Origin: Escherichia phage EscoHU1
Sequence record: NC_133119.1
Strand: one strand, 5' to 3'
DNA length: 64,000 bases
Shown here: piece after piece, positions 1-64,000 of the stretch
How the letters are laid out: every line of letters starts with the position of its first letter
Position numbering within the stretch: the first letter of the stretch is position 1
Program-made: the position numbers and the translations under genes
The notes under the pieces: generated by a model
The model's database searches: none
Seen by the model: the letters and a program-made list of their open reading frames with translations, nothing else
Told to the model about the DNA's origin: nothing

Positions 1-61
1 GCCCAGAGGTTCCCTAGATGAGAATGAGTCTCATTACCGCCCCGGTACTTAGCAAGCTAAT

Positions 62-96
62 AGTCACACCATGTTATCATTACACAGTGTGACTAT
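62..96. other. Hairpin at window left edge (8-bp stem AGTCACAC/GTGTGACT, 15-nt loop) followed by T-run on plus strand
   Basis: Inverted repeat read directly; function unknown. Confidence 0.3.
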
Positions 97-110
97 TTTA
101 TTTTTAATTG

Positions 111-845
111 TTAGGCAACTTTTAATTTATCAATGAATTGTTGCGGCGTGGTACTATATTCCGCGCGTTCTTCCTCGGTCATACCTTCCCAACACATTTT
201 TAAACGTTCGGCTAGGAATTGATAATCGTTATCATCATCTAACGATTCATCAATAAAGGTTTCACCGATCAATGTTACCCCGATTGATAGGATATCGTTA
301 ACGGCTTGAGCGTCCAGCGTTTTAAATCCAGCATTTGCCGCCGCCGATAATACACCTTTATGATCATCAATCATTGTAAAATCAGCGTTCGGGTATAGCT
401 GTTTAAACAGTTCAAAGTAATAAGATTTATATACAGCGTCTTTGCTGTGGTATATTTCGCTAACCTTATCCGCATCAAAGTATTTATGCAAAGTATCGCG
501 GGAAAATACGCGAATATTACTATTTCCGCGCCCTCTTAGACTTTGTTTACGCAAGAAATAATAATCAGATTTACCCATTAAGCGAGCGGTACAAATAAGG
601 TTTAAGGTATTGGGATCATTCATACATTGGCGCATATATTCAACCAATGGTAATAAGGAATCCTGCATAATTAATTCATGTTTGCAGGCTTCGCGGGAAT
701 ACTTAACTAAATCTAAATTCCCGTTATCGTCAAAGCAAGGCGCTACACGATGGAAAGAATTTATAATCGTTCCGTCTAAATCCCAAATCATAACGCGGGA
801 AATATGCGGGAAAGTGTGGGTAATATTCATGTTGACTTGATTCAT
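111..845 (-). CDS. dmp: 5'-deoxyribonucleotidase (HAD-family phosphatase), T5 dmp-like
   Basis: 244 aa ORF; HAD motif IWDLDGTI near N-terminus; size and leftmost position match T5 dmp. Confidence 0.75.
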   Translation of the reverse strand: MNQVNMNITHTFPHISRVMIWDLDGTIINSFHRVAPCFDDNGNLDLVKYSREACKHELIMQDSLLPLVEYMRQCMNDPNTLNLICTARLMGKSDYYFLRKQSLRGRGNSNIRVFSRDTLHKYFDADKVSEIYHSKDAVYKSYYFELFKQLYPNADFTMIDDHKGVLSAAANAGFKTLDAQAVNDILSIGVTLIGETFIDESLDDDNDYQFLAERLKMCWEGMTEEERAEYSTTPQQFIDKLKVA

Positions 846-932
846 TTGTTACATTCTCCATTTAAGGGATTTAGGTTAATTCAATCTTGCCAGCTAATTA
901 TATTAGATTAGCTGGCAATGTTCAATTAACTA

Positions 933-1325
933 TTAGAACGCCAGACCAAAAGCGAGAGCATCGGCGATAAAGCTAAGATCTTCACCATGTACACTAGAGC
1001 GAATCCCCGCGCAAGTGTAAACCATCGCGCTAGCTTCGGGATTGCAAACCGGACACGGCTTAACAACCGCAAACGCTAGACCGGATTTAAGCGCATCAAT
1101 AATAATTGTTTGCACTGTCAAAGTATCAGCGTAAACGCCTTTTGCTTTTGTATGGCTTGCCACTTTGCCGGTATCATAAGCAAAGGTAGTAACCTGCAAA
1201 GCGTCGTTATAATTCAGCAAATCAAAATTAACTTGCCCCGCTTCGACGTGGTAACGTTCGCCATTAGAATAAACTAGAACGATGGAAGAAGTAGCACGAT
1301 CAAAAGGAATGTTTTGGTTTTTCAT
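933..1325 (-). CDS. hypothetical pre-early protein
   Basis: 130 aa ORF, no overlap. Confidence 0.5.
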   Translation of the reverse strand: MKNQNIPFDRATSSIVLVYSNGERYHVEAGQVNFDLLNYNDALQVTTFAYDTGKVASHTKAKGVYADTLTVQTIIIDALKSGLAFAVVKPCPVCNPEASAMVYTCAGIRSSVHGEDLSFIADALAFGLAF

Positions 1326-1359
1326 GTTTATGACTCCAGATTATTTATATTTACGGGAT

Positions 1360-1638
1360 TTATTGAAAAAATACGTTTAAAGATAAATCAATTTTACGAA
1401 AGTATGTTTCGTCGCCGTCTTTCCTTTCTTGATTAAGGTAATCGCCTGTCATTACCTGAATAGAATCTTTTCCGAAAAAGATCATATTTTCGCCAATATT
1501 ACTATCCCATACGGCATACATTCCCGCGTACATCCCACGGGTAACTAAATAAACGAAACTATCAAAAGACATTTCAGACCATGCAATATCTTCTAAACAA
1601 TTGCTATCGGGGATAGATATATTAATTTTACTAGCCAT
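1360..1638 (-). CDS. hypothetical pre-early protein
   Basis: 92 aa ORF. Confidence 0.45.
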   Translation of the reverse strand: MASKINISIPDSNCLEDIAWSEMSFDSFVYLVTRGMYAGMYAVWDSNIGENMIFFGKDSIQVMTGDYLNQERKDGDETYFRKIDLSLNVFFQ

Positions 1639-1690
1639 TTAATAAACCTTTTATTAATGGCGGTATATTTCAACCGCCGATTAAATTTAA

Positions 1691-3355
1691 TTATGCAAAG
1701 AATTTACCGTTTTTGAAATCAATCAAAGTACGTTGCCCGTTTGCATAGGTAATTAAATGCGTTTGCGTCCAGCTTGACGCGCCCACGTTGTAACCCATAT
1801 CAAGCGACCCCGCCACGCCAGCGGTATAAACGCCGCCGTAAATGCTAGCCGTATGAGTATGACCAGTGTTAAGGCGTCCAAGTTTCTTAAACTGCTTAGG
1901 ATTGCCCCGACTGCCGTTAATGCCATTGTGACCATGTACGCCGCACTCAATGCCAGCGATTTTAAATGACTGGTCAGTAGTCAGGAAAATAGCGTTAAAT
2001 TCGCAACCTGCAACGTTTCTAAGCGCGTAATCTAGCACGTTAAAGGTATCATCCTTTTCAGCAATAGCGGCGTAAATCGCAGCGTTTAGACGGTGATACA
2101 ATTCCGCGTTTGCGGGATCGTCTTTAATGTTAGCGTTACGATCATCAAGCCAGCGTGAAAGAGCTAAATCATGGTTAGATTCCACAATGATTGTTTGAGA
2201 GAAATCACGCTCCATTGATTCTAATACGCGTCCAGTATCGATAAGATCATCAATAACTTTATCACGTCCTGCGGCGTACTGTTTAGCAAGGAATACACCA
2301 CTAGCGCGGTTGTGATGGTTGCGCGATGTAAAATCATGCACATCATGAATAAACTGATATTTAGGCTTGAGAATATCAAGCAAGCTGTTTTCACTAGCCC
2401 ATGATGCAACGGCGCAATCATCATCTAATTTTTCGGCGTGAATATCGCCATATTGCAAGCCTAGAACATGATCGGACGTTTTATAACATCCGGTAGGAGT
2501 AGCGCAAACATTCAAATCATAGAACATTCCGCTTTCATCCATTGTTTCAAGCTGGCGAACGAAAAATTCTCCGTCGTCGTCGAACTCCACCAGCAAAGCG
2601 CCGAAATTATGCAGAGCCTCAGCTTTTTGACCTGCTTTCTGCTGAATGTAGTTTTTAAGCGTAGCCGTTCCGGTTGAATACATACGGCGCACTACTTCAC
2701 CTTTTAACGCTGGCACACTTTCAGCGGTGATTTTAGCGTGACCTATTGCCAGCCCTTCAATATTTAAAGCCGTGGCGGTTTCTGCGAATCCTGAAAGCGG
2801 ATAATCTGCCGTTGGTAAAACGTTAATTTCAGCCATGAAAGCAAAGCGGCGGTTATTCAGGAAAACATTTTTATCGCAGATATATTTATCAAATGCGGGA
2901 TCGTATTTGATTCCTTCTGCACCTTCCCCGTTCTGGAATCCATTTTTATTATAAATGAATTTACTAATCAGCAATTCAGCACCGATATATTCAGCAAATT
3001 TTTCCAGACTTGCTAAAAAGTTTTTATGCGGGAAAGTATTATTTTGAATCGACGTTAGAATAAAACGGCGACCGGATTTAACTTCCCATTGTTCAACGGT
3101 ACTAGAAACAATTCCCGCCGCTTCGGGGCGATCATCATTTTTAATCGCCTTTTCAGCTTTTGCCGCTTTCGGTTTCGCTGGCTTGTTTGCTTCCAGCCAA
3201 TCACAAATCGCGGTTGAATGTTTCGGCGTATCATAAACAGCTTTTGAAATATCGTCGCAAACTTCCAATTTAGTAGCGCGTAAACGCTTACCGTAGAAAT
3301 TAAAATCAGCGGCCATTTTCAAAATTTGAGCTTGTTTTTCTGCGGAAATATTCAT
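1691..3355 (-). CDS. A1: A1-like pre-early protein (calcineurin-like metallophosphoesterase motifs)
   Basis: 554 aa ORF; GDIHAE and ESNHDL motifs; size and position match T5 A1. Confidence 0.7.
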   Translation of the reverse strand: MNISAEKQAQILKMAADFNFYGKRLRATKLEVCDDISKAVYDTPKHSTAICDWLEANKPAKPKAAKAEKAIKNDDRPEAAGIVSSTVEQWEVKSGRRFILTSIQNNTFPHKNFLASLEKFAEYIGAELLISKFIYNKNGFQNGEGAEGIKYDPAFDKYICDKNVFLNNRRFAFMAEINVLPTADYPLSGFAETATALNIEGLAIGHAKITAESVPALKGEVVRRMYSTGTATLKNYIQQKAGQKAEALHNFGALLVEFDDDGEFFVRQLETMDESGMFYDLNVCATPTGCYKTSDHVLGLQYGDIHAEKLDDDCAVASWASENSLLDILKPKYQFIHDVHDFTSRNHHNRASGVFLAKQYAAGRDKVIDDLIDTGRVLESMERDFSQTIIVESNHDLALSRWLDDRNANIKDDPANAELYHRLNAAIYAAIAEKDDTFNVLDYALRNVAGCEFNAIFLTTDQSFKIAGIECGVHGHNGINGSRGNPKQFKKLGRLNTGHTHTASIYGGVYTAGVAGSLDMGYNVGASSWTQTHLITYANGQRTLIDFKNGKFFA

Positions 3356-3463
3356 AACTAAATCAACTCCTATAAAGGGATAAATATTAATACTGGCAAT
3401 ATTGCCAAATATAACGCCTTGCCTGAAGTGAGGACAATTTAAAAGGCGTTATAATTTGCAATA

Positions 3464-3709
3464 TTATTCTAGAATTGGCATAAGACTAGAACTAAACCCG
3501 CAACTAATAGCCAGCGTTAAAAATATAATCGCCAGATATTTTTGTTTATTAGCTTGACGTTTAAACATATCAGCGGCATAAGCTGAATTAATGCCGATAA
3601 TAGAGATTATATATTTGCCGTAATTAAATATAAATATAGCGGCAACTATAAATAAACCTAAAATAAACGCTTCACTAGGAAAGAAAATCATTTTAATAAC
3701 TCCGGTCAA
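3464..3709 (-). CDS. small hydrophobic protein
   Basis: 81 aa ORF with two hydrophobic segments. Confidence 0.4.
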   Translation of the reverse strand: MTGVIKMIFFPSEAFILGLFIVAAIFIFNYGKYIISIIGINSAYAADMFKRQANKQKYLAIIFLTLAISCGFSSSLMPILE

Positions 3710-3720
3710 AGGGAAATTAT

Positions 3721-3740
3721 AGCGGGGAATATTCCCCGCT
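3721..3740. terminator. hairpin AGCGGGGAATATTCCCCGCT between minus-strand genes
   Basis: Perfect palindrome; same motif family as 7003-7023. Confidence 0.4.
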
Positions 3741-3749
3741 AATTAAAAT

Positions 3750-4166
3750 TTATTCACCTGCGGCCTGTTTCACTTCCTCCGCTACGCCTAACAATTGCGC
3801 CACGGCTTCCAGCGTTTCCAGTTTTGCACTTTCCAGACTTGCCAGATCATCAGCGTCTTTAATAACGCCAGCATCAATGGCATGTTTAGCCATAACGCGC
3901 ACATAGTGAGCTTTACGGACACTAGACCCGCCGCCAACTTTACGCGGTTTATCGCTTTTCTGGTACGCTTTTGCGCTTGTCAGTTTAGAACGTACAGACA
4001 CCGGACTAGCAGCGCCAACGGCGGCGGCAATTTCTTTTAAGCCGTCACTATTCGCAAACTCAATCCCGCTTTTAGCGACCATTTCAGAATACATAGAAAC
4101 AGCCTTTTCGGTGTTTTCTTCGTTCCAAGAAAATTTTGCGGTTTTTTCGGTTTTAACGTTAGACAT
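3750..4166 (-). CDS. A2: A2-like pre-early protein
   Basis: 138 aa basic/acidic ORF directly downstream of A1; size matches T5 A2. Confidence 0.55.
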   Translation of the reverse strand: MSNVKTEKTAKFSWNEENTEKAVSMYSEMVAKSGIEFANSDGLKEIAAAVGAASPVSVRSKLTSAKAYQKSDKPRKVGGGSSVRKAHYVRVMAKHAIDAGVIKDADDLASLESAKLETLEAVAQLLGVAEEVKQAAGE

Positions 4167-4266
4167 AATTTAATACTCCATTCAATTATTAATTAAGGGA
4201 TTATGATTAACTAATGTTAATCCATATATTCCCCATATTTCAGGGGAATATAAAAGTAACACTAAT

Positions 4267-4518
4267 TTATGCTATGGCTTGCCATTTATCATCTTTCTGA
4301 ATGACCTTTACAACGTCGCCAGATTTAACACGGACGTTATAAATCGGCTTGCCGTTGTTGCTACGTTCCGTTTCCGCGTAAACCGCTTCGATTTTATCGA
4401 AAGGATCAAGCGCCGCACCTTTGATACGTTCGGCTTTTCCGGTTAATTCATCAGTTTTAGTTACAAAAGGAATGAAAACAGATTGACCTACTTTCGGCGC
4501 GGTAATAACGTTTTGCAT
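4267..4518 (-). CDS. hypothetical protein
   Basis: 83 aa ORF. Confidence 0.45.
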   Translation of the reverse strand: MQNVITAPKVGQSVFIPFVTKTDELTGKAERIKGAALDPFDKIEAVYAETERSNNGKPIYNVRVKSGDVVKVIQKDDKWQAIA

Positions 4519-4682
4519 TTTTAATACTCCGGTTTATTGGGGATTATTCCACAATAGCGCCTCGATACTTTGAAACGCTATTAGATTATAATCCGCTAGG
4601 AGTTAGCCTAAACATTACCGTTATCCAAATTTTTAAAGAGCAGTTACTACGGGGAACATCTTAAAACCTATCGGCTAGCGTG

Positions 4683-4901
4683 TCAAGCGTTTTTTAAACT
4701 TTTTTCGATTTGATGTGAGTTATATAAATCAATCATTATATTACGCCACACCATTTCCAGCCCTTGTTGCTTGCCTTTCTTGTATTGCTTGAATCTGTAT
4801 TTTACAGATCGTTGCGCTACTGTCAACAAATTTTTTGTTCTGCTATCCAGTGGGCTAGCAGGTTTCGCACTAATCACTAAAGCGTTTTTTGATTTGATCA
4901 T
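4683..4901 (-). CDS. hypothetical basic protein
   Basis: 72 aa ORF. Confidence 0.3.
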   Translation of the reverse strand: MIKSKNALVISAKPASPLDSRTKNLLTVAQRSVKYRFKQYKKGKQQGLEMVWRNIMIDLYNSHQIEKSLKNA

Positions 4902-5287
4902 TATCGTCGATTCCTTATATTATATAAGTTTACCGCCGATAGGCTTTAAGATATTCCCTAATTTTTAAAGAGCATGGCGGTAAACTTCCCCGCCGTTGTA
5001 GTCTGGCCTTTCGTTTCCGTCTTGCCGTCCTACGAGATAAATAATAGGTTATTCCCGAAAATGGCGCAAGCATATTTTTGTAAAGAAACGTAAAGAAAAC
5101 CACTACTCGCAAACGTCCAGCGGCGCACTAAATTTAATGAAACGGGCGCGCGAATAACACCAAAACAACCATTTTAGCAAGTAATTTTTTCATTTATATT
5201 TGCTTTGCCCTACTTGACAAAATCTAAAATCCTCGTGGTGAGGTTTTCTCGGTGTACCCCTTATGATTGCCTATCTTTTCCTTTGAG

Positions 5288-5319
5288 GCGCTTAGAATCG
5301 CTTACAGAGCGTTTTAGAC
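5288..5319. repeat. 32-bp repeat copy 1 (GCGCTTAGAATCGCTTACAGAGCGTTTTAGAC)
   Basis: Near-identical copy at 9065-9096. Confidence 0.6.
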
Positions 5320-5647
5320 CCTGTTAATAACTTATACAAAAAGCAAAAATGAAATTTAATGAATTATCCACTTGATTTTTCAAAAAAGTATTTTCTGCTG
5401 TTATTTTTCATTGACAAATAAGTTTAGGCGTGTATCAGACCCTTAGCAGACTAACAATCGCTAGGATGATAATCACGCTGGTGGATTGTAACAGCCGAAA
5501 CAGTTAGCAGACTATTAATACTCTAAAAACCTATTAGCCAACTAACTATTTCATATTATATAATATACTTATAAATTAAAGAGAAATAATAACTATAAGA
5601 AACTATCGGCTAAGTGAGAACCACTATCATTTAGGTTATTCACAAAG

Positions 5648-5656
5648 TTATCCACA
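5648..5656 (+). promoter_or_regulatory. DnaA box TTATCCACA
   Basis: Perfect 9-mer consensus. Confidence 0.5.
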
Positions 5657-5696
5657 GCACAAAATAACTTGACGCAATAGGCGACGTTTTGGCGAC

Positions 5697-5705
5697 TTAT
5701 CCACA
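5697..5705 (+). promoter_or_regulatory. DnaA box TTATCCACA
   Basis: Perfect 9-mer consensus, 49 bp from the first. Confidence 0.5.
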
Positions 5706-5725
5706 GACTTATGTACAGGTTATCC

Positions 5726-5745
5726 TACTGTATAAATATACAGGG
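5726..5745. promoter_or_regulatory. LexA-box-like palindrome (CTGT-N8-ACAG core)
   Basis: TACTGTATAAATATACAGGG; core CTGTATAAATATACAG fits the SOS box. Confidence 0.45.
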
Positions 5746-5992
5746 TAGAATGGTAGCAGTAACAACCGCAATCAAATTTAAGCGGCCTAAAACGCGTTCT
5801 AAGCGGTTTTTCAGCATTACCCCTTATTATAATAAAGCCTTGTGTACGCTTACAGAGAGCTAGAAATAGAAAACGCGCGGTTAGCACAAAAATAGGCAGT
5901 AGGCAAGGAATAAAAAACCTTTTCTTTTTTCTTGCCCCTAGCGAACAAATATCTATATCATTCACTCACCGATTAACGAGGGAGACAAAGAA

Positions 5993-6994
5993 ATGTCTAC
6001 TGTAAGAATTGCAGTACCAACAAACGCAACTATTATTAAAGGTAGTTTGCGCAACCTGCTAGATGGTAGTAGTGCGGCAAGTATTCAGCACACCGCCGCA
6101 ATGGTTGAAAAAATTCACGAGGATATTTTAGATAATAATGATACTCATTATTCAGTCGATGATTTCACGCTATTACTAGACCAGACAAGGGCGCTAGTAA
6201 TTTTCAACCGTGATTATCACATTTTCCGTAATAGTCGTGGAACTGATATTGATTTTATCATTGTTGGTTATAGTGAGTCTCATAATGGTTACATTGCGCG
6301 ATTATATAACGTGCAAGAAAAAGAGCAGGTAACAGCAACAAAAGTAAATAGTATCAGGCTTGATAGTGTCGGGTCGTTATTAAATAGTATCTGGCGCGAA
6401 TTATCGTCAAGCTATAAAGGCGCGGATAGTGACGCAATCGAAACAACTGGCGTATTGTGTTTTGAACGCGCTAGCGGTAACATGTTGATTCCTGACGATT
6501 ATTTAGGGTACGGGAATGAATCAAACGTTGCAAACGCTGGATTTACATTAAAACCGCTTGACAACGTAGCAAAACAGGCTGTAGAATCTCAAACTTCAAG
6601 CGCAAATGCGCAAACTACTGAAAATAAAGGAAATATTATGTCTAAAGTATCTTCTATCGTTGCTGCTAATAAATCCGCCGTTGTAAACGCTGCTAAATTG
6701 GAAGCGGGTAAAATTGCACTGACTCAAATCACAAAAGTAGCGGCGAAAAAAGCGCCGTTTATGATTAAAGGGTATATTGATACGCCGATTGGTCGCGTAG
6801 TGATCGCTAACCTGCTGAGTGTAGCGGTTGACCAGTACGCCCCGACTAATGCGAAAGCGAAAGCGGTAGCAGGCGCGGCAATGGAAGCGGCAATGTTGGA
6901 AATGGTACAGAGTTTCAATATTGCGGAAATGATCGATGAAATGGTAAAAGGTATTGACATTTCTACTTTTACCAATAACACCGAAAGCGAGTAA
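5993..6994 (+). CDS. hypothetical protein (plus-strand gene in terminal-repeat region)
   Basis: 333 aa ORF; GAGGGAGA RBS 8 nt upstream of ATG. Confidence 0.55.
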   Translation: MSTVRIAVPTNATIIKGSLRNLLDGSSAASIQHTAAMVEKIHEDILDNNDTHYSVDDFTLLLDQTRALVIFNRDYHIFRNSRGTDIDFIIVGYSESHNGYIARLYNVQEKEQVTATKVNSIRLDSVGSLLNSIWRELSSSYKGADSDAIETTGVLCFERASGNMLIPDDYLGYGNESNVANAGFTLKPLDNVAKQAVESQTSSANAQTTENKGNIMSKVSSIVAANKSAVVNAAKLEAGKIALTQITKVAAKKAPFMIKGYIDTPIGRVVIANLLSVAVDQYAPTNAKAKAVAGAAMEAAMLEMVQSFNIAEMIDEMVKGIDISTFTNNTESE

Positions 6995-7002
6995 TAATAA
7001 CT

Positions 7003-7023
7003 AGCGGGGATTATTTCCCCGCT
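7003..7023 (+). terminator. rho-independent terminator
   Basis: AGCGGGGA-TTATT-TCCCCGCT hairpin then TTTACTATTT. Confidence 0.55.
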
Positions 7024-7059
7024 TTACTATTTCCCTGCTAATTAATAGGAGACTAATTA

Positions 7060-7554
7060 ATGTCAGAAGAAAAATATGGCTTTTCGCTAGAAAGTGTGAA
7101 TGAAGCTAAACACGATATGATCGTTTTAGTTGATTGTCATACTGGTTATTGCGGGGAGGGCTGGACGGAAGAACATTTTGTTCCCGCTGGCTGTGATCTG
7201 GATGCTTTCGCAAACGAACACGCATATGATAATGCTTCTCGTTTCGGTAGCGATGGGGAAGAAGATGAAGAAACAGGGGAATGGATTGAAAATGATAATG
7301 TATATGCGAGTCTTTATCATTATCAATTGAGTAAGTCCGGTACTTATGTAAATGGCGGCGATCCTATTAATATCGTTATGAAACTAATTATTAAACACGG
7401 TGGCGCGGAAATAATTGGTAACAAGGCGTTATTATACGCAAACCGATTAAAACAGCTTGTTTATATTCCTGATAATTCCCGTTGGGATGAATATGCCGTT
7501 TTACAGAAAGAATTAAAACGCTGTTTCGGCGTGGAAGCATTAGAAATAGTCTAA
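7060..7554 (+). CDS. hypothetical acidic protein
   Basis: 164 aa ORF. Confidence 0.5.
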   Translation: MSEEKYGFSLESVNEAKHDMIVLVDCHTGYCGEGWTEEHFVPAGCDLDAFANEHAYDNASRFGSDGEEDEETGEWIENDNVYASLYHYQLSKSGTYVNGGDPINIVMKLIIKHGGAEIIGNKALLYANRLKQLVYIPDNSRWDEYAVLQKELKRCFGVEALEIV

Positions 7555-7663
7555 TGTAAAGTTTTGTAAAGGTCGCTTTAATCGGCGGCCTTTTTTGTTA
7601 TAATGCCTTTACACCGAAACGGTGGATTGAAAATTTTCCCAAAATTTTTTGGAGGCGTTAAAA

Positions 7664-7894
7664 ATGGTTGCTTTCTCTTCTTCTGACTCTCTTTTCACTG
7701 GTAAAGGTTGGGTATCTAATCGCTGGATCATTGATCAAATGGTTTCGGAATTTGGGATAGGTAAAACTTATGTTACTATTCAGGCGCTTTATGATAATGA
7801 TCAGATTGACCAGCAAACCGCCGGATTTTTGCTGGACACGTTGAAATCAGAACATTGCACCAAAAAGCAAGCGGCAAAAATCGTTTTAATGTAA
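7664..7894 (+). CDS. hypothetical protein
   Basis: ATG preceded by GGAGG; start trimmed from track ORF 7649. Confidence 0.45.
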   Translation: MVAFSSSDSLFTGKGWVSNRWIIDQMVSEFGIGKTYVTIQALYDNDQIDQQTAGFLLDTLKSEHCTKKQAAKIVLM

Positions 7895-7947
7895 TTAATA
7901 ACGGGGCGTTACTTTCGCCCCTCATTCCCTAACTAGGAGTTAAGCAA

Positions 7948-8160
7948 ATGTTAAAGAATGTTTCCCTTGCCCGTTCTAAAGGTTTTAAGCTGGTGGATGT
8001 TAACACGTTCGAGCGTCCAGATTGTAAAATCGAATATGTAGCACGCAACAAAAACGCTTTCCGTGTTACAGAAAAGAAATTTGACAAGCGCGGAAATTTG
8101 GTAGCCGAAACGGTTAAACACTTTGCCACCTTTTACGCTGCGTTTCGTGGGGTGTTATGA
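7948..8160 (+). CDS. hypothetical protein
   Basis: 70 aa ORF with AGGAG RBS. Confidence 0.45.
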   Translation: MLKNVSLARSKGFKLVDVNTFERPDCKIEYVARNKNAFRVTEKKFDKRGNLVAETVKHFATFYAAFRGVL

Positions 8161-8269
8161 GATCCTTATATATTGCTCTAGCGTTTGCTACCGTTGGCGT
8201 TGTATGTTCCGTCGCCGCATTTGTTTTAAAAATGTACCTGATATTTTCCCAGCTTTAGGAGCTTGACAA

Positions 8270-8617
8270 ATGGTTATTTACGAGGGCAATCGTTTTGTTG
8301 CTAATTGCCGTCCGGCATTATTAGCAAACTATTTAAATCAGCTTTCACCAGTTTATAAAGGTGTGGTTAATATCTATGAAGGCAAAGCACATTATAAAAT
8401 TTCTGCCGTTGTCGCTCGCGAGCTTGCCTTTCAGTTTCTTACTTTTAACTCATGCGATATTCAGGTTATGGGTGAGTCATTAGTAGCAGAAAATGAAAAT
8501 GAATTTATTGACATTTTCCGCAAAGTATGTACCGAGCGCCTGATTATGAAAGGCGCATATATTCAATCAACCGCTGATAGTATTGAAACAGCGTTTCGAA
8601 AAATTGCATATGAATAG
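8270..8617 (+). CDS. hypothetical protein
   Basis: 115 aa ORF with AGGAG RBS. Confidence 0.5.
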   Translation: MVIYEGNRFVANCRPALLANYLNQLSPVYKGVVNIYEGKAHYKISAVVARELAFQFLTFNSCDIQVMGESLVAENENEFIDIFRKVCTERLIMKGAYIQSTADSIETAFRKIAYE

Positions 8618-8740
8618 CTGGTGGCGTAAAACGCAAAGTCACAAATCTAATAATACCGCTGGGAAACATTCCCAGCGTTTACGATTTGGTAATGGCTTCA
8701 CAATGATATTGATAATCATTCTCATTCTAGGAGCAATGGC

Positions 8741-8980
8741 ATGGCTGTAAGAATTTTACGATATGTAGAACGTAAAGAAACCGATATTATGCAGCATCAT
8801 TTAACTGATGCGCAATATGCGCAATTTTTAGAAATGCAGAAAAGCGGAGCTAGTACGGCGGCGCTAGGGGCGTGGATCAATTCAGTTTCAATATGTACGC
8901 ATTTTGATTCATACGGATATACGCCAGCCGAAACCGTCCAGATCTTTGACGACTACGAGAAGGAATACATAGCAGACTAA
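8741..8980 (+). CDS. hypothetical protein
   Basis: 79 aa ORF with AGGAG RBS. Confidence 0.45.
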   Translation: MAVRILRYVERKETDIMQHHLTDAQYAQFLEMQKSGASTAALGAWINSVSICTHFDSYGYTPAETVQIFDDYEKEYIAD

Positions 8981-8986
8981 TAATAA

Positions 8987-9008
8987 CGGGGCGCAACTAC
9001 CGGCCCCG
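8987..9008 (+). terminator. rho-independent terminator
   Basis: CGGGGC-loop-GCCCCG hairpin then CCTTTTCT. Confidence 0.55.
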
Positions 9009-9064
9009 CCTTTTCTGGCCTTCCTCAAATTTCCCCTTGTAAAATACCTCCTCCAAAAATAAAC

Positions 9065-9096
9065 GCGTTAGAATGCGTTACAGAGCGTTTTAGAGC
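9065..9096. repeat. 32-bp repeat copy 2
   Basis: Matches 5288-5319. Confidence 0.6.
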
Positions 9097-9124
9097 TATA
9101 TTAGAGCTATTCACTACACAGGAA

Positions 9125-9144
9125 TACTGTATAAATATACAGTA
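9125..9144. promoter_or_regulatory. LexA-box-like palindrome TACTGTATAAATATACAGTA
   Basis: 20-mer one base from E. coli SOS-box consensus TACTGTATATATATACAGTA. Confidence 0.5.
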
Positions 9145-9152
9145 GAATAACC

Positions 9153-9173
9153 TGTTGATAAGTCTGTTGATAA
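9153..9173 (-). promoter_or_regulatory. tandem DnaA-box-like 9-mers (TTATCAACA x2)
   Basis: TGTTGATAAGTCTGTTGATAA on plus strand; one mismatch to consensus each. Confidence 0.4.
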
Positions 9174-9264
9174 CGCCTCAAAATCGCTAGGATTTTGTCA
9201 GGTCAAATCGTGCTGTTAATAAACCTGTGAATAAATTAAATAACAGTGTTTCTCACTTCACTTT

Positions 9265-9415
9265 GTAAATGCGAGTCATTCTCGTTATCATTCGCGTTTC
9301 CCTTCCTAAATGCAAATCATTCTCATTCGTATTCCGGTAGTCAAATGATAACCATTCTCATTCGCATTCAACTTCTCAAATGCGAATCAATCTCATTATC
9401 ATTCGCATTTTGGCA
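9265..9415. repeat. about 4 direct repeats (~38 bp unit, AAATGCGAATCATTCTCATT...CATTCGC)
   Basis: Units start near 9269, 9310, 9343, 9381; each has internal TGCGAAT/ATTCGCA inverted repeat. Confidence 0.6.
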
Positions 9416-9447
9416 GGCAGGGCATTTTCATTTTGCCCTGCGCTTTT

Positions 9448-10049
9448 GTGCAAATCCGACATTTGCCCCCACGGATTACGTGCCAGCGTGCATGTGCGAA
9501 TCCGACAATTTTTGGTAGTGTGCAAATCCGATGGCAAATATTTTTTATATGTGCGAATCCGACAATGAATTTTCCTAAAAACTCCAGCAATCACGAGTGC
9601 GGCTCGATTCCTGTGGAATTAGCTAGAATATGCGCAGAACCGACAAGCGTTAAGGTGTGCGAATCCGACAAGATTTTTGTGACTTCGATGAGAGGGTGTG
9701 TAATTGTGTGAGTTTGTGGGAGAGTTGATGCAGCGAGAGAAAATTAGAGGAGAAACTGGAGGGTGCAGCTGTGGTGGCGTGAAACGCCTGGTTTGCTGCG
9801 TTTTTGGGGATAATGTGGGATGTTTTGGGATAATTGGGCATGGAGCGAGATAAAGTGAAATTTTATTAGCAAAATGGGGCAAAATCGCTTGACAAGTGAA
9901 AATTCCTGTGGCTCTAAAAACTCAGGCAAACATGGGCCTTCGGCCCGAAATAATGCTGCTATTTTCAGTGTTCATAAAAACTTTGGAGACTCCTATCAAT
10001 GTGCAAATCCGACCATAAATTTCTAGAAACACAGTGTGCAAATCCGACA
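9448..10049. repeat. iteron array: 14-mer GTGCRAATCCGACA in at least 8 copies (presumed first-step-transfer / injection-stop region)
   Basis: Copies at 9448, 9494, 9519, 9551, 9633 (variant), 9657, 10001, 10036; irregular spacing. Confidence 0.65.
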
Positions 10050-10445
10050 GTAATTTCCAGACTGACAAGAGTCAATTATTTTTCCTAGAAATAACCGCCC
10101 TCCCTATAACCGCCCTGTATTAAACCGCCTATTGCTGGAGTTTCTAGGAACATGAAAACCGCCTGAGTTGGCGAGAGAAACAGATTTAAAGTTTAGTGTA
10201 AACTCTAGAGTTAGTGCTCAACTATTCCTAGAAACTTAGGAGTCTAGAGGAAAGTATTGTGCCATCCTAGCAGATGAGCGGCAACCGGTGTATCATCTTG
10301 AACACAAATATTGCCTTTAAATATTATAAGGTAAGTAAAAGTTAATATACCCCCATTTCATGAGAGTTAGCCCCTCTAGGCGCGTGCGATTTAGTACTAT
10401 CATTTTGGTTCTCGTGAGAAAGAACATATTCTAGAACCACTCCTG
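10021..10445. repeat. dispersed TTCTAGAAA-like palindromic motifs
   Basis: Copies near 10021, 10085, 10143, 10235, 10431. Confidence 0.35.
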
Positions 10446-10596
10446 ACGTCGGAACCTATCAATGTTTTTCTTTGAGAAATGCTATTATAATCTACGGCCT
10501 AGAGGTAAAAACAAGTTGATGTTTTTAATCTATGAGATTATTATAACACATTATTCTCACGAATGTCAAGCATATTTCGTTACTTTTAAATTTTTG

Positions 10597-11325
10597 TCAT
10601 GAGTTTGGAGTTGGGTAAATTTTTATGCAACCTTGACTTAATAGATATTCTTCTGCCTCCACAGCCTTAACGTTGAATATCTCTTTTGCTCCATCGAATT
10701 TATAATGGTTAGCAAATTTGTTCTCGAAGAATTTATGTGCTTGATGCTCTAGTTTATAAGCAAGTTCTTTCGATCCTTTCTTATATTGATAGATACCAAA
10801 TACTTCCATATCTTCGAAACCAGGCACACGCAGTTTATCATACTCTAGATTCTTAAACCTTTGATGTGGCTCTCTAGAAACTCCAATCTTTGTCTTTAAT
10901 TTCTTCCTAGACTGATCTTTATTAGAGAAAATATAGAGATATGTAGGAAACTGAACATCCTCTTCTATTTCAGGTTTCTCTATAGGTGTGTTGAGGTTGC
11001 TTTCTCTAGCACATTGTAAACAGCCGTGCCCCTCTAAGTGGGATCTAGCAGTTTGCATAAAATAACCTTTATGCTTGTAACACCATATCTCTACTAGTTG
11101 GGTGGCTGTTTTATACTTAACTCTTTCGTACCCATATTCTTCTTTCTGGACTTTCAAAGCTTTCTTAATAAAGATAAGGTTTAATGCTTCTTGCTGGAAG
11201 TCTGGGTGAAGTTGTCTAATCTTTGTTATATTGGTAGAACCATTTGACTTCAAAAAGTTTTTAAGAGGAAACTTCCTGGCTTCCTCTCGTAGCTTTTCAT
11301 TTATCTCACTGCGTAAATCATCCAT
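10597..11325 (-). CDS. GIY-YIG-like (T5orf172-type) domain protein with N-terminal Cys/His motif
   Basis: 242 aa ORF; PTYLYIFSNKD...KIGVS resembles GIY-YIG/T5orf172 core; HLEGHGCLQCA. Confidence 0.45.
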   Translation of the reverse strand: MDDLRSEINEKLREEARKFPLKNFLKSNGSTNITKIRQLHPDFQQEALNLIFIKKALKVQKEEYGYERVKYKTATQLVEIWCYKHKGYFMQTARSHLEGHGCLQCARESNLNTPIEKPEIEEDVQFPTYLYIFSNKDQSRKKLKTKIGVSREPHQRFKNLEYDKLRVPGFEDMEVFGIYQYKKGSKELAYKLEHQAHKFFENKFANHYKFDGAKEIFNVKAVEAEEYLLSQGCIKIYPTPNS

Positions 11326-12043
11326 CTTTATTAACCTTTAGAATAACTCCTTTTGATGTCATGAAAAGGAATGTCGCTAAATAAGACGCTTCAGAGTTAA
11401 GGGAGGAATAATCCACATTTCCCCTAGGTCTAGTATCTTGTTCAGAGTCAAGAATTGTTGATACATCAAACTTAACAGACTTCGCAATTATTAGGGCTTG
11501 ATCTTGATCACGTAAGATCTCATAATGAGCTGCTAGCAGTGTTGGAGTAGCCTCAACATTGCTATCGATTATACTTAAGTGTAATTGTGCAAGTGTAGAT
11601 ACTATTCCTAGCTTTAGCTCAGACAATGATGAATATGGAGCTGCTGTGAACTTTTGAAGTCTAGGAAGATGGTCATACTCACATTTCTTCGGTGGGATCA
11701 TTAAGATGTTAGGATAACATTCTAATGCTGTCTTTGCTGATCCTTCCTTAAAACGTGGGAGTTCTATATCTGCAAATACATGATATGAATTAGCCGAGAA
11801 TCCTTTAATAGTTGGATCTACTGTTTGGATTAGGCGACGTAAACTTATGTAAGAAGCTGCTAAGGTAACTTCTTCGCAATCTTTATTATACTTAGGCTGT
11901 CCACTGGCGTCTAAGTATGCTGGATAAAATTCTGAACAAAATGCTACTGCATGGGCTTCTAATTCATTAAGTTCAGAGACACGTTTGCCGTTACAGCCCT
12001 TTGCGAGGCTGATAATTTCTGCTAAGTTCTTTTTAATACTCAT
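11318..12043 (-). CDS. hypothetical protein
   Basis: 241 aa ORF, 8-nt overlap with downstream gene. Confidence 0.5.
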   Translation of the reverse strand: MSIKKNLAEIISLAKGCNGKRVSELNELEAHAVAFCSEFYPAYLDASGQPKYNKDCEEVTLAASYISLRRLIQTVDPTIKGFSANSYHVFADIELPRFKEGSAKTALECYPNILMIPPKKCEYDHLPRLQKFTAAPYSSLSELKLGIVSTLAQLHLSIIDSNVEATPTLLAAHYEILRDQDQALIIAKSVKFDVSTILDSEQDTRPRGNVDYSSLNSEASYLATFLFMTSKGVILKVNKDG

Positions 12044-12651
12044 TAACGACCTCTACCAGCTTTATCTGCATCAATAGCTTCGAACACTTTCGTTAACATT
12101 TCTTCAAGCTCTCCTTCTTTGCTAGGATTGCTCAAACGGATAGTGTATGAATTCCTAGAAACTCCGGAGTCTTCTTGTGCTCCGCGATCTTTTGCAAAGC
12201 TCATCATTGCAACGCCAGCTTTATTACACTCGTCTACGCTAGATGCTTCCCCAAACTTATATGATTGTGTATTGCTTACCACGCCACCACAAGGAACATT
12301 GTGCAAATCCGACATTAATCTTTTATCAGAATTAGTCAGAGCAGTAATATGCCAAGGATCAGTACGAGGAATAGTTGTAGTACTCGGGCGGTTCACCTCA
12401 GTCTTCACAAGTTTGTATCCAGCATCGATTAGTGCATTAATCAGATTATCAGCTGGGATGCGAGCCGTGCCGAAGATCTTACGAGCATTCATGAGCTTAG
12501 CCTGAAACTCTTTACAAGCCTGAATATCAATGTGCAAAAACGACAGTTGCATAGATTTAAACTGTACTGTAGCAGTCAGATCTTTAAAGCTGTAATCCCA
12601 TGTATCAAGTTCATGATCTGCAACTACTTTAATGGTTTGTTGTGTAAACAT
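12043..12651 (-). CDS. hypothetical protein (iteron-like 14-mers inside coding sequence)
   Basis: 202 aa ORF; GTGCAAATCCGACA at 12301 and variant at 12532. Confidence 0.5.
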   Translation of the reverse strand: MFTQQTIKVVADHELDTWDYSFKDLTATVQFKSMQLSFLHIDIQACKEFQAKLMNARKIFGTARIPADNLINALIDAGYKLVKTEVNRPSTTTIPRTDPWHITALTNSDKRLMSDLHNVPCGGVVSNTQSYKFGEASSVDECNKAGVAMMSFAKDRGAQEDSGVSRNSYTIRLSNPSKEGELEEMLTKVFEAIDADKAGRGR

Positions 12652-12836
12652 TATCTATTCTCCGGTTTATCTAATAGCTTACGAGCTGCGATATTATGTT
12701 GTTTAATTTCTCGGTTAAGAATCTCATTCTCACTATTCAATTCTAGATTCTTAACATTGAGGCGACTGCATACAATTATCAAGCCTAGAATGGTTAAGAG
12801 TGAGCCACCTAGTAATACAAGAAGTAGTGTTTCCAT
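12651..12836 (-). CDS. small membrane protein
   Basis: 61 aa ORF with N-terminal TM segment. Confidence 0.35.
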   Translation of the reverse strand: METLLLVLLGGSLLTILGLIIVCSRLNVKNLELNSENEILNREIKQHNIAARKLLDKPENR

Positions 12837-12866
12837 AGCTTATCCCTTATTTTAGTATACACGAAA

Positions 12867-12890
12867 GGCCAGAACAATTAAGTCCTGGCC
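12867..12890 (-). terminator. hairpin GGCCAG-loop-CTGGCC after gene stop
   Basis: Inverted repeat; weak T-run. Confidence 0.35.
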
Positions 12891-12897
12891 TCTAGGA

Positions 12898-13281
12898 TTA
12901 GTGAAGTTGCTTGCCGTTTAAGGCCATATCAGCAGTTTCCAGAAGAGATTCGGTAATCTCACGAGAAACTAGATATTCATCAATTGAGTGGCGGCGTTTA
13001 AAGGCATAAGCATTAACAATCAGATCTAGAGCACCAAGAACATCATGAACAGTTACTTCTTCATCATTATCTAGCTCTTCTTGGGTAATCTCGATTAACT
13101 GGCCAACTGCCATTAAAAGCCCAAGAATATCTGCTGTTTCACTTGCCACCAGCGGATTAGCACATCCTACTGTAAGATCGAAAGCATGATTGACAATTGA
13201 CTGCCCATCAACGCTTCCTTCCTCAATCTGCTTCTCCAACTGCTTCATCTGCTCTAGCACTGGATTTTTCTTTTGTGTCAT
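12898..13281 (-). CDS. hypothetical protein
   Basis: Start moved to internal Met (MTQKKNPV) to reduce overlap. Confidence 0.45.
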   Translation of the reverse strand: MTQKKNPVLEQMKQLEKQIEEGSVDGQSIVNHAFDLTVGCANPLVASETADILGLLMAVGQLIEITQEELDNDEEVTVHDVLGALDLIVNAYAFKRRHSIDEYLVSREITESLLETADMALNGKQLH

Positions 13282-13690
13282 GGTAAAGATTTCCTGTATC
13301 AGTGGGAAGGAATGCCGATTGTGCCTTCGGCGGATGTTGTTTAGCAATCCAGTTGAGGATCAGTACACGGCTAGGAACGATATCGGTGTTATACCAGAAG
13401 TCATGAACCCAATGTCGTGCATCTTCGAACTTACCGAACTTATACGCTTTCTTAAACAGTTCAAAACCAAAACAATCAGGTGCAAAATCTACATCACGAT
13501 AAGGAATTACCTTAGAACCGGTGAGATCTTGAATCGCTGCGTTAATCTCTGTATGTGAGAACTTCGTCTCATGGAAAGTATTAAAGAAGCGGTAGTTAAA
13601 ACGTCCGTTCGTTTCGACAAACAACTGGATGAATAAATCATTAAATTGGCCATCAAACCAGTAATTCTGTAATCTTTGCAGTGCTGTCAT
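13223..13690 (-). CDS. hypothetical protein
   Basis: 155 aa ORF. Confidence 0.5.
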   Translation of the reverse strand: MTALQRLQNYWFDGQFNDLFIQLFVETNGRFNYRFFNTFHETKFSHTEINAAIQDLTGSKVIPYRDVDFAPDCFGFELFKKAYKFGKFEDARHWVHDFWYNTDIVPSRVLILNWIAKQHPPKAQSAFLPTDTGNLYHDTKEKSSARADEAVGEAD

Positions 13691-13887
13691 TTACGAACTC
13701 CATTTATTGCTGCGATAACGCCTTCATACATGAAAGGAAGAACTTGTGAAATGTGGAAATCTTGAACTGTCCAACCAGCTTCTTGGTACATAATGTTAAT
13801 GATTGCACAACTTAACATAAAGGCTGGTAGAACTATAAAGTAATCCCACGTTGCTTTCTGCAAGTTAGGGTTATAAAAATTAATCAT
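13687..13887 (-). CDS. small membrane protein
   Basis: 66 aa ORF. Confidence 0.4.
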   Translation of the reverse strand: MINFYNPNLQKATWDYFIVLPAFMLSCAIINIMYQEAGWTVQDFHISQVLPFMYEGVIAAINGVRK

Positions 13888-13987
13888 CTATTTTTAAGTC
13901 TCCGTATTACTTTGGCCTGCTCAACGATTATGAAAACGGCAACCACTAAACCGAAGATTAGGATTGCCGTAACAGTTGTTAAATCAA

Positions 13988-14320
13988 TCAAGGTAGACGC
14001 CAAACGTAATGGGCTGTCCAAAGTGTTTCTGGTTCATCGTCATGATGCATCACTAGGGACTCTGGAGAATAACTATTAGCCAGTTCTTTACGAACCATTT
14101 CACGTTCTTCACCAGTTTCAATATTTTTAACAATCACTTTCATATTAAGAGGGGTTAGCTCAGAAAGCGGTCGCCATAAGTCTTCCAGATCTGTTTTAGT
14201 TTTATTCTGGATGGATTGCAGGACTTCTAGTGTCTGTGGGTCTACGTTAATAAACCCACGTTCAGTAACAAAACCTAGAAACTCGTCCAGCAGGGTTAGT
14301 TCACTAAAATTAAGCTTCAT
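13988..14320 (-). CDS. hypothetical protein
   Basis: 110 aa ORF. Confidence 0.5.
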   Translation of the reverse strand: MKLNFSELTLLDEFLGFVTERGFINVDPQTLEVLQSIQNKTKTDLEDLWRPLSELTPLNMKVIVKNIETGEEREMVRKELANSYSPESLVMHHDDEPETLWTAHYVWRLP

Positions 14321-14555
14321 CTTTCAGAATATCCTCGATCATGTCAGAAGATTGCTGTAGTTCGTCTACAATGTGTTTAACGTCAGTTTTTGTTACTTTA
14401 CCGGCCAACATCGTGAACAGCATAGCAACGATGATGATTGGAACTGGCAGAACAAACAGTGCTACTTTACCAACGTTCTTTGGAGTCCAGGTGTGATACT
14501 TAGTAACCAGAATACCAACAATAACCAGATAAAAAGCTAAGATAATTAACATCAT
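14310..14555 (-). CDS. membrane protein
   Basis: 81 aa ORF, two TM segments. Confidence 0.45.
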   Translation of the reverse strand: MMLIILAFYLVIVGILVTKYHTWTPKNVGKVALFVLPVPIIIVAMLFTMLAGKVTKTDVKHIVDELQQSSDMIEDILKDEA

Positions 14556-14833
14556 TTCTTAATCTCCGTGATTACCTGAGCGCGCAGGACTTTAATAGGA
14601 AGTTTAGTGTTACCAACAAGAGTTTCAATATTCGTTAGCTTTTCTTTAAGGAGATCTGAGCGTCTTTGCGTGTCCTCGATATCTTTTTCAGCAGCTATAT
14701 ATTTTTCCCAAAGCGCATTGTTGGTGGCCTTCATTGCTTCCATATTTTTATTAGCATTAAGAATGCCAATGATTCCACCAATTGCTGCTAAAGTAGTGAG
14801 AACCAGCAATCCAATTAAAATTTCTGTAATCAT
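14552..14833 (-). CDS. membrane-anchored coiled-coil protein
   Basis: 93 aa ORF. Confidence 0.45.
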   Translation of the reverse strand: MITEILIGLLVLTTLAAIGGIIGILNANKNMEAMKATNNALWEKYIAAEKDIEDTQRRSDLLKEKLTNIETLVGNTKLPIKVLRAQVITEIKK

Positions 14834-15228
14834 TTAAATACTCCGTTGCCACATTCAATATATGGGCTTATAGTTCTATAAAACGTGATTTTTTCTAAAG
14901 ATTGGTCAATTGATTTACAAAATCTTTTGGCCTCTTCAATTTGATGCTTTATTTCTTCCAAGTCTTTCATAACGTGTGCATCTTTTACTTCAGCACCGGA
15001 ATATTTTGAGAGAGCTATATCAAACTCTGCTTGATTAAGCACAAGGTTTGCTTCTGCGAGCATTTTATTACGTTTTGCTTGTTCTTTGATTTCCGGGCTA
15101 ATGTACACTTGTTCAAGAGCTTCTTTCTTCTCATGCTGATTAAGCATGATGTCACTAACACCGAGTGTGATAGCTAGAGAGACTAGGGCATTCAGCCCTA
15201 GTACAAGTAAGAATTTTCCATTAGTCAT
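14830..15228 (-). CDS. membrane-anchored protein
   Basis: 132 aa ORF. Confidence 0.45.
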   Translation of the reverse strand: MTNGKFLLVLGLNALVSLAITLGVSDIMLNQHEKKEALEQVYISPEIKEQAKRNKMLAEANLVLNQAEFDIALSKYSGAEVKDAHVMKDLEEIKHQIEEAKRFCKSIDQSLEKITFYRTISPYIECGNGVFK

Positions 15229-15497
15229 TATTTCTTACCTTTCAGTTGCTTAACTTCACGCTCAAAAGATGCTGCACGACGTTCGGCAGTTGCTTGATGC
15301 TCTTTCGCAAAACGTGCTTCCTGTTTTGCGAGGTTGAATGCCATAGCATTCTTGTTCAGAGAATCGTACATCTTTTTCATTGCCGGAATAGACATCTTCA
15401 TGAGCTGACCTTCAAAACCCTGCATATCGAGGAGAATTGCCAGAACGTTAGCCATTTCAGTTTTAGTCATGTTTTCCATTAGAATTTCCTCTCTCAT
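15228..15497 (-). CDS. hypothetical protein
   Basis: 89 aa ORF, first gene after promoter. Confidence 0.5.
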   Translation of the reverse strand: MREEILMENMTKTEMANVLAILLDMQGFEGQLMKMSIPAMKKMYDSLNKNAMAFNLAKQEARFAKEHQATAERRAASFEREVKQLKGKK

Positions 15498-15511
15498 TAA
15501 TTTATGAACTT

Positions 15512-15540
15512 ATTATACAGAATTTTAAAGCTAAAAGCAA
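15512..15540 (-). promoter_or_regulatory. early sigma70 promoter (-35 TTGCTT, 17 bp, -10 TATAAT)
   Basis: Hexamers read on minus strand; A-rich upstream; RBS and ATG downstream. Confidence 0.7.
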
Positions 15541-15557
15541 CTGAATTTTTTATTTAC

Positions 15558-15989
15558 TTACCAATCGTTAACGAAACCTGAGAACTCAGAAGCAAATACT
15601 AACTCAAATTTCTCAGCAATTTCAGGATGATCCTTACAGATCAGTTCGATGCACTTCTCAGGTTCCATACCATCTTCTTCAGGATCACCGTAATACTTGT
15701 CCCAAAGATCATCAGGAATAACTTGCTCAGCTAGATCTTGGAAGTTCACTAACTGATAGCGTGGAGTATCCTCATTAATAAAGATCTCATGCAATTCCTC
15801 AGATACTTCTCCCTTATAATCGGAAATTAGCAGAGCATTGCAAGCAAAACATTCCCACATCATCAAACGCTCAGAAATCGGGTTCGATTTGTCTTGAACA
15901 TAGGACTGAAAGACTGCCTTAAAAGTAGATTTAACTTGCTCAAACTTATCTGCTGTTGCGATTAAAAGTGCTTTATCAATCTTTTGCAT
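15558..15989 (-). CDS. hypothetical protein
   Basis: 143 aa ORF. Confidence 0.5.
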   Translation of the reverse strand: MQKIDKALLIATADKFEQVKSTFKAVFQSYVQDKSNPISERLMMWECFACNALLISDYKGEVSEELHEIFINEDTPRYQLVNFQDLAEQVIPDDLWDKYYGDPEEDGMEPEKCIELICKDHPEIAEKFELVFASEFSGFVNDW

Positions 15990-16019
15990 TTTGATTCCTT
16001 CTCATCAATTTATAAAGTA

Positions 16020-16048
16020 ATTATACAGAAAACTAAGCATTTTAGCAA
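16020..16048 (-). promoter_or_regulatory. early sigma70 promoter (-35 TTGCTA, -10 TATAAT)
   Basis: 17-bp spacer. Confidence 0.7.
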
Positions 16049-16150
16049 ATGAAGTTTTAAAATAAAAGGCCTAAGCCTAGGCCCGTAAAGAAAGAGATAA
16101 GAACTACTATCCCTATTGCTATAAATATCTCACGAGCCATGCCATCAAAA

Positions 16151-16741
16151 TCAAACATTGATATCTCCTCTCAATACCGCTGCCACATCTTCATCGATTT
16201 GGAGTACTTCACCAGTAGTGCAGTTAACCACTTTATCATAGCTTGTGAATTTGCCAGACACAATATCCTCTAGAGGAATAGGAGTCTTGCTCATCTCAAA
16301 AGAGACGTTGATATAACGTGGGTCACGCACAGAATTAGTGTGCACATGTCCGTGAATGTTTAGCCTACCACGAAGTTCTGCTTCGTGCAATGGACAATGT
16401 GACAGCCAAAACTTCTTGCCACCACCTGTTTGCTTACCTAGAGCCTGAATATCATCATAAACGTCTACAAGATCTTTAATATGCAGACCCTGACGCTCAG
16501 CATCGTGGTTTCCCATAATTAGTTGGTTAGGCACGTTGTGGATAACCGACTTCAACTTGGCCAACCCTTCTCGCCCCACGGCACTATCTCCTAGCAGCAC
16601 AAGTTTTGTACGCTTGCCAATGTGCTTGGACAAAGTATCTAGGATATACTCATCGTGCTCTTTCATGTTCTTAAACCAGGGGCGAAAACGAAGAATCCCT
16701 GGGTGGTCTAAGTGGAGTTCACTCCAGAATTTAACTTTCAT
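16151..16741 (-). CDS. calcineurin-like metallophosphoesterase
   Basis: 196 aa; GDSAVG, GNHD, HGHVH motifs. Confidence 0.65.
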   Translation of the reverse strand: MKVKFWSELHLDHPGILRFRPWFKNMKEHDEYILDTLSKHIGKRTKLVLLGDSAVGREGLAKLKSVIHNVPNQLIMGNHDAERQGLHIKDLVDVYDDIQALGKQTGGGKKFWLSHCPLHEAELRGRLNIHGHVHTNSVRDPRYINVSFEMSKTPIPLEDIVSGKFTSYDKVVNCTTGEVLQIDEDVAAVLRGDINV

Positions 16742-16947
16742 TATTTATTCCTTACACATGTGGATGTAATAGTATAACTATCGTAGAATATACCTTTTGT
16801 GAGTCCAATTTGAATACTGGAATAATCTAGCTCACCTCCAGCTACATCACATAAGTGTTTTGTATCTTCTGCAGTAAATCTCATATTATCGTCGTAGGAA
16901 TCACATCCAGCTAGTATTAGTACTGATAATAGTAGTAATCTCTTCAT
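16741..16947 (-). CDS. putative lipoprotein
   Basis: 68 aa; signal peptide with LAGC lipobox. Confidence 0.5.
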   Translation of the reverse strand: MKRLLLLSVLILAGCDSYDDNMRFTAEDTKHLCDVAGGELDYSSIQIGLTKGIFYDSYTITSTCVRNK

Positions 16948-17315
16948 TACAGAACTTCCTCCGCATATTTATTCCAACCCTGACAATAACTACTAATACC
17001 ACGAAGTTTGAATATTTCATCATAAACCTCATGGTGCTCTTTCGCTTCTTGGTAGCCTTTGTCAACCTCTTCCTGTCGTGCTTGTTCAAATTCAACACGA
17101 TTCTCTAGCATCTTCCAGACTTCTTCGTACTCTGGCCAATCATGCTCTACTACGACTGTTTTAAGATCCTCTTTACCACGTTGTGCTCGACTATACCATA
17201 GTTTGGACAAGATATGCTCCAAAGTAGTAAAGTTACTTTGAGTGATATGCCCTAATTCTATGGCTTTCTCAATATCAGATAGCTTTATAACTACATAACG
17301 TTCTTCACGTTCCAT
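16947..17315 (-). CDS. hypothetical protein
   Basis: 122 aa ORF. Confidence 0.5.
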   Translation of the reverse strand: MEREERYVVIKLSDIEKAIELGHITQSNFTTLEHILSKLWYSRAQRGKEDLKTVVVEHDWPEYEEVWKMLENRVEFEQARQEEVDKGYQEAKEHHEVYDEIFKLRGISSYCQGWNKYAEEVL

Positions 17316-18193
17316 TATAGAATCCTCTGTACACCACAGCTATCATTTTTATCTGTGGTAAATGTCATGATTTTACCGGCTTCATCATTAAGTTGCGCAA
17401 CCGTCAACTGCCCGTTGAAAACACCGCCAGTATCGAGATAAACACGGTTCTTGTACAGAATTGGGTAAGGAACACCAGTGTGACCATGGAATACGAAATC
17501 TACACTTTCAACTTCTGGCACTTCCACAGTCAGTTCATCTTTAAATCCTGCATAACGCTGGAAATAGGGGTGCTCTGCACCTTGCTTAGACAGATGAAAA
17601 CCAATTTCCTGAATTACATCACGATCCCATAGATATGGCTCAATGTAATAACTAGGATGATCATTAGGATCATTTTCACTTGCAGCGATATGATCAATAA
17701 TATCGTCCCAATTAGGTGTATGTACATCTAATCCCGCATCTTTATATCGGAATGGTATTCCACCATGAACAACACCATATTTCTTGCCACGATGGAGTAC
17801 AGTCATGAATACTGGCATTTTAACTGCCATATCTTCTGCGATACCTTTAATTGTATCGGTATCCAGATCATTCATTGCCCACATTCCACCATTATACATC
17901 CAGTTGGCATAATCCCCGGCAATCATAAACTGATCATGGTTGCCACGAACGCTACGGAAGCGTGGGTTATATAAGAATTTGGCTAGAACCTGTAAGTTCT
18001 GCGGGCCACGGTCAATTAAGTCGCCAACACAGACAACATAGTCACGCTTTTCTTTATATCCTGCTAGTTTAAGAGCATCTTCCAGCATATCATTACAGCC
18101 GTGAATATCTCCTACGAAGAACAGGTTAACATCGTCTGGTACTACTAACATTTCGTGCAGGTTAAATTCTTTTTTCATTATCGAGTCATCCAA
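17315..18193 (-). CDS. Ser/Thr protein phosphatase (PPP family)
   Basis: 292 aa; GDIHG, GDLIDRG, GNHD motifs. Confidence 0.8.
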   Translation of the reverse strand: MDDSIMKKEFNLHEMLVVPDDVNLFFVGDIHGCNDMLEDALKLAGYKEKRDYVVCVGDLIDRGPQNLQVLAKFLYNPRFRSVRGNHDQFMIAGDYANWMYNGGMWAMNDLDTDTIKGIAEDMAVKMPVFMTVLHRGKKYGVVHGGIPFRYKDAGLDVHTPNWDDIIDHIAASENDPNDHPSYYIEPYLWDRDVIQEIGFHLSKQGAEHPYFQRYAGFKDELTVEVPEVESVDFVFHGHTGVPYPILYKNRVYLDTGGVFNGQLTVAQLNDEAGKIMTFTTDKNDSCGVQRIL

Positions 18194-18558
18194 TTAGTGT
18201 GTTTTTCAGCTTCTGTATCATTTGGCTCAAAGACAACGTGACAGTCTACTGCTTCCCAGAAAGATTGACGGATGATAGCATTTTGTTCTGCAATATCCAA
18301 TTCTTCCCATTCTTCAAGTGTTTCTAAATCTGTATCAACTTCGGTATCACAGCCCACCAGCCCCAAAGTAACAACAATAGTAACACGGCCTTCACGTTCT
18401 TCGGGATAAGCCTCAGCATATTCCCAAGCAGCCTGTTCAACATAGTATTCTTGCTCCGATTTAGACAAAGAGTTATACTTTTCTTCTGTGATTCCCATCT
18501 CTACAGCTCGAGTACCACAGACCACGTTGTTATGTATTATAAGATATGCGTAATTCAA
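18178..18558 (-). CDS. hypothetical acidic protein
   Basis: 126 aa ORF. Confidence 0.5.
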   Translation of the reverse strand: MNYAYLIIHNNVVCGTRAVEMGITEEKYNSLSKSEQEYYVEQAAWEYAEAYPEEREGRVTIVVTLGLVGCDTEVDTDLETLEEWEELDIAEQNAIIRQSFWEAVDCHVVFEPNDTEAEKHTNWMTR

Positions 18559-18589
18559 TGTGATACTCCTCTCATCAATTTATACATAT

Positions 18590-18618
18590 ATTATATCAAA
18601 ATTTTTAGCAGAAAGCAA
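18590..18618 (-). promoter_or_regulatory. early sigma70 promoter (-35 TTGCTT, -10 TATAAT)
   Basis: 17-bp spacer. Confidence 0.7.
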
Positions 18619-18628
18619 GTAATAAAAA

Positions 18629-18652
18629 ACCCAGATCAGCTAAGATCTGGGT
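18629..18652 (-). terminator. rho-independent terminator
   Basis: ACCCAGATC-loop-GATCTGGGT then T-run on minus strand. Confidence 0.55.
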
Positions 18653-18660
18653 TAGATTTA

Positions 18661-18951
18661 TTAATCTTCTGGATTATCTTCCAGGAAGTTTTTGATTGCA
18701 TCGTGCATAGTTTCTTTACGGAGCTGACGACCAATCAGAATGTGGTTGGCTTCCACACGACCATTAGGGAGACGATCTGCTAGAACTACTACAGGAACCT
18801 GACGAACGCCAAATTTCTGCATAAGTTCTGTGTTATCAGTCTCTTTATGAACTTCTAGACTGTAGTCCTGTACTACTTTATCAAATACAGGCTCGAACAT
18901 TTTGCACGGATTGCAGGTAGATCCCTTTAATAGATATACTAATTTACTCAT
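18661..18951 (-). CDS. thioredoxin/glutaredoxin-like protein (CxxC)
   Basis: 96 aa; CNPC motif near N-terminus. Confidence 0.5.
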   Translation of the reverse strand: MSKLVYLLKGSTCNPCKMFEPVFDKVVQDYSLEVHKETDNTELMQKFGVRQVPVVVLADRLPNGRVEANHILIGRQLRKETMHDAIKNFLEDNPED

Positions 18952-19354
18952 GTTTATTAATGGCCTCCAAAAATGCCTTCATCACTTTAACAGTTGCAGT
19001 GCTAAGATCTAAGGTAGCACCTAAGCACTCAGATACAGCAGCCTGATAAGGGGCTTTTAGCCTGCCTTCCGGTACTTGTACTTTCTTATAGGTTTTCTTT
19101 TTGACTTTATCCAGCATCGTTTCAAGAACATTGAGAGGCAACTTCTGACCTTCAATATTCACGCCAAGCTCTTCCATTAGCATGGTATTTAAGTCAATAC
19201 GAGTAAGTTTCTTGCCCTTGCTAGACATACGAATTCCCGCCTTTTTCTCAAGTTTTGCACGCTCTGGTGAATCGAGGTCACGTAATGCGATGTTCAATTC
19301 ATACGGAGCCATATTGTAATGGTTAGCCATCTGAGTATAGTAACGATCTGACAT
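18944..19354 (-). CDS. hypothetical protein
   Basis: 136 aa ORF. Confidence 0.5.
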   Translation of the reverse strand: MSDRYYTQMANHYNMAPYELNIALRDLDSPERAKLEKKAGIRMSSKGKKLTRIDLNTMLMEELGVNIEGQKLPLNVLETMLDKVKKKTYKKVQVPEGRLKAPYQAAVSECLGATLDLSTATVKVMKAFLEAINKHE

Positions 19355-19397
19355 TTGTGAAACTCCTCTGATTCAATTTATACAAATATTATATAAA

Positions 19398-19426
19398 AAT
19401 TTCAGCGGAAAGTCAACTACTTTTTT
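19398..19426 (-). promoter_or_regulatory. early sigma70 promoter (-35 TTGACT, -10 TATAAT)
   Basis: 17-bp spacer. Confidence 0.7.
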
Positions 19427-19429
19427 ATA

Positions 19430-19846
19430 TTAGTGTGCTTGATGTGGGAATCTCTTCCTAACTAAGTACATAGTTATTGGATATATTGAATACATAAGTA
19501 TAGGGGAGAAAAGGGTGAAATAAGCCGTGACTCCCCCAGCTAACATTAGTGGTATCAATGCTAGAGTAAGGGCCATAAGAATCATACCGAATGAGACAGC
19601 CAGGGCTACTGTGATGCAGTTCTCTAACTCCATCCAAAGCCAACAATATTTCGTATTCCTCTGGCAGTTGCATTTGCAAACGCCGAATGTGCCCATAATT
19701 ATATACTCTAGCCCATGAACGACTTTCTTTAATGTATCATTTTGGGTAACTAGTGCGACAACAGTGAGAATTATCATTAAGATGAAAATTACTAGGCTTA
19801 TTTTCCATATTCCTAGTAATATCATGGTGAATAGTTCTGCAAACAT
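19430..19846 (-). CDS. multi-pass membrane protein (Cys-rich loop)
   Basis: 138 aa, 3-4 TM segments. Confidence 0.45.
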   Translation of the reverse strand: MFAELFTMILLGIWKISLVIFILMIILTVVALVTQNDTLKKVVHGLEYIIMGTFGVCKCNCQRNTKYCWLWMELENCITVALAVSFGMILMALTLALIPLMLAGGVTAYFTLFSPILMYSIYPITMYLVRKRFPHQAH

Positions 19847-19892
19847 GGCTTTCTCCTATCATTAAGTTTTTAAAGCCCCCTTTGCTTTAAAA

Positions 19893-19912
19893 GGCGGGAA
19901 TTACCCCGCCTT
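19893..19912 (-). terminator. rho-independent terminator after endolysin gene
   Basis: GGCGGG-AATTA-CCCCGCC hairpin then T-run on minus strand. Confidence 0.5.
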
Positions 19913-19921
19913 GATTTATTA

Positions 19922-20335
19922 TCAGACTAATTCTACGTGACCACCGTCGTAAGTACCACGATCGATCTCATCATGATAATCACCAGAACTATTCCAGTCG
20001 GCACCAAAACGAAGTTTGACACCAAGTTCCTTACCGGCTTGTTCAAAAGCCTTCTTAACAGCCCAAAATGCTTCCAGATCTTTCCAATCAATCTTTCCAT
20101 TAATATATGGTGCAAAATCGATAGCGTCTCCAGTTACATGCTTACTCTTGCTAGGGTCTTTCAAAAATGAAGTACCATTAGCAATGTTTTGGGCACTTTG
20201 TGCTACTGTACGAATACCCTGTACGATTGTGAAATCATATGGAGATAATTCTAAAGCCCTACGAGCTACCTTCTGTAGCTCGGGCTTAACAGTTGCTAAT
20301 TGTTTTTCGCTATTTTTACCAAATTTAAAACTCAT
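19922..20335 (-). CDS. lys: endolysin, L-alanyl-D-glutamate peptidase-like
   Basis: 137 aa; HVTGDAIDF and DGGHVE Zn-peptidase motifs; size matches T5 endolysin. Confidence 0.8.
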   Translation of the reverse strand: MSFKFGKNSEKQLATVKPELQKVARRALELSPYDFTIVQGIRTVAQSAQNIANGTSFLKDPSKSKHVTGDAIDFAPYINGKIDWKDLEAFWAVKKAFEQAGKELGVKLRFGADWNSSGDYHDEIDRGTYDGGHVELV

Positions 20336-20988
20336 ATAGATCTACCTAATGATCTTTGCTGCGGTGAGCAAAGCTTTGTTAAGTACTCATTAAATTGTTC
20401 CGAGTCAGCTGTATCTACGGGTTTATCCTTCCAGGCAATACCTATGTATCCAGCATAGATATTATTTAGGTTGAAATACGGACAAGTGTAGACGTAATTA
20501 AAAGTAACGTTCTTAAACGCGGGTATATTTGACCCCATATATTTATTTACTTTTACACTTAAATCCGAAGCATAGTTAAAGCCTTCCAGGTGACGTCTAT
20601 AAAGTTCAGACGTCTTGTTTACTGCTTTATCGGCCAAGTCAGCCCTATCCAATTGCGCATTGCTTTCCCATGCAATAATGTTCGAATAATCGTTTATAGC
20701 ATCGGGTTTATACTTGACTACAAAAACAGCATCCGCACCCGTCTGAGAGAAAAGAACCATGCTCTTTTCTCGTGCTACATTAGGAAAGTTATCTATCCTT
20801 TGGGTTTGAACATCCTGTAAAACCGCAGACGTGGAGAAAGTCTTTAAAAATGACATCACCTCGCTAGTGTTACTTACAAACAAGAAAATAATGACAGCAA
20901 CTAAGATAGTTAGCAGACGTTTTAGTAGCGAAGCTGGATCTTTCGCTTCTTGGAGCAGTACCGTTAATAGTTGTAGAAACTTTTCCAC
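20332..20988 (-). CDS. putative holin / membrane protein upstream of endolysin
   Basis: 218 aa with one TM segment; stop overlaps lys start. Confidence 0.45.
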   Translation of the reverse strand: MEKFLQLLTVLLQEAKDPASLLKRLLTILVAVIIFLFVSNTSEVMSFLKTFSTSAVLQDVQTQRIDNFPNVAREKSMVLFSQTGADAVFVVKYKPDAINDYSNIIAWESNAQLDRADLADKAVNKTSELYRRHLEGFNYASDLSVKVNKYMGSNIPAFKNVTFNYVYTCPYFNLNNIYAGYIGIAWKDKPVDTADSEQFNEYLTKLCSPQQRSLGRSI

Positions 20989-21112
20989 TTGTAACCTCCT
21001 CTAACCATTACCATTATACTAATTCTAGAGGAAAATTACAATGTGTTTTTAAAGATCACTTATGGAGCACAATTTTTTGTCGTTGTCAAGAAGAATTTTA
21101 GGCAAAAGAAAA

Positions 21113-21134
21113 GCCAGAGTCGTTAAACTCTGGC
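21113..21134 (-). terminator. rho-independent terminator
   Basis: GCCAGAGT-loop-ACTCTGGC then TTTTCTTTTG on minus strand. Confidence 0.55.
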
Positions 21135-21144
21135 TTAAAACTAC

Positions 21145-21744
21145 TTACACTTCTCCATGTTCTTCTGGGTGCGGAGCTTGAGCTTTACTATATTGCTCTT
21201 TGCGATAATTCGCCAAAATTTCAATACGCTTATTGATTTCTTTGCTGTTGAGGTAGATATTCTTATTCTCTTTTACCATGTCCTCGATCTCGTCAATAGA
21301 GAAGAACGGGAAGTAAACATCGAGCATCATATCTTCTACAAACTGGTTGTAAGATTCATAGGCTTTCTTGATTTCTTGACCTTTCTCACAGAATCCGCCA
21401 GAGAACGTATGCCCCATAAGCGTAGCATGTGGATGTACAACCCAACCGTGGCAAGACAGGAAGATTGTGCAGTAAGCAGAAGCACTAGGACCGAGCAGGT
21501 GTCCAATAACCGTTCCACGACAGTTAGCGATTAAGTTAGATAGTTGTGCAGCAGTATCAACGTAACCACCAGGCCCATTAATCATCAGATTAATTTCATC
21601 ATCTTCACCAGCCTGCATCAGTATCATGGATAGGTCACGATACTCATCCGGTGAGCCTAATTCTTCATCAAAGAAAAAGGTATATTCGTTAGATTGGCGA
21701 ACAGTGTGAAACAGGTTAGTCTTTTCTTCTTTCTTATTAGTCAT
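21145..21744 (-). CDS. ClpP-like serine protease
   Basis: 199 aa; GPGGYVD and GPSASA segments resemble ClpP/S14 fold. Confidence 0.5.
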   Translation of the reverse strand: MTNKKEEKTNLFHTVRQSNEYTFFFDEELGSPDEYRDLSMILMQAGEDDEINLMINGPGGYVDTAAQLSNLIANCRGTVIGHLLGPSASAYCTIFLSCHGWVVHPHATLMGHTFSGGFCEKGQEIKKAYESYNQFVEDMMLDVYFPFFSIDEIEDMVKENKNIYLNSKEINKRIEILANYRKEQYSKAQAPHPEEHGEV

Positions 21745-21756
21745 AGTGATCCTTAA

Positions 21757-22509
21757 TTATCCAACTAGTGGTTCTAGCTCTAAGTCACAGAAGTGATACA
21801 CATCGGTACGAAGTGCATCAAGTCCGTTGAAGGTATTCTCAAATTTATGAGAAATGTATTTTTCAGGAATACCGCTTTCAGACGGATGATCTGTCTCGAT
21901 GCGATACTTATTAGTAATACCAGATTCAACCTTAATAAGCATGGAATCCATATCTAGAGTATTGGTTTCCATGATTAGCTCTCCCTCATTGGGGAAACGC
22001 ACATCGGTAACGATTGCGACGTCTGGGTCGTCTTTATCGATGGATTGCTCCAGAATTATGAGCCAAATGCGTTCATGCACCAGCTGCCTTCCTAACTCAG
22101 TACCTACAAGCTGTAGCATTTTTCTTGGGGAGATAAACACGCTATACAGCGCATCATCAGCTTGCCCAATTAACTGCTGAGGATCAAGGTATTTTCCTTC
22201 AAAAATCGGCCAAACGTACGAGAAGTCCTCAAACTTATCGATACCATACTTAAACCATACGTCTCTAGCTCGCTCCAATTGAGATTGTGTGACCGTAAAC
22301 CATTGGTCAATCTCTTTTCCCCTGCGCTCTCCCAGAAACTCTGGAGTTACCCCGAGGATTACGGATGCAAGTTCGTAAACTGGTTTAGCAAAACTGTAAC
22401 GACGGGATAAACACGTTGGGAACGTGTCATTACACCAGTCAATCATTAATTCTGCAACGGTATCTTTTCCCGCACCAGCCTCACCATGTAAACCGACTAA
22501 TACTGACAT
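21757..22509 (-). CDS. dnk: deoxynucleoside monophosphate kinase
   Basis: 250 aa; P-loop GEAGAGKDT; size matches T5 dNMP kinase. Confidence 0.7.
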   Translation of the reverse strand: MSVLVGLHGEAGAGKDTVAELMIDWCNDTFPTCLSRRYSFAKPVYELASVILGVTPEFLGERRGKEIDQWFTVTQSQLERARDVWFKYGIDKFEDFSYVWPIFEGKYLDPQQLIGQADDALYSVFISPRKMLQLVGTELGRQLVHERIWLIILEQSIDKDDPDVAIVTDVRFPNEGELIMETNTLDMDSMLIKVESGITNKYRIETDHPSESGIPEKYISHKFENTFNGLDALRTDVYHFCDLELEPLVG

Positions 22510-22862
22510 TAATCTTTCCTATTTGTAATGGGTGGATAGTAAACTAAGCAACGTTTTTCTTGTAAATCTTGACGATAGAAGCAAACCATACCAGTCAGTC
22601 GTGAAATGTAAGAGTAAACTGCTTCCTCGCATTTTGCTTTTGCATTCCAATCTTTGTAAGGTACAACAACTACTACGCCATCTTCGCCATTTGTAGCTAA
22701 TTTCTTTTCGAATTTGAAATCAAAGCTACACGGCTGAAGTCCTTTAGGCCAGTCAACATGGGCTTGCTTTAACTCGTGTGAAGGCTCTGGTTTTATTTCT
22801 TCTGCACAGCCTGTGATTGTGATTGCGGCTGCGAGCAGTACTCCAAGTTTCCAGTTAAACAT
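22509..22862 (-). CDS. putative lipoprotein
   Basis: 117 aa; lipobox ITGC. Confidence 0.5.
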   Translation of the reverse strand: MFNWKLGVLLAAAITITGCAEEIKPEPSHELKQAHVDWPKGLQPCSFDFKFEKKLATNGEDGVVVVVPYKDWNAKAKCEEAVYSYISRLTGMVCFYRQDLQEKRCLVYYPPITNRKD

Positions 22863-23242
22863 GCTAATCTTTCCTCGAACTCCTTACTCTGCTTTTTAGC
22901 AATTAATGTAACCAATCCAGGCTTTGCAGCTATAATGTCTTGACGACTAAGTGCTTTATCAAGCTGACTAATTTTCTTGTCTAGATCTGCTTGGGAAACA
23001 TTATTCATTGTGAAATACTGATTCATACGAGTTTCACGAAGTTCACTCTCAGCTTTCACATTATTAAGGGAAGTCTCTAGGGACGTAATCTTTTTAGTAG
23101 CTACTGCAAGATCACCTGCTAGAGTCTCAACCTTATTTACTAAGTGATAAGCACCGAATCCGATGCCTATCGCTAGACCTGCTCCCAGGATATACCACTT
23201 ACCTTGCCATATTCCTGAAAGAAGTTTTTGTATCAAATCCAT
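22793..23242 (-). CDS. membrane-anchored coiled-coil protein
   Basis: 149 aa ORF. Confidence 0.45.
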   Translation of the reverse strand: MDLIQKLLSGIWQGKWYILGAGLAIGIGFGAYHLVNKVETLAGDLAVATKKITSLETSLNNVKAESELRETRMNQYFTMNNVSQADLDKKISQLDKALSRQDIIAAKPGLVTLIAKKQSKEFEERLACLTGNLEYCSQPQSQSQAVQKK

Positions 23243-23897
23243 GTGCTGCTAACCTGTCTTTATCTGATACGGTAATCATATCAGGCTCACCAGTTCCTAG
23301 TACACCGAAGATATACTGTTCGAGAACTTGGTGTAAACGGTATAAGTTACTTTCAATTTCCTGCCACGGAATACCTGACTGGTGGAAACGAATGTTTGTC
23401 TGAATTACGAAGTTACGAACATCATCGTTATCGTTCTTCTTAATACCTTTCACATATGCAATTGGTACGCGCAGTTCAGATAAGATACGTTCTGCTTTAG
23501 GTTTTGCTTCAACCAACATATCTCGCATGGTTTCACGAACATCACCACGATTCTTGTCTAGTAAGTAAGAACGGGCATGTAATCCCATTTCTTCCATTTT
23601 ATCAAATACAGCATCGATGTTGAACGTTTTGAAACTGAATGCCGGATGCCAGCAGGACAGCTCATGTAACCAGTAAACTTCACCTGCAATAAACAGCGGA
23701 TTTACTGAGTATTCGAAATCACCACGGAAGGATAAGGAACCTTCACGAAACACCTGACGATTATGAACAATATTCTTTTCTACATCGTCGGTTACTTTTA
23801 CTAGCAGCTCTTCAGTTTTACGCTCCCAGACACGATCTGGATCAAATAAACTATTCTGCAAATCGTATACATCATTGAACTTTGAAATGATTCTCAT
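23199..23897 (-). CDS. hypothetical protein
   Basis: 232 aa ORF. Confidence 0.5.
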   Translation of the reverse strand: MRIISKFNDVYDLQNSLFDPDRVWERKTEELLVKVTDDVEKNIVHNRQVFREGSLSFRGDFEYSVNPLFIAGEVYWLHELSCWHPAFSFKTFNIDAVFDKMEEMGLHARSYLLDKNRGDVRETMRDMLVEAKPKAERILSELRVPIAYVKGIKKNDNDDVRNFVIQTNIRFHQSGIPWQEIESNLYRLHQVLEQYIFGVLGTGEPDMITVSDKDRLAAHGFDTKTSFRNMAR

Positions 23898-23928
23898 AAA
23901 TTATCCTTTTGCCTCAATCTATAAACAT

Positions 23929-23957
23929 ATTATACAATACTTGTGGCATCTGAGCAA
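23929..23957 (-). promoter_or_regulatory. early sigma70 promoter (-35 TTGCTC, -10 TATAAT)
   Basis: 17-bp spacer. Confidence 0.6.
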
Positions 23958-23979
23958 CTGAAATTTTATTACAAAAATA

Positions 23980-24006
23980 GCCCAGTCGCAAAATTGCAGG
24001 CTGGGC
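23980..24006. terminator. hairpin terminator (GCCCAG-loop-CTGGGC)
   Basis: T-rich on both sides. Confidence 0.5.
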
Positions 24007-24042
24007 TTTGTCATTATTATTCTTGCTAGGAGGTGATTATCA

Positions 24043-24432
24043 TCACTCTTGTTTACTTAATTCTCTAGCACGACGTAGCGATCCAGCGGTTCTCCATAGT
24101 TTAATGTCGTCAACAACTTCTTTGTAGGGAGCAATAGTAAGACCTAGCGGCCCCGCTACCAACAGTCCAAAGAAACCAATTACACGCATGTAAAGCAAGC
24201 ATTCTTTGGGAGTCATTGACTGGACAGCCTGTCTTTCCTCAGCACTGTCGAACTCGTGTTCTTGATCGTCTAAACGTAGGTACTTAATAAACCATTCAGC
24301 AGAATATTCATCCAGATGACGAATAACTGCAATAGCATAGCCTAAACCAATAATAAACCATGCTGCTACAATGAATAAAATAAAGCTCATGATATCTCCA
24401 GTTAAAGTTGAGGTCAGCGACCAACTCACCAC
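24043..24432 (-). CDS. membrane protein
   Basis: 129 aa ORF. Confidence 0.45.
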   Translation of the reverse strand: MVSWSLTSTLTGDIMSFILFIVAAWFIIGLGYAIAVIRHLDEYSAEWFIKYLRLDDQEHEFDSAEERQAVQSMTPKECLLYMRVIGFFGLLVAGPLGLTIAPYKEVVDDIKLWRTAGSLRRARELSKQE

Positions 24433-24506
24433 TTACCGCACTAAGGGGCACGACTCCCTTATCCGTAACAGTTGCAGGTGACGCAACTCGGTCCTACGCG
24501 AGTTCT

Positions 24507-24791
24507 TTACTTGCTCTGCATTTCAGCGCGAAACTTTTTCATCTTACGAGTTTTACGGAAGAAGAAGTAAGTAGCTACTGGCCCGAACAAGGTGTCCATG
24601 ATAAGCATACCTGACATAATGAATTTGAACATCTTTTCATCGTCAAATTCTGCTAATTCTGGTGGACGATATTTGTTTATAACATAAAGAATAACATCTT
24701 TATTTTTAGAGATATACAGATCATCAATCAGGCTGTAAATCGCGACAACTGCACCAATAACAAACCACAAAGCAAATGGAGAGATAATCAT
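24507..24791 (-). CDS. membrane protein
   Basis: 94 aa ORF. Confidence 0.4.
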   Translation of the reverse strand: MIISPFALWFVIGAVVAIYSLIDDLYISKNKDVILYVINKYRPPELAEFDDEKMFKFIMSGMLIMDTLFGPVATYFFFRKTRKMKKFRAEMQSK

Positions 24792-25081
24792 TTAAGATCC
24801 TTTTCATCAATTAGAATAGTAACAAACAATGGTACACAACCTGGGCACAAATCTTTACCAAACTTTTCCATCACATCCCAAAGTGGTAAAGTAATCACAC
24901 CATTCTTAACTCTAGGATCTGTATACTCAGCTATTCGTTTATTTGCAAAATCAGTAGCTAAATCTGAGTTATGCTCGTAGCTATAATCAGTCCAGAATTT
25001 AACATGATCCTTTCTAAGATATTCTAGTACAGCATCAGTTGCTGGAATCTGTACTAGACTGTTGAGATTTAGCTCTTTCAC
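24788..25081 (-). CDS. hypothetical protein
   Basis: 97 aa ORF. Confidence 0.45.
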   Translation of the reverse strand: MKELNLNSLVQIPATDAVLEYLRKDHVKFWTDYSYEHNSDLATDFANKRIAEYTDPRVKNGVITLPLWDVMEKFGKDLCPGCVPLFVTILIDEKDLK

Positions 25082-25454
25082 GTTCTTCTCTCCGACGTTT
25101 GCGTTCTTTCATCATGTAAGCTGCTACAACTTCATGGTAGTAGTCGTTAATGTTACCTTCAGGCAAGAAATGCTTAATCGTTTCTAGCTGGCAGACAACA
25201 CGGTAAAGATGTTTATTTGGTAAACATAATTTCATGCCCATAACAAATCCAGAGAAGCCTGGAACACTGAACATGGGTTGGGCTTCTACGTTGCCCTCTG
25301 GATTGATACTAAGTTCAATCGAGATGCCCATTTTCATGCTATAAAGCTGACAGCCTTCACCCTTGCCAAATCTTGACCAAACAGTGAAGTCCTCATCTAT
25401 CTGATCTTGGATTTCTTCGACTGCATGTTTAATTCTAGGGTCTAAATTACTCAT
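25035..25454 (-). CDS. hypothetical protein
   Basis: Start moved to internal Met to limit overlap. Confidence 0.4.
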   Translation of the reverse strand: MSNLDPRIKHAVEEIQDQIDEDFTVWSRFGKGEGCQLYSMKMGISIELSINPEGNVEAQPMFSVPGFSGFVMGMKLCLPNKHLYRVVCQLETIKHFLPEGNINDYYHEVVAAYMMKERKRRREERERAKSQQSSTDSSN

Positions 25455-25812
25455 CTTCACCTTCAAAGCCGCAGTCATAACGGCAAGTAAAAGAATCAGA
25501 ACTATTAGTACGTTGAGTAGTGATTTCACCACGTTTACTAACAGTAATAGCCGGAGTAGAGAAGTTTTTATTAGTATAGATTTCTACTTTGCCATTACGT
25601 TCTTTAACATCACGTACTTTACCATATTCGGTGGTAATGCCGTTCTGCTGAACTTTAACATTACCATTTTTCATAGAAACTTTGGTAGATGCCAGAGAAC
25701 CGAAACTAACTGCTGAGATTACTAGAGCAATAATAAACTTATTCATCTTCATCGTCCTCTTTACAGTCACGGCATACATCATAATCATTGAAAGAATGTT
25801 CGTGAGCTTCAC
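25447..25812 (-). CDS. secreted protein (signal peptide)
   Basis: 121 aa ORF. Confidence 0.45.
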   Translation of the reverse strand: MKLTNILSMIMMYAVTVKRTMKMNKFIIALVISAVSFGSLASTKVSMKNGNVKVQQNGITTEYGKVRDVKERNGKVEIYTNKNFSTPAITVSKRGEITTQRTNSSDSFTCRYDCGFEGEDE

Positions 25813-26020
25813 ACCACCAAGAACAAGAATCGCACAAGAAAATTTCTGTTTTCTCTATTGCCTGTCCAAGCAGTTCGTCTGCTTCATCTTCTGTAATTTT
25901 CAAACTACAAACATCAGCAACACGTTTAACAATCATTTTACCTGCTTCATGATAAGACATACAAGTCCCAACAACATCATGCTCAAGTACGTGAACAGCA
26001 CAGTCTAGTCGAGTTTTCAT
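25739..26020 (-). CDS. Cys-rich acidic protein
   Basis: 93 aa ORF. Confidence 0.45.
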   Translation of the reverse strand: MKTRLDCAVHVLEHDVVGTCMSYHEAGKMIVKRVADVCSLKITEDEADELLGQAIEKTEIFLCDSCSWWCEAHEHSFNDYDVCRDCKEDDEDE

Positions 26021-26050
26021 TTCAAAGCCCTCTCATCAATTTATATAAAT

Positions 26051-26079
26051 ATTATATCAAAAGGAGAGGGTTTTAGCAA
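26051..26079 (-). promoter_or_regulatory. early sigma70 promoter (-35 TTGCTA, -10 TATAAT)
   Basis: 17-bp spacer. Confidence 0.7.
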
Positions 26080-26096
26080 ATGAATTATTTACGAAA

Positions 26097-26492
26097 TTAG
26101 TCGTAGCACCACCATAACCCACGCTTACGCAGATCATGATCGCGATTATAGTCGTAATTTTCTGGATCTTTCATCACACGATGAAGTTCGCGACGGTTTC
26201 CCTGACGAACCATTTTGTTAGAATGCCACTTAACATTCCTACTAACAGAATCCCACCAGTGCCCATCTTTCTTCTCGTTACGGATGATATTTTCCTGAAT
26301 CTCCTTCTCAATTTCATCCCAAGTTTTAGCCCATGCTTCATTGGATCGAACTTGATAATACTTCCACTGCTTACCATCCCTATCCGTGTAGATATACGGA
26401 ATACGGATATTAGTGCTATGAAAATTATAAGTAGAACGATGTGCATCACGCCAGTGACGATCACCAGATTGTTTACGATATGTACGGCTCAT
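26097..26492 (-). CDS. hypothetical basic protein
   Basis: 131 aa ORF. Confidence 0.45.
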   Translation of the reverse strand: MSRTYRKQSGDRHWRDAHRSTYNFHSTNIRIPYIYTDRDGKQWKYYQVRSNEAWAKTWDEIEKEIQENIIRNEKKDGHWWDSVSRNVKWHSNKMVRQGNRRELHRVMKDPENYDYNRDHDLRKRGLWWCYD

Positions 26493-26550
26493 ATTACCTC
26501 CATTAAGTCTTTTAAATTAACTTAATGTGGGCGAACTTCAAAATATAACA

Positions 26551-26736
26551 TCAGTAATCTCCGTTGTCGTTGTATACTACCCCACTGCTCGGGAGTTCTT
26601 CTACTGTCACATCCTCGAATTCTATAGAACTTCTATGGTTTCTAGCCAGTTCGATTGCTTCTTCTGCAGTTTCTGCAACGACAATAGCTGTACCACCTAA
26701 CCACAGGCCGCTATAGTTCACTTTAAAAATTTTCAT
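26551..26736 (-). CDS. hypothetical protein
   Basis: 61 aa ORF. Confidence 0.4.
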   Translation of the reverse strand: MKIFKVNYSGLWLGGTAIVVAETAEEAIELARNHRSSIEFEDVTVEELPSSGVVYNDNGDY

Positions 26737-26761
26737 TTCGAAAATCCTACATACAAGAAAA

Positions 26762-26789
26762 CCCCAGACTACTTATTCAATAGCTGGGG
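26762..26789 (-). terminator. hairpin terminator (CCCCAG-loop-CTGGGG)
   Basis: T-runs on both sides. Confidence 0.5.
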
Positions 26790-26800
26790 TTTATTATTAA

Positions 26801-27100
26801 TTAGATAATTTCGACAATATCCTGAGTTACAAAACCGTCGAATTCATCAGAGATACCACCTGTAAAGGTGATGCCCATAATCATTGCATCCATCTTTTTA
26901 ATCTCCGAGATTTTCATACCTGCTTTACTATTCTTATAGTATTTGCGAGGATTCCCACACATCCAACAAGAACAGATGCAAGGAGTGGTAGTGATAATGC
27001 CTAACCGCTTAGGACTTTCTTCATGTGGGAAGACTGTCCAATACTTTTTGCGATTGTTTTTCACACGTTGCCGGTGATGGCGTCTTAATGCTCGATCCAC
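26801..27100 (-). CDS. hypothetical protein
   Basis: 99 aa ORF. Confidence 0.45.
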   Translation of the reverse strand: MDRALRRHHRQRVKNNRKKYWTVFPHEESPKRLGIITTTPCICSCWMCGNPRKYYKNSKAGMKISEIKKMDAMIMGITFTGGISDEFDGFVTQDIVEII

Positions 27101-27181
27101 ACATTTCTCCTAAAACTTGGGAGATAAATGGAGTTTGCTCGACTACCTTGCGTAGCTGGGAGAAATCGTATCCAAACCCCA

Positions 27182-27550
27182 TTATATCGCCTGAGTAAAT
27201 GTACGACTAATAACGTCGTTCTGTTGTTCACGCGTCAATGCGTTAAATCGAACAGCATAGCCAGAGACACGGATGGTCAACTGAGGATATTTTTCAGGAT
27301 GTTTCTGTGCATCCAAAAGCTGATCACGGCTTAACACATTGACATTTAGGTGCTGACCACCCTCGACTTGAGGAACCACTTCCACATCTACAATGCGAAA
27401 GGCCTCAGGGTCAAAGTGAGGTGTGATACCTTCTAGATCTTCGACTAGAACTTTCTGTTTAAGTTCACCATCTTTAGAATATAGTTGAATGATCTGATTG
27501 TTATGAACAATGTTAATTACGCCAGACTTAAGACTTTGATATGCTTTCAT
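27182..27550 (-). CDS. grcA: autonomous glycyl radical cofactor (GrcA/YfiD-like)
   Basis: 122 aa; C-terminus [12 protein letters not shown]...[20 protein letters not shown] matches glycyl-radical domain; T4 Y06I is an analogous phage case. Confidence 0.8.
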
Positions 27551-27922
27551 TAGATCTCCCTGATGTTAGAATTTGGCTCAGCTTTTTGTTAACCCAGAAG
27601 CAAGATAAAAACTGGAAGGCAGGCTTGCTTATTATCTAATCACTAGCTACTGTTGGGGTGCTAGCATTCCGGTGAGATTGATGGTCTCGATTAGATAAAT
27701 AAGCACTGGAACTTTGATTTTAACGTTGCGATCTTCCAGGTCTGTTGCAACTACGTGATTGCTCACGCTAAGACAATGGCTATCTAAAGCCCTAGCTTCT
27801 ACATTTATACTCCTGGATAGCATGGAGTTGCAGTCTACTTCCTGCTGTCACGCCCGGCCATTTATAGAATGTGGACTCTCTTCTCAGCAGGATCTGGTAC
27901 AATGACCTGATCCTCTGTTTAG

Positions 27923-27995
27923 TAGTTAGTAGTGGATTTGAACCACTGTAGTCACTCCGTATGAAGGAGGTGCATAACCACTCTGCCAACTAACT
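27923..27995 (-). tRNA. tRNA, anticodon CAU (Met or Ile2); CCA not encoded
   Basis: Manual fold: acceptor AGTTAGT/ACTAACT, T-loop TTCAAAT, loop TTCATAC. Confidence 0.65.
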
Positions 27996-28001
27996 ATAAT
28001 T

Positions 28002-28077
28002 TGGTACTCCGACTTGGGATCGAACCAAGATTTGACGATTATCGGTCGCCTGTTCTAACCGTTTGAACTATCGGAGC
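28002..28077 (-). tRNA. tRNA-Ile (GAU), tentative
   Basis: Acceptor GCTCCGA/TCGGAGT, CCA encoded; loop CCGATAA (C33 unusual). Confidence 0.6.
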
Positions 28078-28078
28078 A

Positions 28079-28372
28079 TTACATCATTTCGTCTAAGTAA
28101 GAGGTATACTGGTATTTAGCTTCTCCAGTTTTATCTACTTCGACTTCTGTTCTAGGTACTTTTCGTACCAGACCATGAATCATCTTATAGTTAATAGACT
28201 TAGATGGTTCGTGATCTTTTGGAAATACTTGTTTAACCGTTACTACTTTGAAGCCTTCACGAGGTGTTAGCACAACAACTTGATCACCCTCTTTGATTTT
28301 CCAAGACTCAGGAAATTCGTAAGTGTAGCGTTGACCACCCGTTTGGAATACGACAGAAAGATAACGTTTCAT
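28079..28372 (-). CDS. hypothetical protein
   Basis: 97 aa ORF downstream of promoter. Confidence 0.45.
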   Translation of the reverse strand: MKRYLSVVFQTGGQRYTYEFPESWKIKEGDQVVVLTPREGFKVVTVKQVFPKDHEPSKSINYKMIHGLVRKVPRTEVEVDKTGEAKYQYTSYLDEMM

Positions 28373-28402
28373 TTGGTTTCCCTCTCATTAATTTATATAA
28401 AT

Positions 28403-28431
28403 ATTATAACAAGAAATAAGAGAGAAGGCAA
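28403..28431 (-). promoter_or_regulatory. early sigma70 promoter (-35 TTGCCT, -10 TATAAT)
   Basis: 17-bp spacer. Confidence 0.6.
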
Positions 28432-28446
28432 ATGAATTTTTAAATT

Positions 28447-28521
28447 TGGTGCTCCCACCAGGAATCGAACCCGGTTCAGATGCTTACAAGGCAACTGCAT
28501 CGCCAGCAATGCTTTAGGAGC
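28447..28521 (-). tRNA. tRNA-Thr (UGU)
   Basis: Full cloverleaf, loop CTTGTAA, CCA encoded. Confidence 0.7.
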
Positions 28522-28688
28522 AATAAACCCGTTATTTCAACGGAATTTCTTTTTCAAATACAGGAGACTTATCAGACATTACTGTCATAGCCAACTGTTG
28601 TAAGAATTCGAAGGAGAGTTTTAAACGTTCTTCACCCAACTCAACCTCAACGCACTTCATTTGTTTATCTACCTTTAGCTTTAGATTA

Positions 28689-28910
28689 TCAGCCATCTTC
28701 GGGTTCTCTTTGCTCAGCTATTGCTAGCCAGTCTGGTAAAAGAAACTTAGTACGAAATTCCTCATATGTTTCTTCTGGATGAAAACTATAGCCTTGCTTT
28801 TCATCATTTAATAAAACCGAACCATCTTCTTGCTCATAAGCTCGATATGTTTCACCAATAATTAAAACTCGTCTATTAGGGTTTTTATTACGAAACTCAA
28901 AAACGTGCAT
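28689..28910 (-). CDS. hypothetical protein
   Basis: 73 aa ORF. Confidence 0.4.
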   Translation of the reverse strand: MHVFEFRNKNPNRRVLIIGETYRAYEQEDGSVLLNDEKQGYSFHPEETYEEFRTKFLLPDWLAIAEQREPEDG

Positions 28911-28926
28911 AACGTTTCCTTATATT

Positions 28927-29001
28927 TGGTGCGGGATACGAGAGTCGAACTCGTGTCTACTGGTTGGAAGCCAGTTATTCTAGCCACTGAACTAATCACG
29001 C
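28927..29001 (-). tRNA. tRNA-Gly (UCC)
   Basis: Loop CTTCCAA, T-loop TTCGACT, CCA encoded. Confidence 0.75.
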
Positions 29002-29007
29002 ATAAAT

Positions 29008-29083
29008 TGGCTGGAGAAGGAGGAATCGAACCTACCATTAACGGAGTCAAAGGCCGTTGTGCTAACCGTTACACTACTCTCCA
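29008..29083 (-). tRNA. tRNA-Gln (UUG)
   Basis: U1:A72, G73, loop CTTTGAC. Confidence 0.7.
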
Positions 29084-29089
29084 AGTATT

Positions 29090-29165
29090 TGGCTGGGATG
29101 CCACGGATCGAACGTGGGACCTTCGGAGTCAGAGGCCGACGATCTGCCAATTGATCTACATCCCA
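29090..29165 (-). tRNA. tRNA-Gln (CUG)
   Basis: U1:A72, G73, loop CTCTGAC. Confidence 0.7.
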
Positions 29166-29172
29166 ATAATTT

Positions 29173-29373
29173 TTATTCTACAGGAACCGTGGCAATTGGA
29201 TCTGGTTCTTCTAGACGTTTACCATTATGATCAACACGAATAATACCACAACCTTCACAGATTACAACAGCACCATAGCCTTCTTTAACTTCAGCTTCTG
29301 TAATCAGACCAGAAAGATCACCAGTATCTTTGCCCCACATATCGATAGAGCATTCTTTGCAGAAATCAGCCAT
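29173..29373 (-). CDS. small Cys-containing protein
   Basis: 66 aa ORF. Confidence 0.4.
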   Translation of the reverse strand: MADFCKECSIDMWGKDTGDLSGLITEAEVKEGYGAVVICEGCGIIRVDHNGKRLEEPDPIATVPVE

Positions 29374-29397
29374 ATTTTAGTTCCTATATAAGTTAAT

Positions 29398-29472
29398 TGG
29401 TGCATCCTCAGGGAATCGAACCCCGATCGTAAAGTTCGTAGCTTTACATTCTTTCCATTGAAATAAGGACGC
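29398..29472 (-). tRNA. tRNA-Arg (ACG)
   Basis: Anticodon stem TAAAG/CTTTA, loop CTACGAA. Confidence 0.75.
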
Positions 29473-29478
29473 AATATT

Positions 29479-29555
29479 TGGGGTGGCTAGTGGAATTCGA
29501 ATCCACATAGGCCTGATTCACAATCAGGATCATTAACCAATTATGATATAGCCAC
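29479..29555 (-). tRNA. tRNA-His (GUG)
   Basis: GTGGCTATA...TAGCCACCCCA closely matches E. coli tRNA-His ends; loop TTGTGAA. Confidence 0.85.
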
Positions 29556-29588
29556 AATTGAAAACTCGCAGGGTTAGCGAAACCATCC

Positions 29589-29768
29589 TCAAATAGCATT
29601 TTCTAGAATACTAATCAAGTTATCTTCTATTGCACGAAGCTCAAGACGAGTACGAATTTTCAATTGTGGCGGCTCTCCGAAACTCATCACACTAACAACT
29701 AGTTGATTACACCTGTATTCTCGCCCAGGAAATTCTCTAGAAAGGTGCACCGTTACTCTTTGAGCCAT
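29589..29768 (-). CDS. possible small protein (59 aa, below ORF-track cutoff)
   Basis: ATG..TGA frame found by hand; weak RBS. Confidence 0.25.
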   Translation of the reverse strand: MAQRVTVHLSREFPGREYRCNQLVVSVMSFGEPPQLKIRTRLELRAIEDNLISILENAI

Positions 29769-29774
29769 TGAATA

Positions 29775-29905
29775 TCAAGAAGCAGAAGGACTTGAACCTT
29801 CACGAGATAGACCATTTATCTCAGCCTCGTTTTCGGGTATCTTATGAGGAGTGGATGTTCCCCTTACGCCCTTTAGGAAGCCCCGTCTACCGATTCCGGC
29901 ATACT
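29775..29905 (-). other. tRNA-like element (class-II-type D-arm and T-arm but no closable acceptor stem); pseudogene or stable RNA
   Basis: GCCGGAATCGGTAGACGG and GAAGGTTCAAGTCCTTC arms about 85 nt apart. Confidence 0.3.
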
Positions 29906-29913
29906 TCAAGATT

Positions 29914-30003
29914 TGGCAGAAGATAATGGAGTCGAACCATCACCATATCACTACAGCGGGCCGGTTTTCAAGACCGGTTACGTACCACTACGTCCTATCT
30001 TCT
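29914..30003 (-). tRNA. tRNA-Ser (UGA)
   Basis: 90 nt with long variable arm; ACCGGTCTTGAAAACCGG as in E. coli tRNA-Ser; G73. Confidence 0.8.
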
Positions 30004-30358
30004 ATTGTTCGTATATTACAAAGTTTACAGATTCAGAGTAATAACCATTACTAGAACCATGCCATTTAACGGTTACACAGCCTTTAGCTGTGGCAAACTT
30101 ATACCATGTATGGGTTACTGAATCCCAATCTTCTGTAGCGTGTGTGATTACTTCCTCTGCTTCTATGATTGGATAACCTAAAAGGTCATGTAAATCACCA
30201 ATAATATCATCTATATGAACATCTTCACAGCAGTCCTGCTCATGATAAAACTTATAGTTCTTACCATCAGTACAAATGAAGATAAGAGTATCTTGGTCTT
30301 GGCATACACTAGTAAAAATTTTGCCAAGCATTTCATTATAGATTGTCACTTCTGACAT
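30002..30358 (-). CDS. hypothetical acidic protein
   Basis: 118 aa ORF. Confidence 0.45.
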   Translation of the reverse strand: MSEVTIYNEMLGKIFTSVCQDQDTLIFICTDGKNYKFYHEQDCCEDVHIDDIIGDLHDLLGYPIIEAEEVITHATEDWDSVTHTWYKFATAKGCVTVKWHGSSNGYYSESVNFVIYEQ

Positions 30359-30380
30359 ATTAGTTTCCTAGTAAGTTGTT

Positions 30381-30470
30381 TGGCGGAAGAAGAGAGATTC
30401 GAACTCTCAAGCCGTTTTACCAGTCAGCCACTTTCCAAGCGGTTTTCGTCACCTATCGATTTGCTCTTCC
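30381..30470 (-). tRNA. tRNA-Ser (GGA), tentative
   Basis: 90 nt, T-arm GAGAGTTCGAATCTCTC, G73, CCA; loop TTGGAAA; D-arm atypical. Confidence 0.55.
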
Positions 30471-30644
30471 GTAGATCTCAGGATTAAATCATAAACTTCA
30501 TTAGCGGATACTGGAAGTATGAGATTATACATCTTTTGGTCATACCTCTGACCATACTCTATAAACACATACTCTTTAGTTAATGTATTAACAGCTAACC
30601 AGATATCAGTTATAGGAGTTTTCATCATGAGTTAATCCAATGTT

Positions 30645-30725
30645 TGGTAGGGATGGAGGGACTCGAACCCACACCCGAAGACTAGAACCTAAATCTAGCG
30701 CGTCTGCCAATTTCGCCACATCCCC
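30645..30725 (-). tRNA. tRNA-Leu (UAG)
   Basis: Leu-type D-arm GCGAAATTGGCAGACGC; stem CTAGA/TCTAG, loop TTTAGGT. Confidence 0.7.
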
Positions 30726-30732
30726 ATTTTAT

Positions 30733-30951
30733 TTAGTTAGAAATAAATAGTAACCCTGCAACAATGGAACCTATGCCACTGAATACCATTATCAGCATAG
30801 CTTCTAAGCTGATAAAGCGGACGTTATATGGAGCGCCCCAAGAATAATCAGTAAAGAAAGTTTTCTTTTCTTTAGCTAAATCTTTAATAGTTCTAAAATA
30901 GATAGCTAGTGCTAAAGCTGCAAGAACTACAGAGGCTGCTAAGAATACCAT
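30733..30951 (-). CDS. small membrane protein
   Basis: 72 aa, two TM segments. Confidence 0.4.
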   Translation of the reverse strand: MVFLAASVVLAALALAIYFRTIKDLAKEKKTFFTDYSWGAPYNVRFISLEAMLIMVFSGIGSIVAGLLFISN

Positions 30952-30969
30952 ATTATTTCCTTAATTTGT

Positions 30970-31045
30970 TTGGTGGAGTCACTCAGAATTGAACTGAGTT
31001 CCACTGCTTGCAAGGCAGTAAGTTTAACCAAATAACCTATGACCC
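30970..31045 (-). tRNA. tRNA-Ala (UGC)
   Basis: G3:U70 pair, loop CTTGCAA, 3' end GACTCCACCA. Confidence 0.8.
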
Positions 31046-31050
31046 CGAAT

Positions 31051-31129
31051 TTGGTGGAGAATAAGAGATTCGAACTCTTCTGATATCCTCGGTGCAAGCG
31101 AGGTGTCCACTCCAAGCAGACCCATTCCC
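31051..31129 (-). tRNA. second tRNA with anticodon UGC (Ala-like, enlarged D-loop)
   Basis: 79 nt; G3:U70; loop CTTGCAC. Confidence 0.55.
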
Positions 31130-31392
31130 CAAAATCTTTAAGTTTACTAAGGCTATTAGCTCGGTGTGCGTATTACCCTCAGACATTAGCCAGTAGAGGA
31201 TAACCGCTCTTCACAAACCCGATACACTATTCAGTTGCCGCTGAATCTAGTGGACTAATCTAGAACTTATTGCAAAGTATCCCCCGCCATTAGGGGTCTA
31301 ATTGCAATTGTGCTTTTTGGCAGCCAGTCCTAGGTCGAGCTAATACCTTAGTGAACTTTGATGAGGATTTCTCCTCATCAATTTATATAAAT

Positions 31393-31421
31393 ATTATAAC
31401 AAGAAATTAAGCATCAAGCAA
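31393..31421 (-). promoter_or_regulatory. early sigma70 promoter (-35 TTGCTT, -10 TATAAT)
   Basis: 17-bp spacer. Confidence 0.7.
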
Positions 31422-31773
31422 GTACATTTTTAGCGATTTCTTGTAGTTCCTTAACGTCGCTAACGAAAAGGTAATCAGAGCTTCCAGAGTGCATACTCTG
31501 CATAACCACACCATCCTCTGGTGCATCTTCCTTCAAAGTAAGTCCTAACCAGAACTTGGCAAAACTAGGTGTTACCTCACCTTGACTTGCCTTGAACACA
31601 TCGCCTTCTGTGATCTCTTGACCAGTAGAGAGTCCCATGTACGGTACGTTCAGATCAATATCTTTGTAGAATTCAGCTAGATCTTGTTCGAAGTCCCAAC
31701 CTTTAGAGATAGCGAACTCCATTGTTACATGACCGAAATAGCCTTGAACCTTGCTTGATAATTGCATTTGCAA
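31414..31773 (-). CDS. hypothetical protein
   Basis: 119 aa ORF. Confidence 0.45.
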   Translation of the reverse strand: MQMQLSSKVQGYFGHVTMEFAISKGWDFEQDLAEFYKDIDLNVPYMGLSTGQEITEGDVFKASQGEVTPSFAKFWLGLTLKEDAPEDGVVMQSMHSGSSDYLFVSDVKELQEIAKNVLA

Positions 31774-31792
31774 TTCCTTATTTTGAGTTAAT

Positions 31793-31866
31793 TGGTACTC
31801 GGTGATAGAATCGAACTATCGCAACCGCCGTGTAAAGACGGGGTTCTCCCATTAAACTAACCGAGC
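31793..31866 (-). tRNA. tRNA-Val (UAC)
   Basis: Stem CCGTC/GGCGG, loop TTTACAC, CCA encoded. Confidence 0.7.
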
Positions 31867-31999
31867 AAAAGACGTCCTATAATATAGGCTTCAACTACAA
31901 ATTCACAGAAACCTGCTAAAAACATACCTATTGTAAAATCGGCAGAGAATACATAGGAATCTTTTATTTTCTGCTTCATTAAGTAAAACCAGATAGTCA

Positions 32000-32317
32000 T
32001 TAAAATCTCTCCATTCTAAAGCCAATGAAGTAAGGTGCATTACATGGAACATGCTTAAGATCTTTAAGAGTAATTTTACGTCCTAAGCGTCGTTCCATAC
32101 AAGTGAAACATAGAACAATATCTTTGGGCTGCTCTTTTCTTATCTGATCCCATACCCAATCTTCAACCATACACATTTCATGGTATTGTTCACAGTCTCG
32201 ACAATAATGACACTGATGTTCTGGTACTTTTTGATTTTTAATACACAGTTCAGTAAAGCGTTTTCCTGCTCTGCCAGACATTTCTGATATTGTTTCTAGA
32301 ACTTTGTTAATATTCAT
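32000..32317 (-). CDS. Cys-rich zinc-finger-like protein
   Basis: 105 aa; CHYCRDC and CFTC motifs. Confidence 0.45.
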   Translation of the reverse strand: MNINKVLETISEMSGRAGKRFTELCIKNQKVPEHQCHYCRDCEQYHEMCMVEDWVWDQIRKEQPKDIVLCFTCMERRLGRKITLKDLKHVPCNAPYFIGFRMERF

Positions 32318-32334
32318 AACAAATTCCTTTAAAT

Positions 32335-32412
32335 TGGTTGACCGTCTGGGATTCGAACCCAGAACCTACGAGGTAAAAGCTCGGTACTCTTATCCAGTTG
32401 AGTTAACGGTCA
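32335..32412 (-). tRNA. tRNA-Lys (UUU)
   Basis: Loop CTTTTAC; T-arm CTGGGTTCGAATCCCAG. Confidence 0.7.
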
Positions 32413-32600
32413 ATTTAATACATGTATACTTCTTTAATAGAGTAGACTTTCAAGTAAGGATGATTAATACCAAATTCCGCCATCACTTCGTTTTCATCTT
32501 TACCGTAGTGCGCTAGTGGATACTTCTTACGATCTTTGCTAGAACGTAAATCACTTACCTTTAAACGAAATAATTTCATTTCGAAATCCTTCTATTAAAT

Positions 32601-32678
32601 TGGAAGCGGGTGCAGGAATCGAACCTACCTCTTTCTAGCTTATGAGACTAGCGATCTCTACCAGAGATCTAACCCGCA
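32601..32678 (-). tRNA. tRNA, anticodon CAU (Met/fMet/Ile2), 1:72 mismatch
   Basis: Loop CTCATAA; acceptor position 1 unpaired. Confidence 0.6.
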
Positions 32679-32684
32679 ATTATT

Positions 32685-32761
32685 TGGTCTCCAATGAAGG
32701 ACTCGAACCTTCAACCCCACCGCCCCAAACGGTGTACTCTAGCCAATTGAGCTAATCGGAG
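32685..32761 (-). tRNA. tRNA-Pro (UGG)
   Basis: C1:G72, stem CACCG/CGGTG, loop TTTGGGG. Confidence 0.8.
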
Positions 32762-32793
32762 AATATTCTTTGTTAACTCACTTTATAAAATAT

Positions 32794-32822
32794 ATTATAC
32801 AGACATTTAAGTATAATAGCAA
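32794..32822 (-). promoter_or_regulatory. early sigma70 promoter (-35 TTGCTA, -10 TATAAT) preceding tRNA-Pro
   Basis: 17-bp spacer. Confidence 0.7.
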
Positions 32823-32978
32823 ATGAGTTTTTAATAAATTTACTTATTGCGTAGGCCACCTGGAGGGTTCAAGCCCCACGGCTGACAAAGAAGTTTGCGA
32901 GACTTCTCTTAAATGCCAGAATAGACCCGCCGATCTATCGGAACCTACTCGATAAGTAAACTTTCATTTACTTACTTA

Positions 32979-33365
32979 TTATGTGCTGTGTATTTCTCGA
33001 TGACAATTCGCACACACTAAAATACATTTCTGTAATTCTTCTCTCAGCTTATCCCTGGAAATACCAGAGGATCTGAATTGACTAATATTATAGTCTTTTG
33101 AGTTTTCATCAATATGATGAAAATCCAGAGCTTGTTTGCATTTATTATACCCACAAATAGAACATTCTAATATAGGGAAGTATTCTGCAATAATAGAATC
33201 AACAGTTTCACGTCTTTTTGCATTTTCGCTAATCTTACATGTTGGCTTCCACTTTTGTTTACCCGAGGGATATATTCCATTAGTATAGAAATATTCCTTG
33301 GTTAGTGGGTGTTCCACACCACAGTTTTTACAAAACTTGTATTCCATAGCTCCTCGAACAGTCAA
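32979..33365 (-). CDS. HNH homing endonuclease
   Basis: 128 aa; DFHHIDENSKDYN...CANCHREIH. Confidence 0.7.
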   Translation of the reverse strand: MTVRGAMEYKFCKNCGVEHPLTKEYFYTNGIYPSGKQKWKPTCKISENAKRRETVDSIIAEYFPILECSICGYNKCKQALDFHHIDENSKDYNISQFRSSGISRDKLREELQKCILVCANCHREIHST

Positions 33366-33483
33366 TCTAGGCAGGACTTGAACCTGCTATCACTTGTGCG
33401 GATTTACGAGAACCATTCTTTCACTCGAATCGAACGAGCTTCTACCCTCGGCAAGCTGGTGCCCCCTCTCCACCACGCTAGAA
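33366..33483 (-). other. tRNA-like element with two T-arm-like hairpins, no canonical cloverleaf
   Basis: GCAGGTTCAAGTCCTGC and GCTCGTTCGATTCGAGT on minus strand. Confidence 0.25.
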
Positions 33484-33491
33484 TGTTTATT

Positions 33492-33567
33492 TGGTACACC
33501 CACTAGGACTTGAACCTAGAACCCTCCGCTTAAGAGGCGGTAGCTCTAACCATTGAGCTATGGATGT
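33492..33567 (-). tRNA. tRNA-Lys (CUU), tentative
   Basis: D-stem GCTC/GAGC, loop CTCTTAA, A73. Confidence 0.55.
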
Positions 33568-33678
33568 ATATTAGTCCATTGTACATCTACAAAAGAAACC
33601 CCATTTACCGCAGTGTGGACACTGTCCTCCAGAGTTTCTAGCAAAGGATTTGAACTTCATTCAACACTCCTTTAAAGT

Positions 33679-33755
33679 TGGCGCGACCGATGGGATTCGA
33701 ACCCACATTCTCTCCCGTGACAGGGGAGTACCATTACCAAGCCAGCCCCGATCGC
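33679..33755 (-). tRNA. tRNA-Asp (GUC)
   Basis: Stem CTCCC/GGGAG, loop CTGTCAC, G73. Confidence 0.8.
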
Positions 33756-33764
33756 ATAATTTGT

Positions 33765-33950
33765 TTACTCAGCTTTGAGTTTTTCGATAGCTTCCTTAAC
33801 CTCTTTTAGAGCTTCACGACGTGCATTCTGTTGCTGCATATCTTGTATTAACGTCAGTTTTTGGTTTTCAATTTCTTGATCCCAGACCTTAATATTATTA
33901 ATTAGATTATCACGATCAGCTTCTAGTCGAGCAATTGCACGAGTTGTCAT
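33765..33950 (-). CDS. small coiled-coil protein
   Basis: 61 aa ORF. Confidence 0.4.
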   Translation of the reverse strand: MTTRAIARLEADRDNLINNIKVWDQEIENQKLTLIQDMQQQNARREALKEVKEAIEKLKAE

Positions 33951-33977
33951 ATCTATTTCCTCAGTTGTTAATGAAAT

Positions 33978-34060
33978 TGGCGGGCCGTGTAGGATTCGAA
34001 CCTACGTTGTCTTTCGACATGGATTAACAGTCCACCGCCAAACCGCTTGGCTAACGACCC
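33978..34060 (-). tRNA. tRNA-Asn (GUU) with 13-nt variable arm
   Basis: Anticodon arm TGGACTGTTAATCCA as E. coli tRNA-Asn; G73; 83 nt. Confidence 0.65.
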
Positions 34061-34067
34061 TAAAATT

Positions 34068-34143
34068 TGGACGACCGCATGAGATTCGAACTCACATAAG
34101 GAGGTTTTGCAGGCCTCCGCCTAAGCCATTCAGCCAACGGTCG
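34068..34143 (-). tRNA. tRNA-Cys (GCA)
   Basis: Loop CTGCAAA, U73, 3' end GTCGTCCA. Confidence 0.7.
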
Positions 34144-34321
34144 ATTTATCTTGTTTTTCGAGATCAACGAACTCTAAATCGTTGAAGTCTCCTAGAGTAC
34201 GGGAGTAATAACCGTCTCCAGCATCATAGCCTGATTTACCACACTTACACATCTTAAACTCACGTAGACGTGTAAAGATATGTTCAGAGCCACAACACTT
34301 AAATTTAACTAACTTTTTCAT
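34130..34321 (-). CDS. small zinc-ribbon-like protein
   Basis: 63 aa; CxGS...CKC; 3' end overlaps tRNA-Cys by about 14 nt. Confidence 0.35.
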   Translation of the reverse strand: MKKLVKFKCCGSEHIFTRLREFKMCKCGKSGYDAGDGYYSRTLGDFNDLEFVDLEKQDKSTVG

Positions 34322-34560
34322 CCAACACGCTCCGGTAAATCTTCGAGTTTATATTGAGTAGCCACATTAGCAGCATCTAGTAACAAACCCATATGTTTAA
34401 GAATTCTAGTGATAGCCTCGCCTTCTGCTTCTTCTACAAAGCAACGTAGTTGCATGAAGTCAATACCACCATCCATACCAGAGAAAATGTTAAGTAAGCG
34501 AAGCATTACCAGCTTACGTTCTTTTAATTCTTGTTCTGTCATGTTGCTTCTCCAGTTCAA
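34318..34560 (-). CDS. hypothetical protein
   Basis: 80 aa ORF. Confidence 0.4.
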   Translation of the reverse strand: MNWRSNMTEQELKERKLVMLRLLNIFSGMDGGIDFMQLRCFVEEAEGEAITRILKHMGLLLDAANVATQYKLEDLPERVG

Positions 34561-34571
34561 TTTATGTAATA

Positions 34572-34600
34572 ATTATACAGAACTTTAAGCGGTTAAGCAA
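34572..34600 (-). promoter_or_regulatory. early sigma70 promoter (-35 TTGCTT, -10 TATAAT)
   Basis: 17-bp spacer. Confidence 0.7.
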
Positions 34601-34880
34601 CTACATTTTTCAGAAATATGATGCCTTTCTTTTTCTTCTTATATTTCCATGTTAATGGATTCTGTCGATTATGAACGCTTGAGATCTTTGTCTCGTCAAA
34701 GTTCTTCAGTACCATGTAATCACAGGCCAACTGTTCCAGTGGGATGTGATCTCCGTCAAAAGCATAAACATAAGGCTGTTGACTGGCACGATAATGATAT
34801 ACTTTGTTAATTCTGCGTTTCAGTGACTTATCCGCACAGTAAATAAAGAAGTTTTCAGGATGCATCAGCATCTCCTTCAA
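34593..34880 (-). CDS. hypothetical protein
   Basis: 95 aa ORF. Confidence 0.4.
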   Translation of the reverse strand: MKEMLMHPENFFIYCADKSLKRRINKVYHYRASQQPYVYAFDGDHIPLEQLACDYMVLKNFDETKISSVHNRQNPLTWKYKKKKKGIIFLKNVVA

Positions 34881-34882
34881 AT

Positions 34883-34957
34883 TGGTGCACCCCGTTGGTA
34901 ACGATCCAACCTCTCAAGCTCTTCAGGCAAGCGCTAATCCATCTCAGCTAAAGGTGC
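34883..34957 (-). tRNA. tRNA-Phe-like (GAA), two U-U mismatches in anticodon stem, non-canonical T-loop
   Basis: Acceptor GCACCTT/GGGGTGC + ACCA; loop CTGAAGA; T-loop ATCGTTA. Confidence 0.5.
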
Positions 34958-34963
34958 AAATAT

Positions 34964-35043
34964 TGGCAAACCTACTAGGACTCGAACCTAGACCGTACGG
35001 TTTTGGAGACCGACATGCTGTCCAGTAACACTCTAGGGATGCA
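34964..35043 (-). tRNA. tRNA-Trp-like (CCA), 5' acceptor strand does not pair
   Basis: TCGGTCTCCAAAACCGT arm, T-arm, G73-CCA like E. coli tRNA-Trp; 5' half aberrant. Confidence 0.4.
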
Positions 35044-35048
35044 GAAAT

Positions 35049-35125
35049 TGGCGTCCTGTGCGGGGATCGAACCCGCAAATCCTACCTTGAAAGGGTAGTG
35101 ACTTTACCAGTTTGTCTAACAGGAC
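35049..35125 (-). tRNA. tRNA-Glu (UUC)
   Basis: GTCCTGT...ACAGGACGCCA ends, loop CTTTCAA. Confidence 0.8.
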
Positions 35126-35132
35126 TTAAATT

Positions 35133-35223
35133 TGGTGTTGGATGATGGAGTCGAACCACCCGAGACCCTTCCGAGTCGGCAGATTTACAGTCTGCTTCGC
35201 TACCTCTACGATACTAATCCAAC
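35133..35223 (-). tRNA. tRNA-Tyr (GUA)
   Basis: 91 nt; anticodon arm GCAGACTGTAAATCTGC identical to E. coli tRNA-Tyr. Confidence 0.85.
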
Positions 35224-35348
35224 ATATTTGAATGAAAAGTAAGTCGGTTAAACTCAAGGTGGAATATTTCAGGAAATCCTGACTTTACCCCTAAAAGCAA
35301 CTCGCTTAGTTACTTCTCATTCAGATATGTTTTCCAAATTAGATAACT

Positions 35349-35377
35349 ATTATACCAAGTTTTGAAGGACTGAGCAA
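35349..35377 (-). promoter_or_regulatory. early sigma70 promoter (-35 TTGCTC, -10 TATAAT) preceding tRNA-Tyr
   Basis: 17-bp spacer. Confidence 0.6.
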
Positions 35378-35413
35378 GTCAAATTTTAAAGAACTTGCTC
35401 AGTGCTATATCAG

Positions 35414-35689
35414 TTACTCGAAGCTAGGAGTGACACTCAGTTTGAATGGAAGCTCGAACACTTCTTCATAATCATCATTGAGCGTAATTACACGACCTTC
35501 TAGCTTAGTCATGGTGATTTCGATATCAGCCCTTGCATCAGGAGCCATACCAGCTTCCACACATTTAGCTTTGACTTCCGGCAGAAGTTCTACATCGTAG
35601 AAATAAAGCCATTCAATCTCACCCTCCCAGCCACCCCAGGATTTACAAACAGCACTTTCAACACCAGTTGCAGTAACACGTTTTGACAT
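35414..35689 (-). CDS. hypothetical acidic protein
   Basis: 91 aa ORF. Confidence 0.45.
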   Translation of the reverse strand: MSKRVTATGVESAVCKSWGGWEGEIEWLYFYDVELLPEVKAKCVEAGMAPDARADIEITMTKLEGRVITLNDDYEEVFELPFKLSVTPSFE

Positions 35690-35719
35690 TCGTTAACCCC
35701 TTCATCAATTTATATAACT

Positions 35720-35749
35720 ATTATATCAGAAATCTTAAGTAAAAAGCAA
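35720..35749 (-). promoter_or_regulatory. early sigma70 promoter (-35 TTGCTT, 18 bp, -10 TATAAT)
   Basis: Hexamers read on minus strand. Confidence 0.65.
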
Positions 35750-35779
35750 GTACATTTTTAAAATTTCTGCTTGGAGGAG

Positions 35780-36052
35780 TTAAACTCCTGATTCTTCAGC
35801 CAGATCAAGCCCAACCAACGTGATTGCCATAATAGCTGCGCCATGTTCTTTCTCTCCTAGCTCTTTGGCTTGAGTGAGAATATTGAGGAATTGCTTTTGA
35901 AAATCTGCAACTTCTTCTGTCATGCCTGCTTCAGCAATAATTCCTTTCAGCATAAAGCGTTGTGCTGTAATTTCAGGATTAGCCATTTGTTTTCTCCAGT
36001 TATTTAGAATGTAAGCCAAACTTAGGATCATAGCGATCGTAAGTCGTACCAT
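35780..36052 (-). CDS. hypothetical protein
   Basis: 90 aa ORF. Confidence 0.45.
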   Translation of the reverse strand: MVRLTIAMILSLAYILNNWRKQMANPEITAQRFMLKGIIAEAGMTEEVADFQKQFLNILTQAKELGEKEHGAAIMAITLVGLDLAEESGV

Positions 36053-36137
36053 TAGTTGAAGCCTTGATGCTATGAAAACGACAGTACATAAATTTACGTA
36101 GTGCTTTCTTAATAGCTTTCATTTTATTTCCTTAATT

Positions 36138-36214
36138 TGGTAGGGGTGGTGGGATTCGAACCCACAAAACCCGAATTTTAAGTCCGGTACCTATGCCAAT
36201 TCGATTACACCCCC
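36138..36214 (-). tRNA. tRNA with anticodon UAA (Leu by anticodon) in class-I frame
   Basis: 77 nt; stem CCGGA/TTCGG, loop CTTAAAA, 5-nt variable loop. Confidence 0.6.
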
Positions 36215-36223
36215 ATGTAATCT

Positions 36224-36571
36224 TTAGAGTTCGTAACCCTGAATATATCGAGCAAAACCAGTAATCTCGAACTGAATTGCCCATGCTACTTCCATATGCT
36301 CAATCTTACTAAAATGAGCGTCAGACTGTTCTAGGAAATAACGAGAGATTATAGGGAACTCAATGTCAAAATCTTCCTTATCCATACCATAGAAGAAGTT
36401 TCCAGAAATATTACGAACTTCACGAAAGAAATCCTCAATCTGAAAATCCATCAGAGGATAAGTATATTCCTCTTTGCTATCATCCGTTTGGAAGAAGCGG
36501 AAATGCACAAGGCAAGAGCCAATCAGATTTACTGCTGGAGTAGTGTAAATATCCATGTTAACCTCGATCAA
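36224..36571 (-). CDS. hypothetical acidic protein
   Basis: 115 aa ORF. Confidence 0.45.
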   Translation of the reverse strand: MIEVNMDIYTTPAVNLIGSCLVHFRFFQTDDSKEEYTYPLMDFQIEDFFREVRNISGNFFYGMDKEDFDIEFPIISRYFLEQSDAHFSKIEHMEVAWAIQFEITGFARYIQGYEL

Positions 36572-36743
36572 TATCTAGAGAAATTCCAAATTCTGGATTA
36601 ATACCAGAACCATTACATGCTGCACATTCCCACTCTTCAAAACGCATATCGCCAGGTTCAGCATCATTAATAGTACCTGTTCCATGGCAGTGAGCACACA
36701 TGCACTCTTCTAGTTCTTGTTTAAGCTCTTGAAACTTAGACAT
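36558..36743 (-). CDS. small Cys-rich protein
   Basis: 61 aa; CAHCHGTG...CAACNGSG. Confidence 0.4.
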   Translation of the reverse strand: MSKFQELKQELEECMCAHCHGTGTINDAEPGDMRFEEWECAACNGSGINPEFGISLDIDRG

Positions 36744-36760
36744 ATAGTCTCCTAGTTAAT

Positions 36761-36838
36761 TGGTGGCTCCCGGAGGATTCGAACCTACCTACCTTTCGCT
36801 TATGAGGCGACGGCTCATACCAAATGAGCTTGAGAACC
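36761..36838 (-). tRNA. tRNA, anticodon CAU (third CAU species)
   Basis: Acceptor GGTTCTC/GGGAGCC, loop CTCATAA, CCA encoded. Confidence 0.65.
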
Positions 36839-36843
36839 AAATT

Positions 36844-36915
36844 TGGAGGAAGATGCCAGACTCGAACTGGCACACCGTGTCTCCACAGCTACTGGCTGTT
36901 TAGCAAACAGCTCCC
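36844..36915 (-). other. tRNA-like element (T-arm, acceptor, CCA) with truncated anticodon region
   Basis: GCCAGTTCGAGTCTGGC + ATCTTCC-T-CCA; only about 16 nt between D-arm and T-arm. Confidence 0.3.
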
Positions 36916-36951
36916 TTACCTTTAGGGTTAATCTTCCAAATTTATGAATAT

Positions 36952-36980
36952 ATTATATTAGAAATTTAGCTTCATGGCAA
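36952..36980 (-). promoter_or_regulatory. early sigma70 promoter (-35 TTGCCA, -10 TATAAT)
   Basis: 17-bp spacer; overlaps stop of upstream gene. Confidence 0.6.
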
Positions 36981-37431
36981 GAAAATTTTTCAAGTTTTCT
37001 GTATTCATTTCATCTAAATCCATGAGGGAAGTAAACCCATTTAGTTTTTTAGCAAACTTCTCACCAGCAGAATCATTATCGCCTACGGCTACTACTTTAA
37101 AAGGTTGTAATTTTAGCTGCTTTAGCAATGCTTTGCTAGGGGAAGATCCTAGCATTGCTAGTGCGGGATATCCCGCGTTGTGTAGTGCCACAGCTTTAAA
37201 TACAGATTCTGCAACTAATACTAGGTCTTCATTACCTGTAAGAGTTTCTAAACCCCATAGACATTGAGTAGAAGAATGCGTAAAATATTTAGCTTCAGAA
37301 GGACATTTTCCATGACCTTTAGCTGCACTAGGGTTATATGTTTGATATCCACGTAACATGCCAGAGAAATCATACAGTGGAACTGTTAACCATCCATGTG
37401 GAGAGCCAACAGTGATACTTACCACTATCAA
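36958..37431 (-). CDS. hypothetical protein (possible Toprim-like fold)
   Basis: 157 aa; LVLVAESV...VVAVGDNDSAGEKF. Confidence 0.4.
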   Translation of the reverse strand: MIVVSITVGSPHGWLTVPLYDFSGMLRGYQTYNPSAAKGHGKCPSEAKYFTHSSTQCLWGLETLTGNEDLVLVAESVFKAVALHNAGYPALAMLGSSPSKALLKQLKLQPFKVVAVGDNDSAGEKFAKKLNGFTSLMDLDEMNTENLKNFLAMKLNF

Positions 37432-37505
37432 AGCCCCTAGATAAAAGATGTTGTTTTAACTCGTCAACAGTCATATATGACTCCTATCTATAATTTATAG
37501 AATAT

Positions 37506-37534
37506 ATTATATAGAAAATTTCGGCATTAAGCAA
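37506..37534 (-). promoter_or_regulatory. early sigma70 promoter (-35 TTGCTT, -10 TATAAT)
   Basis: 17-bp spacer. Confidence 0.7.
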
Positions 37535-37542
37535 GTGAAATT

Positions 37543-37839
37543 TTACTGAACACTGCACTGATACACTTGTTTGATACGTGTCACTGACTTCTTAGTTGGA
37601 TTGATAGAAGAACCTTGCCACCAACGTGATTCTGAGCTGAGAACAGCACCAGGAACAGCTTGTTCTTTTGGCAGAACAATATCAAAACATTGCTCACCCA
37701 TATTATCTTTAATGTGTGACCAAATATCCAAAGTAAATCGTTCTAACTTATTACAAACCTGAACTTGACAAAGTTCCTGTTGCGGAGCAGCAAATACAGA
37801 AGTAGATACTAGAGTCAATGCAAGTACAATGCGTTTCAT
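37543..37839 (-). CDS. secreted protein (signal peptide)
   Basis: 98 aa; MKRIVLALTLVSTSVFAAP. Confidence 0.45.
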   Translation of the reverse strand: MKRIVLALTLVSTSVFAAPQQELCQVQVCNKLERFTLDIWSHIKDNMGEQCFDIVLPKEQAVPGAVLSSESRWWQGSSINPTKKSVTRIKQVYQCSVQ

Positions 37840-37869
37840 GTTTGATTCCTCTCTCGAATTTATAAATAT

Positions 37870-37898
37870 ATTATACAGAAATTTTCTATATTAAGCAA
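37870..37898 (-). promoter_or_regulatory. early sigma70 promoter (-35 TTGCTT, -10 TATAAT)
   Basis: 17-bp spacer. Confidence 0.7.
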
Positions 37899-37916
37899 GT
37901 GAAAATTTCTGTATAA

Positions 37917-37937
37917 TAGCCCTCGCTTAGAGGGCTA
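37917..37937 (-). terminator. hairpin terminator (TAGCCCTC-GCTTA-GAGGGCTA)
   Basis: Directly after PnuC-like stop. Confidence 0.45.
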
Positions 37938-37945
37938 TAACTACT

Positions 37946-38638
37946 TTATTTGTTAACGCGTACAAAGTATCCTTTATAGGCTCCAAGAATGGAGTTACCT
38001 AAGAATACTAGCCACATTGCTAGGATTGCATAAGATGCACCTGTAGATTGAGCAGTTACAAGCCAAATGTATACAGTACCAATGTTAATAGCAATCCAGA
38101 TCAGCCATTGTTCAGCATATTGCTTGACCATAAGCCACATAGCAATCACACTACCAACCGCAGTAAATGCATCGAGCATCGGGAATGGATCAGCTGTAGT
38201 AGCAAGGAAGCTACCGTAACCTAAAGTAGCTACTGCTAGAACCCCTAGAGTCAGCAAAGCTTGGGCTTTAGTCAGAATCTTAGTTGGAACATCTGGCAGA
38301 TTACTTGGCTTATTTTTATGCCATAAGTACATTCCGTAGAACTGCATAGGAACGTAGTACAATAGGTTTAATGCTGCGTTACCATAAAGATCTGCATTTA
38401 AAGCTGTAATACCATAGGTAAGAACACCAACTAAGCCCCAAATATAGTTGGAAACGCGTCCTTTTGCAACCAAAATAACACAAACTACGTTGGTTATCGC
38501 AGTAGCCCAATCTAGAGGTGTACCATTATAGTTAGCTAAACTAATGAAGGCAACCGCTATGAACAGCCACAGATATTCCAGAGGTTTCCAGTTTTTAAAG
38601 TCATTTACGAGATAGTTAGTCATATTAAAACTCTCCAA
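37946..38638 (-). CDS. pnuC: nicotinamide riboside/NMN transporter PnuC-like
   Basis: 230 aa multi-TM; family resemblance (WLFIAVAFISL...YGMYLW). Confidence 0.65.
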   Translation of the reverse strand: MESFNMTNYLVNDFKNWKPLEYLWLFIAVAFISLANYNGTPLDWATAITNVVCVILVAKGRVSNYIWGLVGVLTYGITALNADLYGNAALNLLYYVPMQFYGMYLWHKNKPSNLPDVPTKILTKAQALLTLGVLAVATLGYGSFLATTADPFPMLDAFTAVGSVIAMWLMVKQYAEQWLIWIAINIGTVYIWLVTAQSTGASYAILAMWLVFLGNSILGAYKGYFVRVNK

Positions 38639-39680
38639 CGTTAAAGTGATGAATCAGCCAGTCTACTGCGTTTACTGCTTCGTCCATACGAACTTTGTAG
38701 TCCGGGGAGTCGATGTAAACAGTACGCCCTTCAGGGAACTGATTTGGAAATTCTTTCTTCATCTGCTCGAACAGTTCAGAAGTAATTGAACGATCGGAGT
38801 TAATACGTAAACCATCATCTACCCACTTGACAGTAGGCGCTAGAACAATTACTAAATCGTAATGTTCTTCTTTTGCAATTGCTGTAACCACAGGGTTCTT
38901 ACGATGTTCATAAAGTCTGTGGTAGAACTCAGTAATAAAAGCATTTGTATCCACAAACATGATCTTATTTGCAGTACGTTCTGCTTCAAATTCTAGCTCT
39001 TTGTGTCTGAACGCAATTTTACTATAATCTTCGCTGGTAAGCAGATTTTCGTTACCAACTAGATCAACTTCACAATACGTTCGGCCATATTCTTCTACCC
39101 ACGAAGTGTTGTATAGCTTCGCAAGGTATTTTGTTAAAGTAGTCTTTCCCGAGCTTTCAGTCCCAATGATTACAACCTTACGCACGTAATCTTTACGAAC
39201 TACGCTAGGAAGAAACTCCCAATACTTCATAAGATCATTACGAATCATTGTAGCTGAGATTGGAACACGAGTCCGATCAGAATCTACAATATAATGACCA
39301 AACTTCGGCAGATATTTCTTATATTCTGCATCATAGTCTAGTTCGCTAGAGAAAATGGTGATCTCAGGCAAATGTCCATAATTTTCATTAAGGATTCTAG
39401 CATATTCCGGCCAACCATTCGGATATTCAGGAATATCATCTTCAATAATGTACTCTACCGAAACGTGCTCAATATCCGCGTAAGTTTGTTCTAACCAACG
39501 AAGTCGATTCTTTAACTGTAATACTTCCTGATCACGTGTGTTCTGCTTATCCAGCCAACGATTATCATGACTAACTACAACAATAACTCGTTCACACATA
39601 GTTGCTGCTGTGTTTATTAGGTTAATATGACCACGCGTTAATGGTGCGAACTTACCAATTACTAGACCAGTCTTAATCAT
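38625..39680 (-). CDS. nadR: NadR-like bifunctional NMN adenylyltransferase / ribosylnicotinamide kinase
   Basis: GKFAPLTRGH nucleotidyltransferase motif + P-loop GTESSGKTT; start set at MIKTGLVIGKF after GAGG RBS. Confidence 0.7.
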   Translation of the reverse strand: MIKTGLVIGKFAPLTRGHINLINTAATMCERVIVVVSHDNRWLDKQNTRDQEVLQLKNRLRWLEQTYADIEHVSVEYIIEDDIPEYPNGWPEYARILNENYGHLPEITIFSSELDYDAEYKKYLPKFGHYIVDSDRTRVPISATMIRNDLMKYWEFLPSVVRKDYVRKVVIIGTESSGKTTLTKYLAKLYNTSWVEEYGRTYCEVDLVGNENLLTSEDYSKIAFRHKELEFEAERTANKIMFVDTNAFITEFYHRLYEHRKNPVVTAIAKEEHYDLVIVLAPTVKWVDDGLRINSDRSITSELFEQMKKEFPNQFPEGRTVYIDSPDYKVRMDEAVNAVDWLIHHFNVGEF

Positions 39681-39710
39681 ATTTGATTCCTCTCTCAAAT
39701 TTATAAATAT

Positions 39711-39739
39711 ATTATACAGAGAATTTAGCATTCAAGCAA
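39711..39739 (-). promoter_or_regulatory. early sigma70 promoter (-35 TTGCTT, -10 TATAAT)
   Basis: 17-bp spacer. Confidence 0.7.
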
Positions 39740-39855
39740 TCGAATTTTTTAACTTTTTAGAGGAAAATCGCAGGGCACTTAAGGGTAGCAGATGAGTGGT
39801 GAGGACCAGAAATTGTTACCCCAATAAAAATCCGGGGGCAATTTTTAAAGACCCC

Positions 39856-39884
39856 TTGACATTTTCGCTGGGATAGGATAAAGT
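39856..39884 (+). promoter_or_regulatory. candidate plus-strand promoter (-35 TTGACA, -10 TAAAGT)
   Basis: 17-bp spacer; -10 is weak. Confidence 0.3.
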
Positions 39885-39945
39885 ATATGTTATGGATGAG
39901 TGATCAAAGAGACACACATTTTCTATATACTAGGAGGTGTCAAAA

Positions 39946-40974
39946 ATGACAGAAGAAGTAGCTAAGAAACCTGAATCTCTAAGTGAAGTAGCAGCAGAAC
40001 TGCATCGTCACGAAGAATCAGACAAGAAAAAGTGGGAAAAGCTTAAAGCTCAAGAGCGAGCTGACGAGCATCATTATCATCATCACCATCATGAACACTA
40101 TGAGGAAGATGATGAAGACGACGAAGAAGAAGATGAACATGAACATCATGGTTATCACAAATATGGAGAAAGAAAAATGCAAGAACCAGTAAACGTATTC
40201 ACTAACGGCTTCCCTGGCCTGATGGGTGGTTACCCAGCTAACGCAGGTGCTTTCGGTGGAGAAGGTATGGGTCTATTCGGAGCTATCCTAATCGGTGCTC
40301 TATTAACAGGCGGATTCGGTGGATTTGGTGGATTTGGCGGACGTGGAGCAGGTGCTGTGGCTGAATTAACTGGTGTAGAAACTGTTCTGAGTAACCAAAA
40401 TACGTCAAGTATCCTATCTGCAATCAATACTGCTCGTACTGAAGCTAACCAGGGAACTGGTGCTGTTCTAAGCGCAGTAAATGGTGTAGGTGCTGCAGGT
40501 GCTGCTAGCACTCAGCAGATTCTGACTTCTCTGTACGGTACTGGTGCTAACCTGTCCAATCAGATCTGTCAGGAAACTCGTAGCGTTATTCAGGGTCAGT
40601 TTGACCTGTCTCGCCAGATCGATCAGTCCTTCGCGGCTAACCAGATCGCTCGTGCTCAAGACAAGTTTGATGCTGCTCAGATCGCTTTCCAGCAGACTAT
40701 TCAGACTAACAACCAGTTCGCTGCTGTAGCTGCACAGGCGTGCGCTAACCAGAACGCTCTGGAACGTCAGATCGCTGAATGTTGCTGTGAACTTCAGACT
40801 GCAATCGCTGGTGTAACTACTGCGCGTATTCAGGATGAATTAGATGAATGCCGTCTGCGTGAAGCAATCGCTGCAGGTAATGGTGCTAATGGTCAGGTAA
40901 TCAACCAAATCGCTGTAAGTCTTGGTGCTATCACTCAGACTCTAGCTGGTCTGCAGGCTAAACTGCCGGCTTAA
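39946..40974 (+). CDS. low-complexity protein: His/acidic-rich N-terminus, Gly-rich segment, Q/A-rich C-terminus
   Basis: AGGAGG RBS then ATG (track's GTG start at 39937 trimmed); HHYHHHHHEHYEEDDEDDEEEDEHEHH; GGFGGFGGFGG. Confidence 0.55.
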   Translation: MTEEVAKKPESLSEVAAELHRHEESDKKKWEKLKAQERADEHHYHHHHHEHYEEDDEDDEEEDEHEHHGYHKYGERKMQEPVNVFTNGFPGLMGGYPANAGAFGGEGMGLFGAILIGALLTGGFGGFGGFGGRGAGAVAELTGVETVLSNQNTSSILSAINTARTEANQGTGAVLSAVNGVGAAGAASTQQILTSLYGTGANLSNQICQETRSVIQGQFDLSRQIDQSFAANQIARAQDKFDAAQIAFQQTIQTNNQFAAVAAQACANQNALERQIAECCCELQTAIAGVTTARIQDELDECRLREAIAAGNGANGQVINQIAVSLGAITQTLAGLQAKLPA

Positions 40975-40996
40975 TAATTAAGGGGAGGAGCCCATT

Positions 40997-41431
40997 ATGA
41001 GTAAATATGGTTTTGTGAACAACGGATTTAATCAACAAATGGGCTCCCAGCAGCCCGTTCCGGGTCTAGATAACCCTTACTTACAACAGTTGCAACAGCG
41101 TTTGGCAGAAGCACAAAATATGCAACAGCAGTTCCAACAACCTGGAACTGCTAACCCTATGCAGATGATGCAACAGCAAATGGTAGGGCAGCCGCAAATG
41201 CCTCAACAAATGCAGCCTCAGATGCAGCAAATGCAACAAATGCCTCAACAGCAGCAAGTTCAACAACTCCAACATCCGCAGGTATCTGCGGAAGGACAGG
41301 CTGTTCTAGCCCTTTTCGAAGACTTCGCTAAAACAGAGGATGGGAAGCAACTTGTATCGCTTATGGGTAAGTTTAACAGCTTCTGTCAGAGTCAGGTTGC
41401 AAAAGCTCAGAATGGGGGTAATAACTCCTAA
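40997..41431 (+). CDS. Gln-rich protein
   Basis: 144 aa; GGAGG RBS; long Q/M/P repeats. Confidence 0.5.
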   Translation: MSKYGFVNNGFNQQMGSQQPVPGLDNPYLQQLQQRLAEAQNMQQQFQQPGTANPMQMMQQQMVGQPQMPQQMQPQMQQMQQMPQQQQVQQLQHPQVSAEGQAVLALFEDFAKTEDGKQLVSLMGKFNSFCQSQVAKAQNGGNNS

Positions 41432-41440
41432 GGAGAAATT

Positions 41441-41635
41441 ATGTGTTGTAGAAAACCTGTGTCATGCTGTCCTATGCCTGTAGCACGTTGTTGCTCTCCA
41501 GCAATGTTTACACAAATACCGGTGTTCAATCCCTTTGCCTTTAAGCCTACTCTTATCCTGCCCCCTAGAGTAGATTTTCAGTCAAGATTGGTCTCCCGTA
41601 TGGGTGGTTGCTGTACACCGAGAGTATGGTTCTAA
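41441..41635 (+). CDS. small Cys-rich protein
   Basis: 64 aa; AGGAG RBS; 9 Cys. Confidence 0.4.
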   Translation: MCCRKPVSCCPMPVARCCSPAMFTQIPVFNPFAFKPTLILPPRVDFQSRLVSRMGGCCTPRVWF

Positions 41636-41648
41636 ACCAAAAAACAAA

Positions 41649-41673
41649 AGCCCCTACGTCTTTTGACTAGGGG
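41649..41673. terminator. bidirectional rho-independent terminator
   Basis: GCCCCTA-loop-TAGGGGC with T-runs on both sides. Confidence 0.65.
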
Positions 41674-41682
41674 CTTTCTTGT

Positions 41683-42213
41683 TTATAAATTTAAGTAATC
41701 TAGAGAAGGTATCACACCATCAAATTCTTCTAGGATAGCAAACTCTCCAGCAAATTCTTTCCTCATTTCGTTAGCTTTTGCTATCGCACTTCCAAGATCT
41801 TCGTAACCAAAAGATCCTCCTGATCTTTTAATACCTTCCTTATCTCTTATTAATACTCTCCATTTTTGCCTGTTCTTCTCCCAGCATACATTAGCATACC
41901 CAGACTTAGACTTTAATTTCTTATTTCTTTGATTTTGAGAATCTGTAGATTCTCTTAGATTGTCCCATGCATTATTATTTCTAATCCTATCTTTATGATC
42001 GACCATGCTAGGTAGGTATCCTTTTACATAAAGGAATGCTAGAACATGGGCTAAGTACATTTTTCCAGAGATCTGAATTCTGATATATCCATCAGATGTT
42101 AGGCTTCCCGCAATGCTGCCGGCCTTCTTGTTTCCTCTACTAACCTTATATGTAAACAATCCAGTTTCTTGATCATAGTCAAAAAGCTCTTTCAATTTTT
42201 CTTGAGTTAACAT
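41683..42213 (-). CDS. HNH endonuclease with AP2-like DNA-binding domain
   Basis: 176 aa; YLAHVLAF...VDHKDRIRNNNAWDNLR; C-terminal GYANVCWEK...RSGGSFGYEDLGSAIAKANEMR. Confidence 0.7.
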   Translation of the reverse strand: MLTQEKLKELFDYDQETGLFTYKVSRGNKKAGSIAGSLTSDGYIRIQISGKMYLAHVLAFLYVKGYLPSMVDHKDRIRNNNAWDNLRESTDSQNQRNKKLKSKSGYANVCWEKNRQKWRVLIRDKEGIKRSGGSFGYEDLGSAIAKANEMRKEFAGEFAILEEFDGVIPSLDYLNL

Positions 42214-42287
42214 AAGTTCCTTAAATACAGAAAAGCCCTGCGCTCTCCAGGGAACGCAGGGCTTACTTCAGAGATTACATGCTGGTA

Positions 42288-43232
42288 TTACTTATTACGC
42301 ATATCCATGATCATCTGGCCATCGTAACCAGTTCCCACTACTGTTTGCGGTACACCACCTTGGTATTTTTCAGCACGAAGCATTTCAACTTCCAGCTGCT
42401 TCCAACGAATCATTTCAGGAGTAATGGTACGTTGCAGAGCGGCGTTAGCTTCAGCTTCTTTCTTAGCTGCGTACAGTTTAGCATCTGCGTCACGTTCGTT
42501 AGCTACTGCCATGTTTTCACGAGCAGAGCGATCTGCTTCAGCTTGCTTAACTTTCTGCTGTGCTTCTTGTTCAACACGAGCCAGTTCAGCTTTTGCTGCG
42601 TTAACTTGTTCTTCACGAACTTTTGTGTTCTGTACCTGTTCCATAATTACCGGTGGCAGAGTAATATCCTGAAGGAATACTTGCTTAACGGTGTAACCAT
42701 AAGGGCGCGCATACTCTTCTACTTCTTGCTGAATAGCAGTTTGCAGTTGAGCCTGAATCTTAGCGTCGAACAGATCTTGTGCTTTTGGTACAGACTTACC
42801 AAACTCACGAATCGTAGATAGCATCTTCTCTTCAACGTATTTGTTAAGAGCTTGATCCTGAGTACCTGCGTTAACACGGTTCATAGGAGCTTTAGCTCCA
42901 TCAAACTGTAACATAACGGTAATGTCAACAGTAGACTTAAACTTATCCTGGCTAGGAACCTGAAGTTTATCCAGTTTCATAGAAATATCTTTCGTACTAA
43001 AAGTATCAAAAGAGGCTAATGGGTTAACAATATGGAAGCCTGGCAATACAGGATTCGGGCTAACTTTACCCAGGAAAGTTTGAGTCTTAACAGTACCATC
43101 CTGAACAACTGTATAGGAATTGAGAGCCAGAATAAGAGCACCAAGACCAACAGCAGCACCAACACCCCAACGTTTAATAGTACGAATTACTTTTTGCTCA
43201 GAAGTCAGTTCTTTAGTGTTTTTAGTAAACAT
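42288..43232 (-). CDS. SPFH/band-7 (stomatin/prohibitin/HflK-like) membrane protein
   Basis: N-terminal TM then SPFH-like core and long coiled coil; start moved to MFTKNTKEL to clear the tRNA. Confidence 0.65.
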   Translation of the reverse strand: MFTKNTKELTSEQKVIRTIKRWGVGAAVGLGALILALNSYTVVQDGTVKTQTFLGKVSPNPVLPGFHIVNPLASFDTFSTKDISMKLDKLQVPSQDKFKSTVDITVMLQFDGAKAPMNRVNAGTQDQALNKYVEEKMLSTIREFGKSVPKAQDLFDAKIQAQLQTAIQQEVEEYARPYGYTVKQVFLQDITLPPVIMEQVQNTKVREEQVNAAKAELARVEQEAQQKVKQAEADRSARENMAVANERDADAKLYAAKKEAEANAALQRTITPEMIRWKQLEVEMLRAEKYQGGVPQTVVGTGYDGQMIMDMRNK

Positions 43233-43265
43233 ATATTTCCTTTGTTTAGTTACAGTTAATAAAAT

Positions 43266-43340
43266 TGGCCGAGGTGACAGGATTCGAACCTGCATAAAGG
43301 AATTTAGAAGACTCCTGCCTATCCCTTAGACTACACCCCG
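43266..43340 (-). tRNA. tRNA-Arg (UCU)
   Basis: Loop CTTCTAA, T-arm GCAGGTTCGAATCCTGT, G73-CCA. Confidence 0.75.
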
Positions 43341-44199
43341 TTTAGGTATTTTTAAGAACTCTCGTAAAAGTCCATAAAAATACCCGACGGTAGGTAGGGT
43401 CAGCCCCCTCAGATTAAGCTCTGCAGCCCTTCCGTCAGACAATATCTTCCAGTTTAAGTCAGGGTGACTTTGTGGTTATGTTCTCCGTATGTGAAGAACT
43501 CGGTTAGGCTTAGGTCATGACTCCCAGCCTGCTGCTGCCGCTCAACAGGAATTATCGCGAATTACCTGTACTATTGGGCACCATTAGTGACATCTCTCAT
43601 GTCAGCATTTCCCACTCTCATATTCACGCGGTCTGTTAGAATCGCACCTCCGATTTTCGATGCGAAGCTGGATGCCTAGTCTCTAGGTTAAACGGGGCAC
43701 ACACTAGGCAGTGATCCCGAGTTCCGAGTTTGGTTGAGGCCGTCAGGTTTCCTCGTGGTTTAGCTGTTTCGATTCTAACCTAATACTGATCAGGCGGTGT
43801 ACCTCCTGAACCGTCATAGTATGTACTACAGCAGCGAATGCTTATCCGGTATAAGCCCGAGTTATCTGATTCTTTCCGACCGCAGGATTCGAACCTGCAT
43901 CTTCCACCAGTTACGGTTTGATATTACCGTTTATACTAGGACGGCAGTGTTATCACATAAGTCAGTTCGACACCCCACTAACATAAACTAGAGAAGAGTT
44001 TACGAGATTTCGGGACAGCTCCCGAGTTTTCCGCAGATTTTCAGTTCCCTATCAATAGCAATAAGCGTTAGCTCGTAGCCTCTCTCAGAGTACTTACTAG
44101 TCTCCAACTCACCGACTCTATTCAGTGGAATAGCTATCCTAGTAGGAATCACTAAACTCACTCAGCGTAATCGGCTCGCTGTTCTCTAATTTATGAATC
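43341..44199 (-). ncRNA. candidate structured non-coding RNA / long leader (GC-richer ORF-free island)
   Basis: About 860 nt with no ORF of 60 aa or more on the transcribed strand; immediately downstream of promoter 44200-44228; T-arm-like hairpin at about 43875-43895. Confidence 0.35.
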
Positions 44200-44228
44200 T
44201 ATTATACAGAATTTTGAAGCGTTTAGCA
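44200..44228 (-). promoter_or_regulatory. early sigma70 promoter (-35 TTGCTA, -10 TATAAT) reading into the ORF-free island
   Basis: 17-bp spacer. Confidence 0.7.
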
Positions 44229-44237
44229 AATCAATTT

Positions 44238-44681
44238 TTAATTAAATTCGCCAGCAACCTGAGCAGCAATGCCACCATCGTAACGACCAGGAAACTCTTC
44301 CTTAATCGCTTTCATCAGCATACCCTTTGTAATCCCAGGATTCAACTTAACTAATTCTGCAAAGTATTTGCGAATCTCAGAATCAGATAACTGAGGCGGC
44401 AGATACTGTTGTAGCCATTTGTTCAGTATATATTCATACTGAGCAGACTGCAAGCTATAATTATCAAGGTCTTGACCGTGAAGTTTAGCTTTCGTCTGAT
44501 TAATGCTTTTCAGTTGAGCTTTTAGATAAGATACAAACTGTTCAGAAGTAATGAAGTCTTTATCAACACGCTGAAGATCTCCGATTATGGTCTGGTAGCT
44601 TTTAGCTACTTCTTTATCAGAACCATCAACCTTAGATTCCTGCAAAGCCCTACGCAAAACATCTAGAATATTCTCTTCCAT
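44238..44681 (-). CDS. GatB/YqeY-domain-like protein
   Basis: 147 aa; C-terminus GMLMKAIKEEFPGRYDGGIAAQVAGEF. Confidence 0.5.
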   Translation of the reverse strand: MEENILDVLRRALQESKVDGSDKEVAKSYQTIIGDLQRVDKDFITSEQFVSYLKAQLKSINQTKAKLHGQDLDNYSLQSAQYEYILNKWLQQYLPPQLSDSEIRKYFAELVKLNPGITKGMLMKAIKEEFPGRYDGGIAAQVAGEFN

Positions 44682-44689
44682 TATTTAAT

Positions 44690-44851
44690 TCCCAGTGCTT
44701 GGTTAAAAGATTGTTCTGTCATAACTGCCGAGACTTTGGCGAAATCAAACTTCTTAGGGTTTGTAGTAATTTCAGCAACGTTAGTAGTTTTAACTGTTTT
44801 CGTAGTACGGATACCACGAGTATTAACACCAATAATTACAACTGATTTCAT
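44690..44851 (-). CDS. possible small protein (about 55 aa)
   Basis: ATG after GAGAGG RBS downstream of promoter 44883-44911; below ORF-track cutoff. Confidence 0.35.
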
Positions 44852-44882
44852 ATTTCGCTTCCTCTCATTAATTTATGAAAGT

Positions 44883-44911
44883 ATTATACAGAAATTTAAG
44901 TCTTTAAGCAA
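44883..44911 (-). promoter_or_regulatory. early sigma70 promoter (-35 TTGCTT, -10 TATAAT)
   Basis: 17-bp spacer. Confidence 0.7.
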
Positions 44912-44919
44912 TCGAATTT

Positions 44920-45387
44920 TTAAGTTTTCTTAACCACAGGCTTATAGAACGTATGACCTTGAATCTTCGTTGTTTTCTTAAACTTCTTTGTCCAGTACGG
45001 TTTATCTTTACCACTATGAAAGTATAACGCTCCATGTGTTGGATCTTGTGGTAAATCAACGTAGTATATCACTCTAGCTAAATTCTTAGCAACTTGCCAA
45101 GCCTCATCGGTTTTATCAACTTTTGGTCTCTTGGCCACCCAAGAGAACTGGTTAGACTGATATACTACTTTACAGTAAGAATCAGGAAAAGTACCAGAGT
45201 TAACACGGTTTTTAGTAACCTGTGCAACTGCGATCATTCCTTTAGTGCCCTCACCTCGTGCTTCGAAGTAGATGTTTTTTGCAATGCAATCAATCTGCTT
45301 TGAGTCGTAGGTCGCATGACTATTGAAGCTATAGGTTAGGGCAGCTATTAAAAGCAAAGCTGCCTTCATTTTATTTACTCCGGCCAA
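44920..45387 (-). CDS. secreted cell-wall hydrolase (SleB/CwlJ-like)
   Basis: 155 aa; signal peptide; YFEARGEG...AVAQVTKNR. Confidence 0.55.
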   Translation of the reverse strand: MAGVNKMKAALLLIAALTYSFNSHATYDSKQIDCIAKNIYFEARGEGTKGMIAVAQVTKNRVNSGTFPDSYCKVVYQSNQFSWVAKRPKVDKTDEAWQVAKNLARVIYYVDLPQDPTHGALYFHSGKDKPYWTKKFKKTTKIQGHTFYKPVVKKT

Positions 45388-45692
45388 TCGTACTCAATAC
45401 GATTAGGGCTTTCTTGATACCCTTCGTCTAGGAGATCATTACGCATGGTCTCTTTAGCTACTGGGTTCGAGGTTACTAGTACCACTTTCTTGGGTCTCTG
45501 ACCAAATTCTAGGAGTAAACGAAGAATTTGATAACCTTCCATACCATCTACAGCCAGATCGTTATCCATATAAACGAAATGACCGGTGGTATCGGTTTTA
45601 TTCAGAAACTCAACAGCGGCTTCGGGGGTTCGAATGATAATGTCCATTCCATGAAGGTTACGCACATCATCAATCAGAATATGAAAAATCAT
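45375..45692 (-). CDS. hypothetical protein
   Basis: 105 aa ORF. Confidence 0.45.
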   Translation of the reverse strand: MIFHILIDDVRNLHGMDIIIRTPEAAVEFLNKTDTTGHFVYMDNDLAVDGMEGYQILRLLLEFGQRPKKVVLVTSNPVAKETMRNDLLDEGYQESPNRIEYDWPE

Positions 45693-45722
45693 AATAGCCT
45701 CGTCTCATCAATTTAAAAATAT

Positions 45723-45751
45723 ATTATACAGAAAACTAAACTAATTAGCAA
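45723..45751 (-). promoter_or_regulatory. early sigma70 promoter (-35 TTGCTA, -10 TATAAT)
   Basis: 17-bp spacer. Confidence 0.7.
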
Positions 45752-46131
45752 ATACATTTTTAAATTGAGAGACTAGTAAACCGATAAACAGCCTAGAGGC
45801 GCCACAGGCCATATCTTATGAGCCATGTACCTTTGATCTAGGGTTTGAATCATCAACGAATACTTTGCATCTTTTAGCTTTAGAAGGTTAGAAGTTTGAG
45901 TTCTTTTAACTTTTCAGCTTTCATACTTGAGCGTTGATCTTTGAAGTTGTGTTGGTACTACCAACGACCGTTTTTACAGTTCAGCTTAAGAGGCTGGTGT
46001 AATAAACATAATCTCCAATAGATTATACTTTATAGTATGGTCAGCGGTCTTATTTAACCTCGTATTTCAACCGCTGCTGCGAGGTAAGATGCTTGGGCTT
46101 TCGTCTACCGATTTACTAGTCTTTTAAATTA

Positions 46132-46770
46132 TTACTCTACTTCGATGAAAGTAGAGGCGTTGGACTCAGACAGAACAAAGTCAACGTTAGTTGCAAAGTC
46201 CTGGTATTCTTCGTCGTGTTGCTTGATCAGCTTTTCTAGCTCCAGCGGATCGATCAGGAACGGAGTGTTCTTGAGTTCCAGCAGGTTAAGCTGCATCTTA
46301 ACTTCATCCTCGGAAGTCTTCTTGTCGCGGGTAGCCATGGTATCCTGCAGACGCTCATACTTGGCGTCAAACTGAGCCTTCTGAGTGTTAAACTTAACAG
46401 TAGCAGCATGGAACTGCTTACGCATGTTAGCCAGCAACTGAGCTTTGAGTTCCATAGAACGCTTAGCTTCGATTGCTTCCGCAACAGTCATAGAGCGAGA
46501 ACCGATCTCTACAACAGTTTCAGCATTGCTCTTGATCAGCGCTGCTTTCAGATGATCACGCTGGGTCATCATATCCAGCAGAGACTGGAAATCAGTTTTA
46601 ATACGAGTAGACAGAGCATCTACTTCGATTGCAGCACCAACGACAACTTGATTCTTGTCTTTACCTTCACCAACAGCAATCAAAAGCTGTTGTTCAGTAG
46701 CTTTACGGATTTTAGCTTCCAGAGACTTGATAGTTGCCAGAGCACGAGTTTTAGAGATACGAGTAGACAT
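46132..46770 (-). CDS. hypothetical coiled-coil protein
   Basis: 212 aa ORF. Confidence 0.5.
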   Translation of the reverse strand: MSTRISKTRALATIKSLEAKIRKATEQQLLIAVGEGKDKNQVVVGAAIEVDALSTRIKTDFQSLLDMMTQRDHLKAALIKSNAETVVEIGSRSMTVAEAIEAKRSMELKAQLLANMRKQFHAATVKFNTQKAQFDAKYERLQDTMATRDKKTSEDEVKMQLNLLELKNTPFLIDPLELEKLIKQHDEEYQDFATNVDFVLSESNASTFIEVE

Positions 46771-46824
46771 TATTTGCTTCCTTATATGAAGTTTGAGATT
46801 TGAATTTGTTTTAAAAACGGTCTA

Positions 46825-47007
46825 TTACAGACCGATTGCCAGCAGAGTGCGCAGAACAGTATCAGAACTGTTATCAATATTCGGATTGGCGCGATTCAGT
46901 ACGTTAAAGATTTTCTGGATGCCGGACTGACGTTCAGCCATATGACGCAGACCCAGGTTACGTTTTGCTACTTTACCATTTTTACGGACGTTTTTAGATA
47001 CTGGCAT
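46825..47007 (-). CDS. small basic protein
   Basis: 60 aa ORF. Confidence 0.35.
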   Translation of the reverse strand: MPVSKNVRKNGKVAKRNLGLRHMAERQSGIQKIFNVLNRANPNIDNSSDTVLRTLLAIGL

Positions 47008-47047
47008 AATTGTTTTCCTTTTGTTGTTCTCTCAAATTTATGAATAT

Positions 47048-47076
47048 ATTATACAGGATTTTGGAGCTGAAAGCAA
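47048..47076 (-). promoter_or_regulatory. early sigma70 promoter (-35 TTGCTT, -10 TATAAT)
   Basis: 17-bp spacer. Confidence 0.7.
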
Positions 47077-47077
47077 A

Positions 47078-47779
47078 TCAAATTTTGATTTTTTCGATCA
47101 TGACGGCTACACAATAACTTTCAACTAAAGCATCGAATGCTGGATCATGCTTCACAGGATAGATTCCATAACGAATGGTGTCCATCTTTTCCATTTTAGC
47201 TTTTGCCCAGCTAGCACCTTCGGCTTCTAGATCTTTATAGCTATAACCAGCTTGCATCCACTGATTACGGAAAGATCGAACGTTACCTAAGTTCCAGAAT
47301 TTCCACGGAACTATTTCTTCATGGGTTCCGGCATGGAACGTATTTGCAGAGTAGATTGTCATATCAAACTCTGGGCCATTGCCGTAATACAGAGCATTAT
47401 CTCCTAGAGACAATTCCATAATGTTCTGAGCCATAGAGAAGGCAGCATAATTAGAGCCTACGTCATTAGTGCAGTGATGCTTACCATCACGGAAGGCAAT
47501 CAGTTTAGGATTACGACCATTTAGAGCCTCCATAATATGGAGCGCAGATGGACTGTTTTTAGCTTGATCCATCCAGAATGCAATAGTAGAGGCAGTTACC
47601 TTAGCACCCGCATTAAGCTGATCTTGAACGTCTAGAGTAACGAATACCAGATCAGGATCTTTATCAATTCCGTGCATCGCTACAAAAGCGAAAGAAGGCA
47701 TTGCAATATGAGTAGTACCGCAATTTCCTGGAGTACCTAGAGATTCAATGTCCAGCATACCAAAGGGCTTGAATTTCAT
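47078..47779 (-). CDS. hypothetical protein, possible DEDD-type exonuclease
   Basis: 233 aa; N-terminal MLDIESLG motif; assignment tentative. Confidence 0.4.
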   Translation of the reverse strand: MKFKPFGMLDIESLGTPGNCGTTHIAMPSFAFVAMHGIDKDPDLVFVTLDVQDQLNAGAKVTASTIAFWMDQAKNSPSALHIMEALNGRNPKLIAFRDGKHHCTNDVGSNYAAFSMAQNIMELSLGDNALYYGNGPEFDMTIYSANTFHAGTHEEIVPWKFWNLGNVRSFRNQWMQAGYSYKDLEAEGASWAKAKMEKMDTIRYGIYPVKHDPAFDALVESYCVAVMIEKIKI

Positions 47780-47809
47780 AATTATGTCCTTTATTGTTGT
47801 AGAAAGCTA

Positions 47810-48022
47810 TTAAAGAGCTGTCTCTTTAATAGAATCCCACTGTTTGGGGTCTTTCAGAGGAAGTTCCTCTTCTTCAAACAGGTCTGTTCCATTTTCGTTA
47901 ACATCCCAGTTTTCTTCCATGATCTCTTCTAGAAGCTCATGTTTAGAAAGACGAGTGTAGTCTCTAGCAGATTTATGAGTGCTAGCACGATTAAAATCAT
48001 TCTTTGCAACGAAGTTACGCAT
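47810..48022 (-). CDS. hypothetical protein
   Basis: 70 aa ORF. Confidence 0.4.
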   Translation of the reverse strand: MRNFVAKNDFNRASTHKSARDYTRLSKHELLEEIMEENWDVNENGTDLFEEEELPLKDPKQWDSIKETAL

Positions 48023-48039
48023 AGTTTCTCCAAATAAGA

Positions 48040-48053
48040 GGGGCTTTCGCCCC
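48040..48053 (-). terminator. short hairpin terminator (GGGGC-TTTC-GCCCC)
   Basis: After stop of gene 48064-48279. Confidence 0.4.
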
Positions 48054-48063
48054 CTGATTTAAA

Positions 48064-48279
48064 TTACTTGCCCAGCAGTTTAAGGATATTTTCCTTAATA
48101 GTTTGAGCAGATTTTTCACTCTTATTGGTTTCAGCCAGTTTCAGAGCGAGTTCTTCCTGCTGTTTCTGAATATCAGCAGCAGTTTTCTGGTCAGCTTCAA
48201 TACGAGCTTGAAGTTCATCAGTAATAGTGGTAAAGGAAGCAACGATTTCAGTAACGGAACGTGGTTTCTTAGAGAACAT
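48064..48279 (-). CDS. small coiled-coil protein
   Basis: 71 aa ORF. Confidence 0.4.
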   Translation of the reverse strand: MFSKKPRSVTEIVASFTTITDELQARIEADQKTAADIQKQQEELALKLAETNKSEKSAQTIKENILKLLGK

Positions 48280-48315
48280 AAAAATATCCTTAATTAGTCA
48301 GAGAAAGAGTTAATA

Positions 48316-48331
48316 TATGGGGCTTTCGCCC
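48316..48331 (-). terminator. short hairpin (TGGGGC-TTTC-GCCCCA)
   Basis: After stop of gene 48341-48856. Confidence 0.35.
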
Positions 48332-48340
48332 CATTAATCA

Positions 48341-48856
48341 TTACTTCGCTTTACGCTTACGAGCAGGTTTAGCGGATTTACGCTCAGAAGCACCAGTAAA
48401 CTTAATACCGATACCATAGCACAGAGCGCGAACGTTGTCACGGCTATACTCTACACCGAAAATATTCGGTTTAACGGAGCCAAACTGTCCACGGGATTCA
48501 CGCATTACGTCAGCCATTGGCTTACGCTTCTGATTGACTGCTTTTTCATAGTCTTTCAGAGCCATACCGTTGCGGGCGAACATCTCAGCACCGCCGTTAA
48601 AGCTCAGAGTTACTGGTACAGACTTATGACCTTCACCTTTTATGAACACAACCTGCTTAGCAGTTGCGCGAGTAGAGTTCTTGGCCTTCGGCTTCTGGCG
48701 AACCGGAGCCGGAGACTTCAGGGCAGTCTGAGCCTGAGCATCAGTAGGATGCTTACGCAGATGACGTTCCAGACGAGTCTTACGATTGGCTTCGGTCTGA
48801 GTGAAAGTTTTAACTGCCGGAGCTGCCTGAGTTTTTGCGTTTTTCTGCTTAGCCAT
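48341..48856 (-). CDS. basic, probably nucleic-acid-binding protein
   Basis: 171 aa, Lys/Arg-rich termini. Confidence 0.45.
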   Translation of the reverse strand: MAKQKNAKTQAAPAVKTFTQTEANRKTRLERHLRKHPTDAQAQTALKSPAPVRQKPKAKNSTRATAKQVVFIKGEGHKSVPVTLSFNGGAEMFARNGMALKDYEKAVNQKRKPMADVMRESRGQFGSVKPNIFGVEYSRDNVRALCYGIGIKFTGASERKSAKPARKRKAK

Positions 48857-48894
48857 TATTTGTTTTCCTTTTTGTTGATCAATTTATGAGATAT

Positions 48895-48923
48895 ATTATA
48901 CGAAATTTTGAAGCGTTTAGCAA
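48895..48923 (-). promoter_or_regulatory. early sigma70 promoter (-35 TTGCTA, -10 TATAAT)
   Basis: 17-bp spacer. Confidence 0.7.
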
Positions 48924-48939
48924 ATGAATTTTTTAAAAA

Positions 48940-49218
48940 TTATCTGCCGATCATCTTAGCTTGTTCCTCACTGGAAACGTACTGATAACCACCCTTGTTA
49001 TATGCAGGAGCAGTACACAGTTTCTTGCGCTCAATTTCTTCTTGAGCTTTGCGTTCCCTTTCGGCTAATTCTTCATCTAGGTAAACTAGACGTTGCTCCG
49101 GAGGTGGTGGAAGCCTAGTTTCTGGCTCACCAATATTTGCCTTTCTGATCTGACGCGGAGATTGTGCGCGTTTTCTCAAAGGTTTAAATCCTAATGAGTT
49201 TGAGTTGTAAATTCGCAT
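48940..49218 (-). CDS. hypothetical protein
   Basis: 92 aa ORF. Confidence 0.4.
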   Translation of the reverse strand: MRIYNSNSLGFKPLRKRAQSPRQIRKANIGEPETRLPPPPEQRLVYLDEELAERERKAQEEIERKKLCTAPAYNKGGYQYVSSEEQAKMIGR

Positions 49219-49245
49219 AAAGCCCTCCTCACTTTCAATACGAAT

Positions 49246-49274
49246 ATTATACTAAATTCGAGGGCTTTAAGCAA
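49246..49274 (-). promoter_or_regulatory. early sigma70 promoter (-35 TTGCTT, -10 TATAAT) inside a 9-bp inverted repeat
   Basis: AAAGCCCTC...GAGGGCTTT flanks the -10. Confidence 0.6.
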
Positions 49275-49294
49275 GTGAATTTTTAAATTATTTA

Positions 49295-49783
49295 TTACAT
49301 CTCAGCAAGTTCTTGCTCAGTAATTACAGTATTGCATAGAGCATCAACTTCTTCGTTACCACGAATACCTGAGTGACCTTTAACCTTAACAAAGGTTGGG
49401 TTAGTATCATGGAAATTAATATACTGTTGAGTTAGTTTAAACGCTTCTTGCCAGAGTTCTAGATTAAGAGGAGTTTCACCATCTCCTTTCTTCCATCCTT
49501 TCTTCTGCCAAGACCACATCCAGCTTTCCATACCATTTTTGCAGTAAGCAGAATCAGTGTAGATAATTACTGGACGATTATCTTTCTTAGTAGACCAACG
49601 AAGAACTTCAACAATTGCAGTAAGTTCCATTTCGTTATTAGTAGTTTTATGGCTGAAGCCAGATTTAGAGCCAATACGATCATCATTATCATTATAGACA
49701 ACGAATCCCCACGCACCTAAACCAGGATTGCCCTTACATGCACCATCTGTATATATGTGGAAAACCGACATTATTTGCTCCAA
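49295..49783 (-). CDS. rnh: ribonuclease H (RNase HI)
   Basis: 162 aa; TDGACKGNPG, ELTA, TDS, KGHSG..NEEVD motifs. Confidence 0.8.
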   Translation of the reverse strand: MEQIMSVFHIYTDGACKGNPGLGAWGFVVYNDNDDRIGSKSGFSHKTTNNEMELTAIVEVLRWSTKKDNRPVIIYTDSAYCKNGMESWMWSWQKKGWKKGDGETPLNLELWQEAFKLTQQYINFHDTNPTFVKVKGHSGIRGNEEVDALCNTVITEQELAEM

Positions 49784-50040
49784 TCAATTTCAAGCCAAAA
49801 ACCTTCACGCTGCTCATACTTAGCTTCCACAACATAACCTAGTTTGCTAAGTTTTTGCATGACGCTATTTCTAGCATTTTCTGAATATTCAGTCAATCCC
49901 TGGATGTGACAGTTAAATTCTTTATCTTTGATGGCTTTGTCAATCTCTACGGCAATAAGTGACTCTAAGTCAATTACTTCCTTTTTAATACTAGCAATAG
50001 TATTTTGTTTTGCTTCTAAAGCAGATAAAAGAATAGACAT
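49771..50040 (-). CDS. hypothetical protein
   Basis: 89 aa ORF. Confidence 0.45.
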   Translation of the reverse strand: MSILLSALEAKQNTIASIKKEVIDLESLIAVEIDKAIKDKEFNCHIQGLTEYSENARNSVMQKLSKLGYVVEAKYEQREGFWLEIDWSK

Positions 50041-50294
50041 TATTTTTCACCTTCTATAATGACCCTAGTCGCTGGTGGAACTGGCGGCATAGGTGGGATA
50101 CGTGGATGACCTCTCTGTGCATCATTTGGTGCTCTTGGTGGTTCAAGTCTAATTGCCCTTAATTCCTTTTCTAGGAATTGTTCTAACGCCCGTTCTATGA
50201 AATGATCGAAAGGTAAATGGTAATACTGAGACAGAGCTAAGAACCTGCGTTCTTGACTTTGTGTTAAATAAACTTTCTTTTTAAAGAGTCCCAT
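50040..50294 (-). CDS. hypothetical protein
   Basis: Start set at MGLFKKK after GGAGA RBS; track ORF extends into promoter. Confidence 0.45.
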   Translation of the reverse strand: MGLFKKKVYLTQSQERRFLALSQYYHLPFDHFIERALEQFLEKELRAIRLEPPRAPNDAQRGHPRIPPMPPVPPATRVIIEGEK

Positions 50295-50318
50295 AAGTGT
50301 CTCCAATTTATAAAATAT

Positions 50319-50347
50319 ATTATATTTTAATTTCACTCAGTAAGCAA
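50319..50347 (-). promoter_or_regulatory. early sigma70 promoter (-35 TTGCTT, -10 TATAAT)
   Basis: 17-bp spacer. Confidence 0.7.
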
Positions 50348-50364
50348 ATGAAATTTAAATATAA

Positions 50365-50380
50365 TAGCCCCGAAGGGCTA
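50365..50380 (-). terminator. hairpin terminator (TAGCCC-CGAA-GGGCTA)
   Basis: Directly after thyA stop. Confidence 0.45.
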
Positions 50381-50386
50381 TTTGAA

Positions 50387-51241
50387 TTAGACTGTGAATG
50401 GGTATGCAATAGCAGGATGGTGTTCATAGCCACGAACAGTAAAATCATCTTTATTTACCCACGTTAATACATCATCCAAAGTTTGGATATTTGGATTGAT
50501 TTCTAAAGTAGGAGATGCAAAAGGTTCACGATCGAATTGCTTGTGTTCCAGCAGAACATTATACTGATCTTCATAGATATGAAGATTAATAATCTTTTGA
50601 CGAGCAATACCTGGCTTAAGACCTGTAATCTGTGCCATAATAGCTAGAAGTGCATAGCATTGCACCATATTAAATACTTGGCCCAGCAAGAAATCATTAG
50701 ACCTCTGGAAAGAGTTTAGGTATAGTGTATCACCTAAAATAGAGAATTGATGGGTATGCATACACGGACGTAGGCATCCTTTACGAAATTCCCCAGGGTT
50801 CCAAAAAGTTAAAATTTCTCCACGATCGTCAATCCCTCTTTTCAAATTATGATAGACTTTGGCTAACTGATCAAATACCATACCATCAGAATTAGTCCAA
50901 TGACGTCCTTGAACACCATAGACTCGTCCCATATCATCCTCGCCTTTACGGAATGGATTACCTAGCCAGGCAATATTTTCATTTGCATTAGCATTCCATG
51001 TATTAACACCAATAGCGCGGAATTGTGCTGCTGAGTCGTACCCACGGAGATATCCGATCATTTCCATTATTGCTTGTTTAGCAAATGCTTTACGAGTAGT
51101 TACTAGCGGCAGTTCTCCTGCTCCTACGTTAAAGGTAAAGTCTGCATCAATAATGGTTAGGCAACGAACCCCTGTTCTAGGATTCGTTACCCATACACCC
51201 TCTTCAAGAATACGTTTTCCAGTTTCAATATATTGCTTCAT
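50387..51241 (-). CDS. thyA: thymidylate synthase
   Basis: 284 aa; [10 protein letters not shown] and PCMHTHQF active-site region. Confidence 0.85.
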
Positions 51242-51768
51242 TTAAATATCACCAATTCTTGTAAGAATGAAAGCGTTTTATCTGCATTCTGTCCTGCCAC
51301 ATAGTCCATTCTAGTTGCCATTGAATTAGTTAAAGTAATATGATGATGCAGATGTACATCAGCAGATAATGGTGTGGCTGAAGTAATAGTAGAGATATAC
51401 GCCATATCTAGATGATTTTTGACATACATTTCAAGAAGCAGAGTTGCTCCCCCTAATACTACAGTTACCTCTTCCTTGAGAAAATCAGGCAGACGGTATC
51501 CAATGTTGCTTATGCGTGTAGCTGATCTTATAGAGTTCGGTAGTGGTCTATTTGCATAAATAAATAGGTCAGAATCTCCTAGTATTCTTTTTTGCAGAGT
51601 CTCAGGGAATGCTAACCAAGTTCCTGCTCCTACAATAATATTGTCAGGTGCCAGAGAATCCAATGTAGCATAGAAGATATCTAGTTCTTCTTTGAAAGAA
51701 CCCCAGGGGAGCTTACCATTGAGGCCGAACTCCCCATTCGGCCCAGTTGCATAGATTGCTGTTATCAT
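51238..51768 (-). CDS. frd: dihydrofolate reductase
   Basis: 176 aa; [19 protein letters not shown]-terminus; overlaps thyA start. Confidence 0.7.
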
Positions 51769-52913
51769 TAGAACATATCCTCAAATTCGTTGCCAAGATC
51801 TTTCAGAGTATCAGCAGAGGTTTCAGTTACTTGACCTACACGGTACGCTGCACCAATCTGAATCTCTTGTGGAGCAGGTTGTAAAGATGTAGTATCCAAC
51901 CAGTTCATAATCCACGGAATAGGGTTCTTAGTAATTACAGGTAAGTGGCTTGGCCATTCTACACCAATGTGCATAAATGCGTTACGTCCTACAAAGTAAA
52001 GGTATTCTTCAAGCAATTCTGCGTTCAAACCAATCAGACTGCGGCCTTTAAAGATAAAGTGGCCCCATTCAATCTCAGTTTTCAGAGTTTTTAGGAGTTG
52101 TGCTGGTGCTTTAGCTAATGCTTCATCTACCAGATCTTTATCAAACTGCTGGAACATAATCTGGATGATAGCTTTAGACATTTGAGTATGTAGAGCTTCA
52201 TCTTTAGCGATTAATTGCAGGTTCTTAGCAATACCTTGCAGAATATCGTTCTCTGCTAGAGCAAAGGTACATGCAAAGGATGCGTAGAACTGCATTGCTT
52301 CCAGACCGTAGATTGCAAAGTAAGCATCTAACAGCTTAGCCTGAGTTTCACGTTTAACTTCAGGGAACTCAGTTTCTGGATAAGTATTATCACCACGATG
52401 ATCACGTACTGCAAGGAAATACTGACCTAACAGATACAATTCATCAAACAGTTCAACAGAATCTGCGATACGTGCAAATGCTTCTTGGTTTTTAGTTACA
52501 GAATCAATAAATTCTGCTGGATCAGTCAGAACGTTACGAATAATATTACTATACGCACGGCTGTGCAGATCTTCGAAGTAGCTCCACTGCTTGAGCATAC
52601 CCTCCAATTCAGGACGGCTTACAAGCGGCATAATAGCTGCTTCAGGAGCACGGCTAATGAAAGAATCTGTTTGGGTCTGCCATGCTAAGTTCAGGAGAGT
52701 AATTTCCTGAATATCACGCGGGAGGTTTGGCCATTGTTTCTTATCGGCTTCCAGACTGATTTCAGTTTCAGTCCAAAATTGAGAACGTTGCAGAAGTGCT
52801 AGACGCTCAAGTTCAGGATGTGCTACACGAACGTAATCTGCGATACCAAGAGAATCGCCCAGGAAAAGGTCAGCGTTAGTATGATCCCAATTCAGGTTTA
52901 GTAAAGTAGTCAT
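51768..52913 (-). CDS. nrdB: ribonucleotide reductase small subunit (class Ia beta)
   Basis: 381 aa; position directly downstream of nrdA and family resemblance. Confidence 0.8.
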   Translation of the reverse strand: MTTLLNLNWDHTNADLFLGDSLGIADYVRVAHPELERLALLQRSQFWTETEISLEADKKQWPNLPRDIQEITLLNLAWQTQTDSFISRAPEAAIMPLVSRPELEGMLKQWSYFEDLHSRAYSNIIRNVLTDPAEFIDSVTKNQEAFARIADSVELFDELYLLGQYFLAVRDHRGDNTYPETEFPEVKRETQAKLLDAYFAIYGLEAMQFYASFACTFALAENDILQGIAKNLQLIAKDEALHTQMSKAIIQIMFQQFDKDLVDEALAKAPAQLLKTLKTEIEWGHFIFKGRSLIGLNAELLEEYLYFVGRNAFMHIGVEWPSHLPVITKNPIPWIMNWLDTTSLQPAPQEIQIGAAYRVGQVTETSADTLKDLGNEFEDMF

Positions 52914-52944
52914 TGATTTTCCTCTTTCTCACTATTTCAGGAAT

Positions 52945-52973
52945 ATTATAGCAAATCTGGTAGCGATTAGCAA
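52945..52973 (-). promoter_or_regulatory. early sigma70 promoter (-35 TTGCTA, -10 TATAAT) before nrdB
   Basis: 17-bp spacer. Confidence 0.7.
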
Positions 52974-52991
52974 GTAAAATTTCAAAGAAAA

Positions 52992-53011
52992 AGGAGACCC
53001 GAAGATCTCCT
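52992..53011. terminator. hairpin terminator (AGGAGA-loop-TCTCCT) with T-runs on both sides
   Basis: After nrdA stop. Confidence 0.5.
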
Positions 53012-53019
53012 TGTTTTTA

Positions 53020-55350
53020 TTATAACTGACAGCCTCCTGATGCACAGCCTACTGCTTCTTCACCAGCTCCACCACCATTTTCAGTATTAAAATTAGCATA
53101 ATACCAAGTTTTTATACCATACTTAACAGCGATCATGAAGTCACGAACTACTACTGGGCCTGGAATGATTTCATTCTCGAATTTAGAGTAGTCATAATAC
53201 GACTGGAAGCTTGAAGACTGATTCAGGAACTTCTGGTAAACAGCATTCCACTTAATATACTCTACCCTATCAATGTCATAAGCCAGTTTATAGCTCATTA
53301 ATGTATCCCAATCAGTTGCACCTGGAGCAATTGCAATTACTTTATTCACTGCACTACCCTTGATAGATACAATCTTACGAGGCGGTTCAATAGAGTTAGT
53401 AACACCTAGCAGTACAGAGGAACTTTCACCCGGCATCTGAGCAGTCAGAACGGAGTTACGCATACCATATTTCAGGATATCTGCACGTAGAGATTCCCAA
53501 TCCATTTCTAGATCTACAGTTACCAGTTCATCAACAGTTTTCTTGTACGTGTCGATTACCAGAGTTCCTTGTGAAGGCTTAGTACGATTAAACCAGTCAC
53601 ATGCACCTTGTTCTTTAGCCAGACGTACAGAGGCTTTATGCAGGAAGTAGGACAGCTTTTCAGCTTCACGGTGAATCCAGTTACGGGCTTCAACACCTTC
53701 GTAAGCCAAACCTTCTGCTGCCATTGCACCTGCTGCGTTCATCAGGCCAATACCAACGTTTCGACGTTTCTTAGCCGTGTATTCCATAGTTGGGAATGGG
53801 TAATCCTGAATCTCGATGATTGTATCAACGAATTTCAGAAGAATGTAGCAAGTTTTCTCCCATTCAGCCAGAGATTCCATACGACCTAGTACAACACCAC
53901 CTAAGTTACACAGAGATACTTCACCAATATCTTCTGGACGCATATCGTCTAACTGATCTTGGGTCTTATACAGCTCCGTAATGTGATGGAATGGACGGGT
54001 TGGCTGAGTAATTTCAACACAAAGGTTGGTCATACGAATCGGGTCAAGGAAGTTACCATGACGGTTAGATTCACCAATGTGATGAGCATACATACGCCCT
54101 GTTTCCATACGGATACGTAACCAAGTATCTAGGATTTCTTTTGCAGAGATTCTAGGAGCTGCTGGAATTGTTTTTCCTTCGTGGTCGATCTTTGTAAGAG
54201 ATGCCACACGTTTCTCCGCTGCCACGTAGATTTCTTCAAACTTAGCCTCATCTTCTCCATAAAACGCTTCATGAACTTCTGGTGCGTAGAAGTAGGACAT
54301 TAGCGTAATATCTTCGTTTTTCAGGTAACGTTTTAACAGAAGGTTGTTAAAGCTCAGAGAGTAATCCATCTTATCGATTTTATTCTCGTCTGTAGCACGT
54401 TGCTGCTTAACCTGCATCAACTGAATGATTTCAGGATCGAAGTATGGGTAAGACACAGTAGCAGAACCACCACGGGTTTGCTGAGTGTTAGCTTTTACTG
54501 ATCGGTCAATGTGTCGATAATATGGCAGTTTTCCGGAATGCGGGAATGCCCCATTTCGCACCGGATCAGCAATTGATCGGCTTTCAAGATGATACCCGAT
54601 TCCCGCTCTGGCCGCGACCATTTTGAATACGATGTGCTCGGCTGTGTCGATGCTGTCCAGTGTGTCAGTGGAATCCACGAGGCAGCAACTAGCAAATCCA
54701 CGGTCACTAGAGCGCAGACCAACCAGTGGCGGCGTAGGAACGTTGATTTTGTGGAGTGACATTGCGTTGTAGAGGTCGATTGCATCTAGGATTGTCCAGT
54801 TAGGTTGAGATAACATCGCCATTGCCATACCCATGTAGGCAAACTGCGGGGTTTCATAAATTTCACCAGTTGCAATATTACGACGGGAATACTTGTCGAA
54901 GAACTGTTTCAGTCCACCACTAGTGAATAAACGATCGCGATCATGATCAATAACTTGGTTCAGAGCGTCAAACTGATCATCGCTAATCCATGCACTCATG
55001 TCTTCCCAAGCGCCGACACGAACCATATGATCGTGGAAGAAACGCAGAGAAGGAGGTTCAAAGGAATCATATAGGCGTTTACGCATCTGCGCAAGACGTA
55101 ATTCCTTTGCTACAGTATCATATGCTGGGTTGTCTTTGATAAGACCTTCAGCGGCTTTAATTAACACATCTTGGAGTGTATCGGAGTCTACAACACCTTT
55201 GGGCAGATTTTTCAGGGCAGCCATAACTACGGCAGACCAACTTACGTCAGTATCTTTACATGCCCACGCAGCCCAATCATTGAGTTTTTCAGGAGCAAAG
55301 TCCTGAACAGTACCGTCACGTTTAATTACTTTTTCGATACGATGGCTCAT
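53020..55350 (-). CDS. nrdA: ribonucleotide reductase large subunit (class Ia alpha)
   Basis: MSHRIEKVIKRDGT start aligns with E. coli NrdA N-terminus; AAGGAAAG RBS; track's 35-aa extension trimmed. Confidence 0.85.
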   Translation of the reverse strand: MSHRIEKVIKRDGTVQDFAPEKLNDWAAWACKDTDVSWSAVVMAALKNLPKGVVDSDTLQDVLIKAAEGLIKDNPAYDTVAKELRLAQMRKRLYDSFEPPSLRFFHDHMVRVGAWEDMSAWISDDQFDALNQVIDHDRDRLFTSGGLKQFFDKYSRRNIATGEIYETPQFAYMGMAMAMLSQPNWTILDAIDLYNAMSLHKINVPTPPLVGLRSSDRGFASCCLVDSTDTLDSIDTAEHIVFKMVAARAGIGYHLESRSIADPVRNGAFPHSGKLPYYRHIDRSVKANTQQTRGGSATVSYPYFDPEIIQLMQVKQQRATDENKIDKMDYSLSFNNLLLKRYLKNEDITLMSYFYAPEVHEAFYGEDEAKFEEIYVAAEKRVASLTKIDHEGKTIPAAPRISAKEILDTWLRIRMETGRMYAHHIGESNRHGNFLDPIRMTNLCVEITQPTRPFHHITELYKTQDQLDDMRPEDIGEVSLCNLGGVVLGRMESLAEWEKTCYILLKFVDTIIEIQDYPFPTMEYTAKKRRNVGIGLMNAAGAMAAEGLAYEGVEARNWIHREAEKLSYFLHKASVRLAKEQGACDWFNRTKPSQGTLVIDTYKKTVDELVTVDLEMDWESLRADILKYGMRNSVLTAQMPGESSSVLLGVTNSIEPPRKIVSIKGSAVNKVIAIAPGATDWDTLMSYKLAYDIDRVEYIKWNAVYQKFLNQSSSFQSYYDYSKFENEIIPGPVVVRDFMIAVKYGIKTWYYANFNTENGGGAGEEAVGCASGGCQL

Positions 55351-55471
55351 TTGGCTTTCCTTTTTGTAGTTATCAGGATTTAGGAAATAGTTTACTTTAT
55401 TCTCAGTCATTTGGCAAATAAAATTTTCTGATAGAAAAGGCCCAAGTATTTTCATACCCAGGCCTTCTATA

Positions 55472-55714
55472 TTACCAGTCTAGTTTTTCGGCTTGATTAA
55501 TTACTTTTGCTTTCGCATTTGCCCTCAAAAGAATATCTACTGATGTTGAAAGTTCATTATAATTAAAAGGCCGATTTGGATTAGAGGCTACAATTTTCCA
55601 CGCTAGGGTAGTCTTAGGACTTTCTTCCCCTTCCTTACGTGTAATCATATTAGCAGCACTCAGTGAAGTACGGTGGATCTTAGTTTTGCGGTGCAGATGT
55701 ACGACGTTTCCCAT
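55472..55714 (-). CDS. hypothetical protein
   Basis: 80 aa ORF. Confidence 0.4.
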   Translation of the reverse strand: MGNVVHLHRKTKIHRTSLSAANMITRKEGEESPKTTLAWKIVASNPNRPFNYNELSTSVDILLRANAKAKVINQAEKLDW

Positions 55715-55715
55715 A

Positions 55716-56477
55716 TTACACCTTCCCCATATCCTTAAAGATATCGTAGAATGCTTTAGACTCTGGTGAGCGAACGTTGTCGATCAGTTCGATCATAGAG
55801 AAAGGGGAGTTTTCGTACTTCTCATAGACTTCCATAAGAAGTGCTAGACCTGAATCACCCTTGATGTCTTTCTGAGCTATATCCCCACAGATAATTAAAC
55901 GACAATCTTGTCCTACACGAGTCAAGAGACAGACCATTGCTTCAACGGAGATATTCTGAGCTTCATCGACAATTACATAGGAGTTGTTGAAAGTTCGGCC
56001 ACGGGCGTGTTCGATAGCCAGGAATTTGATTTTCTGACGTTCGACATATCCTTTGTAGGCGTGATCACCGATTGCCCATTTCATGCCATCGGCTATTGGT
56101 TCCAACCAAGGCTCTAGCTTTTCTGCTAGATCACCTGGGAGCATACCAAGAGATTTACCTAGAGGTTCGTTCGGACGCACGAGGATCACTTGCTCAATAT
56201 CTGAGTGAATGTCTACGAGTTCCTGAGCTGCAAGAACGGATGGGATAAAGGTTTTACCAGTACCTGGTTCACCGATACCCACAGTCACTGTGTTATTCTT
56301 GATCATATTGATATATGATTTTTGCTCACAGTTTTTACCAACTAGGGATTTAGCAACTGGATTGGCATAATCACCAGAGAAATCTGCTTGAATTACGTTA
56401 CTCTCGTACTTGTTGCCACGCTTTCTTGAACCATTGCGGTTCTCTCTTTTTTGACGTGCTTTTCCCATAAATAACAC
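55716..56477 (-). CDS. phoH: PhoH-like ATPase
   Basis: 253 aa; P-loop GEPGTGKT and PhoH-type downstream motifs. Confidence 0.8.
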   Translation of the reverse strand: MLFMGKARQKRENRNGSRKRGNKYESNVIQADFSGDYANPVAKSLVGKNCEQKSYINMIKNNTVTVGIGEPGTGKTFIPSVLAAQELVDIHSDIEQVILVRPNEPLGKSLGMLPGDLAEKLEPWLEPIADGMKWAIGDHAYKGYVERQKIKFLAIEHARGRTFNNSYVIVDEAQNISVEAMVCLLTRVGQDCRLIICGDIAQKDIKGDSGLALLMEVYEKYENSPFSMIELIDNVRSPESKAFYDIFKDMGKV

Positions 56478-56541
56478 TCCTATAGTGTACTTCGCTAACA
56501 GAGGATCAACAAAAAGATCTTGTTTATCAACTTACAAATAT

Positions 56542-56570
56542 ATTATACCAATATATGTGGTAGAAAGCAA
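56542..56570 (-). promoter_or_regulatory. early sigma70 promoter (-35 TTGCTT, -10 TATAAT) before phoH
   Basis: 17-bp spacer. Confidence 0.7.
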
Positions 56571-56762
56571 CTACAATTTTAAATAAGCCTATGATATTGC
56601 ATTTAAATAAAAAATTTGCTTGCTTTTATTGGGAAATGTATGGTACTAGATAATCATTTTATATCGCGTACACGGGGGCGTGATTATACTATTTTTAGTA
56701 GAGGTTGGCAAATAAAATTTTTTGACTCAGATCAATTTACAGAATGTTATAGTAAAATATTG

Positions 56763-56791
56763 TTGACATCCGCCTTCGAATGAGTTATAAT
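56763..56791 (+). promoter_or_regulatory. consensus sigma70 promoter (-35 TTGACA, 17 bp, -10 TATAAT) before nrdD
   Basis: Both hexamers perfect; AAGGAGAG RBS and ATG at 56821. Confidence 0.8.
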
Positions 56792-56820
56792 AGTAGTCTT
56801 AGTTAGAGAAGGAGAGTATA

Positions 56821-58695
56821 ATGAATCGCAATGAAGAACTAAAGTATAAAGGAATGCAGTCCTTGATTAGAAACTGCAAAGAAATTATCGAAGGATCAGC
56901 AGATGAAGAGCTACTCTTTAATAATGCGAACAAACCAAGTGAACGTTTCCCTACACAAAGGGATATGCTTGCAGGGGAATTGAGTAAATATCTGATTCTG
57001 GAAGAAATGCCAATCCAGATTCGAAATGCTCACATGATTGGTGATATTCACTTCCATGATGCTGATTACGCTGCGTTAGGTATGACTAACTGTTGCCTGG
57101 TTGCTTTGGAAGATATGTTGAAGAATGGTATGAAGGTTGGTAATGCTGAAATCAGTACACCAAACTCTATTACTACTGCGGCTGCTATCACAGCTCAGAT
57201 TATCACTCAGGTTAGCTCCCATCAATATGGTGGTACTTCTGTAGACCGATTAGATGAAGTACTGGCTCCTTATGTTCGTAAGTCTTATGATAAGAATCAT
57301 GCGTTTGCAAAGCGTTGGACTAAGGATGAAGCCAAAGCATCTGTAATGGCTACGGAAATGACTGAGAAAGAAGTTTACGATGCCTGTCAAGGTCTAGAGT
57401 ATGAAATCAATACGATGTTCAACTCTAATGGTCAGAGTCCATTTATTACCTTTGGTTTTGGTCTAGGAACTTCCTGGGAAGCACGTCTTGTACAGAAAGC
57501 AATCTTAGAAGTGCGTATGGATGGTTTGGGTATCAATAAACGTACAGCTATCTTTCCTAAACTGGTATTTGTTTTGCGTGATGGCGTAAATATGAAACCT
57601 GGTGATGTTAACTATGATATCAAGAAGTTAGCTATGAAATGTACTGCTGAACGTATATATCCTGACTACATCAGTTATGATAAGGTTGTAGAAGTTACGG
57701 GAGACTACAAAGTCTCTATGGGCTGTCGTTCATTCCTGGCTGCTGCGGAAGATGGTGAAACTTCTGGTCGTAACAACTTAGGCGTTGTTTCCGTAAACCT
57801 TCCTCGAATCGCTATCGAAGCGGAAGGAAATATTGATATATTCTTCGATCTGCTTGAGCTGCGTGTGGATACCGCGTTAAAAGCATTGGAGTGGAGGGTT
57901 GATCGCTTAAAATACATTCAAGCTAAAGCTGCGCCCATCCTCTATATGTCAGGAGCCTTTGGATTACGTCTGGGGCCAGATGAATATGTATTTGATCATT
58001 TCTACAAGCGTGCTTCTGTATCTCTAGGATATATTGGTTGCCACGAAATGTTGCAGCTCATGTTTGGTAAAGATGTAGATACAATGTCTGAGTCTTGTAC
58101 CAAGTTCGTTCAACGTGTGCTACAATATATGCGTGATCGTGCTGATCAGAAGAAGGAAGAGACTCAACTAGGGTATAGTCTGTATGCTACACCATCTGAA
58201 TCTCTATGTGATCGCTTCTGTCGCCTAGACCGTGAGTATTTCCCAGAGCATGAAGATATTCTGGCTAAAGGATATTACACTAATTCCCATCACCTTGATG
58301 TGGAACGTAAGGTTGCTCCAAATGTGAAGTTTGATTATGAGTCTAACTTTACTCCTATTGCTTCTGGTGGGTGCATTTCCTATGTGGAATTACCGGATAT
58401 GAAACGATTCCCTGATGCACTGGAATGGGTTATTAACTATGCTGCAAGTAAAGTTCATTACTTCGGTATTAATACTCCAGTAGACTCTTGTGGGGAATGT
58501 GGGTTCTTGGGTGAAACTATAGCTTCTGAGGATGGTTTCAAATGCCCAATTTGTGGCAATCATGATCCTGAGACTCTTGAGGTAACTCGTCGAGTTTGTG
58601 GATATCTTGGAAATCCAGGTGCTCGTCCATTTAACCCAGGTAAACAACATGAGGTTATGGGTCGAGTGAAACATCAGGACATTCGCGCTAAATAA
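56821..58695 (+). CDS. nrdD: anaerobic ribonucleoside-triphosphate reductase (class III)
   Basis: 624 aa; C-terminal Cys cluster and glycyl-radical motif TRRVCGYLG. Confidence 0.85.
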   Translation: MNRNEELKYKGMQSLIRNCKEIIEGSADEELLFNNANKPSERFPTQRDMLAGELSKYLILEEMPIQIRNAHMIGDIHFHDADYAALGMTNCCLVALEDMLKNGMKVGNAEISTPNSITTAAAITAQIITQVSSHQYGGTSVDRLDEVLAPYVRKSYDKNHAFAKRWTKDEAKASVMATEMTEKEVYDACQGLEYEINTMFNSNGQSPFITFGFGLGTSWEARLVQKAILEVRMDGLGINKRTAIFPKLVFVLRDGVNMKPGDVNYDIKKLAMKCTAERIYPDYISYDKVVEVTGDYKVSMGCRSFLAAAEDGETSGRNNLGVVSVNLPRIAIEAEGNIDIFFDLLELRVDTALKALEWRVDRLKYIQAKAAPILYMSGAFGLRLGPDEYVFDHFYKRASVSLGYIGCHEMLQLMFGKDVDTMSESCTKFVQRVLQYMRDRADQKKEETQLGYSLYATPSESLCDRFCRLDREYFPEHEDILAKGYYTNSHHLDVERKVAPNVKFDYESNFTPIASGGCISYVELPDMKRFPDALEWVINYAASKVHYFGINTPVDSCGECGFLGETIASEDGFKCPICGNHDPETLEVTRRVCGYLGNPGARPFNPGKQHEVMGRVKHQDIRAK

Positions 58696-58701
58696 TGAAT
58701 C

Positions 58702-58726
58702 AGCCAGGTTGCTAGTCGACCTGGCT
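58702..58726 (+). terminator. rho-independent terminator after nrdD
   Basis: AGCCAGGT-loop-ACCTGGCT then TTTTATTTTATTT. Confidence 0.7.
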
Positions 58727-58793
58727 TTTATTTTATTTGCTTTCGAGCTAAAACTTATGTATAATTGATTTATAAATTTGAGAGGAGAAAGCT

Positions 58794-59075
58794 ATGAGCG
58801 AATTGCTTCCGAAAGTAGATGTTTCCCATCTTGGAGAGCCTAGTGAAGAACGTAAGGCTCTAGATTGGTTGGGCGGATTTGATTATCGTCGTGTTGTTGC
58901 AACATGGAATGATAAGAAAGTTAAGAAGTTTCGGATACATTATGTAGGTAAAGACAAGTGGCTCTGGATTGATTATGAAGAATCGAAGGGGTCTACTAAG
59001 GCTGTGAAAATTTATCGTATGTATGGGTATTATTATGCTCACTGTGATAAGAATGAATTTACAGTACAGAACTAA
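58794..59075 (+). CDS. hypothetical protein
   Basis: 93 aa; GAGGAG RBS. Confidence 0.45.
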   Translation: MSELLPKVDVSHLGEPSEERKALDWLGGFDYRRVVATWNDKKVKKFRIHYVGKDKWLWIDYEESKGSTKAVKIYRMYGYYYAHCDKNEFTVQN

Positions 59076-59084
59076 GGAACAAGA

Positions 59085-59288
59085 ATGAAAAACGTAAAAC
59101 ATCTTAAGTATCGCTTAATTTACAACGGACGTATGGAAACAGAAGATCTAGCTCAGCTAGCGATCAATTCAGATGAAGTTACAGTTCGTGCTTTGTCCAT
59201 CGAGAAGCTGCGTGCTTCTTACGAAAATCGTATTATGGAATTGGAGGAAAAACTTTATGGACTTCTTGAATCAGAATCTAAAAAGTAA
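59085..59288 (+). CDS. hypothetical protein
   Basis: 67 aa ORF. Confidence 0.4.
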   Translation: MKNVKHLKYRLIYNGRMETEDLAQLAINSDEVTVRALSIEKLRASYENRIMELEEKLYGLLESESKK

Positions 59289-59451
59289 TTTAGAAAATAT
59301 GCTTATGGAGCAGTGGAATGCTGGGTATAATGCTGGAGTAGCTACCTGTATTGCTGGTTTGGATATGCTTATTAAGCAAGAGAAGGTTCGCCCAGAAGAA
59401 GCAATTCTGCTCCAAAATATCATCGAAGGATTCAAGCAAGGAATCGTATAA
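59257..59451 (+). CDS. hypothetical protein
   Basis: GGAGG RBS then ATG; stop overlaps Sir2-like start. Confidence 0.4.
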   Translation: MDFLNQNLKSNLENMLMEQWNAGYNAGVATCIAGLDMLIKQEKVRPEEAILLQNIIEGFKQGIV

Positions 59452-60302
59452 TGCGTAGACTAATCGTTGTTAGTGGTGCAGGTTTGAGTGTAGATAGTGG
59501 TGTTCGTGCTTTCCGTACTGATACTGCTAGTGGGAAATCCTTGTGGGATGAGTACGATCTAGAGGAAGTATGTAGCTTGCCTAACTTTGAAGCTGGCTTC
59601 CGTCGCTTCTGTGGTGAAGATGACCCTAACTACTTCAGTGCTCGTTTCCCTGGCATTGATGAAGATGGTAACGATCTGTATCTCAAGACTCATGAGTTCT
59701 ACAACATGCGTCGTCAGGAATTACAGACTGTTGAGCCTAACATTGCCCATCTGCGAATTGCAGAATGGTTCCAGCGTTATGGTGCGGATAGCGTGAAGAA
59801 CTTCACTACTAACGTTGATGACCTTCTGGAACGTGCTGGTATCCCTCGTGATGAAATCATTCACGCTCACGGGTACTTGAAAGAGGTGATCTATCGTCAG
59901 GGTCGCAACCAAATCATCGAAGATGTTGGGTATACTGCGATTGCCCCTGAGGATTACGAATGGGTAAAACCAAACGTAACATTCTTTGGTGAGACGGCTC
60001 CGTGGTATATGGGTCAGATTAACCTGTTTGATACACTTACTAGCAATGATATGGTTATTGTAGTAGGTTGTAGCAACCAAGTAATCGACTTCAACTGGGA
60101 GCTATTTCCTGCTGTATGTCGTGGAACTAAGATGATGGTTGTTAACCCACAAGTTCGTTATGACGAACAGCTTGAGTATGAGAAACGTGGTGTTACTGTA
60201 TGGCGTGCTGGAGCTGCCGAAGTTTTTGGTAACAAACAATTCATTGGCCAAGTTGAAGCTTTTATGGAAGGAACTATTTATGCACCAGAAAAGCATAGGT
60301 GA
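59451..60302 (+). CDS. Sir2-like (sirtuin-family) NAD-dependent enzyme, no obvious zinc ribbon
   Basis: 283 aa; GAGLSVDSGVRAFR, TTNVDDLLERAG, HAHG, VTFFGE. Confidence 0.65.
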   Translation: MRRLIVVSGAGLSVDSGVRAFRTDTASGKSLWDEYDLEEVCSLPNFEAGFRRFCGEDDPNYFSARFPGIDEDGNDLYLKTHEFYNMRRQELQTVEPNIAHLRIAEWFQRYGADSVKNFTTNVDDLLERAGIPRDEIIHAHGYLKEVIYRQGRNQIIEDVGYTAIAPEDYEWVKPNVTFFGETAPWYMGQINLFDTLTSNDMVIVVGCSNQVIDFNWELFPAVCRGTKMMVVNPQVRYDEQLEYEKRGVTVWRAGAAEVFGNKQFIGQVEAFMEGTIYAPEKHR

Positions 60303-60442
60303 TCTTTTAGTATGGCCGGACGGTAGTTGGTGCTACCGTTTCGAATTTGCTACCGATGACTTCTCATGGAAGAGTGATGATTTCTGTGTTATCTACGAAG
60401 ATACAGCAGAATGGAAAGAATTCCTGATTAAGGAGGGAGAAT

Positions 60443-60628
60443 ATGGTGAAGAAGATTTTTAAGGGTATCTGGAAAGGTCTAGTATGGTTTGTCAACCTAA
60501 TTGGTGTGATTACCATTTATTCTCTGTTCCTATCTGTTATATGGGGTAAAGGTGAACTGAAGGTTCCAGTTCCTTTTACTGATGAAGTTAAAGTCTGGAC
60601 GTGGGATGCTACTGGTGGAAATAAGTAA
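60443..60628 (+). CDS. small membrane protein
   Basis: 61 aa with TM segment. Confidence 0.4.
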   Translation: MVKKIFKGIWKGLVWFVNLIGVITIYSLFLSVIWGKGELKVPVPFTDEVKVWTWDATGGNK

Positions 60629-61121
60629 TACTCCTGTGATTTTCCTGGATATTGATGGGGTGCTCAATTCGAGCATCTCTCACCATCATGCCCCAGATAA
60701 TGAAAAGCTGTTCTTTGGCAGTGATTGGGTTTATAAACCATTACTCCAGGCTTTTCAGAACTTCCTTAAACCTTCTCCAATAATGATTGTTGGGGTATCT
60801 TCATGGTTTTCTGTACGAAACGAGATGGAGAACGTTCAGATTATGACCGGGCTCGGTTTGATCGATCGTTTCCTTGGTACAACAGATTTTACTGGAGGTG
60901 GTTTATCTCGAGGTAATTCTGTCTTACGTTTCGTAGAAAAACATAAGCTCAAGCATTGGTGCGTCCTAGATGATGCTGGTGCTATGATGTACCAATTTCC
61001 TACTGTTATTGTAAATGGCAGGACTGGAATAAACCTTCAAGATTTAAATGCTATCAGCTATATGCTGGAATTTAGTCCAGATCTTGAAATGTGTAAGGCT
61101 CTTCAGAAACTTAAGGTATAA
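60582..61121 (+). CDS. HAD-like hydrolase
   Basis: FLDIDGVLN motif; true start may be the internal Met at 60606. Confidence 0.45.
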   Translation: MKLKSGRGMLLVEISNTPVIFLDIDGVLNSSISHHHAPDNEKLFFGSDWVYKPLLQAFQNFLKPSPIMIVGVSSWFSVRNEMENVQIMTGLGLIDRFLGTTDFTGGGLSRGNSVLRFVEKHKLKHWCVLDDAGAMMYQFPTVIVNGRTGINLQDLNAISYMLEFSPDLEMCKALQKLKV

Positions 61122-61123
61122 GC

Positions 61124-61552
61124 ATGTTCAATAATATTTTCATGAAAGAGGTAAATCCTATGCTTCTCAACTTCTGGTGCTCTCTCCCTAATGGTATGTA
61201 TAATGAAACCATCAATCTGCTCAAGATTTGGTGTGAGAATAACGATATCTTCTTATCCTTTAAAGGCCCGCTAGAGGAAGCTCCGTGTATTGGAGTTAGC
61301 GTGGATTTAGGGGAGGGAGTAGAAGAGATTGTAGACTGGAAAGAACTCGATGAAATGGGTCTGGTTTTTGCCTTGAACCATAAGCTGTTTATGCCTGCAA
61401 ATCACCGTCTTATTGTAAATTATCGCACTGGTGAAGCTCCTGCTTTCCAGGTAAATGAACGTGAGGGCTGGTCATATTCGCCCGAGGAAGTAAATGAGGG
61501 GATTCAGAAACTTCGTCGTTTCGGATATATGATCCCAGGTTTAACTGCTTAA
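61124..61552 (+). CDS. hypothetical protein, tandem paralog A
   Basis: 142 aa; C-terminal half similar to next ORF. Confidence 0.5.
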   Translation: MFNNIFMKEVNPMLLNFWCSLPNGMYNETINLLKIWCENNDIFLSFKGPLEEAPCIGVSVDLGEGVEEIVDWKELDEMGLVFALNHKLFMPANHRLIVNYRTGEAPAFQVNEREGWSYSPEEVNEGIQKLRRFGYMIPGLTA

Positions 61553-61561
61553 GGAGGCAGA

Positions 61562-61957
61562 ATGGAACAAGTATTTTGGCGTCAGATAGATCCTAGTTTG
61601 GTAGAGCGTGCTGAGGGGCTCCTTGCACGTTGGTTGGGGGTTGACAAGGTTAGTGTAACATTTCCGTTTACTTCTGTAACAGACCCTAGTGTAGGTGTCT
61701 TTGTGGACGAAAATGAAGATGATGGTTGGGAAGCTGACTGGAATGAATTGTCCAGCATGGGCTTGATTGTTGCCCTCAACTTCTCTATATTCCATCCACG
61801 TGGCTTAGCCATTACACGTGACCCCGAAACTGGTGAATCCCCTTATCTTTTGCAAGTAGAAGATGATATTTGGGAGTACACCGAAGATATTCTCGAAGAA
61901 GCTAAAGGTCAATTAAATCGCATTGGAATCTATGTCCCAGGCCTAAATGATGATTGA
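61562..61957 (+). CDS. hypothetical protein, tandem paralog B
   Basis: 131 aa; GGAGG RBS; shares ...GL[IV][FV]ALN...[IM]PGL with previous ORF. Confidence 0.5.
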   Translation: MEQVFWRQIDPSLVERAEGLLARWLGVDKVSVTFPFTSVTDPSVGVFVDENEDDGWEADWNELSSMGLIVALNFSIFHPRGLAITRDPETGESPYLLQVEDDIWEYTEDILEEAKGQLNRIGIYVPGLNDD

Positions 61958-61980
61958 TTTTCATTAGCTCAATCCTGATT

Positions 61981-62001
61981 ACCGAGTCAAAATGACTCGG
62001 T
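61981..62001 (+). terminator. rho-independent terminator
   Basis: ACCGAGTCA-AAAT-GACTCGGT then TTTCTCT. Confidence 0.65.
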
Positions 62002-62062
62002 TTTCTCTGTGCTCAAGGACACTGATAGCACCTTCGGAAAAATTTTACTTGCAGGATGCTCA

Positions 62063-62075
62063 AAATCTTGATATA
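62063..62075 (+). promoter_or_regulatory. candidate extended -10 promoter (TGATATAAT)
   Basis: TG-N-TATAAT read directly; no clear -35. Confidence 0.35.
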
Positions 62076-62573
62076 ATATTTATATTGAATTGAGAGACAT
62101 TAGTAAAAATTGATTTTGCTAATTTTTCTTGTTTACAATCCGCAATACGGAACAGTTAGGCTGCCCCATTAAGGGTTGTTTTAACTATTACTAGTGTTTA
62201 TACTGCATTAGTTAATTATCAATTAAGTGATCTGCGTACCCTGAATTCGGAAAGGTAAATCCAAACCGTGCATATTTAGCTCGTTATATAGGCAGAGTTT
62301 TATATGGGGGTGCGAACGAAAAGAGCAGCGAATGGTGACACGTCCAGTAGCCACCTACCAATAGGATAGTGAGGGCAATCAGAATCGGCTTAGCGGCCAA
62401 TGACCTAGGTTCTGATCTGGATAAGAGTTAAGAGAGCGCAGCACTGAGGTATGATAACTTATTCATACTGCTTGATGATGATTAATGTTTGTGTAAATGG
62501 TAGTAATAGTTGTTCTATTCTTCTGAATAGTCCTAAAGAAAGATATCCGAATAACCAACATAGGAGTATTGTT

Positions 62574-64000
62574 GTGTTCTCAATCCTACAAGGTCACGCA
62601 GGATTTTCCAGAGATAAAGCCACTGGCATCTGGAAAGAGATCAAAGTGGAAGATTACACCTTTGCAAAGCGATTCTCTAAAGAGCATCCAGAAGGTAAAC
62701 CAGCTTCCATGCCCTTCAAATTTGATGTACTTGAAGAACTTGACCCGCAAAACCTTGCTGAAATGTTACCTATCATGCGTCGTCTTACCAAAGACCCGCA
62801 TATTGTAGCTATTCGTGGTAAATGTTTAGCCCCAAAAGATAATGTGCGTCGTACCAGGGGAAACTTTAACGTATCCAATCCTAGTCATATTATTGCTATG
62901 GACGTGGATGGTATTGTAGATACTGGTGGTTATGACAAGTTTAATCTTGTTGGCATGGCACGTCATATTATTAAGATGTTGAATAGTATTAGCGAGGATA
63001 TGTTTCCTCTTGATGCAGGGTTTATTGCCCATGCATCGTCTTCGGCTGGATTAAAACCAGGTATCCGAATGCACTTAATGCTAGAATCTAATGTCAAGGT
63101 AACGCAGGGACAGTTAAAGTTCTTATTTACATCTATCAATGACAGTAGTAAGCAAAAGTATGGCTTTGATATTGCTGACTTAGCTTATTATTCTTCTGTT
63201 CAGCTTCACTATTTTGCAGATCCCTTATTTGATGATGGTATAGTCGATCCGTTTAAAGCGGAGAATAAACCACGTCTTGTATATGTTAAGGGTTCGAAGG
63301 TGAATCTACCTAATAACCTAGTTGACTTTGAAACAACTAGAGGTGAGTTTAAAGAAGAGTTCTACTCCTTACTTGATCAAATTAAAGGCAAGAAGGCTGC
63401 ATCTGATAAAGTGGAAGAAACCATCAGCGAACTAGAAGAAGCTGAGGATGGAGTGTACCTGCGTATTATCCCAAAACTTTATCACAGAGCGTTAGAAGAT
63501 GGTGTTGACTTTACGTGGTTAGAACGTGAGATTAAACCAGCTTTATCTGAGTATATTGCGACTAAAGATAATAGTCGTAATATTCAAGATTACTTTAATA
63601 ACGGTCGTAAGCAGGCTCTCAAAGCCTTTGTAAATAACTCCAAACGTGAGATTCCACCAAACTTAAAAGGTGTACCATTAAAACGTCTAGACACAGATTC
63701 TCCACCAGAAGTTCCGTACCTGAAAATTAACATTGTACCCCCAAAAGGACATTTAACATTTGTTAAGGCAAGTCTTGGTACGGGTAAAACTACAGCAGTA
63801 ACTAAGTGGCTAGATGCAGGTGTTCTTCCAGGAAACTTTATTGCAATCACAAATACTAGGGCACTTGTATCTTCTAACGCGAAGAAATTCGGTGCTGGTC
63901 AGTATGATAAGTCAGTTGATATGCTGAACTTCAAACGTGGTGCCATTGATCGTATGTCTTCAACTATTCACTCTATCCATAAGTTCAAGAGCTTTGTGGG
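62574..64000 (+). CDS. replication protein, primase-helicase-like, N-terminal part (runs off window)
   Basis: Open frame from GTG after TAGGAG RBS to window end; Walker A LGTGKTT near 63780; start uncertain. Confidence 0.5.
   Translation, partial: MFSILQGHAGFSRDKATGIWKEIKVEDYTFAKRFSKEHPEGKPASMPFKFDVLEELDPQNLAEMLPIMRRLTKDPHIVAIRGKCLAPKDNVRRTRGNFNVSNPSHIIAMDVDGIVDTGGYDKFNLVGMARHIIKMLNSISEDMFPLDAGFIAHASSSAGLKPGIRMHLMLESNVKVTQGQLKFLFTSINDSSKQKYGFDIADLAYYSSVQLHYFADPLFDDGIVDPFKAENKPRLVYVKGSKVNLPNNLVDFETTRGEFKEEFYSLLDQIKGKKAASDKVEETISELEEAEDGVYLRIIPKLYHRALEDGVDFTWLEREIKPALSEYIATKDNSRNIQDYFNNGRKQALKAFVNNSKREIPPNLKGVPLKRLDTDSPPEVPYLKINIVPPKGHLTFVKASLGTGKTTAVTKWLDAGVLPGNFIAITNTRALVSSNAKKFGAGQYDKSVDMLNFKRGAIDRMSSTIHSIHKFKSFV

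What the first reader, a model, noticed from the sequence alone, without database searches (positions are those of the whole stretch)
5288..5745. Module of 32-bp repeat, two perfect DnaA boxes and a LexA-box-like palindrome, duplicated near 9065-9173
Two loci about 3.4 kb apart in the pre-early region each contain the same 32-bp sequence, a CTGT-N8-ACAG palindrome (the 9125 copy is one base from the E. coli SOS-box 20-mer) and DnaA-box 9-mers. Binding sites for two host DNA-binding proteins on the first DNA to enter the cell suggests host-protein involvement in first-step transfer arrest, replication initiation, or SOS-coupled expression.
Basis: partly seen in the sequence, partly recalled or inferred. 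Interest (0 to 1): 0.55.

Follow-up and report, generated by a model that had tools for sequence, protein, structure and literature searches.

The report
T5-type injection-stop module with LexA operator
This is the known inverted-repeat and DnaA-box module that brackets part of the first DNA a T5-like phage injects, and its inner palindrome is a near-perfect binding site for the host SOS repressor LexA, conserved across the phage family and apparently not noted before.

Summary
The window is the left terminal repeat (first-step-transfer DNA) of a T5-like phage.

The two loci are the known T5 repeats IRC-spacer-IRD and IRD'-spacer-IRC'. They form a 132-nt inverted repeat (about 225 nt when extended) around the rightward pre-early operon. 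Each arm carries two pairs of DnaA boxes with 3-bp gaps. These repeats, their DnaA boxes and a DnaA-based injection-stop model are already published (Davison 2020 preprint, citing 1987 and 2005 work).

The LexA reading seems to be new.
- The inner 16-mer CTGTATAAATATACAG gives 20-mers scoring 26.6 and 22.0 bits on a matrix built from 18 documented E. coli SOS boxes. The next best site in 64 kb scores 13.3.
- The exact 20-mer occurs in beta- and gammaproteobacterial genomes beside recA, lexA/umuD-type, dnaE2-type, dinI and yebG genes.
- The site sits 9-11 nt from the DnaA boxes in Demerecviridae as distant as Vibrio phages (A1 33% identical).
- TG and CAG never vary, and the central dinucleotide flips.

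Best reading: pre-existing host LexA and DnaA load a boundary complex at the arrest point. This function is untested. No validated promoter overlaps either box.

The parts
5288..5319 (+). Third copy of the TTAGA-type repeat (GCGCTTAGAATCGCTTACAGAGCGTTTTAGAC). It lies outside the inverted-repeat unit and is in direct orientation to the 9064 copy. It is probably IRB of the T5 nomenclature.
   Evidence: (D7, I3). The 27-nt core is 89% identical to 9068-9094.
5535..5564 (+). Promoter-like site TAGCCA-18-TATAAT. If active it would transcribe rightward through the left module. It is not validated.
   Evidence: 10 of 12 matches. The same hexamers and spacing are present in T5 at about 6050-6085.
5612..5743 (+). 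Left arm of the 132-nt inverted repeat, the homologue of T5 IRC-spacer-IRD.
   Evidence: I1; 80% identical to T5 6098-6237..
5636..5656 (+). Distal DnaA-box pair, TTATTCACA-aag-TTATCCACA, with a 3-bp gap.
5697..5717 (+). Proximal DnaA-box pair, TTATCCACA-gac-TTATGTACA. A third degenerate 9-mer, TTATCCTAC (5720-5728), follows and overlaps the flank of the LexA box.
   Evidence: The third 9-mer is read directly from the sequence.
5726..5745 (.). Left LexA operator, TACTGTATAAATATACAGGG, forming the inner end of the repeat arm.
   Evidence: 22.0 bits and 22.5 bits. Conserved in relatives.
5784..5808 (-). Inverted, shorter copy of the TTAGA-type repeat. It is the counterpart, within the left unit, of 9064-9096.
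   Evidence: (I3, I15).
5932..5961 (+). Homologue of the T5 pre-early promoter P11 (TTGCCC-18-TATCAT), which drives the rightward operon.
   Evidence: T5 annotates a promoter at 6411-6489. Primer extension validated P11 in T5 (PMC7472727).
5993..8980 (+). Rightward pre-early gene cassette enclosed by the two modules (a DUF7566 gene and small ORFs). Its content varies between relatives.
8985..9013 (+). GC-rich hairpin followed by a T run, read as the terminator of the rightward operon.
   Evidence: Sequence. It maps onto the T5 terminator annotated at 9275-9296. The scan tool did not flag it, probably because the loop I read in the hairpin is 10 nt, above the scan's 8-nt loop limit (my reading, not checked with the tool).
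9064..9096 (+). TTAGA-type repeat of the iss-proximal module. TTAGA motifs sit at 9068, 9090 and 9101, spaced 22 and 11 nt.
   Evidence: (D7).
9125..9144 (.). The iss-proximal LexA operator, TACTGTATAAATATACAGTA, one base from the consensus.
   Evidence: 26.6 bits, above all 18 documented E. coli boxes. HI 0.76. The exact 20-mer flanks SOS genes in bacteria.
9127..9258 (-). Right arm of the 132-nt inverted repeat, the homologue of T5 IRD'-spacer-IRC'. It lies inside the region homologous to T5's annotated injection stop signal.
   Evidence: (I1).
9153..9173 (-). Proximal pair of variant DnaA boxes, TTATCAACA twice with a 3-bp gap, 10 nt from the palindrome.
9214..9234 (-). Distal DnaA pair, TTATTCACA and TTATTAACA, with a 3-bp gap.
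9250..10056 (+). Iteron-like direct repeats of the injection-stop region: 35-nt-period units at 9311-9410 and at least six copies of TGTGCRAATCCGACA.
   Evidence: D1-D5. Homologous to T5 9338-10608. Described.

Best explanation
The two loci are the two arms of the T5-family boundary module of first-step-transfer DNA, known as IRC-spacer-IRD and IRD'-spacer-IRC'. Each arm reads, from the inside out: a block of TTAGA/CTAGA repeats, a near-consensus LexA operator, and then, 9-11 bp further on, two pairs of DnaA boxes in one orientation.

Proposed mechanism:
- Both proteins already exist in the uninfected cell, so a LexA dimer and DnaA would load onto each arm as soon as it enters, without any phage protein synthesis.
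- This builds a stable nucleoprotein complex at both borders of the variable rightward pre-early cassette.
- The right-hand complex sits a few hundred bp inside the point where DNA transfer halts. I think it most likely acts as part of the injection-stop or anchoring signal.
- It may also act as an orientation-independent boundary that keeps transcription from crossing between the cassette and the neighbouring DNA.

Shown here:
- The anatomy and its statistical significance.
- Homology to the T5 elements.
- That the palindrome is an SOS-operator sequence actually used in bacteria.
- Its conservation, with a fixed distance to the DnaA boxes, across Demerecviridae.

Inferred:
- That LexA and DnaA bind in vivo.
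- That binding contributes to arrest or insulation.
For: Identity of the region:
- It is T5-like first-step DNA, and the right arm lies within the homologue of T5's annotated injection stop signal.
- The inverted-repeat structure appears (I1).

DnaA boxes:
- The cluster and the 12-nt pairing never appeared in 300 simulations.
- They match the published eight-box arrangement.

LexA box:
- 26.6 and 22.0 bits against 13.3 for the next best site in the window, and above 18 and 13 of the 18 documented E. coli boxes.
- 0 of 200 simulations reached 22.5 bits on the recalled-box matrix.
- The exact 20-mer hits at least 120 genome stretches. The 80 listed are almost all beta- or gammaproteobacteria, including GC-rich genera.
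- Of 120 flanking ORFs from those 80 loci, the Pfam matches were Peptidase_S24 in 12, PHP in 10, DNA_pol3_alpha in 8, RecA in 5, DinI in 2, LexA_DNA_bind in 2 and YebG in 1.

Conservation:
- One to three high-scoring boxes lie next to DnaA boxes in T5, Salmonella and E. coli relatives, Klebsiella Sugarlandvirus, Erwinia KEY, Proteus Stubb and Vibrio phi3, KIT04 and Chester. In Vibrio 70E35.5a the box has no DnaA box beside it.
- Phages with an A1 homologue outside Demerecviridae lack this box-plus-DnaA arrangement; one of them, L059, has a lone 19.6-bit box with no DnaA boxes.
- Among 72 unique modules, TG and CAG are invariant. The central dinucleotide flips between TT and AA relative to the DnaA boxes, which fits symmetric recognition by a dimer.
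- The phage DNA-binding protein A2 is only 33% identical between this phage and Vibrio phi3, yet the 16-mer is identical.

Literature:
- Arrest needs no phage protein synthesis, and a second arrest band near IRC was reported.
Against: - No experiment shows LexA or DnaA on this DNA. Recent papers state that functional studies of these sites are lacking.
- It is unclear how proteins bound to DNA already inside the cell would stop further entry.
- The left LexA box has decayed (CTG to TTG) in some relatives, and the Vibrio phi3 and KIT04 loci examined have no full left box. Only the iss-proximal copy looks indispensable.
- The interior of the palindrome is more conserved than natural SOS boxes require. 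Shared ancestry or an additional constraint could explain this.
- From memory, T5-type phages grow on recA-deficient laboratory strains, so release from arrest cannot depend on LexA cleavage.
Confidence: 0.4

Rival explanations
1. Transcriptional control. LexA and DnaA act as an operator, roadblock or attenuator for pre-early transcription. They would either repress a weak promoter built from a DnaA box (-35) and the palindrome (-10), or block read-through from the upstream TAGCCA-18-TATAAT site into the cassette. Cassette expression would then rise in SOS-induced hosts.
For: - A promoter-like site, TTATCA-16-TATATT, overlaps the right box on the minus strand.
- A 10-of-12 promoter-like site at 5535-5564 lies upstream of the left module and is conserved in T5.
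- LexA normally works as a repressor.
- The symmetric flanking of a cassette that is inverted in Sugarlandvirus would suit an orientation-independent boundary.
Against: - The validated promoter P11 lies about 190 bp downstream of the left box.
- The scan found no promoter over the left box.
- The central dinucleotide flips. In most modules the candidate -10 would read TATAAA, losing its final T.
- The right-hand candidate promoter would fire antisense into a terminator.
Confidence: 0.25
2. The palindrome, and perhaps the TTAGA repeats, are bound by a phage-encoded dimer such as A2 or the A1-A2 complex. This could serve release of the arrest or cleavage, as in Davison's restriction-site idea. 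On this view the match to the SOS box is incidental.
For: - A2 is described as a DNA-binding dimer needed for second-step transfer, and the literature lists palindromes in this region as candidate A1/A2 targets.
- The interior of the palindrome is more conserved than LexA needs.
- The conserved TTAGA/CTAGA arrays have no obvious host binder.
Against: - A2 has diverged to 33-40% identity while the site is unchanged.
- The invariant positions are exactly the LexA contact triplets, and the permitted variants (CTGG, CCAG) are those seen in natural SOS boxes.
- The identical 20-mer serves as an SOS operator in bacteria, so host LexA would occupy it in any case.
- Pfam gives no fold for A2.
Confidence: 0.15
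3. An origin-like or recombination element. The DnaA boxes, iteron-like repeats and AT-rich flank would act as a DnaA-dependent origin, or the inverted repeats would mainly serve recombination such as cassette inversion or terminal-repeat circularisation.
For: - DnaA-box arrays lie next to 35-nt-period repeats and TGTGCRAATCCGACA repeats.
- An AT-rich stretch at 5540-5610 lies beside the left boxes.
- The DUF7566 gene is inverted between the modules in Klebsiella phage GZ8.
Against: - The cited literature maps T5 origins near the genome centre, and replication genes are absent from first-step DNA.
- No recombinase or initiator gene is recognisable in the region.
- Inversion by ordinary homologous recombination would not need conserved protein-binding motifs.
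Confidence: 0.07

Closest known systems
T5 IRC-spacer-IRD and IRD'-spacer-IRC' inverted repeats with paired DnaA boxes, part of the injection stop signal region (Heusterspreute 1987 and Wang 2005 as cited in Davison, bioRxiv 10.1101/866236)
   Same: - About 131-132-nt inverted repeats bracket the rightward pre-early operon.
- There are four pairs of DnaA or variant boxes with 3-bp gaps.
- The position matches, and the DNA is 76-80% identical to T5.
- T5 carries the identical 16-mer at both sites.
   Different: - The literature I could read treats the palindromes in this region only as structural features or possible restriction sites. It does not mention LexA or SOS.
- This phage lacks the HNH endonuclease insertion that splits the left repeat regions in T5.
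Chromosomal SOS boxes (LexA operators) of beta- and gammaproteobacteria, such as tisB/istR, umuDC and dinD
   Same: - CTGT-N8-ACAG dyad with an AT-rich spacer.
- Scores at or above the strongest E. coli operators.
- The identical 20-mer is found beside recA, lexA/umuD-type, dnaE2-type, dinI and yebG genes.
   Different: - No validated promoter overlaps either box.
- The boxes sit in untranslated repeat DNA of a virulent phage, fused at a fixed distance to DnaA-box arrays, and occur as an inverted pair 3.4 kb apart.
LexA-controlled switches of temperate phages and other mobile elements (CTX-phi, the coliphage 186 tum type of antirepressor, GIL01, colicin operons); recalled from memory
   Same: A mobile element uses the host LexA repressor through consensus SOS boxes.
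   Different: Those boxes gate a promoter that decides induction or toxin release. Here the phage is strictly lytic, and the box shows no convincing operator-promoter geometry.
DnaA-box clusters of oriC, datA and DARS, and of plasmid origins with iterons; recalled from memory
   Same: Several closely spaced 9-mers in one orientation, strong boxes next to degenerate ones, and neighbouring iteron-like repeats and AT-rich DNA.
   Different: There is no evidence of initiation here. The cited literature maps T5 origins elsewhere. The 12-nt box period differs from the 11-nt arrays of oriC.

Membership tests
T5 IRC/IRD inverted-repeat module of first-step-transfer DNA | An inverted repeat of about 131 nt, with one arm between the divergent pre-early operons and the other at the start of the untranslated region that precedes the terminal-repeat end | tested here: met
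   (I1): 5612-5743 versus 9127-9258. Gene order dmp-A1-A2 and the operon layout match T5.
T5 IRC/IRD inverted-repeat module of first-step-transfer DNA | Eight DnaA or variant boxes in four pairs, each pair separated by 3 bp | tested here: met
   Boxes at 5636/5648, 5697/5709, 9153/9165 and 9214/9226, as described.
T5 IRC/IRD inverted-repeat module of first-step-transfer DNA | Nucleotide homology to the T5 elements | tested here: met
   5613-5753 matches T5 6098-6237 at 80%, and 9054-10302 matches T5 9338-10608 at 81%. Alignment.
LexA operator (SOS box, CTGT-N8-ACAG type) | Dyad CTGT-N8-ACAG with an AT-rich spacer, scoring within the range of validated operators | tested here: met
   26.6 and 22.0 bits against a range of 13.0-25.3 for 18 documented boxes.
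LexA operator (SOS box, CTGT-N8-ACAG type) | The same sequence is used next to SOS-regulon genes in bacteria that have this LexA motif | tested here: met
   Hits are confined almost entirely to beta- and gammaproteobacteria. Flanking genes are enriched for Peptidase_S24, RecA, PHP/DNA_pol3_alpha, DinI, LexA_DNA_bind and YebG.
LexA operator (SOS box, CTGT-N8-ACAG type) | Overlaps the promoter it represses | tested here: inconclusive
   Only a 9-of-12 promoter-like match lies over the right box, and none over the left. The validated P11 lies about 190 bp away. No transcript start map was available.
LexA operator (SOS box, CTGT-N8-ACAG type) | LexA binding in vitro or in vivo, with derepression on SOS induction | not testable with these tools
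   Needs gel shift, footprinting, ChIP or a reporter assay.
Functional injection stop signal | A cis-acting sequence whose removal or mutation abolishes arrest of DNA transfer at about 8% of the genome | not testable with these tools
   Only the position is supported: the right arm lies within the homologue of T5's annotated injection stop signal. The papers read say functional studies are lacking.
DnaA-dependent replication origin | A DnaA-box array beside an unwinding element, with replication starting there | not tested
   Boxes and AT-rich flanks are present. I did not search for an unwinding element, and initiation cannot be tested here. The cited literature places T5 origins near the genome centre.

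The most novel reading that the evidence does not exclude
Host LexA, acting with DnaA, is a so-far unrecognised component of the T5-family injection-stop and boundary complex. A strictly virulent phage family would then have kept a better-than-natural SOS operator on the first DNA it injects, so that a pre-existing host repressor clamps that DNA. The 60-year-old question of what stops T5 DNA transfer would become directly testable in lexA(Def), lexA(Ind-) and DnaA-depleted hosts. Entry into an SOS-induced, LexA-depleted cell would change how the phage delivers or expresses its genome.
Probability: 0.2. Interest if true: 0.8.

Novelty: new member of a known kind. Interest (0 to 1): 0.5.

Why it matters
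How T5 halts DNA transfer after about 8% of the genome, without any phage protein synthesis, is still unexplained. The only molecular proposal, membrane-bound DnaA on the DnaA boxes, remains untested.

Recognising that the innermost palindrome of the same module is a top-affinity LexA operator, conserved from E. coli phages to Vibrio phages, adds a second concrete host candidate with well-characterised genetics: lexA(Def), lexA(Ind-) and recA hosts, and purified protein. It also gives point mutations to design (CTG and CAG).

It would be a rare case of a strictly lytic phage family keeping an SOS box. If LexA turns out to be irrelevant, the result is still a corrected anatomy of a known element.

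Tried and rejected
- **Chance.** Rejected by shuffles and simulations for both motif types.
- **A direct duplication of one module.** Rejected. The LexA and DnaA part is an inverted repeat, and the 5288 copy of the short repeat lies outside it.
- **A structured RNA.** Rfam at a permissive threshold found nothing relevant in 5000-10700. I did not pursue RNA folding further.
- **A domain clue for A2, A1 or the cassette proteins.** Pfam gave only domains of unknown function or nothing.
- **A conserved promoter over the palindrome.** The -35 candidates are poor. Spacing to the conserved TAGAAT/TAGGAT gives no -35. That hexamer fits better as part of a third, degenerate DnaA-like 9-mer (TTATCCTAC). 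The central dinucleotide flips.
- **A timer in which A1-driven host DNA breakdown activates RecA and cleaves LexA to release the arrest.** Set aside as an obligatory step. From memory, T5-type phages grow on recA-deficient strains, and A2 mutants degrade host DNA yet fail in second-step transfer.
- **Prior reports.** Full-text searches for T5, T5-like or first-step transfer together with LexA or SOS box found nothing relevant. Davison 2015 is not held in the library, and I did not read Heusterspreute 1987. An earlier mention cannot be excluded.
- **A matrix built from memory.** Replaced by one built from 18 boxes printed in PMC3009722, with the same outcome.

Full report
**What the window is**

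Bases 5000-10500 match more than 500 T5-like phage genomes. The best is Salmonella phage HMD-P2 at 94% identity. The gene order is dmp (111-845, minus strand), A1 (1691-3355, minus), A2 (3750-4166, minus), then a rightward operon. This is the order in the left terminal repeat of T5, the first-step-transfer (FST) DNA that enters the cell first. The finding covers the divergent intergenic region at 5113-5992 and the start of the long untranslated region after 8980.

**Check of the observation**

CTGTATAAATATACAG occurs exactly twice in the window, at 5728 and 9127. These are the only CTGT-N8-ACAG matches in 64 kb.

Perfect TTATCCACA boxes lie at 5648 and 5697. With TTATTCACA at 5636 and TTATGTACA at 5709 they form two pairs with 3-bp gaps. 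The second locus has four boxes on the minus strand, at 9153, 9165, 9214 and 9226. In 300 simulated sequences, none had three or more boxes in 110 nt, and none had a pair spaced 12 nt apart. The window has 4 boxes in such a stretch and 3 such pairs.

The short repeat is real but looser than described. It matches at 24 of 32 positions, with a 27-nt core at 89%.

The main correction concerns orientation. The LexA and DnaA part is an inverted repeat: 5612-5743 versus 9127-9258, 132 nt (I1). Aligned with T5, it extends to about 225 nt. In that alignment the partner of the 9064-9096 repeat is the inverted copy at 5784-5808. The 5288 copy is a third copy outside the unit.

**What is already known**

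Davison's preprint (10.1101/866236) describes the 131-bp inverted repeats IRC-spacer-IRD and IRD'-spacer-IRC' of T5. It attributes the DnaA boxes to a 1987 paper. It reports that nearly all of 25 T5-like phages carry eight boxes in four pairs separated by 3 bp. It proposes that membrane-bound DnaA on these boxes stops DNA transfer. It also cites an old observation of a second arrest band near IRC.

Papers from 2023 and 2026 repeat that the region has repeats, palindromes and DnaA boxes, and the 2023 paper adds that functional studies of these sites are lacking. The window aligns to the T5 elements at 76-81% identity. The right arm lies inside the homologue of T5's annotated injection stop signal. 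So most of the finding rediscovers a named element, in a new T5-like genome.

**The LexA box**

The preprint never mentions LexA, SOS or promoters. Full-text searches linking T5, T5-like phages or first-step transfer with LexA found nothing relevant. Two older sources could not be read. I tested the assignment in four ways.

- *Score.* I built a matrix from 18 E. coli SOS boxes printed in PMC3009722 Table 4. On it the 20-mer at 9125 scores 26.6 bits, above all 18 boxes. The 20-mer at 5726 scores 22.0, above 13 of them. The next best site in the window scores 13.3. A larger matrix from recalled boxes gave the same picture (26.0 and 22.5 bits), and no simulated 64-kb sequence exceeded 19.7 bits.
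- *Use in bacteria.* The exact 20-mer TACTGTATAAATATACAGTA hit at least 120 stretches among the reference genomes. The 80 listed are almost all beta- or gammaproteobacteria, the clades that use this LexA motif, and they include GC-rich Burkholderia and Cupriavidus. Of 120 flanking ORFs, the Pfam matches were Peptidase_S24 (LexA/UmuD type) in 12, PHP in 10, DNA_pol3_alpha (error-prone polymerase type) in 8, RecA in 5, DinI in 2, LexA_DNA_bind in 2 and YebG in 1. This sequence is a working SOS operator.
- *Conservation in the phage family.* T5 has the same 16-mer at both sites. High-scoring boxes lie next to DnaA boxes in about 35 Salmonella and E. coli relatives, Klebsiella Sugarlandvirus, Erwinia KEY, Proteus Stubb and Vibrio phages phi3, KIT04 and Chester. 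Vibrio 70E35.5a has the box without adjacent DnaA boxes. In the Vibrio phages A1 is 33% and A2 33% identical to the window's proteins. Phages that have an A1 homologue but not the T5 layout lack this arrangement; one, L059, has a lone 19.6-bit box with no DnaA boxes.
- *Pattern of variation.* Among 72 unique modules TG and CAG never change. The changes seen (CTGG, CCAG, interior substitutions) are those found in natural boxes. The information profile correlates with that of E. coli boxes (rho 0.79). The central dinucleotide flips between TT and AA relative to the DnaA boxes. This fits symmetric recognition by a dimer and argues against a directional -10 element.

The gap between the palindrome and the first DnaA 9-mer stays at 9-11 nt across genera.

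**Limits of the LexA reading**

- The interior of the palindrome is more conserved than LexA needs.
- The left copy has decayed to TTG in a subclade and is only a half-site in Vibrio KIT04. Only the iss-proximal copy looks universal.
- Neither box overlaps a validated promoter. The homologue of P11, validated by primer extension in T5, lies at 5932-5961, about 190 bp downstream of the left box.
- The only promoter-like match over a box is a 9-of-12 site at 9161-9134 on the minus strand.

**Other conserved blocks**

The core AGAGCGTTTTAGAG recurs even inside the Vibrio spacer, before a second, weaker palindrome. Nothing identifies its binder. A2 gives no Pfam match.

**Mechanism**

Arrest of transfer needs no phage protein synthesis, so only pre-existing factors can read the signal. 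LexA and DnaA are constitutive, sequence-specific and conserved across the host range. This explains why these motifs persist while the phage proteins diverge.

I therefore favour a host-loaded nucleoprotein complex on each arm. The right-hand one sits a few hundred bp inside the arrest point and contributes to the stop or to anchoring. It may also act as an orientation-independent boundary for the enclosed cassette. I give this 0.4.

Rivals:
- A transcriptional operator or roadblock (0.25).
- Binding by phage A2 or A1 instead of LexA (0.15).
- An origin-like or recombination role (0.07).

A model in which RecA-driven LexA cleavage releases the arrest is unlikely as an obligatory step (see tried and rejected).

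**Verdict**

Most of the structure is already known. The LexA operator is a well-supported, testable and apparently new annotation of it.

Noticed in passing
window 10540-10569 (minus strand), downstream to about 10155: A perfect sigma-70 consensus promoter (TTGACA-18-TATAAT with an upstream TG, 12 of 12) reads leftward into the ORF-less repeat region, towards the iss-proximal module. A weak terminator-like hairpin lies at 10174-10159. This could be a non-coding RNA of about 375 nt, or a transcript that runs into the DnaA/LexA complex. Rfam has no match.
   Followed up: partly
window 10020-10500: CTAG is clustered: 14 occurrences in the 10-11 kb bin against about 4.6 per kb elsewhere. Most occur as TCTAGA or TCTAGG motifs, which resemble the TTAGA/CTAGA motifs next to the LexA boxes.
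   Followed up: partly
L039 (Klebsiella phage GZ8) 5825-6790 versus window 5993-6994: The DUF7566 gene (35% identical) lies on the same strand as A1 in GZ8 but on the opposite strand in T5 and in the window. The cassette between the two inverted modules has therefore been inverted in Sugarlandvirus, as expected from recombination between the repeats.
   Followed up: partly
L043 (Vibrio KIT04), L044 (Chester) and L042 (phi3): the spacer between DnaA boxes: The Vibrio phages carry a second, weaker palindrome, ATGTATAAATATACAG, inside the spacer. It is preceded by AGAGCGTTTTAGAG, the core of the window's short repeat. The repeat-plus-palindrome unit is thus itself reiterated.
   Followed up: no
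L015:7578, L017:3765, L018:7117, L021:7113, L025:7557: In a subclade of close relatives the left LexA box has changed from CTG to TTG and its score falls to about 17 bits. The iss-proximal box stays at 26 bits.
   Followed up: no
L002:20369, L003:16729, L006:18520 and about ten other loci: A weaker LexA-like 20-mer, CACTGGACAAGCCTACAGTA (15.5 bits), recurs at a conserved place several kb beyond dmp in many T5-like genomes. It has no DnaA boxes nearby and is probably inside a gene.
   Followed up: no
window 9197-9202 (minus strand) and 5670-5675 (plus strand); T5 L001 6154-6159: A TTGACA/TTGACG/CTGACA hexamer is conserved in the spacer between the DnaA pairs, with no matching -10 at 16-18 nt. 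A further conserved block, AGTGTTTCTCAC, ends each repeat arm (5613-5625 and 9246-9258) and is also present in Proteus and Klebsiella phages.
   Followed up: no
window 5290-5303 versus 9066-9079: Around TTAGAAT the flanking triplets are swapped between copies: GCGcTTAGAAtCGC versus CGCgTTAGAAtGCG. The swap keeps the dyad symmetry and looks like a compensatory change. It hints at a hairpin or a symmetric protein site.
   Followed up: no

What the first reader, a model, noticed from the sequence alone, without database searches (positions are those of the whole stretch)
9125..9144. Near-consensus LexA box between the last plus-strand pre-early gene and the iteron array
TACTGTATAAATATACAGTA has both half-sites intact. 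No obvious gene lies immediately downstream, so it may act as a protein-binding landmark rather than a simple operator.
Basis: seen in the sequence. Interest (0 to 1): 0.45.

Follow-up and report, generated by a model that had tools for sequence, protein, structure and literature searches.

The report
Conserved LexA box in T5 injection-stop region
The flagged 20-bp palindrome is a real, near-perfect binding site for the host SOS repressor LexA; it equals phage T5's unexplained "palindrome D", sits next to DnaA boxes at the end of the first-injected DNA, and is kept across the whole T5 family, so a host repressor may take part in T5's still unexplained two-step DNA injection.

Summary
TACTGTATAAATATACAGTA lies at 9125-9144, one base from the ideal LexA operator TACTG(TA)5CAGTA.

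- A twin (TACTGTATAAATATACAGgg) lies at 5726-5745.
- The two boxes are the inner ends of a 132-nt inverted repeat (5612-5743 / 9127-9258). This repeat brackets the accessory plus-strand pre-early genes, and each arm carries two pairs of DnaA boxes.
- The right box is identical to T5's annotated "palindrome D" in IRD', inside the proposed injection-stop region.
- All 10 Demerecviridae lineages sampled (Escherichia/Salmonella, Klebsiella, Erwinia, Pectobacterium, Proteus, Aeromonas and Vibrio phages) carry a LexA-type box in the right-hand region. An alignment of eight of them has invariant runs only at the LexA half-sites and a phased DnaA box.

No validated promoter overlaps either box; P11 lies about 190 nt away. 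A published viable T5 deletion, mapped here from its primers, removes the left copy, so that copy is dispensable.

Best reading: a selected high-affinity LexA site acting as an architectural landmark with DnaA at the first-step-transfer boundary, not a classical operator. LexA binding and any role in injection are untested. I found no paper linking T5 and LexA.

The parts
9125..9144 (.). Right LexA-type box TACTGTATAAATATACAGTA, 19/20 to the ideal consensus. Identical to T5 'palindrome D' (AY587007 9330-9349) at the inner end of inverted repeat D'.
   Evidence: CTGTA/TA/CAGT are invariant across 8 subfamily representatives.
5726..5745 (.). Left LexA-type box TACTGTATAAATATACAGGG, at the inner end of T5 inverted repeat D. 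First 18 nt identical to the right box.
   Evidence: D12; 24.1 bits. It decays to ACAA in some relatives. A viable T5 deletion removes it.
5612..5743 (+). Left arm of the 132-nt inverted repeat (T5 IRC-spacer-IRD, Repeat Region 2).
   Evidence: I1, 74% complementary; Davison 2020, bioRxiv 10.1101/866236.
9127..9258 (-). Right arm of the inverted repeat (T5 IRD'-spacer-IRC', start of Repeat Region 3, the proposed injection-stop region).
   Evidence: I1.
9153..9173 (-). First pair of DnaA-type boxes, TGTTGATAA at 9153-9161 and 9165-9173, with a 3-nt gap. The first starts 9 nt after the LexA box.
   Evidence: TGT.GATAAC (9165-9174) is invariant across subfamilies at fixed spacing from the LexA box..
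9214..9234 (-). Second pair of DnaA-type boxes, TGTTAATAA (9214-9222) and TGTGAATAA (9226-9234).
5636..5656 (+). DnaA boxes of the left arm, outer pair: TTATTCACA (5636-5644) and TTATCCACA (5648-5656).
5697..5717 (+). DnaA boxes of the left arm, inner pair: TTATCCACA (5697-5705) and TTATGTACA (5709-5717). The LexA box starts 9 nt after the second.
9085..9093 (+). GCGTTTTAG motif on the inner side of the right box. The mirrored CTAAAACGC lies at 5787-5795 on the inner side of the left box. The motif is kept in Vibrio, Proteus and Pectobacterium phages. Binding partner unknown.
   Evidence: (D7, I15).
5932..5961 (+). Promoter-like TTGCCC-18-TATCAT, taken by position and sequence similarity as the equivalent of T5 promoter P11 for the plus-strand cassette. 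It starts 187 nt downstream of the left LexA box, so it is not under it.
   Evidence: T5 comparison.
8988..9014 (+). Terminator-like hairpin plus T-run ending the plus-strand pre-early cassette, 110 nt upstream of the right LexA box.
   Evidence: T5 annotates a terminator (palindrome C) at the matching place.

Best explanation
The 20-mer is a genuine high-affinity site for the host SOS repressor LexA, kept by selection. It is one of two copies that form the inner ends of the T5-type inverted repeat IRD/IRD'. In this window, as in T5 and its close relatives, each copy lies 9 nt from a phased pair of DnaA boxes.

Proposed mechanism. [quoted passage not shown] Resident LexA dimers, and DnaA on the neighbouring boxes, then load onto these sites. 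They build a fixed host nucleoprotein landmark on the last few hundred base pairs of first-step-transfer DNA, just inside the point where transfer pauses. This complex marks or stabilises the pause boundary, or insulates it from transcription and nucleases, until the phage A1/A2 proteins restart transfer. It does not switch a gene on or off.

Shown here:
- motif quality;
- the twin copy and the inverted-repeat architecture;
- adjacency to DnaA boxes;
- family-wide conservation confined to the LexA-critical and DnaA-critical bases;
- absence of a validated promoter at the site.

Inferred:
- that LexA is the protein that binds (my estimate about 0.9 in vitro);
- that LexA binding is the selected property (about 0.8);
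- that the role concerns the injection-stop boundary (about 0.35-0.4).
For: 1. Motif quality. The site matches the ideal operator at 19/20 positions, scores 28.5 bits and has a heterology index of about 1.1, better than every recalled chromosomal SOS box. The same 18-mer is used directly upstream of umuD-like genes (MGFPSPA...) and other genes in about 110 unrelated IMG/VR contigs, mostly of prophage size. That is the classic operator position.

2. Conservation in close relatives. In 37 IMG/VR loci found through the A2 gene, not through the motif, 36 have the homologous regions. A strict CTGT-N8-ACAG is present at the right site in 33. The two right-site variants that miss the strict pattern read ATCCAG, a half-site used by many genuine E. 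coli SOS boxes.

3. Conservation across the family. T5, Klebsiella GZ8, Erwinia KEY, Proteus Stubb, Vibrio phi3/KIT04/Chester, Pectobacterium My1 and Aeromonas AhSzq-1 share as little as about 30-35% A1 identity with the window or with one another. All carry a box of 19 bits or more in the right-hand region (after the cassette, before the repeat end) and a LexA-type box in the left one, which is degraded below that score in the Vibrio, Aeromonas and My1 phages. There are 1-3 such hits per 15-20 kb locus, against 0-0.03 in shuffles. In the 8-way alignment the invariant runs are CTGTA, TA and CAGT of the box and TGT.GATAAC of a DnaA box at fixed spacing; the flanks have diverged.

4. Substitutions are not compensatory (A to G at one arm only, A to C at one arm only). 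The hairpin is weak (-7.2 kcal/mol, z = -2.4). This points to protein recognition rather than DNA secondary structure.

5. Position. The right box equals T5 palindrome D (9330-9349), about 290 bp left of the calculated shear point at 9618 and inside the region proposed as the injection stop signal. By established T5 biology the stop works without phage protein synthesis, so it must rely on pre-existing host or virion factors. LexA and DnaA qualify.

6. Not an operator. Neither box overlaps the P11-type promoter that matches validated T5 P11, which starts 187 nt downstream of the left box. No gene follows the right box. A near-ideal site is the kind that stays occupied longest during SOS (established LexA biology). 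That fits a permanent landmark better than a sensitive switch.
Against: - No binding or genetic data exist. T5 is not known to need lexA, recA or dnaA (my knowledge, unverified), so any role is probably modulatory.
- The left copy is dispensable. The T5 hegG-017 deletion, which I map to AY587007 5389-9081, removes all of Repeat Region 2 and the phage is viable with small plaques. So bracketing by two boxes is not essential.
- A cytoplasmic protein bound to DNA that has already entered does not obviously stop further entry against capsid pressure.
- The central TATAWWTATA is more conserved than LexA alone requires. This hints at an extra constraint, such as a -10-like element, bendability or a second protein.
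- All hosts of the family share the same LexA motif, so the host-motif co-variation test could not be done.
- My weight matrix was built from recalled sequences.
Confidence: 0.42

Rival explanations
1. Classical operator of weak inward-facing promoters. The centre of the LexA box (TATAAA / TATATT) serves as a -10 element. The adjacent DnaA-type box (TTATCC / TTATCA) serves as a -35 element 16 nt upstream. LexA and DnaA would then repress a rightward transcript from the left arm and a leftward transcript, antisense to the pre-early cassette, from the right arm. Host DNA breakdown by A1 would trigger RecA and LexA cleavage and release these transcripts, for example to help shut off pre-early genes.
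For: The promoter scan lists TTATCA-16-TATATT on the minus strand at 9161-9134 (9/12). The mirrored TTATGT (TTATCC in most relatives)-16-TATAAA lies on the plus strand at the left box, by my reading. The geometry is kept in the Klebsiella and Erwinia phages. The cassette encodes toxic, DNA-damaging proteins: an 011-like DUF7566 protein and a gp015-like nickase. In Vibrio, Aeromonas and My1 relatives, inward-facing sigma-54-type promoters lie next to the modules, so transcription may start nearby.
Against: The -35 matches only 2-4 of 6 positions. A -10-like TATAWW is built into any good LexA box. Spacing changes to 15 nt in Vibrio phages and the arrangement is absent in the Aeromonas phage. The only validated promoters in this half of T5 are P11, PH22 and PD/E20, none at the boxes. 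No TSS is reported there.
Confidence: 0.2
2. The palindrome is the target of a phage protein, and the match to LexA is secondary or incidental. Candidates are the dimeric DNA-binding protein A2 with A1, which restart transfer, or a packaging or nicking factor.
For: A1 and A2 act in cis-proximal processes at this region. The putative recognition helix of A2 (S.SVRxKL) is conserved between the window and the Proteus and Vibrio phages despite 33-40% overall identity. A conserved A2 site is therefore plausible somewhere here.
Against: A conserved palindrome matching 19/20 of the LexA ideal by accident is very improbable. The positions that never vary are the LexA-critical ones, and the variants seen are LexA-tolerated. 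The A2 model is all-alpha with a Myb/homeodomain-like N-terminus. It has no significant PDB match, and LexA (3jsp) appears only at rank 49 with E = 7. So A2 is not a LexA-type winged helix. The co-conserved neighbour is another host-protein site, the DnaA box.
Confidence: 0.1
3. LexA sink or SOS sensor. The boxes number four per genome including the right terminal repeat, and hundreds per cell after replication. They would titrate LexA or report LexA loss, coupling the infection programme to the host's SOS state rather than organising DNA entry.
For: The near-ideal affinity suits competition for a limited LexA pool. Mobile elements commonly exploit LexA (established for CTX-phi, GIL01 and coliphage 186).
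Against: The host chromosome is destroyed within minutes, so derepressing host SOS genes has little target. Nothing in cis is obviously regulated. The fixed phasing with DnaA boxes is unexplained by a sink.
Confidence: 0.1
4. A structural or recombinational DNA element with no protein partner. It could be a cruciform or hairpin, or simply homology that lets the accessory cassette be exchanged or inverted between phages.
For: It lies at the inner ends of a long inverted repeat around a highly variable cassette, whose orientation is reversed in Sugarlandvirus and My1. The central AA/TT dinucleotide flips between relatives without AT or TA intermediates, as expected from gene conversion or palindrome inversion.
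Against: The hairpin is weak and AT-rich. Substitutions are not compensatory. Recombination homology does not explain why only the LexA and DnaA consensus bases survive between subfamilies.
Confidence: 0.07

Closest known systems
T5 'palindrome D' / inverted repeat D' of Repeat Region 3, the proposed injection stop signal (annotation of AY587007; Davison 2020, bioRxiv 10.1101/866236)
   Same: It is the same element. The 20-mer is identical to T5 9330-9349. It has the same position after the last pre-early gene. It has the same 131/132-nt inverted-repeat partner upstream of gene 011, and the same paired DnaA boxes with 3-nt gaps.
   Different: In T5 it is described only as a palindrome. The papers I could read speak of repeats, palindromes and DnaA boxes and never of LexA or SOS (0 occurrences). 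I also find LexA-type boxes on the left side of 'Type 4' (Stubb) and Vibrio phages, which are said to lack IRC/IRD.
Canonical gammaproteobacterial SOS operators (LexA boxes of recA, umuDC, sulA, colicin genes; prophage umuD-like genes)
   Same: CTGT-N8-ACAG with a (TA)n-type centre. The identical 18-mer serves as an operator directly upstream of umuD-like genes in many prophage-sized contigs.
   Different: Here the box does not overlap a validated promoter and no gene follows it. It is closer to the ideal than any chromosomal operator I recall. It is coupled at fixed spacing to DnaA boxes and sits in a strictly virulent phage.
LexA use by other mobile elements (CTX-phi PrstA, Bacillus phage GIL01 P1 with gp7, coliphage 186 tum; PMC4551915 for GIL01)
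   Same: A phage keeps a host LexA site in its own DNA.
   Different: Those are temperate or carrier-state elements in which LexA gates a lysis-lysogeny promoter. Here the phage is virulent and the site lies in a non-coding DNA-entry control region.
DnaA-box clusters (oriC, datA) and Davison's DnaA-membrane anchoring model for the T5 injection stop
   Same: There are phased clusters of DnaA boxes next to the LexA box. Host proteins present before infection are proposed to act on entering DNA.
   Different: That model does not include LexA. LexA is not membrane-bound, so it would add a second, different host partner. Neither has been tested.

Membership tests
Gammaproteobacterial LexA operator (SOS box) | 16-bp core CTGT-N8-ACAG, palindromic 20-mer close to TACTG(TA)5CAGTA | tested here: met
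   19/20 to the consensus, both half-sites intact. Left copy 18/20.
Gammaproteobacterial LexA operator (SOS box) | Predicted affinity within the range of proven operators (heterology index below about 12.6; weight-matrix score in the operator range) | tested here: met
   Heterology index about 1.1 and 28.5 bits. Training operators range over 13.5-27.1 bits. The matrix was built from recalled sequences, so values are approximate.
Gammaproteobacterial LexA operator (SOS box) | Overlaps or abuts a promoter so that LexA represses a downstream gene | tested here: not met
   The promoter that matches validated T5 P11 starts 187 nt from the left box. Only a 9/12 promoter-like match overlaps the right box, and no gene follows it.
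Gammaproteobacterial LexA operator (SOS box) | Demonstrated LexA binding (EMSA, footprint or ChIP) and SOS-dependent regulation | not testable with these tools
   No experimental data found.
T5-type IRD/IRD' element of the FST non-coding repeat regions | Inverted repeat of about 131 nt, one arm upstream of gene 011 and one after the last pre-early gene | tested here: met
   Arms 5612-5743 and 9127-9258, 74% complementary. They match T5 6022-6152 and 9332-9462.
T5-type IRD/IRD' element of the FST non-coding repeat regions | Two pairs of DnaA/DnaA* boxes per arm, the boxes of a pair 3 nt apart | tested here: met
   9153-9161/9165-9173 and 9214-9222/9226-9234; 5636-5644/5648-5656 and 5697-5705/5709-5717.
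T5-type IRD/IRD' element of the FST non-coding repeat regions | Sequence identity with T5 palindrome D | tested here: met
   T5 9330-9349 reads TACTGTATAAATATACAGTA, 20/20 identical.
T5 injection stop signal (functional iss) | Cis-acting requirement for the pause between first- and second-step transfer | not testable with these tools
   The literature states that the function of these sites has not been tested. Only the left arm is known to be dispensable.

The most novel reading that the evidence does not exclude
Host LexA, together with DnaA, is a physical component of the T5 injection stop signal. LexA bound to palindrome D on the just-entered DNA would help set or hold the pause after 8% of the genome. 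Restart by A1/A2 would involve displacing or bypassing this host complex. If so, the SOS repressor would be a host factor for genome entry of a whole family of virulent phages, a use of LexA unrelated to transcription.
Probability: 0.15. Interest if true: 0.9.

Novelty: new variant of a known kind. Interest (0 to 1): 0.62.

Why it matters
What halts T5 DNA after the first 8%, and how A1/A2 restart it, has been open since the 1960s. The cis region is described only as a maze of repeats, palindromes and DnaA boxes, and its function has not been tested.

Recognising the most conserved palindrome of that region as a near-ideal LexA operator has two consequences.
- It names a second concrete host protein to test. 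Its site is kept from coliphages to Vibrio and Aeromonas phages and is phased with a DnaA box.
- It makes the question directly testable with tools that exist: purified LexA, lexA(Def) and lexA(Ind-) hosts, and the recent T5 genome-engineering methods.

It would also be an unusual case of a strictly virulent phage maintaining a LexA site outside any promoter.

If LexA binding proves irrelevant, the result still gives the T5 family a sharp, family-wide sequence landmark for the end of the first-step-transfer DNA.

Tried and rejected
- Host-motif switching test. I looked for T5-like phages on hosts with a different LexA motif. A1 homologues in alphaproteobacterial phages (PhiJL001) sit in a replication module of an unrelated phage type, not in an FST architecture. 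All Demerecviridae hosts sampled are Gammaproteobacteria with the same motif. The test is not possible.
- Known RNA. Rfam at permissive threshold over 4900-10700 gave only a sub-threshold sRNA hit elsewhere.
- DNA hairpin or cruciform. The structure is weak (-7.2 kcal/mol, z = -2.4) and there are no compensatory changes.
- A2 as a LexA mimic. The AlphaFold model (pLDDT 83.5) is all-alpha and has no significant PDB match.
- Classical operator of the cassette promoter. Rejected because the P11-type promoter lies about 190 nt away.
- Literature. Searches for T5/Tequintavirus with LexA or SOS box found nothing relevant. The single co-occurrence, in a Shewanella phage paper, is only a reference-list entry. 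Davison's 2015 review and the 1987 and 2005 primary papers are not held, so an older mention cannot be ruled out.
- Supplement of Klimuk 2020 searched for the P11 sequence: not given.

Full report
WHAT THE WINDOW IS
The window is the left end of a T5-like phage (Demerecviridae). The genes dmp (111-845), A1 (1691-3355) and A2 (3750-4166) lie on the minus strand. A divergent non-coding region follows at 5113-5992. Next comes a plus-strand accessory pre-early cassette at 5993-8980, which encodes:
- a DUF7566 protein like T5 gene 011;
- a gp015-like, Ung-dependent nickase;
- several small ORFs.

A long non-coding repeat region follows the cassette. The region 8700-10200 matches 522 phage records, and several annotate it as left terminal repeat.

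THE OBSERVATION
TACTGTATAAATATACAGTA is at 9125-9144. It is palindromic apart from the central AA. It differs from TACTG(TA)5CAGTA at one base.

I built a weight matrix from E. coli SOS boxes that I recalled from the literature, so its values are approximate. On that matrix:
- this site scores 28.5 bits;
- the ideal consensus scores 30.2 bits;
- the best training operator scores 27.1 bits;
- the heterology index of the site is about 1.1.

Shuffles give 0.02 matches to the 20-mer at up to 3 mismatches, against 3 observed. They give no hit of 19 bits or more in 15 kb.

1. A twin, TACTGTATAAATATACAGGG (24.1 bits), lies at 5726-5745. These are the only two sites above 14 bits in 64 kb.
2. The two boxes are the inner ends of a 132-nt inverted repeat, 5612-5743 and 9127-9258, 74% complementary (I1). 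It brackets the plus-strand cassette.
3. Each arm has two pairs of DnaA-type boxes with 3-nt gaps. The nearest box lies 9 nt from the LexA box.
4. This is the IRC-spacer-IRD / IRD'-spacer-IRC' structure of T5 (6022-6152 and 9332-9462). Davison proposed it as part of the injection stop signal because of its eight DnaA boxes.
5. GenBank AY587007 annotates T5 9330-9349 as 'palindrome D'. Its sequence is identical to the window's 20-mer.

Davison's text has no occurrence of LexA or SOS. Neither do three recent papers that describe the region.

CONSERVATION IN CLOSE RELATIVES
I fetched relatives through the A2 protein, so the sample is not biased by the motif.
- Of 37 IMG/VR loci, 36 contain both homologous regions.
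- A strict CTGT-N8-ACAG is present at the right site in 33.
- The two right-site variants that miss the strict pattern read ATCCAG, a half-site common in real SOS boxes. Other variants are single, non-compensated changes.
- The left copy sometimes decays to ACAA.
- The central dinucleotide is AA or TT, never AT or TA. The palindrome is effectively inverted between relatives. I read this as gene conversion between the arms or palindrome inversion.

CONSERVATION ACROSS THE FAMILY
The decisive comparison is across subfamilies, where the flanks have diverged. I sampled:
- T5;
- Klebsiella GZ8 (Sugarlandvirus);
- Erwinia KEY;
- Proteus Stubb (Novosibvirus);
- Vibrio phi3, KIT04 and Chester (Ermolyevavirinae);
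- Pectobacterium My1 (Mccorquodalevirinae);
- Aeromonas AhSzq-1 (Shenzhenvirus).

A1 identity to the window falls to about 33% in the Vibrio phages. All carry LexA-type boxes in the same two non-coding regions. Every right-hand region has a box of 19 bits or more. The left-hand boxes are degraded in one half-site, or score lower, in the Vibrio, Aeromonas and My1 phages.

In an alignment of eight right-hand modules:
- the invariant runs are CTGTA, TA and CAGT of the box (window 9127-9131, 9136-9137, 9140-9143);
- the other invariant run is TGT.GATAAC of a DnaA box (9165-9174), at constant spacing from the LexA box;
- mean column identity is only 64%.

So the bases that survive are the consensus bases of two host proteins whose specificity is shared by all these hosts.

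The same 18-mer is an ordinary SOS operator elsewhere. About 110 unrelated IMG/VR contigs, mostly 30-50 kb, carry it directly upstream of umuD-like and other genes. Apart from three other contigs with a DnaA-type box within 60 nt of the motif, only the T5-like contigs place it next to DnaA boxes.

IS IT AN OPERATOR?
T5 has three experimentally characterised pre-early promoters, PH22, PD/E20 and P11.
- The window's promoter that matches T5's P11 region (TTGCCC-18-TATCAT, 5932-5961) starts 187 nt downstream of the left box.
- The right box follows a terminator-like hairpin (8988-9014), and no gene follows it.
- One weak reading remains. TTATCA-16-TATATT lies on the minus strand at 9161-9134 (9/12), with a mirrored TTATGT (TTATCC in most relatives)-16-TATAAA at the left box.
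- That reading is weak for three reasons. The -35 is poor. The -10 is built into any good LexA box. The spacing is not kept in Vibrio or Aeromonas phages.

I keep this as the main rival, not the preferred reading.

GENETICS FROM THE LITERATURE
Annor et al. (bioRxiv 10.64898/2026.04.02.716235) made a viable T5 lacking hegG to 017, with small plaques. Their junction primers map to AY587007 5360-5388 and 9082-9107. The deletion therefore spans 5389-9081. It removes all of Repeat Region 2, including the left LexA box, and keeps palindrome D.

So the left copy, and the bracketing by two boxes, are dispensable in the laboratory. This fits the decay of the left box in some lineages. The right copy has never been tested.

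OTHER CANDIDATES
- DNA structure. The hairpin is weak and the changes are not compensatory.
- Known RNA. None was found.
- Phage protein A2. An AlphaFold model from 25 homologues (pLDDT 83.5) is all-alpha with a Myb/homeodomain-like N-terminal domain. It has no significant PDB match, and LexA appears at rank 49 with E = 7. A2 is therefore not a LexA-like winged helix.
- A2 cannot be fully dismissed. Its putative recognition helix is conserved across the family. It may bind another conserved motif here, for example GCGTTTTAG, which flanks both boxes.

MECHANISM
Shown:
- an operator-grade LexA motif, in two copies;
- fixed phasing with DnaA boxes;
- selection acting on the LexA-critical bases across the family;
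- a location about 290 bp inside T5's calculated shear point;
- no validated promoter at the site.

Inferred:
- LexA dimers already present in the cell, and DnaA, load on the entering DNA.
- They form a fixed nucleoprotein landmark at the end of the first-step-transfer DNA.
- The landmark marks, stabilises or insulates the pause boundary until A1/A2 act.

A near-ideal site is the type that stays occupied longest during SOS, which suits a permanent landmark.

Weak points:
- Nothing is known to make T5 depend on lexA, recA or dnaA.
- A cytoplasmic protein on DNA that has already entered does not obviously stop further entry.
- The centre of the box is more conserved than LexA alone needs.

My estimates are:
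- about 0.9 that LexA binds in vitro;
- about 0.8 that LexA binding is what selection maintains;
- about 0.35-0.4 that the role concerns the injection-stop boundary.

COMPARISON AND NOVELTY
As a DNA element it is already catalogued, as T5 palindrome D / IRD'. As a motif it meets the sequence criteria of a LexA operator but fails the promoter-overlap criterion. What appears new is the identification of palindrome D as a LexA site and its family-wide coupling to a DnaA box. I could not read Heusterspreute 1987, Wang 2005 or Davison 2015, so an earlier mention cannot be excluded. I rate it a new variant of a known kind: a LexA site in a virulent phage, outside a promoter, in a DNA-entry control region.

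Noticed in passing
window 8705-8723; related units in 9268-9410: GATATTGATAATCATTCTC matches the E. coli Fur-box consensus at 17/19 positions. It sits just upstream of the RBS of the last plus-strand ORF (8741-8980). Similar units (AATGATAACCATTCTCATTCGCATT) recur in the repeats right of the LexA/DnaA module. There are 5 matches with up to 3 mismatches in 64 kb, against 0.05 expected. T5's receptor FhuA is Fur-regulated, so the region may collect sites for several host regulators.
   Followed up: partly
L042 (Vibrio phi3), L043 (KIT04), L044 (Chester), L046 (My1), L047 (Aeromonas AhSzq-1); coordinates: Near-perfect sigma-54 promoter motifs (TGGCAC-N5-TTGC[AT]) lie next to the LexA/DnaA modules of Vibrio, Aeromonas and Pectobacterium T5-like phages, mostly facing inward. 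None occurs in the window, T5, or the Klebsiella, Erwinia and Proteus phages. There the homologous spacer reads CAGCACGATTTGAC.
   Followed up: partly
window 9134-9135 and 5735-5736; L001-L037: The central dinucleotide of the box is AA in some relatives and TT in others, at either copy, with no AT or TA intermediates. The palindrome is effectively inverted relative to its flanks. This suggests gene conversion between the inverted-repeat arms or palindrome inversion.
   Followed up: partly
window 5787-5795, 9085-9093, 5309-5317: The motif CTAAAACGC / GCGTTTTAG flanks both LexA boxes on their inner side. It is conserved next to LexA-type boxes in Vibrio, Proteus and Pectobacterium phages, in some cases directly abutting a box whose outer half-site is degraded (CATG). 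Its binding partner is unknown; A2 is a candidate.
   Followed up: partly
window 9447-10052; L042 (window orientation 7520-7800): The iteron TGTGCRAATCCGACA (six or more copies) near the end of the terminal repeat has a counterpart array, GGTGCAAAACCGATAT, at the same place in Vibrio phage phi3. The iteron array is therefore also ancient in the family.
   Followed up: no
L039 (Klebsiella GZ8) 5734-9190; L046 (My1) 7854-11805: In Sugarlandvirus and My1, most genes between the two LexA boxes run in the same direction as A1/A2, the opposite of T5 and the window. This is consistent with replacement or inversion of the cassette between the inverted-repeat arms.
   Followed up: no
L041 (Proteus Stubb), window-orientation 9743-9762: A third LexA-type box, CACTGATTATTTATACAGTG (19.5 bits), lies inside an annotated coding sequence of the Stubb pre-early cassette.
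   Followed up: no
window 3750-4166 (-): The A2 protein model (pLDDT 83.5) is all-helical: an N-terminal three-helix Myb/homeodomain-like unit, a disordered, Gly-rich basic linker, and a C-terminal helical domain. It has no significant match in the PDB. My Pfam copy gave no hit, although the protein database lists PF26822 for its homologues.
   Followed up: partly
and one search hit lists: Several T5-like records and proteins carry implausible host labels (Campylobacter phage A148, Listeria phage fragments, 'Brucella melitensis', 'Enterococcus faecalis'). These are probably contamination or mislabelling in public data.
   Followed up: no

What the first reader, a model, noticed from the sequence alone, without database searches (positions are those of the whole stretch)
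9265..10445. Dense repeat landscape at the presumed terminal-repeat boundary
Four ~38-bp direct repeats are followed by at least eight copies of the 14-mer GTGCRAATCCGACA and scattered TTCTAGAAA palindromes, with no credible coding capacity. The position matches what is expected for the T5 injection-stop locus, though I cannot confirm the exact boundary from one copy of the repeat. The irregular spacing points to a protein-binding array.
Basis: partly seen in the sequence, partly recalled or inferred. Interest (0 to 1): 0.5.

Follow-up and report, generated by a model that had tools for sequence, protein, structure and literature searches.

The report
Phage T5-type injection-stop repeat region
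This is the well-described non-coding repeat region at the inner end of the left terminal repeat of a T5-like phage, where DNA entry is thought to pause; it is real and strongly conserved, it is already annotated in phage T5, and how it works is still unknown.

Summary
The repeats are real and far above chance. The window starts at the left end of a T5-like phage genome. Positions 9265-10445 are the colinear counterpart (about 84% identity) of T5 "Repeat Region 3". T5 GenBank records annotate that region repeat by repeat and label it the injection stop signal (iss).

The "38-bp repeats" are T5 direct repeats C1-4. The 14-mers are direct repeats D1-8, with a further copy at 12300. By homology the terminal repeat ends at 9914|9915 (...CCTGTGGCTC|TAAAAAC). 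That point is supported in about a dozen relatives across two genera, so the interval straddles the boundary.

The best iss candidates start upstream of it, at 9125-9404: a LexA-box-like palindrome, paired DnaA boxes and the C repeats. The D repeats bracket the repeat end in every lineage that has them, including a Vibrio phage. About 530 bp of the interval lies outside the terminal repeat, beyond the DNA estimated to enter in the first step.

There is no coding capacity. The locus is already known and its mechanism is unresolved. One new lead: palindrome D matches the SOS-box consensus at 19 of 20 positions and is conserved family-wide.

The parts
5612..5743 (.). Upstream arm (IRC-spacer-IRD) of the 132-nt inverted repeat whose other arm is 9127-9258. 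It contains the second LexA-box-like palindrome at 5726-5745.
   Evidence: the repeat finder reports 74% complementarity. The CTGT-N8-ACAG scan finds the palindrome. This is the T5 counterpart 6022-6152.
8985..9009 (+). Palindrome C: a GC hairpin followed by a T run, the putative terminator of the rightward pre-early operon.
   Evidence: Maps to the T5 'palindrome C / putative rho-independent terminator' at 9194-9213.
9125..9144 (.). Palindrome D, TACTGTATAAATATACAGTA. It matches the LexA/SOS-box consensus at 19 of 20 positions.
   Evidence: 38 of 43 related loci keep at least 18 of 20 matches.
9127..9258 (.). IRD'-spacer-IRC', the literature's prime iss candidate. It carries paired DnaA-like boxes at 9153-9161 and 9165-9173 (TGTTGATAA gtc TGTTGATAA) and at 9214-9222 and 9226-9234 (TGTTAATAA acc TGTGAATAA).
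   Evidence: Sequence read directly. Mapping to T5 9332-9462. Davison's description. Conservation 0.86-0.94.
9263..9404 (+). They contain nested palindromes (T5 palindromes E-I).
   Evidence: Folded as single-stranded DNA, 9255-9445 (the C repeats plus palindrome J) gives z = -5.2. The family consensus was built from 125 units.
9417..9441 (.). Palindrome J, the hairpin GCAGGGCATTTTCATTTTGCCCTGC.
   Evidence: Maps to T5 9650-9666.
9436..9443 (-). CCCTGCGC, the motif of the T5 major single-strand nick at 7.9%. By homology the nick lies on the minus strand between 9443 and 9444.
   Evidence: T5 annotations. The motif is identical in the window. The PhageTerm 'repeat end' of phage Seafire falls 1 nt from this point.
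9447..9670 (+). Direct repeats D1-D6 (TGTGCRAATCCGACA), starting at 9447, 9493, 9519, 9550, 9631 (degenerate) and 9656. All are in the same orientation and lie inside the terminal repeat.
9801..9839 (+). G-rich direct repeats A2 and A3 (TTTTTGGGGATAATGTGGGATGTTTTGGGATAATTGGG).
   Evidence: GC skew +0.55; the only canonical G4 motif in the window.
9850..9970 (.). Highly conserved block containing the right end of the terminal repeat at 9914|9915 (...TTGACAAGTGAAAATTCCTGTGGCTC | TAAAAACTCAGGC). The hairpin GGGCCTTCGGCCC lies at 9934-9946.
   Evidence: Conservation is 0.92-0.94. Much of this block lies within 9803-9931, the only stretch that blastn aligns to Klebsiella T5-like phages.
10000..10049 (+). 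Direct repeats D7 and D8, in unique DNA 86 and 121 nt beyond the terminal-repeat end.
10021..10436 (.). Five TYCTAGRA palindromes (10021, 10083, 10142, 10226, 10429) in a CTAG-dense stretch.
   Evidence: Most are conserved in the alignment.
10091..10163 (+). Four AACCGCC repeats at 10093, 10108, 10123 and 10157.
   Evidence: They are also present in Klebsiella phage Roth50.
10540..10569 (-). Consensus sigma-70 promoter (TTGACA-18-TATAAT, with TG) that fires leftwards into the repeat region.
   Evidence: Both hexamers are conserved in T5, Sepoy, SIY1lw, chee130_1 and Roth50.
12300..12314 (+). Outlying D repeat (T5 'copy 10') inside the minus-strand ORF 12043-12651.

Best explanation
Identity. 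The interval is the right-hand ~650 bp of the left terminal repeat (1-9914 by homology) plus ~530 bp of adjoining unique DNA of a T5-like phage (Demerecviridae, Markadamsvirinae). It is the ortholog of T5 Repeat Region 3, the iss region. It is non-coding, cis-acting DNA built from several conserved modules that probably do different jobs.

(1) Left module, 9125-9404. It consists of a LexA-box-like palindrome, two pairs of DnaA-like boxes and the C repeats. It sits just left of the 7.9% point and is the likeliest arrest determinant. It probably works through host DNA-binding proteins holding or folding the DNA that has just entered, together with its inverted partner at 5612-5743, until the pre-early proteins A1 and A2 release it.

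(2) The conserved GCGC site at 9436-9443 is the major 7.9% nick.

(3) The D repeats are same-orientation binding sites for one sequence-specific protein that marks the right end of the terminal repeat rather than the stop itself. Six lie 465-256 nt inside the end and two or three lie 86-258 nt outside it. Together with the conserved end block, they are most likely the recognition region for the terminal cut or packaging start on concatemers.

What is shown: the identity, the boundary and the conservation. What is inferred: every functional assignment.
For: Identity:
- The window starts at the genome's left end.
- The pairwise alignment to T5 has 84% mean column identity, and every annotated T5 element maps in order.
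- T5 record AY543070 labels the region iss.

Constraint:
- 9030-10130 is 0.75-0.96 conserved in 26 genomes, against 0.45-0.6 for the flanks.
- The whole layout persists in a Klebsiella phage.
- Palindrome D, DnaA boxes, a GCGC hairpin, the D core and CTAG repeats persist in Vibrio phage phi 3, whose A1 protein is only 33% identical.

Boundary:
- Three independent annotations (T5 10139, SIY1lw 10101, Sepoy PhageTerm 10295) map to the same alignment column, window 9914.
- Seven two-repeat genomes end exactly at ...CCTGTGG[C/A]TC, and an eighth ends 1 nt away.
- In one Klebsiella-type genome the two repeat copies are identical up to that CTC and diverge straight after it.

D repeats as boundary markers:
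- Their offsets from the end are nearly invariant (-465, -419, -393, -362, -281/-291, -256 | +86, +121, +258).
- Arrays also flank the end in the Klebsiella-type genome and in a more divergent lineage.
- There are no D copies elsewhere in 64 kb.

Left module:
- The window's only two CTGT-N8-ACAG sites sit in the two arms of the 132-nt inverted repeat.
- The module is kept even in Proteus phage Stubb, which lacks D repeats.

Host factor:
- Complete DNA ejection occurs in vitro with FhuA proteoliposomes, as cited in Davison 2020. This argues that arrest needs a cellular component.
Against: - No experiment on any module exists. As of 2023-2026 papers still call the iss position undetermined.
- The right terminal repeat of this genome is not in the window, and the genome was not found in other collections. 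The boundary here therefore rests on homology alone.
- One group of records (chee130_1 and chee24 types) annotates a repeat about 210 bp shorter.
- The packaging direction and the terminase recognition site of T5 are not documented in anything I could read. The packaging role of the D repeats is inference from position only.
- The left cut site of T5 has no D repeats nearby.
- Conservation also covers the spacers, so discrete protein sites may not be the whole story.
Confidence: 0.8

Rival explanations
1. One reading: the entire array (C repeats, all D repeats and the CTAG palindromes) is the injection-stop signal. It would be one protein-binding roadblock that arrests DNA transfer.
For: - The region is annotated iss in T5.
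- It lies at the 7.9% position.
- It is extremely conserved.
Against: - D7-8, the AACCGCC repeats and the CTAG palindromes lie right of the repeat end. They are beyond the DNA estimated to enter in the first step and are absent from the right repeat, yet they are conserved.
- Proteus phage Stubb keeps the LexA/DnaA module and the A1/A2 genes but has no D repeats.
Confidence: 0.2
2. Davison's model. Paired DnaA boxes in IRD'-spacer-IRC' and its partner bind membrane-associated DnaA and anchor the incoming DNA. An A1/A2 nuclease then cuts to the right of the block to let the rest of the genome enter.
For: - The four DnaA-like boxes, in pairs 3 bp apart, are present at 9153-9234, and the partner arm is at 5612-5743.
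- They are conserved down to Vibrio and Proteus phages.
- The model is set out in bioRxiv 10.1101/866236.
Against: - Only one of the four boxes fits TTWTNCACA exactly.
- No binding or dnaA-mutant data exist.
- The model assigns no role to the C or D repeats.
- An equally conserved LexA-like box adjoins the DnaA boxes, and the model does not account for it.
Confidence: 0.2
3. The region is a replication origin of the plasmid type. DnaA boxes would be followed by AT-rich repeats (C) acting as the unwinding element and by iterons (D) bound by a phage initiator.
For: The order DnaA boxes - AT-rich repeats (GC 0.33-0.40) - same-orientation short repeats resembles iteron origins. Davison notes the oriC-like look.
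Against: - T5 origins were mapped near the genome centre, and the replication genes are not in the first-step DNA (Davison 2020).
- The region sits between convergent transcription units, with no initiator gene beside it.
- The D repeats straddle the repeat end.
Confidence: 0.07
4. Arrest is caused by DNA structure alone. Cruciforms, hairpins or a knot formed by the nested palindromes and the 132-nt inverted repeat would jam the channel, with no sequence-specific proteins involved.
For: - The stretch 9255-9445 (C repeats plus palindrome J) folds far better than shuffles as a single strand (z = -5.2).
- There are many palindromes.
- There is a long inverted repeat.
Against: - Ejection is complete in vitro, so the DNA itself does not jam.
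- The motifs are conserved as sequence and not merely as pairing potential. The D repeats are not palindromic, and the LexA- and DnaA-like boxes match protein-binding consensus sequences.
Confidence: 0.08
5. The region encodes small proteins, as several GenBank records annotate. Examples are a 176-aa CDS in Seafire and more than a dozen tiny CDSs in MM-1.
For: 'Hypothetical protein' features overlie the region in many records. A minus-strand ORF at 9619-9882 recurs in some relatives.
Against: - No PHROG family is hit.
- ORFs shift frame and extent between relatives.
- Substitutions are even across codon positions, and amino-acid identity is well below nucleotide identity.
- The T5 records shown call no gene here.
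Confidence: 0.03

Closest known systems
Phage T5 'Repeat Region 3' / injection stop signal (iss). Sources: GenBank AY587007 features 9194-10409; AY543070 misc_feature 9140..10149; Davison 2020, bioRxiv 10.1101/866236. From memory: Heusterspreute et al. 1987, Wang et al. 2005.
   Same: - It occupies the same place in the genome, between the rightward pre-early genes and the leftward early genes.
- The order of elements is the same: palindrome C, palindrome D, IRD'-spacer-IRC', C1-4, palindrome J, nick motif, D1-6, A2-3, repeat end, D7-8, plus the outlying D copy inside a gene.
- Mean column identity is 84%.
- The D spacing is identical (46, 26, 31, 81, 25, 344, 35).
   Different: - D5 is degenerate (TGCGCAGAACCGACA) and D9 is lost.
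- C2 is shortened, and the C region has 17-nt and 11-nt deletions.
- Palindrome J is 8 nt longer.
- The terminal repeat is 9,914 bp by homology, against 10,139 bp in T5.
Terminase recognition regions made of repeated binding sites next to a cut site: lambda cosB R-sites beside cosN, SPP1 pacL/pacR around pacC, and the repeat arrays at the T7 concatemer junction. This comparison comes from general knowledge and not from a tool.
   Same: Short same-sequence repeats are clustered within a few hundred bp on both sides of a precisely conserved genome end. The end lies in the most conserved block of the region.
   Different: - No T5 small terminase or its binding site has been defined.
- The repeats lie 86-465 nt from the cut, further than in lambda.
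- The other (left) cut site has no such repeats.
- This is a functional analogy only.
LexA operator (SOS box, TACTG(TA)5CAGTA) and DnaA box (TTWTNCACA) of gamma-proteobacteria.
   Same: - Palindrome D matches the SOS box at 19 of 20 positions, with both CTGT/ACAG arms intact.
- One box (TTATTCACA) fits the DnaA consensus, and three differ by one or two bases.
   Different: - The sites are in a virulent phage's non-coding terminal region and not at a known promoter.
- No binding has been tested.

Membership tests
T5-type iss / Repeat Region 3 | It lies at the right end of the left terminal repeat, between the rightward pre-early operon and the leftward early genes. | tested here: met
   ORF map, synteny with SIY1lw, Sepoy and T5, and the window starting at the genome end.
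T5-type iss / Repeat Region 3 | IRD'-spacer-IRC' carries two pairs of DnaA-type boxes 3 bp apart, and an inverted partner lies upstream. | tested here: met
   Boxes at 9153-9173 and 9214-9234. The spacer length is the same as in T5, with no indels. The partner is at 5612-5743.
T5-type iss / Repeat Region 3 | Four C repeats with nested palindromes, followed by palindrome J. | tested here: met
T5-type iss / Repeat Region 3 | Nine or ten D repeats (TGTGCRAATCCGACA) in one orientation with the canonical spacing. | tested here: met
   Eight of the nine regional copies are present (one degenerate, D9 lost), plus the copy inside a gene. The spacing is identical to T5 and about 30 other genomes.
T5-type iss / Repeat Region 3 | The terminal repeat ends inside the region, at ...CCTGTGGMTC|TAAAAAC. 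| tested here: inconclusive
   The motif is present at 9889-9914, and the boundary is confirmed in about a dozen relatives. This genome's second repeat copy is not available.
T5-type iss / Repeat Region 3 | A single-strand nick at the GCGC site (~7.9%). | not testable with these tools
   The motif CCCTGCGC is conserved at 9436-9443. Indirect support comes from the Seafire PhageTerm terminus 1 nt away.
T5-type iss / Repeat Region 3 | DNA transfer actually pauses here until A1 and A2 are made. | not testable with these tools
   ORFs at the positions of T5 A1 and A2 are present (1691-3355 and 3750-4166, minus strand). The A1 ORF is confirmed by tblastn. No functional data exist.
Terminase recognition (cos/pac-like) site | It contains the exact, conserved cut position that generates a genome end. 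| tested here: met
   By homology, at 9914|9915.
Terminase recognition (cos/pac-like) site | The repeats are bound by the small terminase or an accessory protein and are required for cutting or packaging. | not testable with these tools
   Only positional evidence exists. No literature was found.
Iteron-type replication origin | DnaA boxes, an AT-rich unwinding element and iterons lie next to an initiator gene, and replication starts there. | tested here: not met
   The first three are present. There is no adjacent initiator gene. T5 origins are reported to lie near the genome centre.
LexA operator (SOS box) | CTGT-N8-ACAG with an AT-rich spacer close to TACTG(TA)5CAGTA. | tested here: met
   9125-9144 matches 19/20 and 5726-5745 matches 17/20. 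These are the only two such sites in 64 kb, and they are conserved in 38 of 43 loci. Binding was not tested.
Fur box | A 19-bp GATAATGATAATCATTATC or 7-1-7 TGATAATNATTATCA palindrome. | tested here: inconclusive
   C units match 13-17 of 19, and the rate of >=14/19 hits is 38-fold above the flanks. However, the family core TGAGAATCATTCTCA differs at a symmetric position, T4 to G. From memory, that position is T in the Fur, Zur and PerR boxes.

The most novel reading that the evidence does not exclude
The universally conserved left module of the iss region is a landing pad for host global DNA-binding proteins. It would combine a near-perfect LexA operator (palindrome D, 19/20), immediately followed by paired DnaA boxes and duplicated in inverted orientation 3.4 kb upstream, possibly with Fur-family-like C repeats. 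On this reading, first-step arrest, or the pre-early programme during it, is executed or gated by LexA and DnaA and is therefore coupled to host SOS or replication state. The LexA match is not mentioned in Davison 2020 and was not found in the searchable literature.
Probability: 0.2. Interest if true: 0.6.

Novelty: already known. Interest (0 to 1): 0.28.

Why it matters
How T5 stops DNA entry after ~8% and restarts it has been open since the 1960s, and the cis-acting signal has never been dissected.

This window adds no new kind of element. It does show that the layout is kept almost base for base in another lineage.

The comparison separates three things:
- A family-wide module (LexA-like box plus DnaA boxes) found from E. 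coli phages to Vibrio and Proteus phages.
- A D-repeat array that tracks the terminal-repeat end on both sides.
- A part that lies outside the terminal repeat altogether.

That split gives concrete mutagenesis targets, host mutants to test (lexA, dnaA) and a defined probe for finding the D-repeat binder.

It also has a practical use. It fixes the terminal-repeat end for genome annotation, and it flags records where the nick or a short assembly was taken for the end.

Tried and rejected
- Rfam search of 8500-11000 at E <= 1 on both strands: no hit. No known RNA family is present.
- PHROGs search on six local ORFs: nothing. The coding reading was rejected.
- Search for this exact genome, to find its right terminal repeat: a 33-mer from 9747-9779 is absent from IMG/VR and JGI metagenomes. 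The best GenBank relatives are only 87-94% identical in this region.
- BLAST of the C-repeat region against E. coli genomes, looking for host operator look-alikes: no match.
- Fur-box idea for the C repeats. It is enriched, but the family consensus departs from the Fur box at a symmetric position. It was downgraded to a weak lead.
- G-quadruplex idea. The window's only canonical G4 motif is at 9806-9838, but T5 lacks four G-runs there. Only the G-richness is conserved.
- D repeat as a determinant of nicking. No D copies lie near the expected 18.5% and 32.6% nick positions, so it was rejected as a general nick signal.
- Resemblances of the D repeat to CRP and IHF sites and to a tRNA T-arm were checked by eye and dropped as poor fits.
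- The shorter repeat ends annotated for chee130_1 (maps to window 9704) and Seafire (maps to the nick) were examined and judged to be annotation artefacts rather than true alternative ends.
- Davison 2015 could not be retrieved.
Full report
**What is in the sequence.**
Reading 8800-11000 and running the repeat finders confirms the observation.

- Four imperfect units with a period of about 35 nt lie at 9263-9404.
- They are followed by a same-orientation short repeat, TGTGCRAATCCGACA.
A degenerate eighth copy at 9632 is visible only by homology. One more exact copy lies at 12301.
- Window-wide there are 11 hits at <=2 mismatches against 0.49 expected, and no shuffle reaches 11.
- The 12-nt core GTGCRAAWCCGA occurs 8 times, all on the + strand between 9448 and 12301, and nowhere else in 64 kb.
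- TTCTAGAAA is exact only once. The looser palindrome TYCTAGRA has 5 of its 17 window sites in 10021-10436. CTAG reaches the window's maximum density there, 9 in 450 nt.

**Whose genome this is.**
- BLAST against GenBank phages gives more than 500 T5-like records (Tequintavirus, Epseptimavirus and Klebsiella T5-like phages) at 86-94% identity. None is identical.
- Window position 1 aligns with position 1 of the terminal repeat of SIY1lw, and window position 2 aligns with position 1 of Sepoy. The window therefore begins at the physical left end.
- ORFs at the positions of dmp, A1 (1691-3355, minus strand) and A2 (3750-4166, minus strand) are in the expected order. The A1 ORF is confirmed by tblastn.

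**Element-by-element identity with T5.**
GenBank AY587007 annotates every repeat of this region. AY543070 labels 9140..10149 'injection stop signal (iss)' and marks the major nick. A pairwise alignment (84% mean column identity) maps each feature onto the window:

| T5 element | Window position |
|---|---|
| Palindrome C / terminator | 8985-9009 |
| Palindrome D | 9125-9144 |
| IRD'-spacer-IRC' | 9127-9258 |
| Repeats C1-4 (the '38-bp repeats') | 9263-9404 |
| Palindrome J | 9417-9441 |
| Nick motif CCCTGCGC | 9436-9443 |
| Repeats D1-6 (starts) | 9447, 9493, 9519, 9550, 9631, 9656 |
| Repeats A2-3 | 9801-9839 |
| Repeats D7-8 (starts) | 10000, 10035 |
| Repeat D10 | 12300 |

D9 is lost. The inverted partner of IRD'-spacer-IRC' is at 5612-5743.

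Davison's comparative paper (bioRxiv 10.1101/866236) describes exactly this structure in 25 T5-like phages. It calls IRD'-spacer-IRC' and the adjacent repeats the likely iss and assigns no role to the D repeats. [quoted passage not shown] The locus is therefore already known, and its mechanism is not.

**The terminal-repeat boundary.**
Homology is nevertheless unusually consistent.

- The repeat ends annotated for T5 (10139), SIY1lw (10101) and Sepoy (PhageTerm, 10295) fall in the same alignment column, window 9914.
- Seven IMG/VR genomes that carry both repeats end exactly at ...TTGACAAGTGAAAATTYCTGTGGMTC, and an eighth ends 1 nt away.
- In a Klebsiella-type genome the two copies are identical up to that CTC and diverge immediately after it.
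- A more divergent lineage ends at a recognisably homologous motif.
- Two discordant annotations have simple explanations. The chee130_1/chee24 group stops about 210 bp early. Seafire's PhageTerm 'end' is 1 nt from the conserved nick.

**Conservation.**
- In an alignment of 26 distinct genomes, 9030-10130 is 0.75-0.96 conserved, while the coding flanks are 0.45-0.6.
- Peaks lie at IRC', at the nick plus D1, at D2-3 and in the 9850-9970 end block.
- 9803-9931, which includes much of the end block, is the only stretch that blastn aligns to Klebsiella T5-like phages.
- Read directly, Klebsiella phage Roth50 keeps the whole order of modules.
- Vibrio cholerae phage phi 3, whose A1 is 33% identical, keeps palindrome D, DnaA boxes, a GC hairpin with GCGC, at least 8 copies of the D core and CTAG-containing repeats.
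- Proteus phage Stubb has the same non-coding gap and LexA/DnaA-like sites but no D core.

**No coding capacity.**
- No PHROG family is hit.
- ORFs differ in frame and extent between relatives.
- The recurrent minus-strand ORF 9619-9882 evolves without codon-position bias: substitutions fall 16/20/20, nucleotide identity is 76% and amino-acid identity is 54%.
- There is no Rfam match.

**How it most likely works.** Everything in this section is inference.

The interval is not one device.

The arrest point measured in T5 (about 7.9%, around 9618-9668 in T5 coordinates) corresponds to the C4/palindrome J/D1 neighbourhood here. DNA to the left has entered the cell. DNA to the right is still in the virion. 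Because ejection is complete in vitro, a cellular component is probably needed for the stop. The most widely conserved module, 9125-9404, sits exactly where just-entered DNA would meet cytoplasmic or membrane proteins. I take it as the arrest determinant, with a sub-claim probability of about 0.4.

The D repeats behave differently:
- They bracket the repeat end at fixed offsets (-465 to -256 and +86 to +258).
- They do so in lineages with different copy numbers.
- Part of the array lies outside the terminal repeat.

If the left end leaves the capsid first, it was packaged last. Packaging would then start at the right end of the repeat. That would place D1-6, the G-rich A repeats and the end block on the packaged side of the cut, much as cosB lies beside cosN in lambda. 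I therefore favour the D repeats as end-marking or packaging sites, with a sub-claim probability of about 0.3-0.35. No T5 literature on this could be found, and the left cut site has no D repeats.

**A new lead just outside the interval.**
- Palindrome D, TACTGTATAAATATACAGTA, matches the LexA consensus TACTGTATATATATACAGTA at 19 of 20 positions.
- The only other CTGT-N8-ACAG site in the window is its inverted-repeat partner at 5726.
- 38 of 43 related loci keep at least 18 of 20 matches. They carry two variants that are each other's reverse complement.
- LexA-like boxes occupy the equivalent two places in the Proteus and Vibrio phages.
- Davison 2020 does not mention LexA, and library searches found nothing.
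- The C repeats also look Fur-like: hits of >=14/19 are 38-fold enriched. But their consensus core TGAGAATCATTCTCA differs from the Fur 7-1-7 box at a symmetric position, so that lead is weak.

**Verdict.**
The feature is already known. Interest is modest. The value added is the exact boundary, the split into modules and the LexA-box lead.

Noticed in passing
window 9125-9144 and 5726-5745: Palindrome D matches the LexA SOS-box consensus at 19/20 and its inverted-repeat partner at 17/20. These are the only two CTGT-N8-ACAG sites in 64 kb. They are conserved across T5-like phages, including Proteus and Vibrio members. I found no mention of this in the accessible literature.
   Followed up: partly
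window 10540-10569 (minus strand): A perfect sigma-70 consensus promoter (TTGACA-18-TATAAT, with TG) in unique DNA fires leftwards into the CTAG/D7-8 region towards the repeat end. A terminator-like hairpin lies at 10174-10159. Both hexamers are conserved in T5 and a Klebsiella phage. What it transcribes is unknown.
   Followed up: partly
window 8705-8723; also 20-38, 215-239, 6131-6152: Fur-box-like 19-mers are concentrated in the terminal repeat. The best one (GATATTGATAATCATTCTC, 17/19) sits 18-36 nt upstream of the ATG of ORF 8741-8980 and belongs to the same repeat family as the C units.
   Followed up: partly
window 9650-9875 and 9806-9838: The last ~250 bp before the terminal-repeat end are strongly G-over-C skewed on the + strand (+0.55). 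They hold the only canonical G-quadruplex motif in the window. The G-richness is conserved in relatives, but the four-run motif is not present in T5.
   Followed up: partly
window 9569-9591 and 10131-10153: A 23-nt inverted repeat (91% complementary) straddles the terminal-repeat end, with arms 334 nt inside and 228 nt outside it. Both arms are conserved in T5.
   Followed up: no
L006 (Seafire NC_048110) 823; L001 (chee130_1 MF431736) 3705: Seafire's PhageTerm 'terminal repeat end' falls 1 nt from the conserved 7.9% nick site. This suggests the nick was taken for a terminus. The chee130_1/chee24 group annotates repeats about 210 bp shorter than other T5-like genomes.
   Followed up: partly
relatives of window 9265-10445 in GenBank (for example L007 MM-1, L006 Seafire, L003 Sepoy): Many records annotate strings of tiny 'hypothetical protein' CDSs, or a 176-aa CDS, over this non-coding repeat region. 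These are very likely over-calls.
   Followed up: partly
hits H102, H103 (SA001, SG_WM_RUS_R2) and loci L044, L057: Some relatives carry an HNH homing-endonuclease gene inserted inside the D-repeat region, between D3 or D4 and D5. The array therefore tolerates a ~0.5-kb insertion at that point.
   Followed up: no
searches hit lists: T5-like sequences are deposited as 'Listeria phage', 'Campylobacter phage' and 'Microcystis phage' records. These are probably contaminant or mislabelled entries.
   Followed up: no
L075 (Vibrio phage phi 3) 7333-7512 and 7596-7800: In the Vibrio relative the C-repeat position is occupied by five exact 30-nt tandem repeats (ATTAGCTAGAACTAATAAAGGTAAGGCTAA). The D core is arranged as 17-nt tandem repeats. 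The annotated repeat end lies inside a 107-nt duplication.
   Followed up: no
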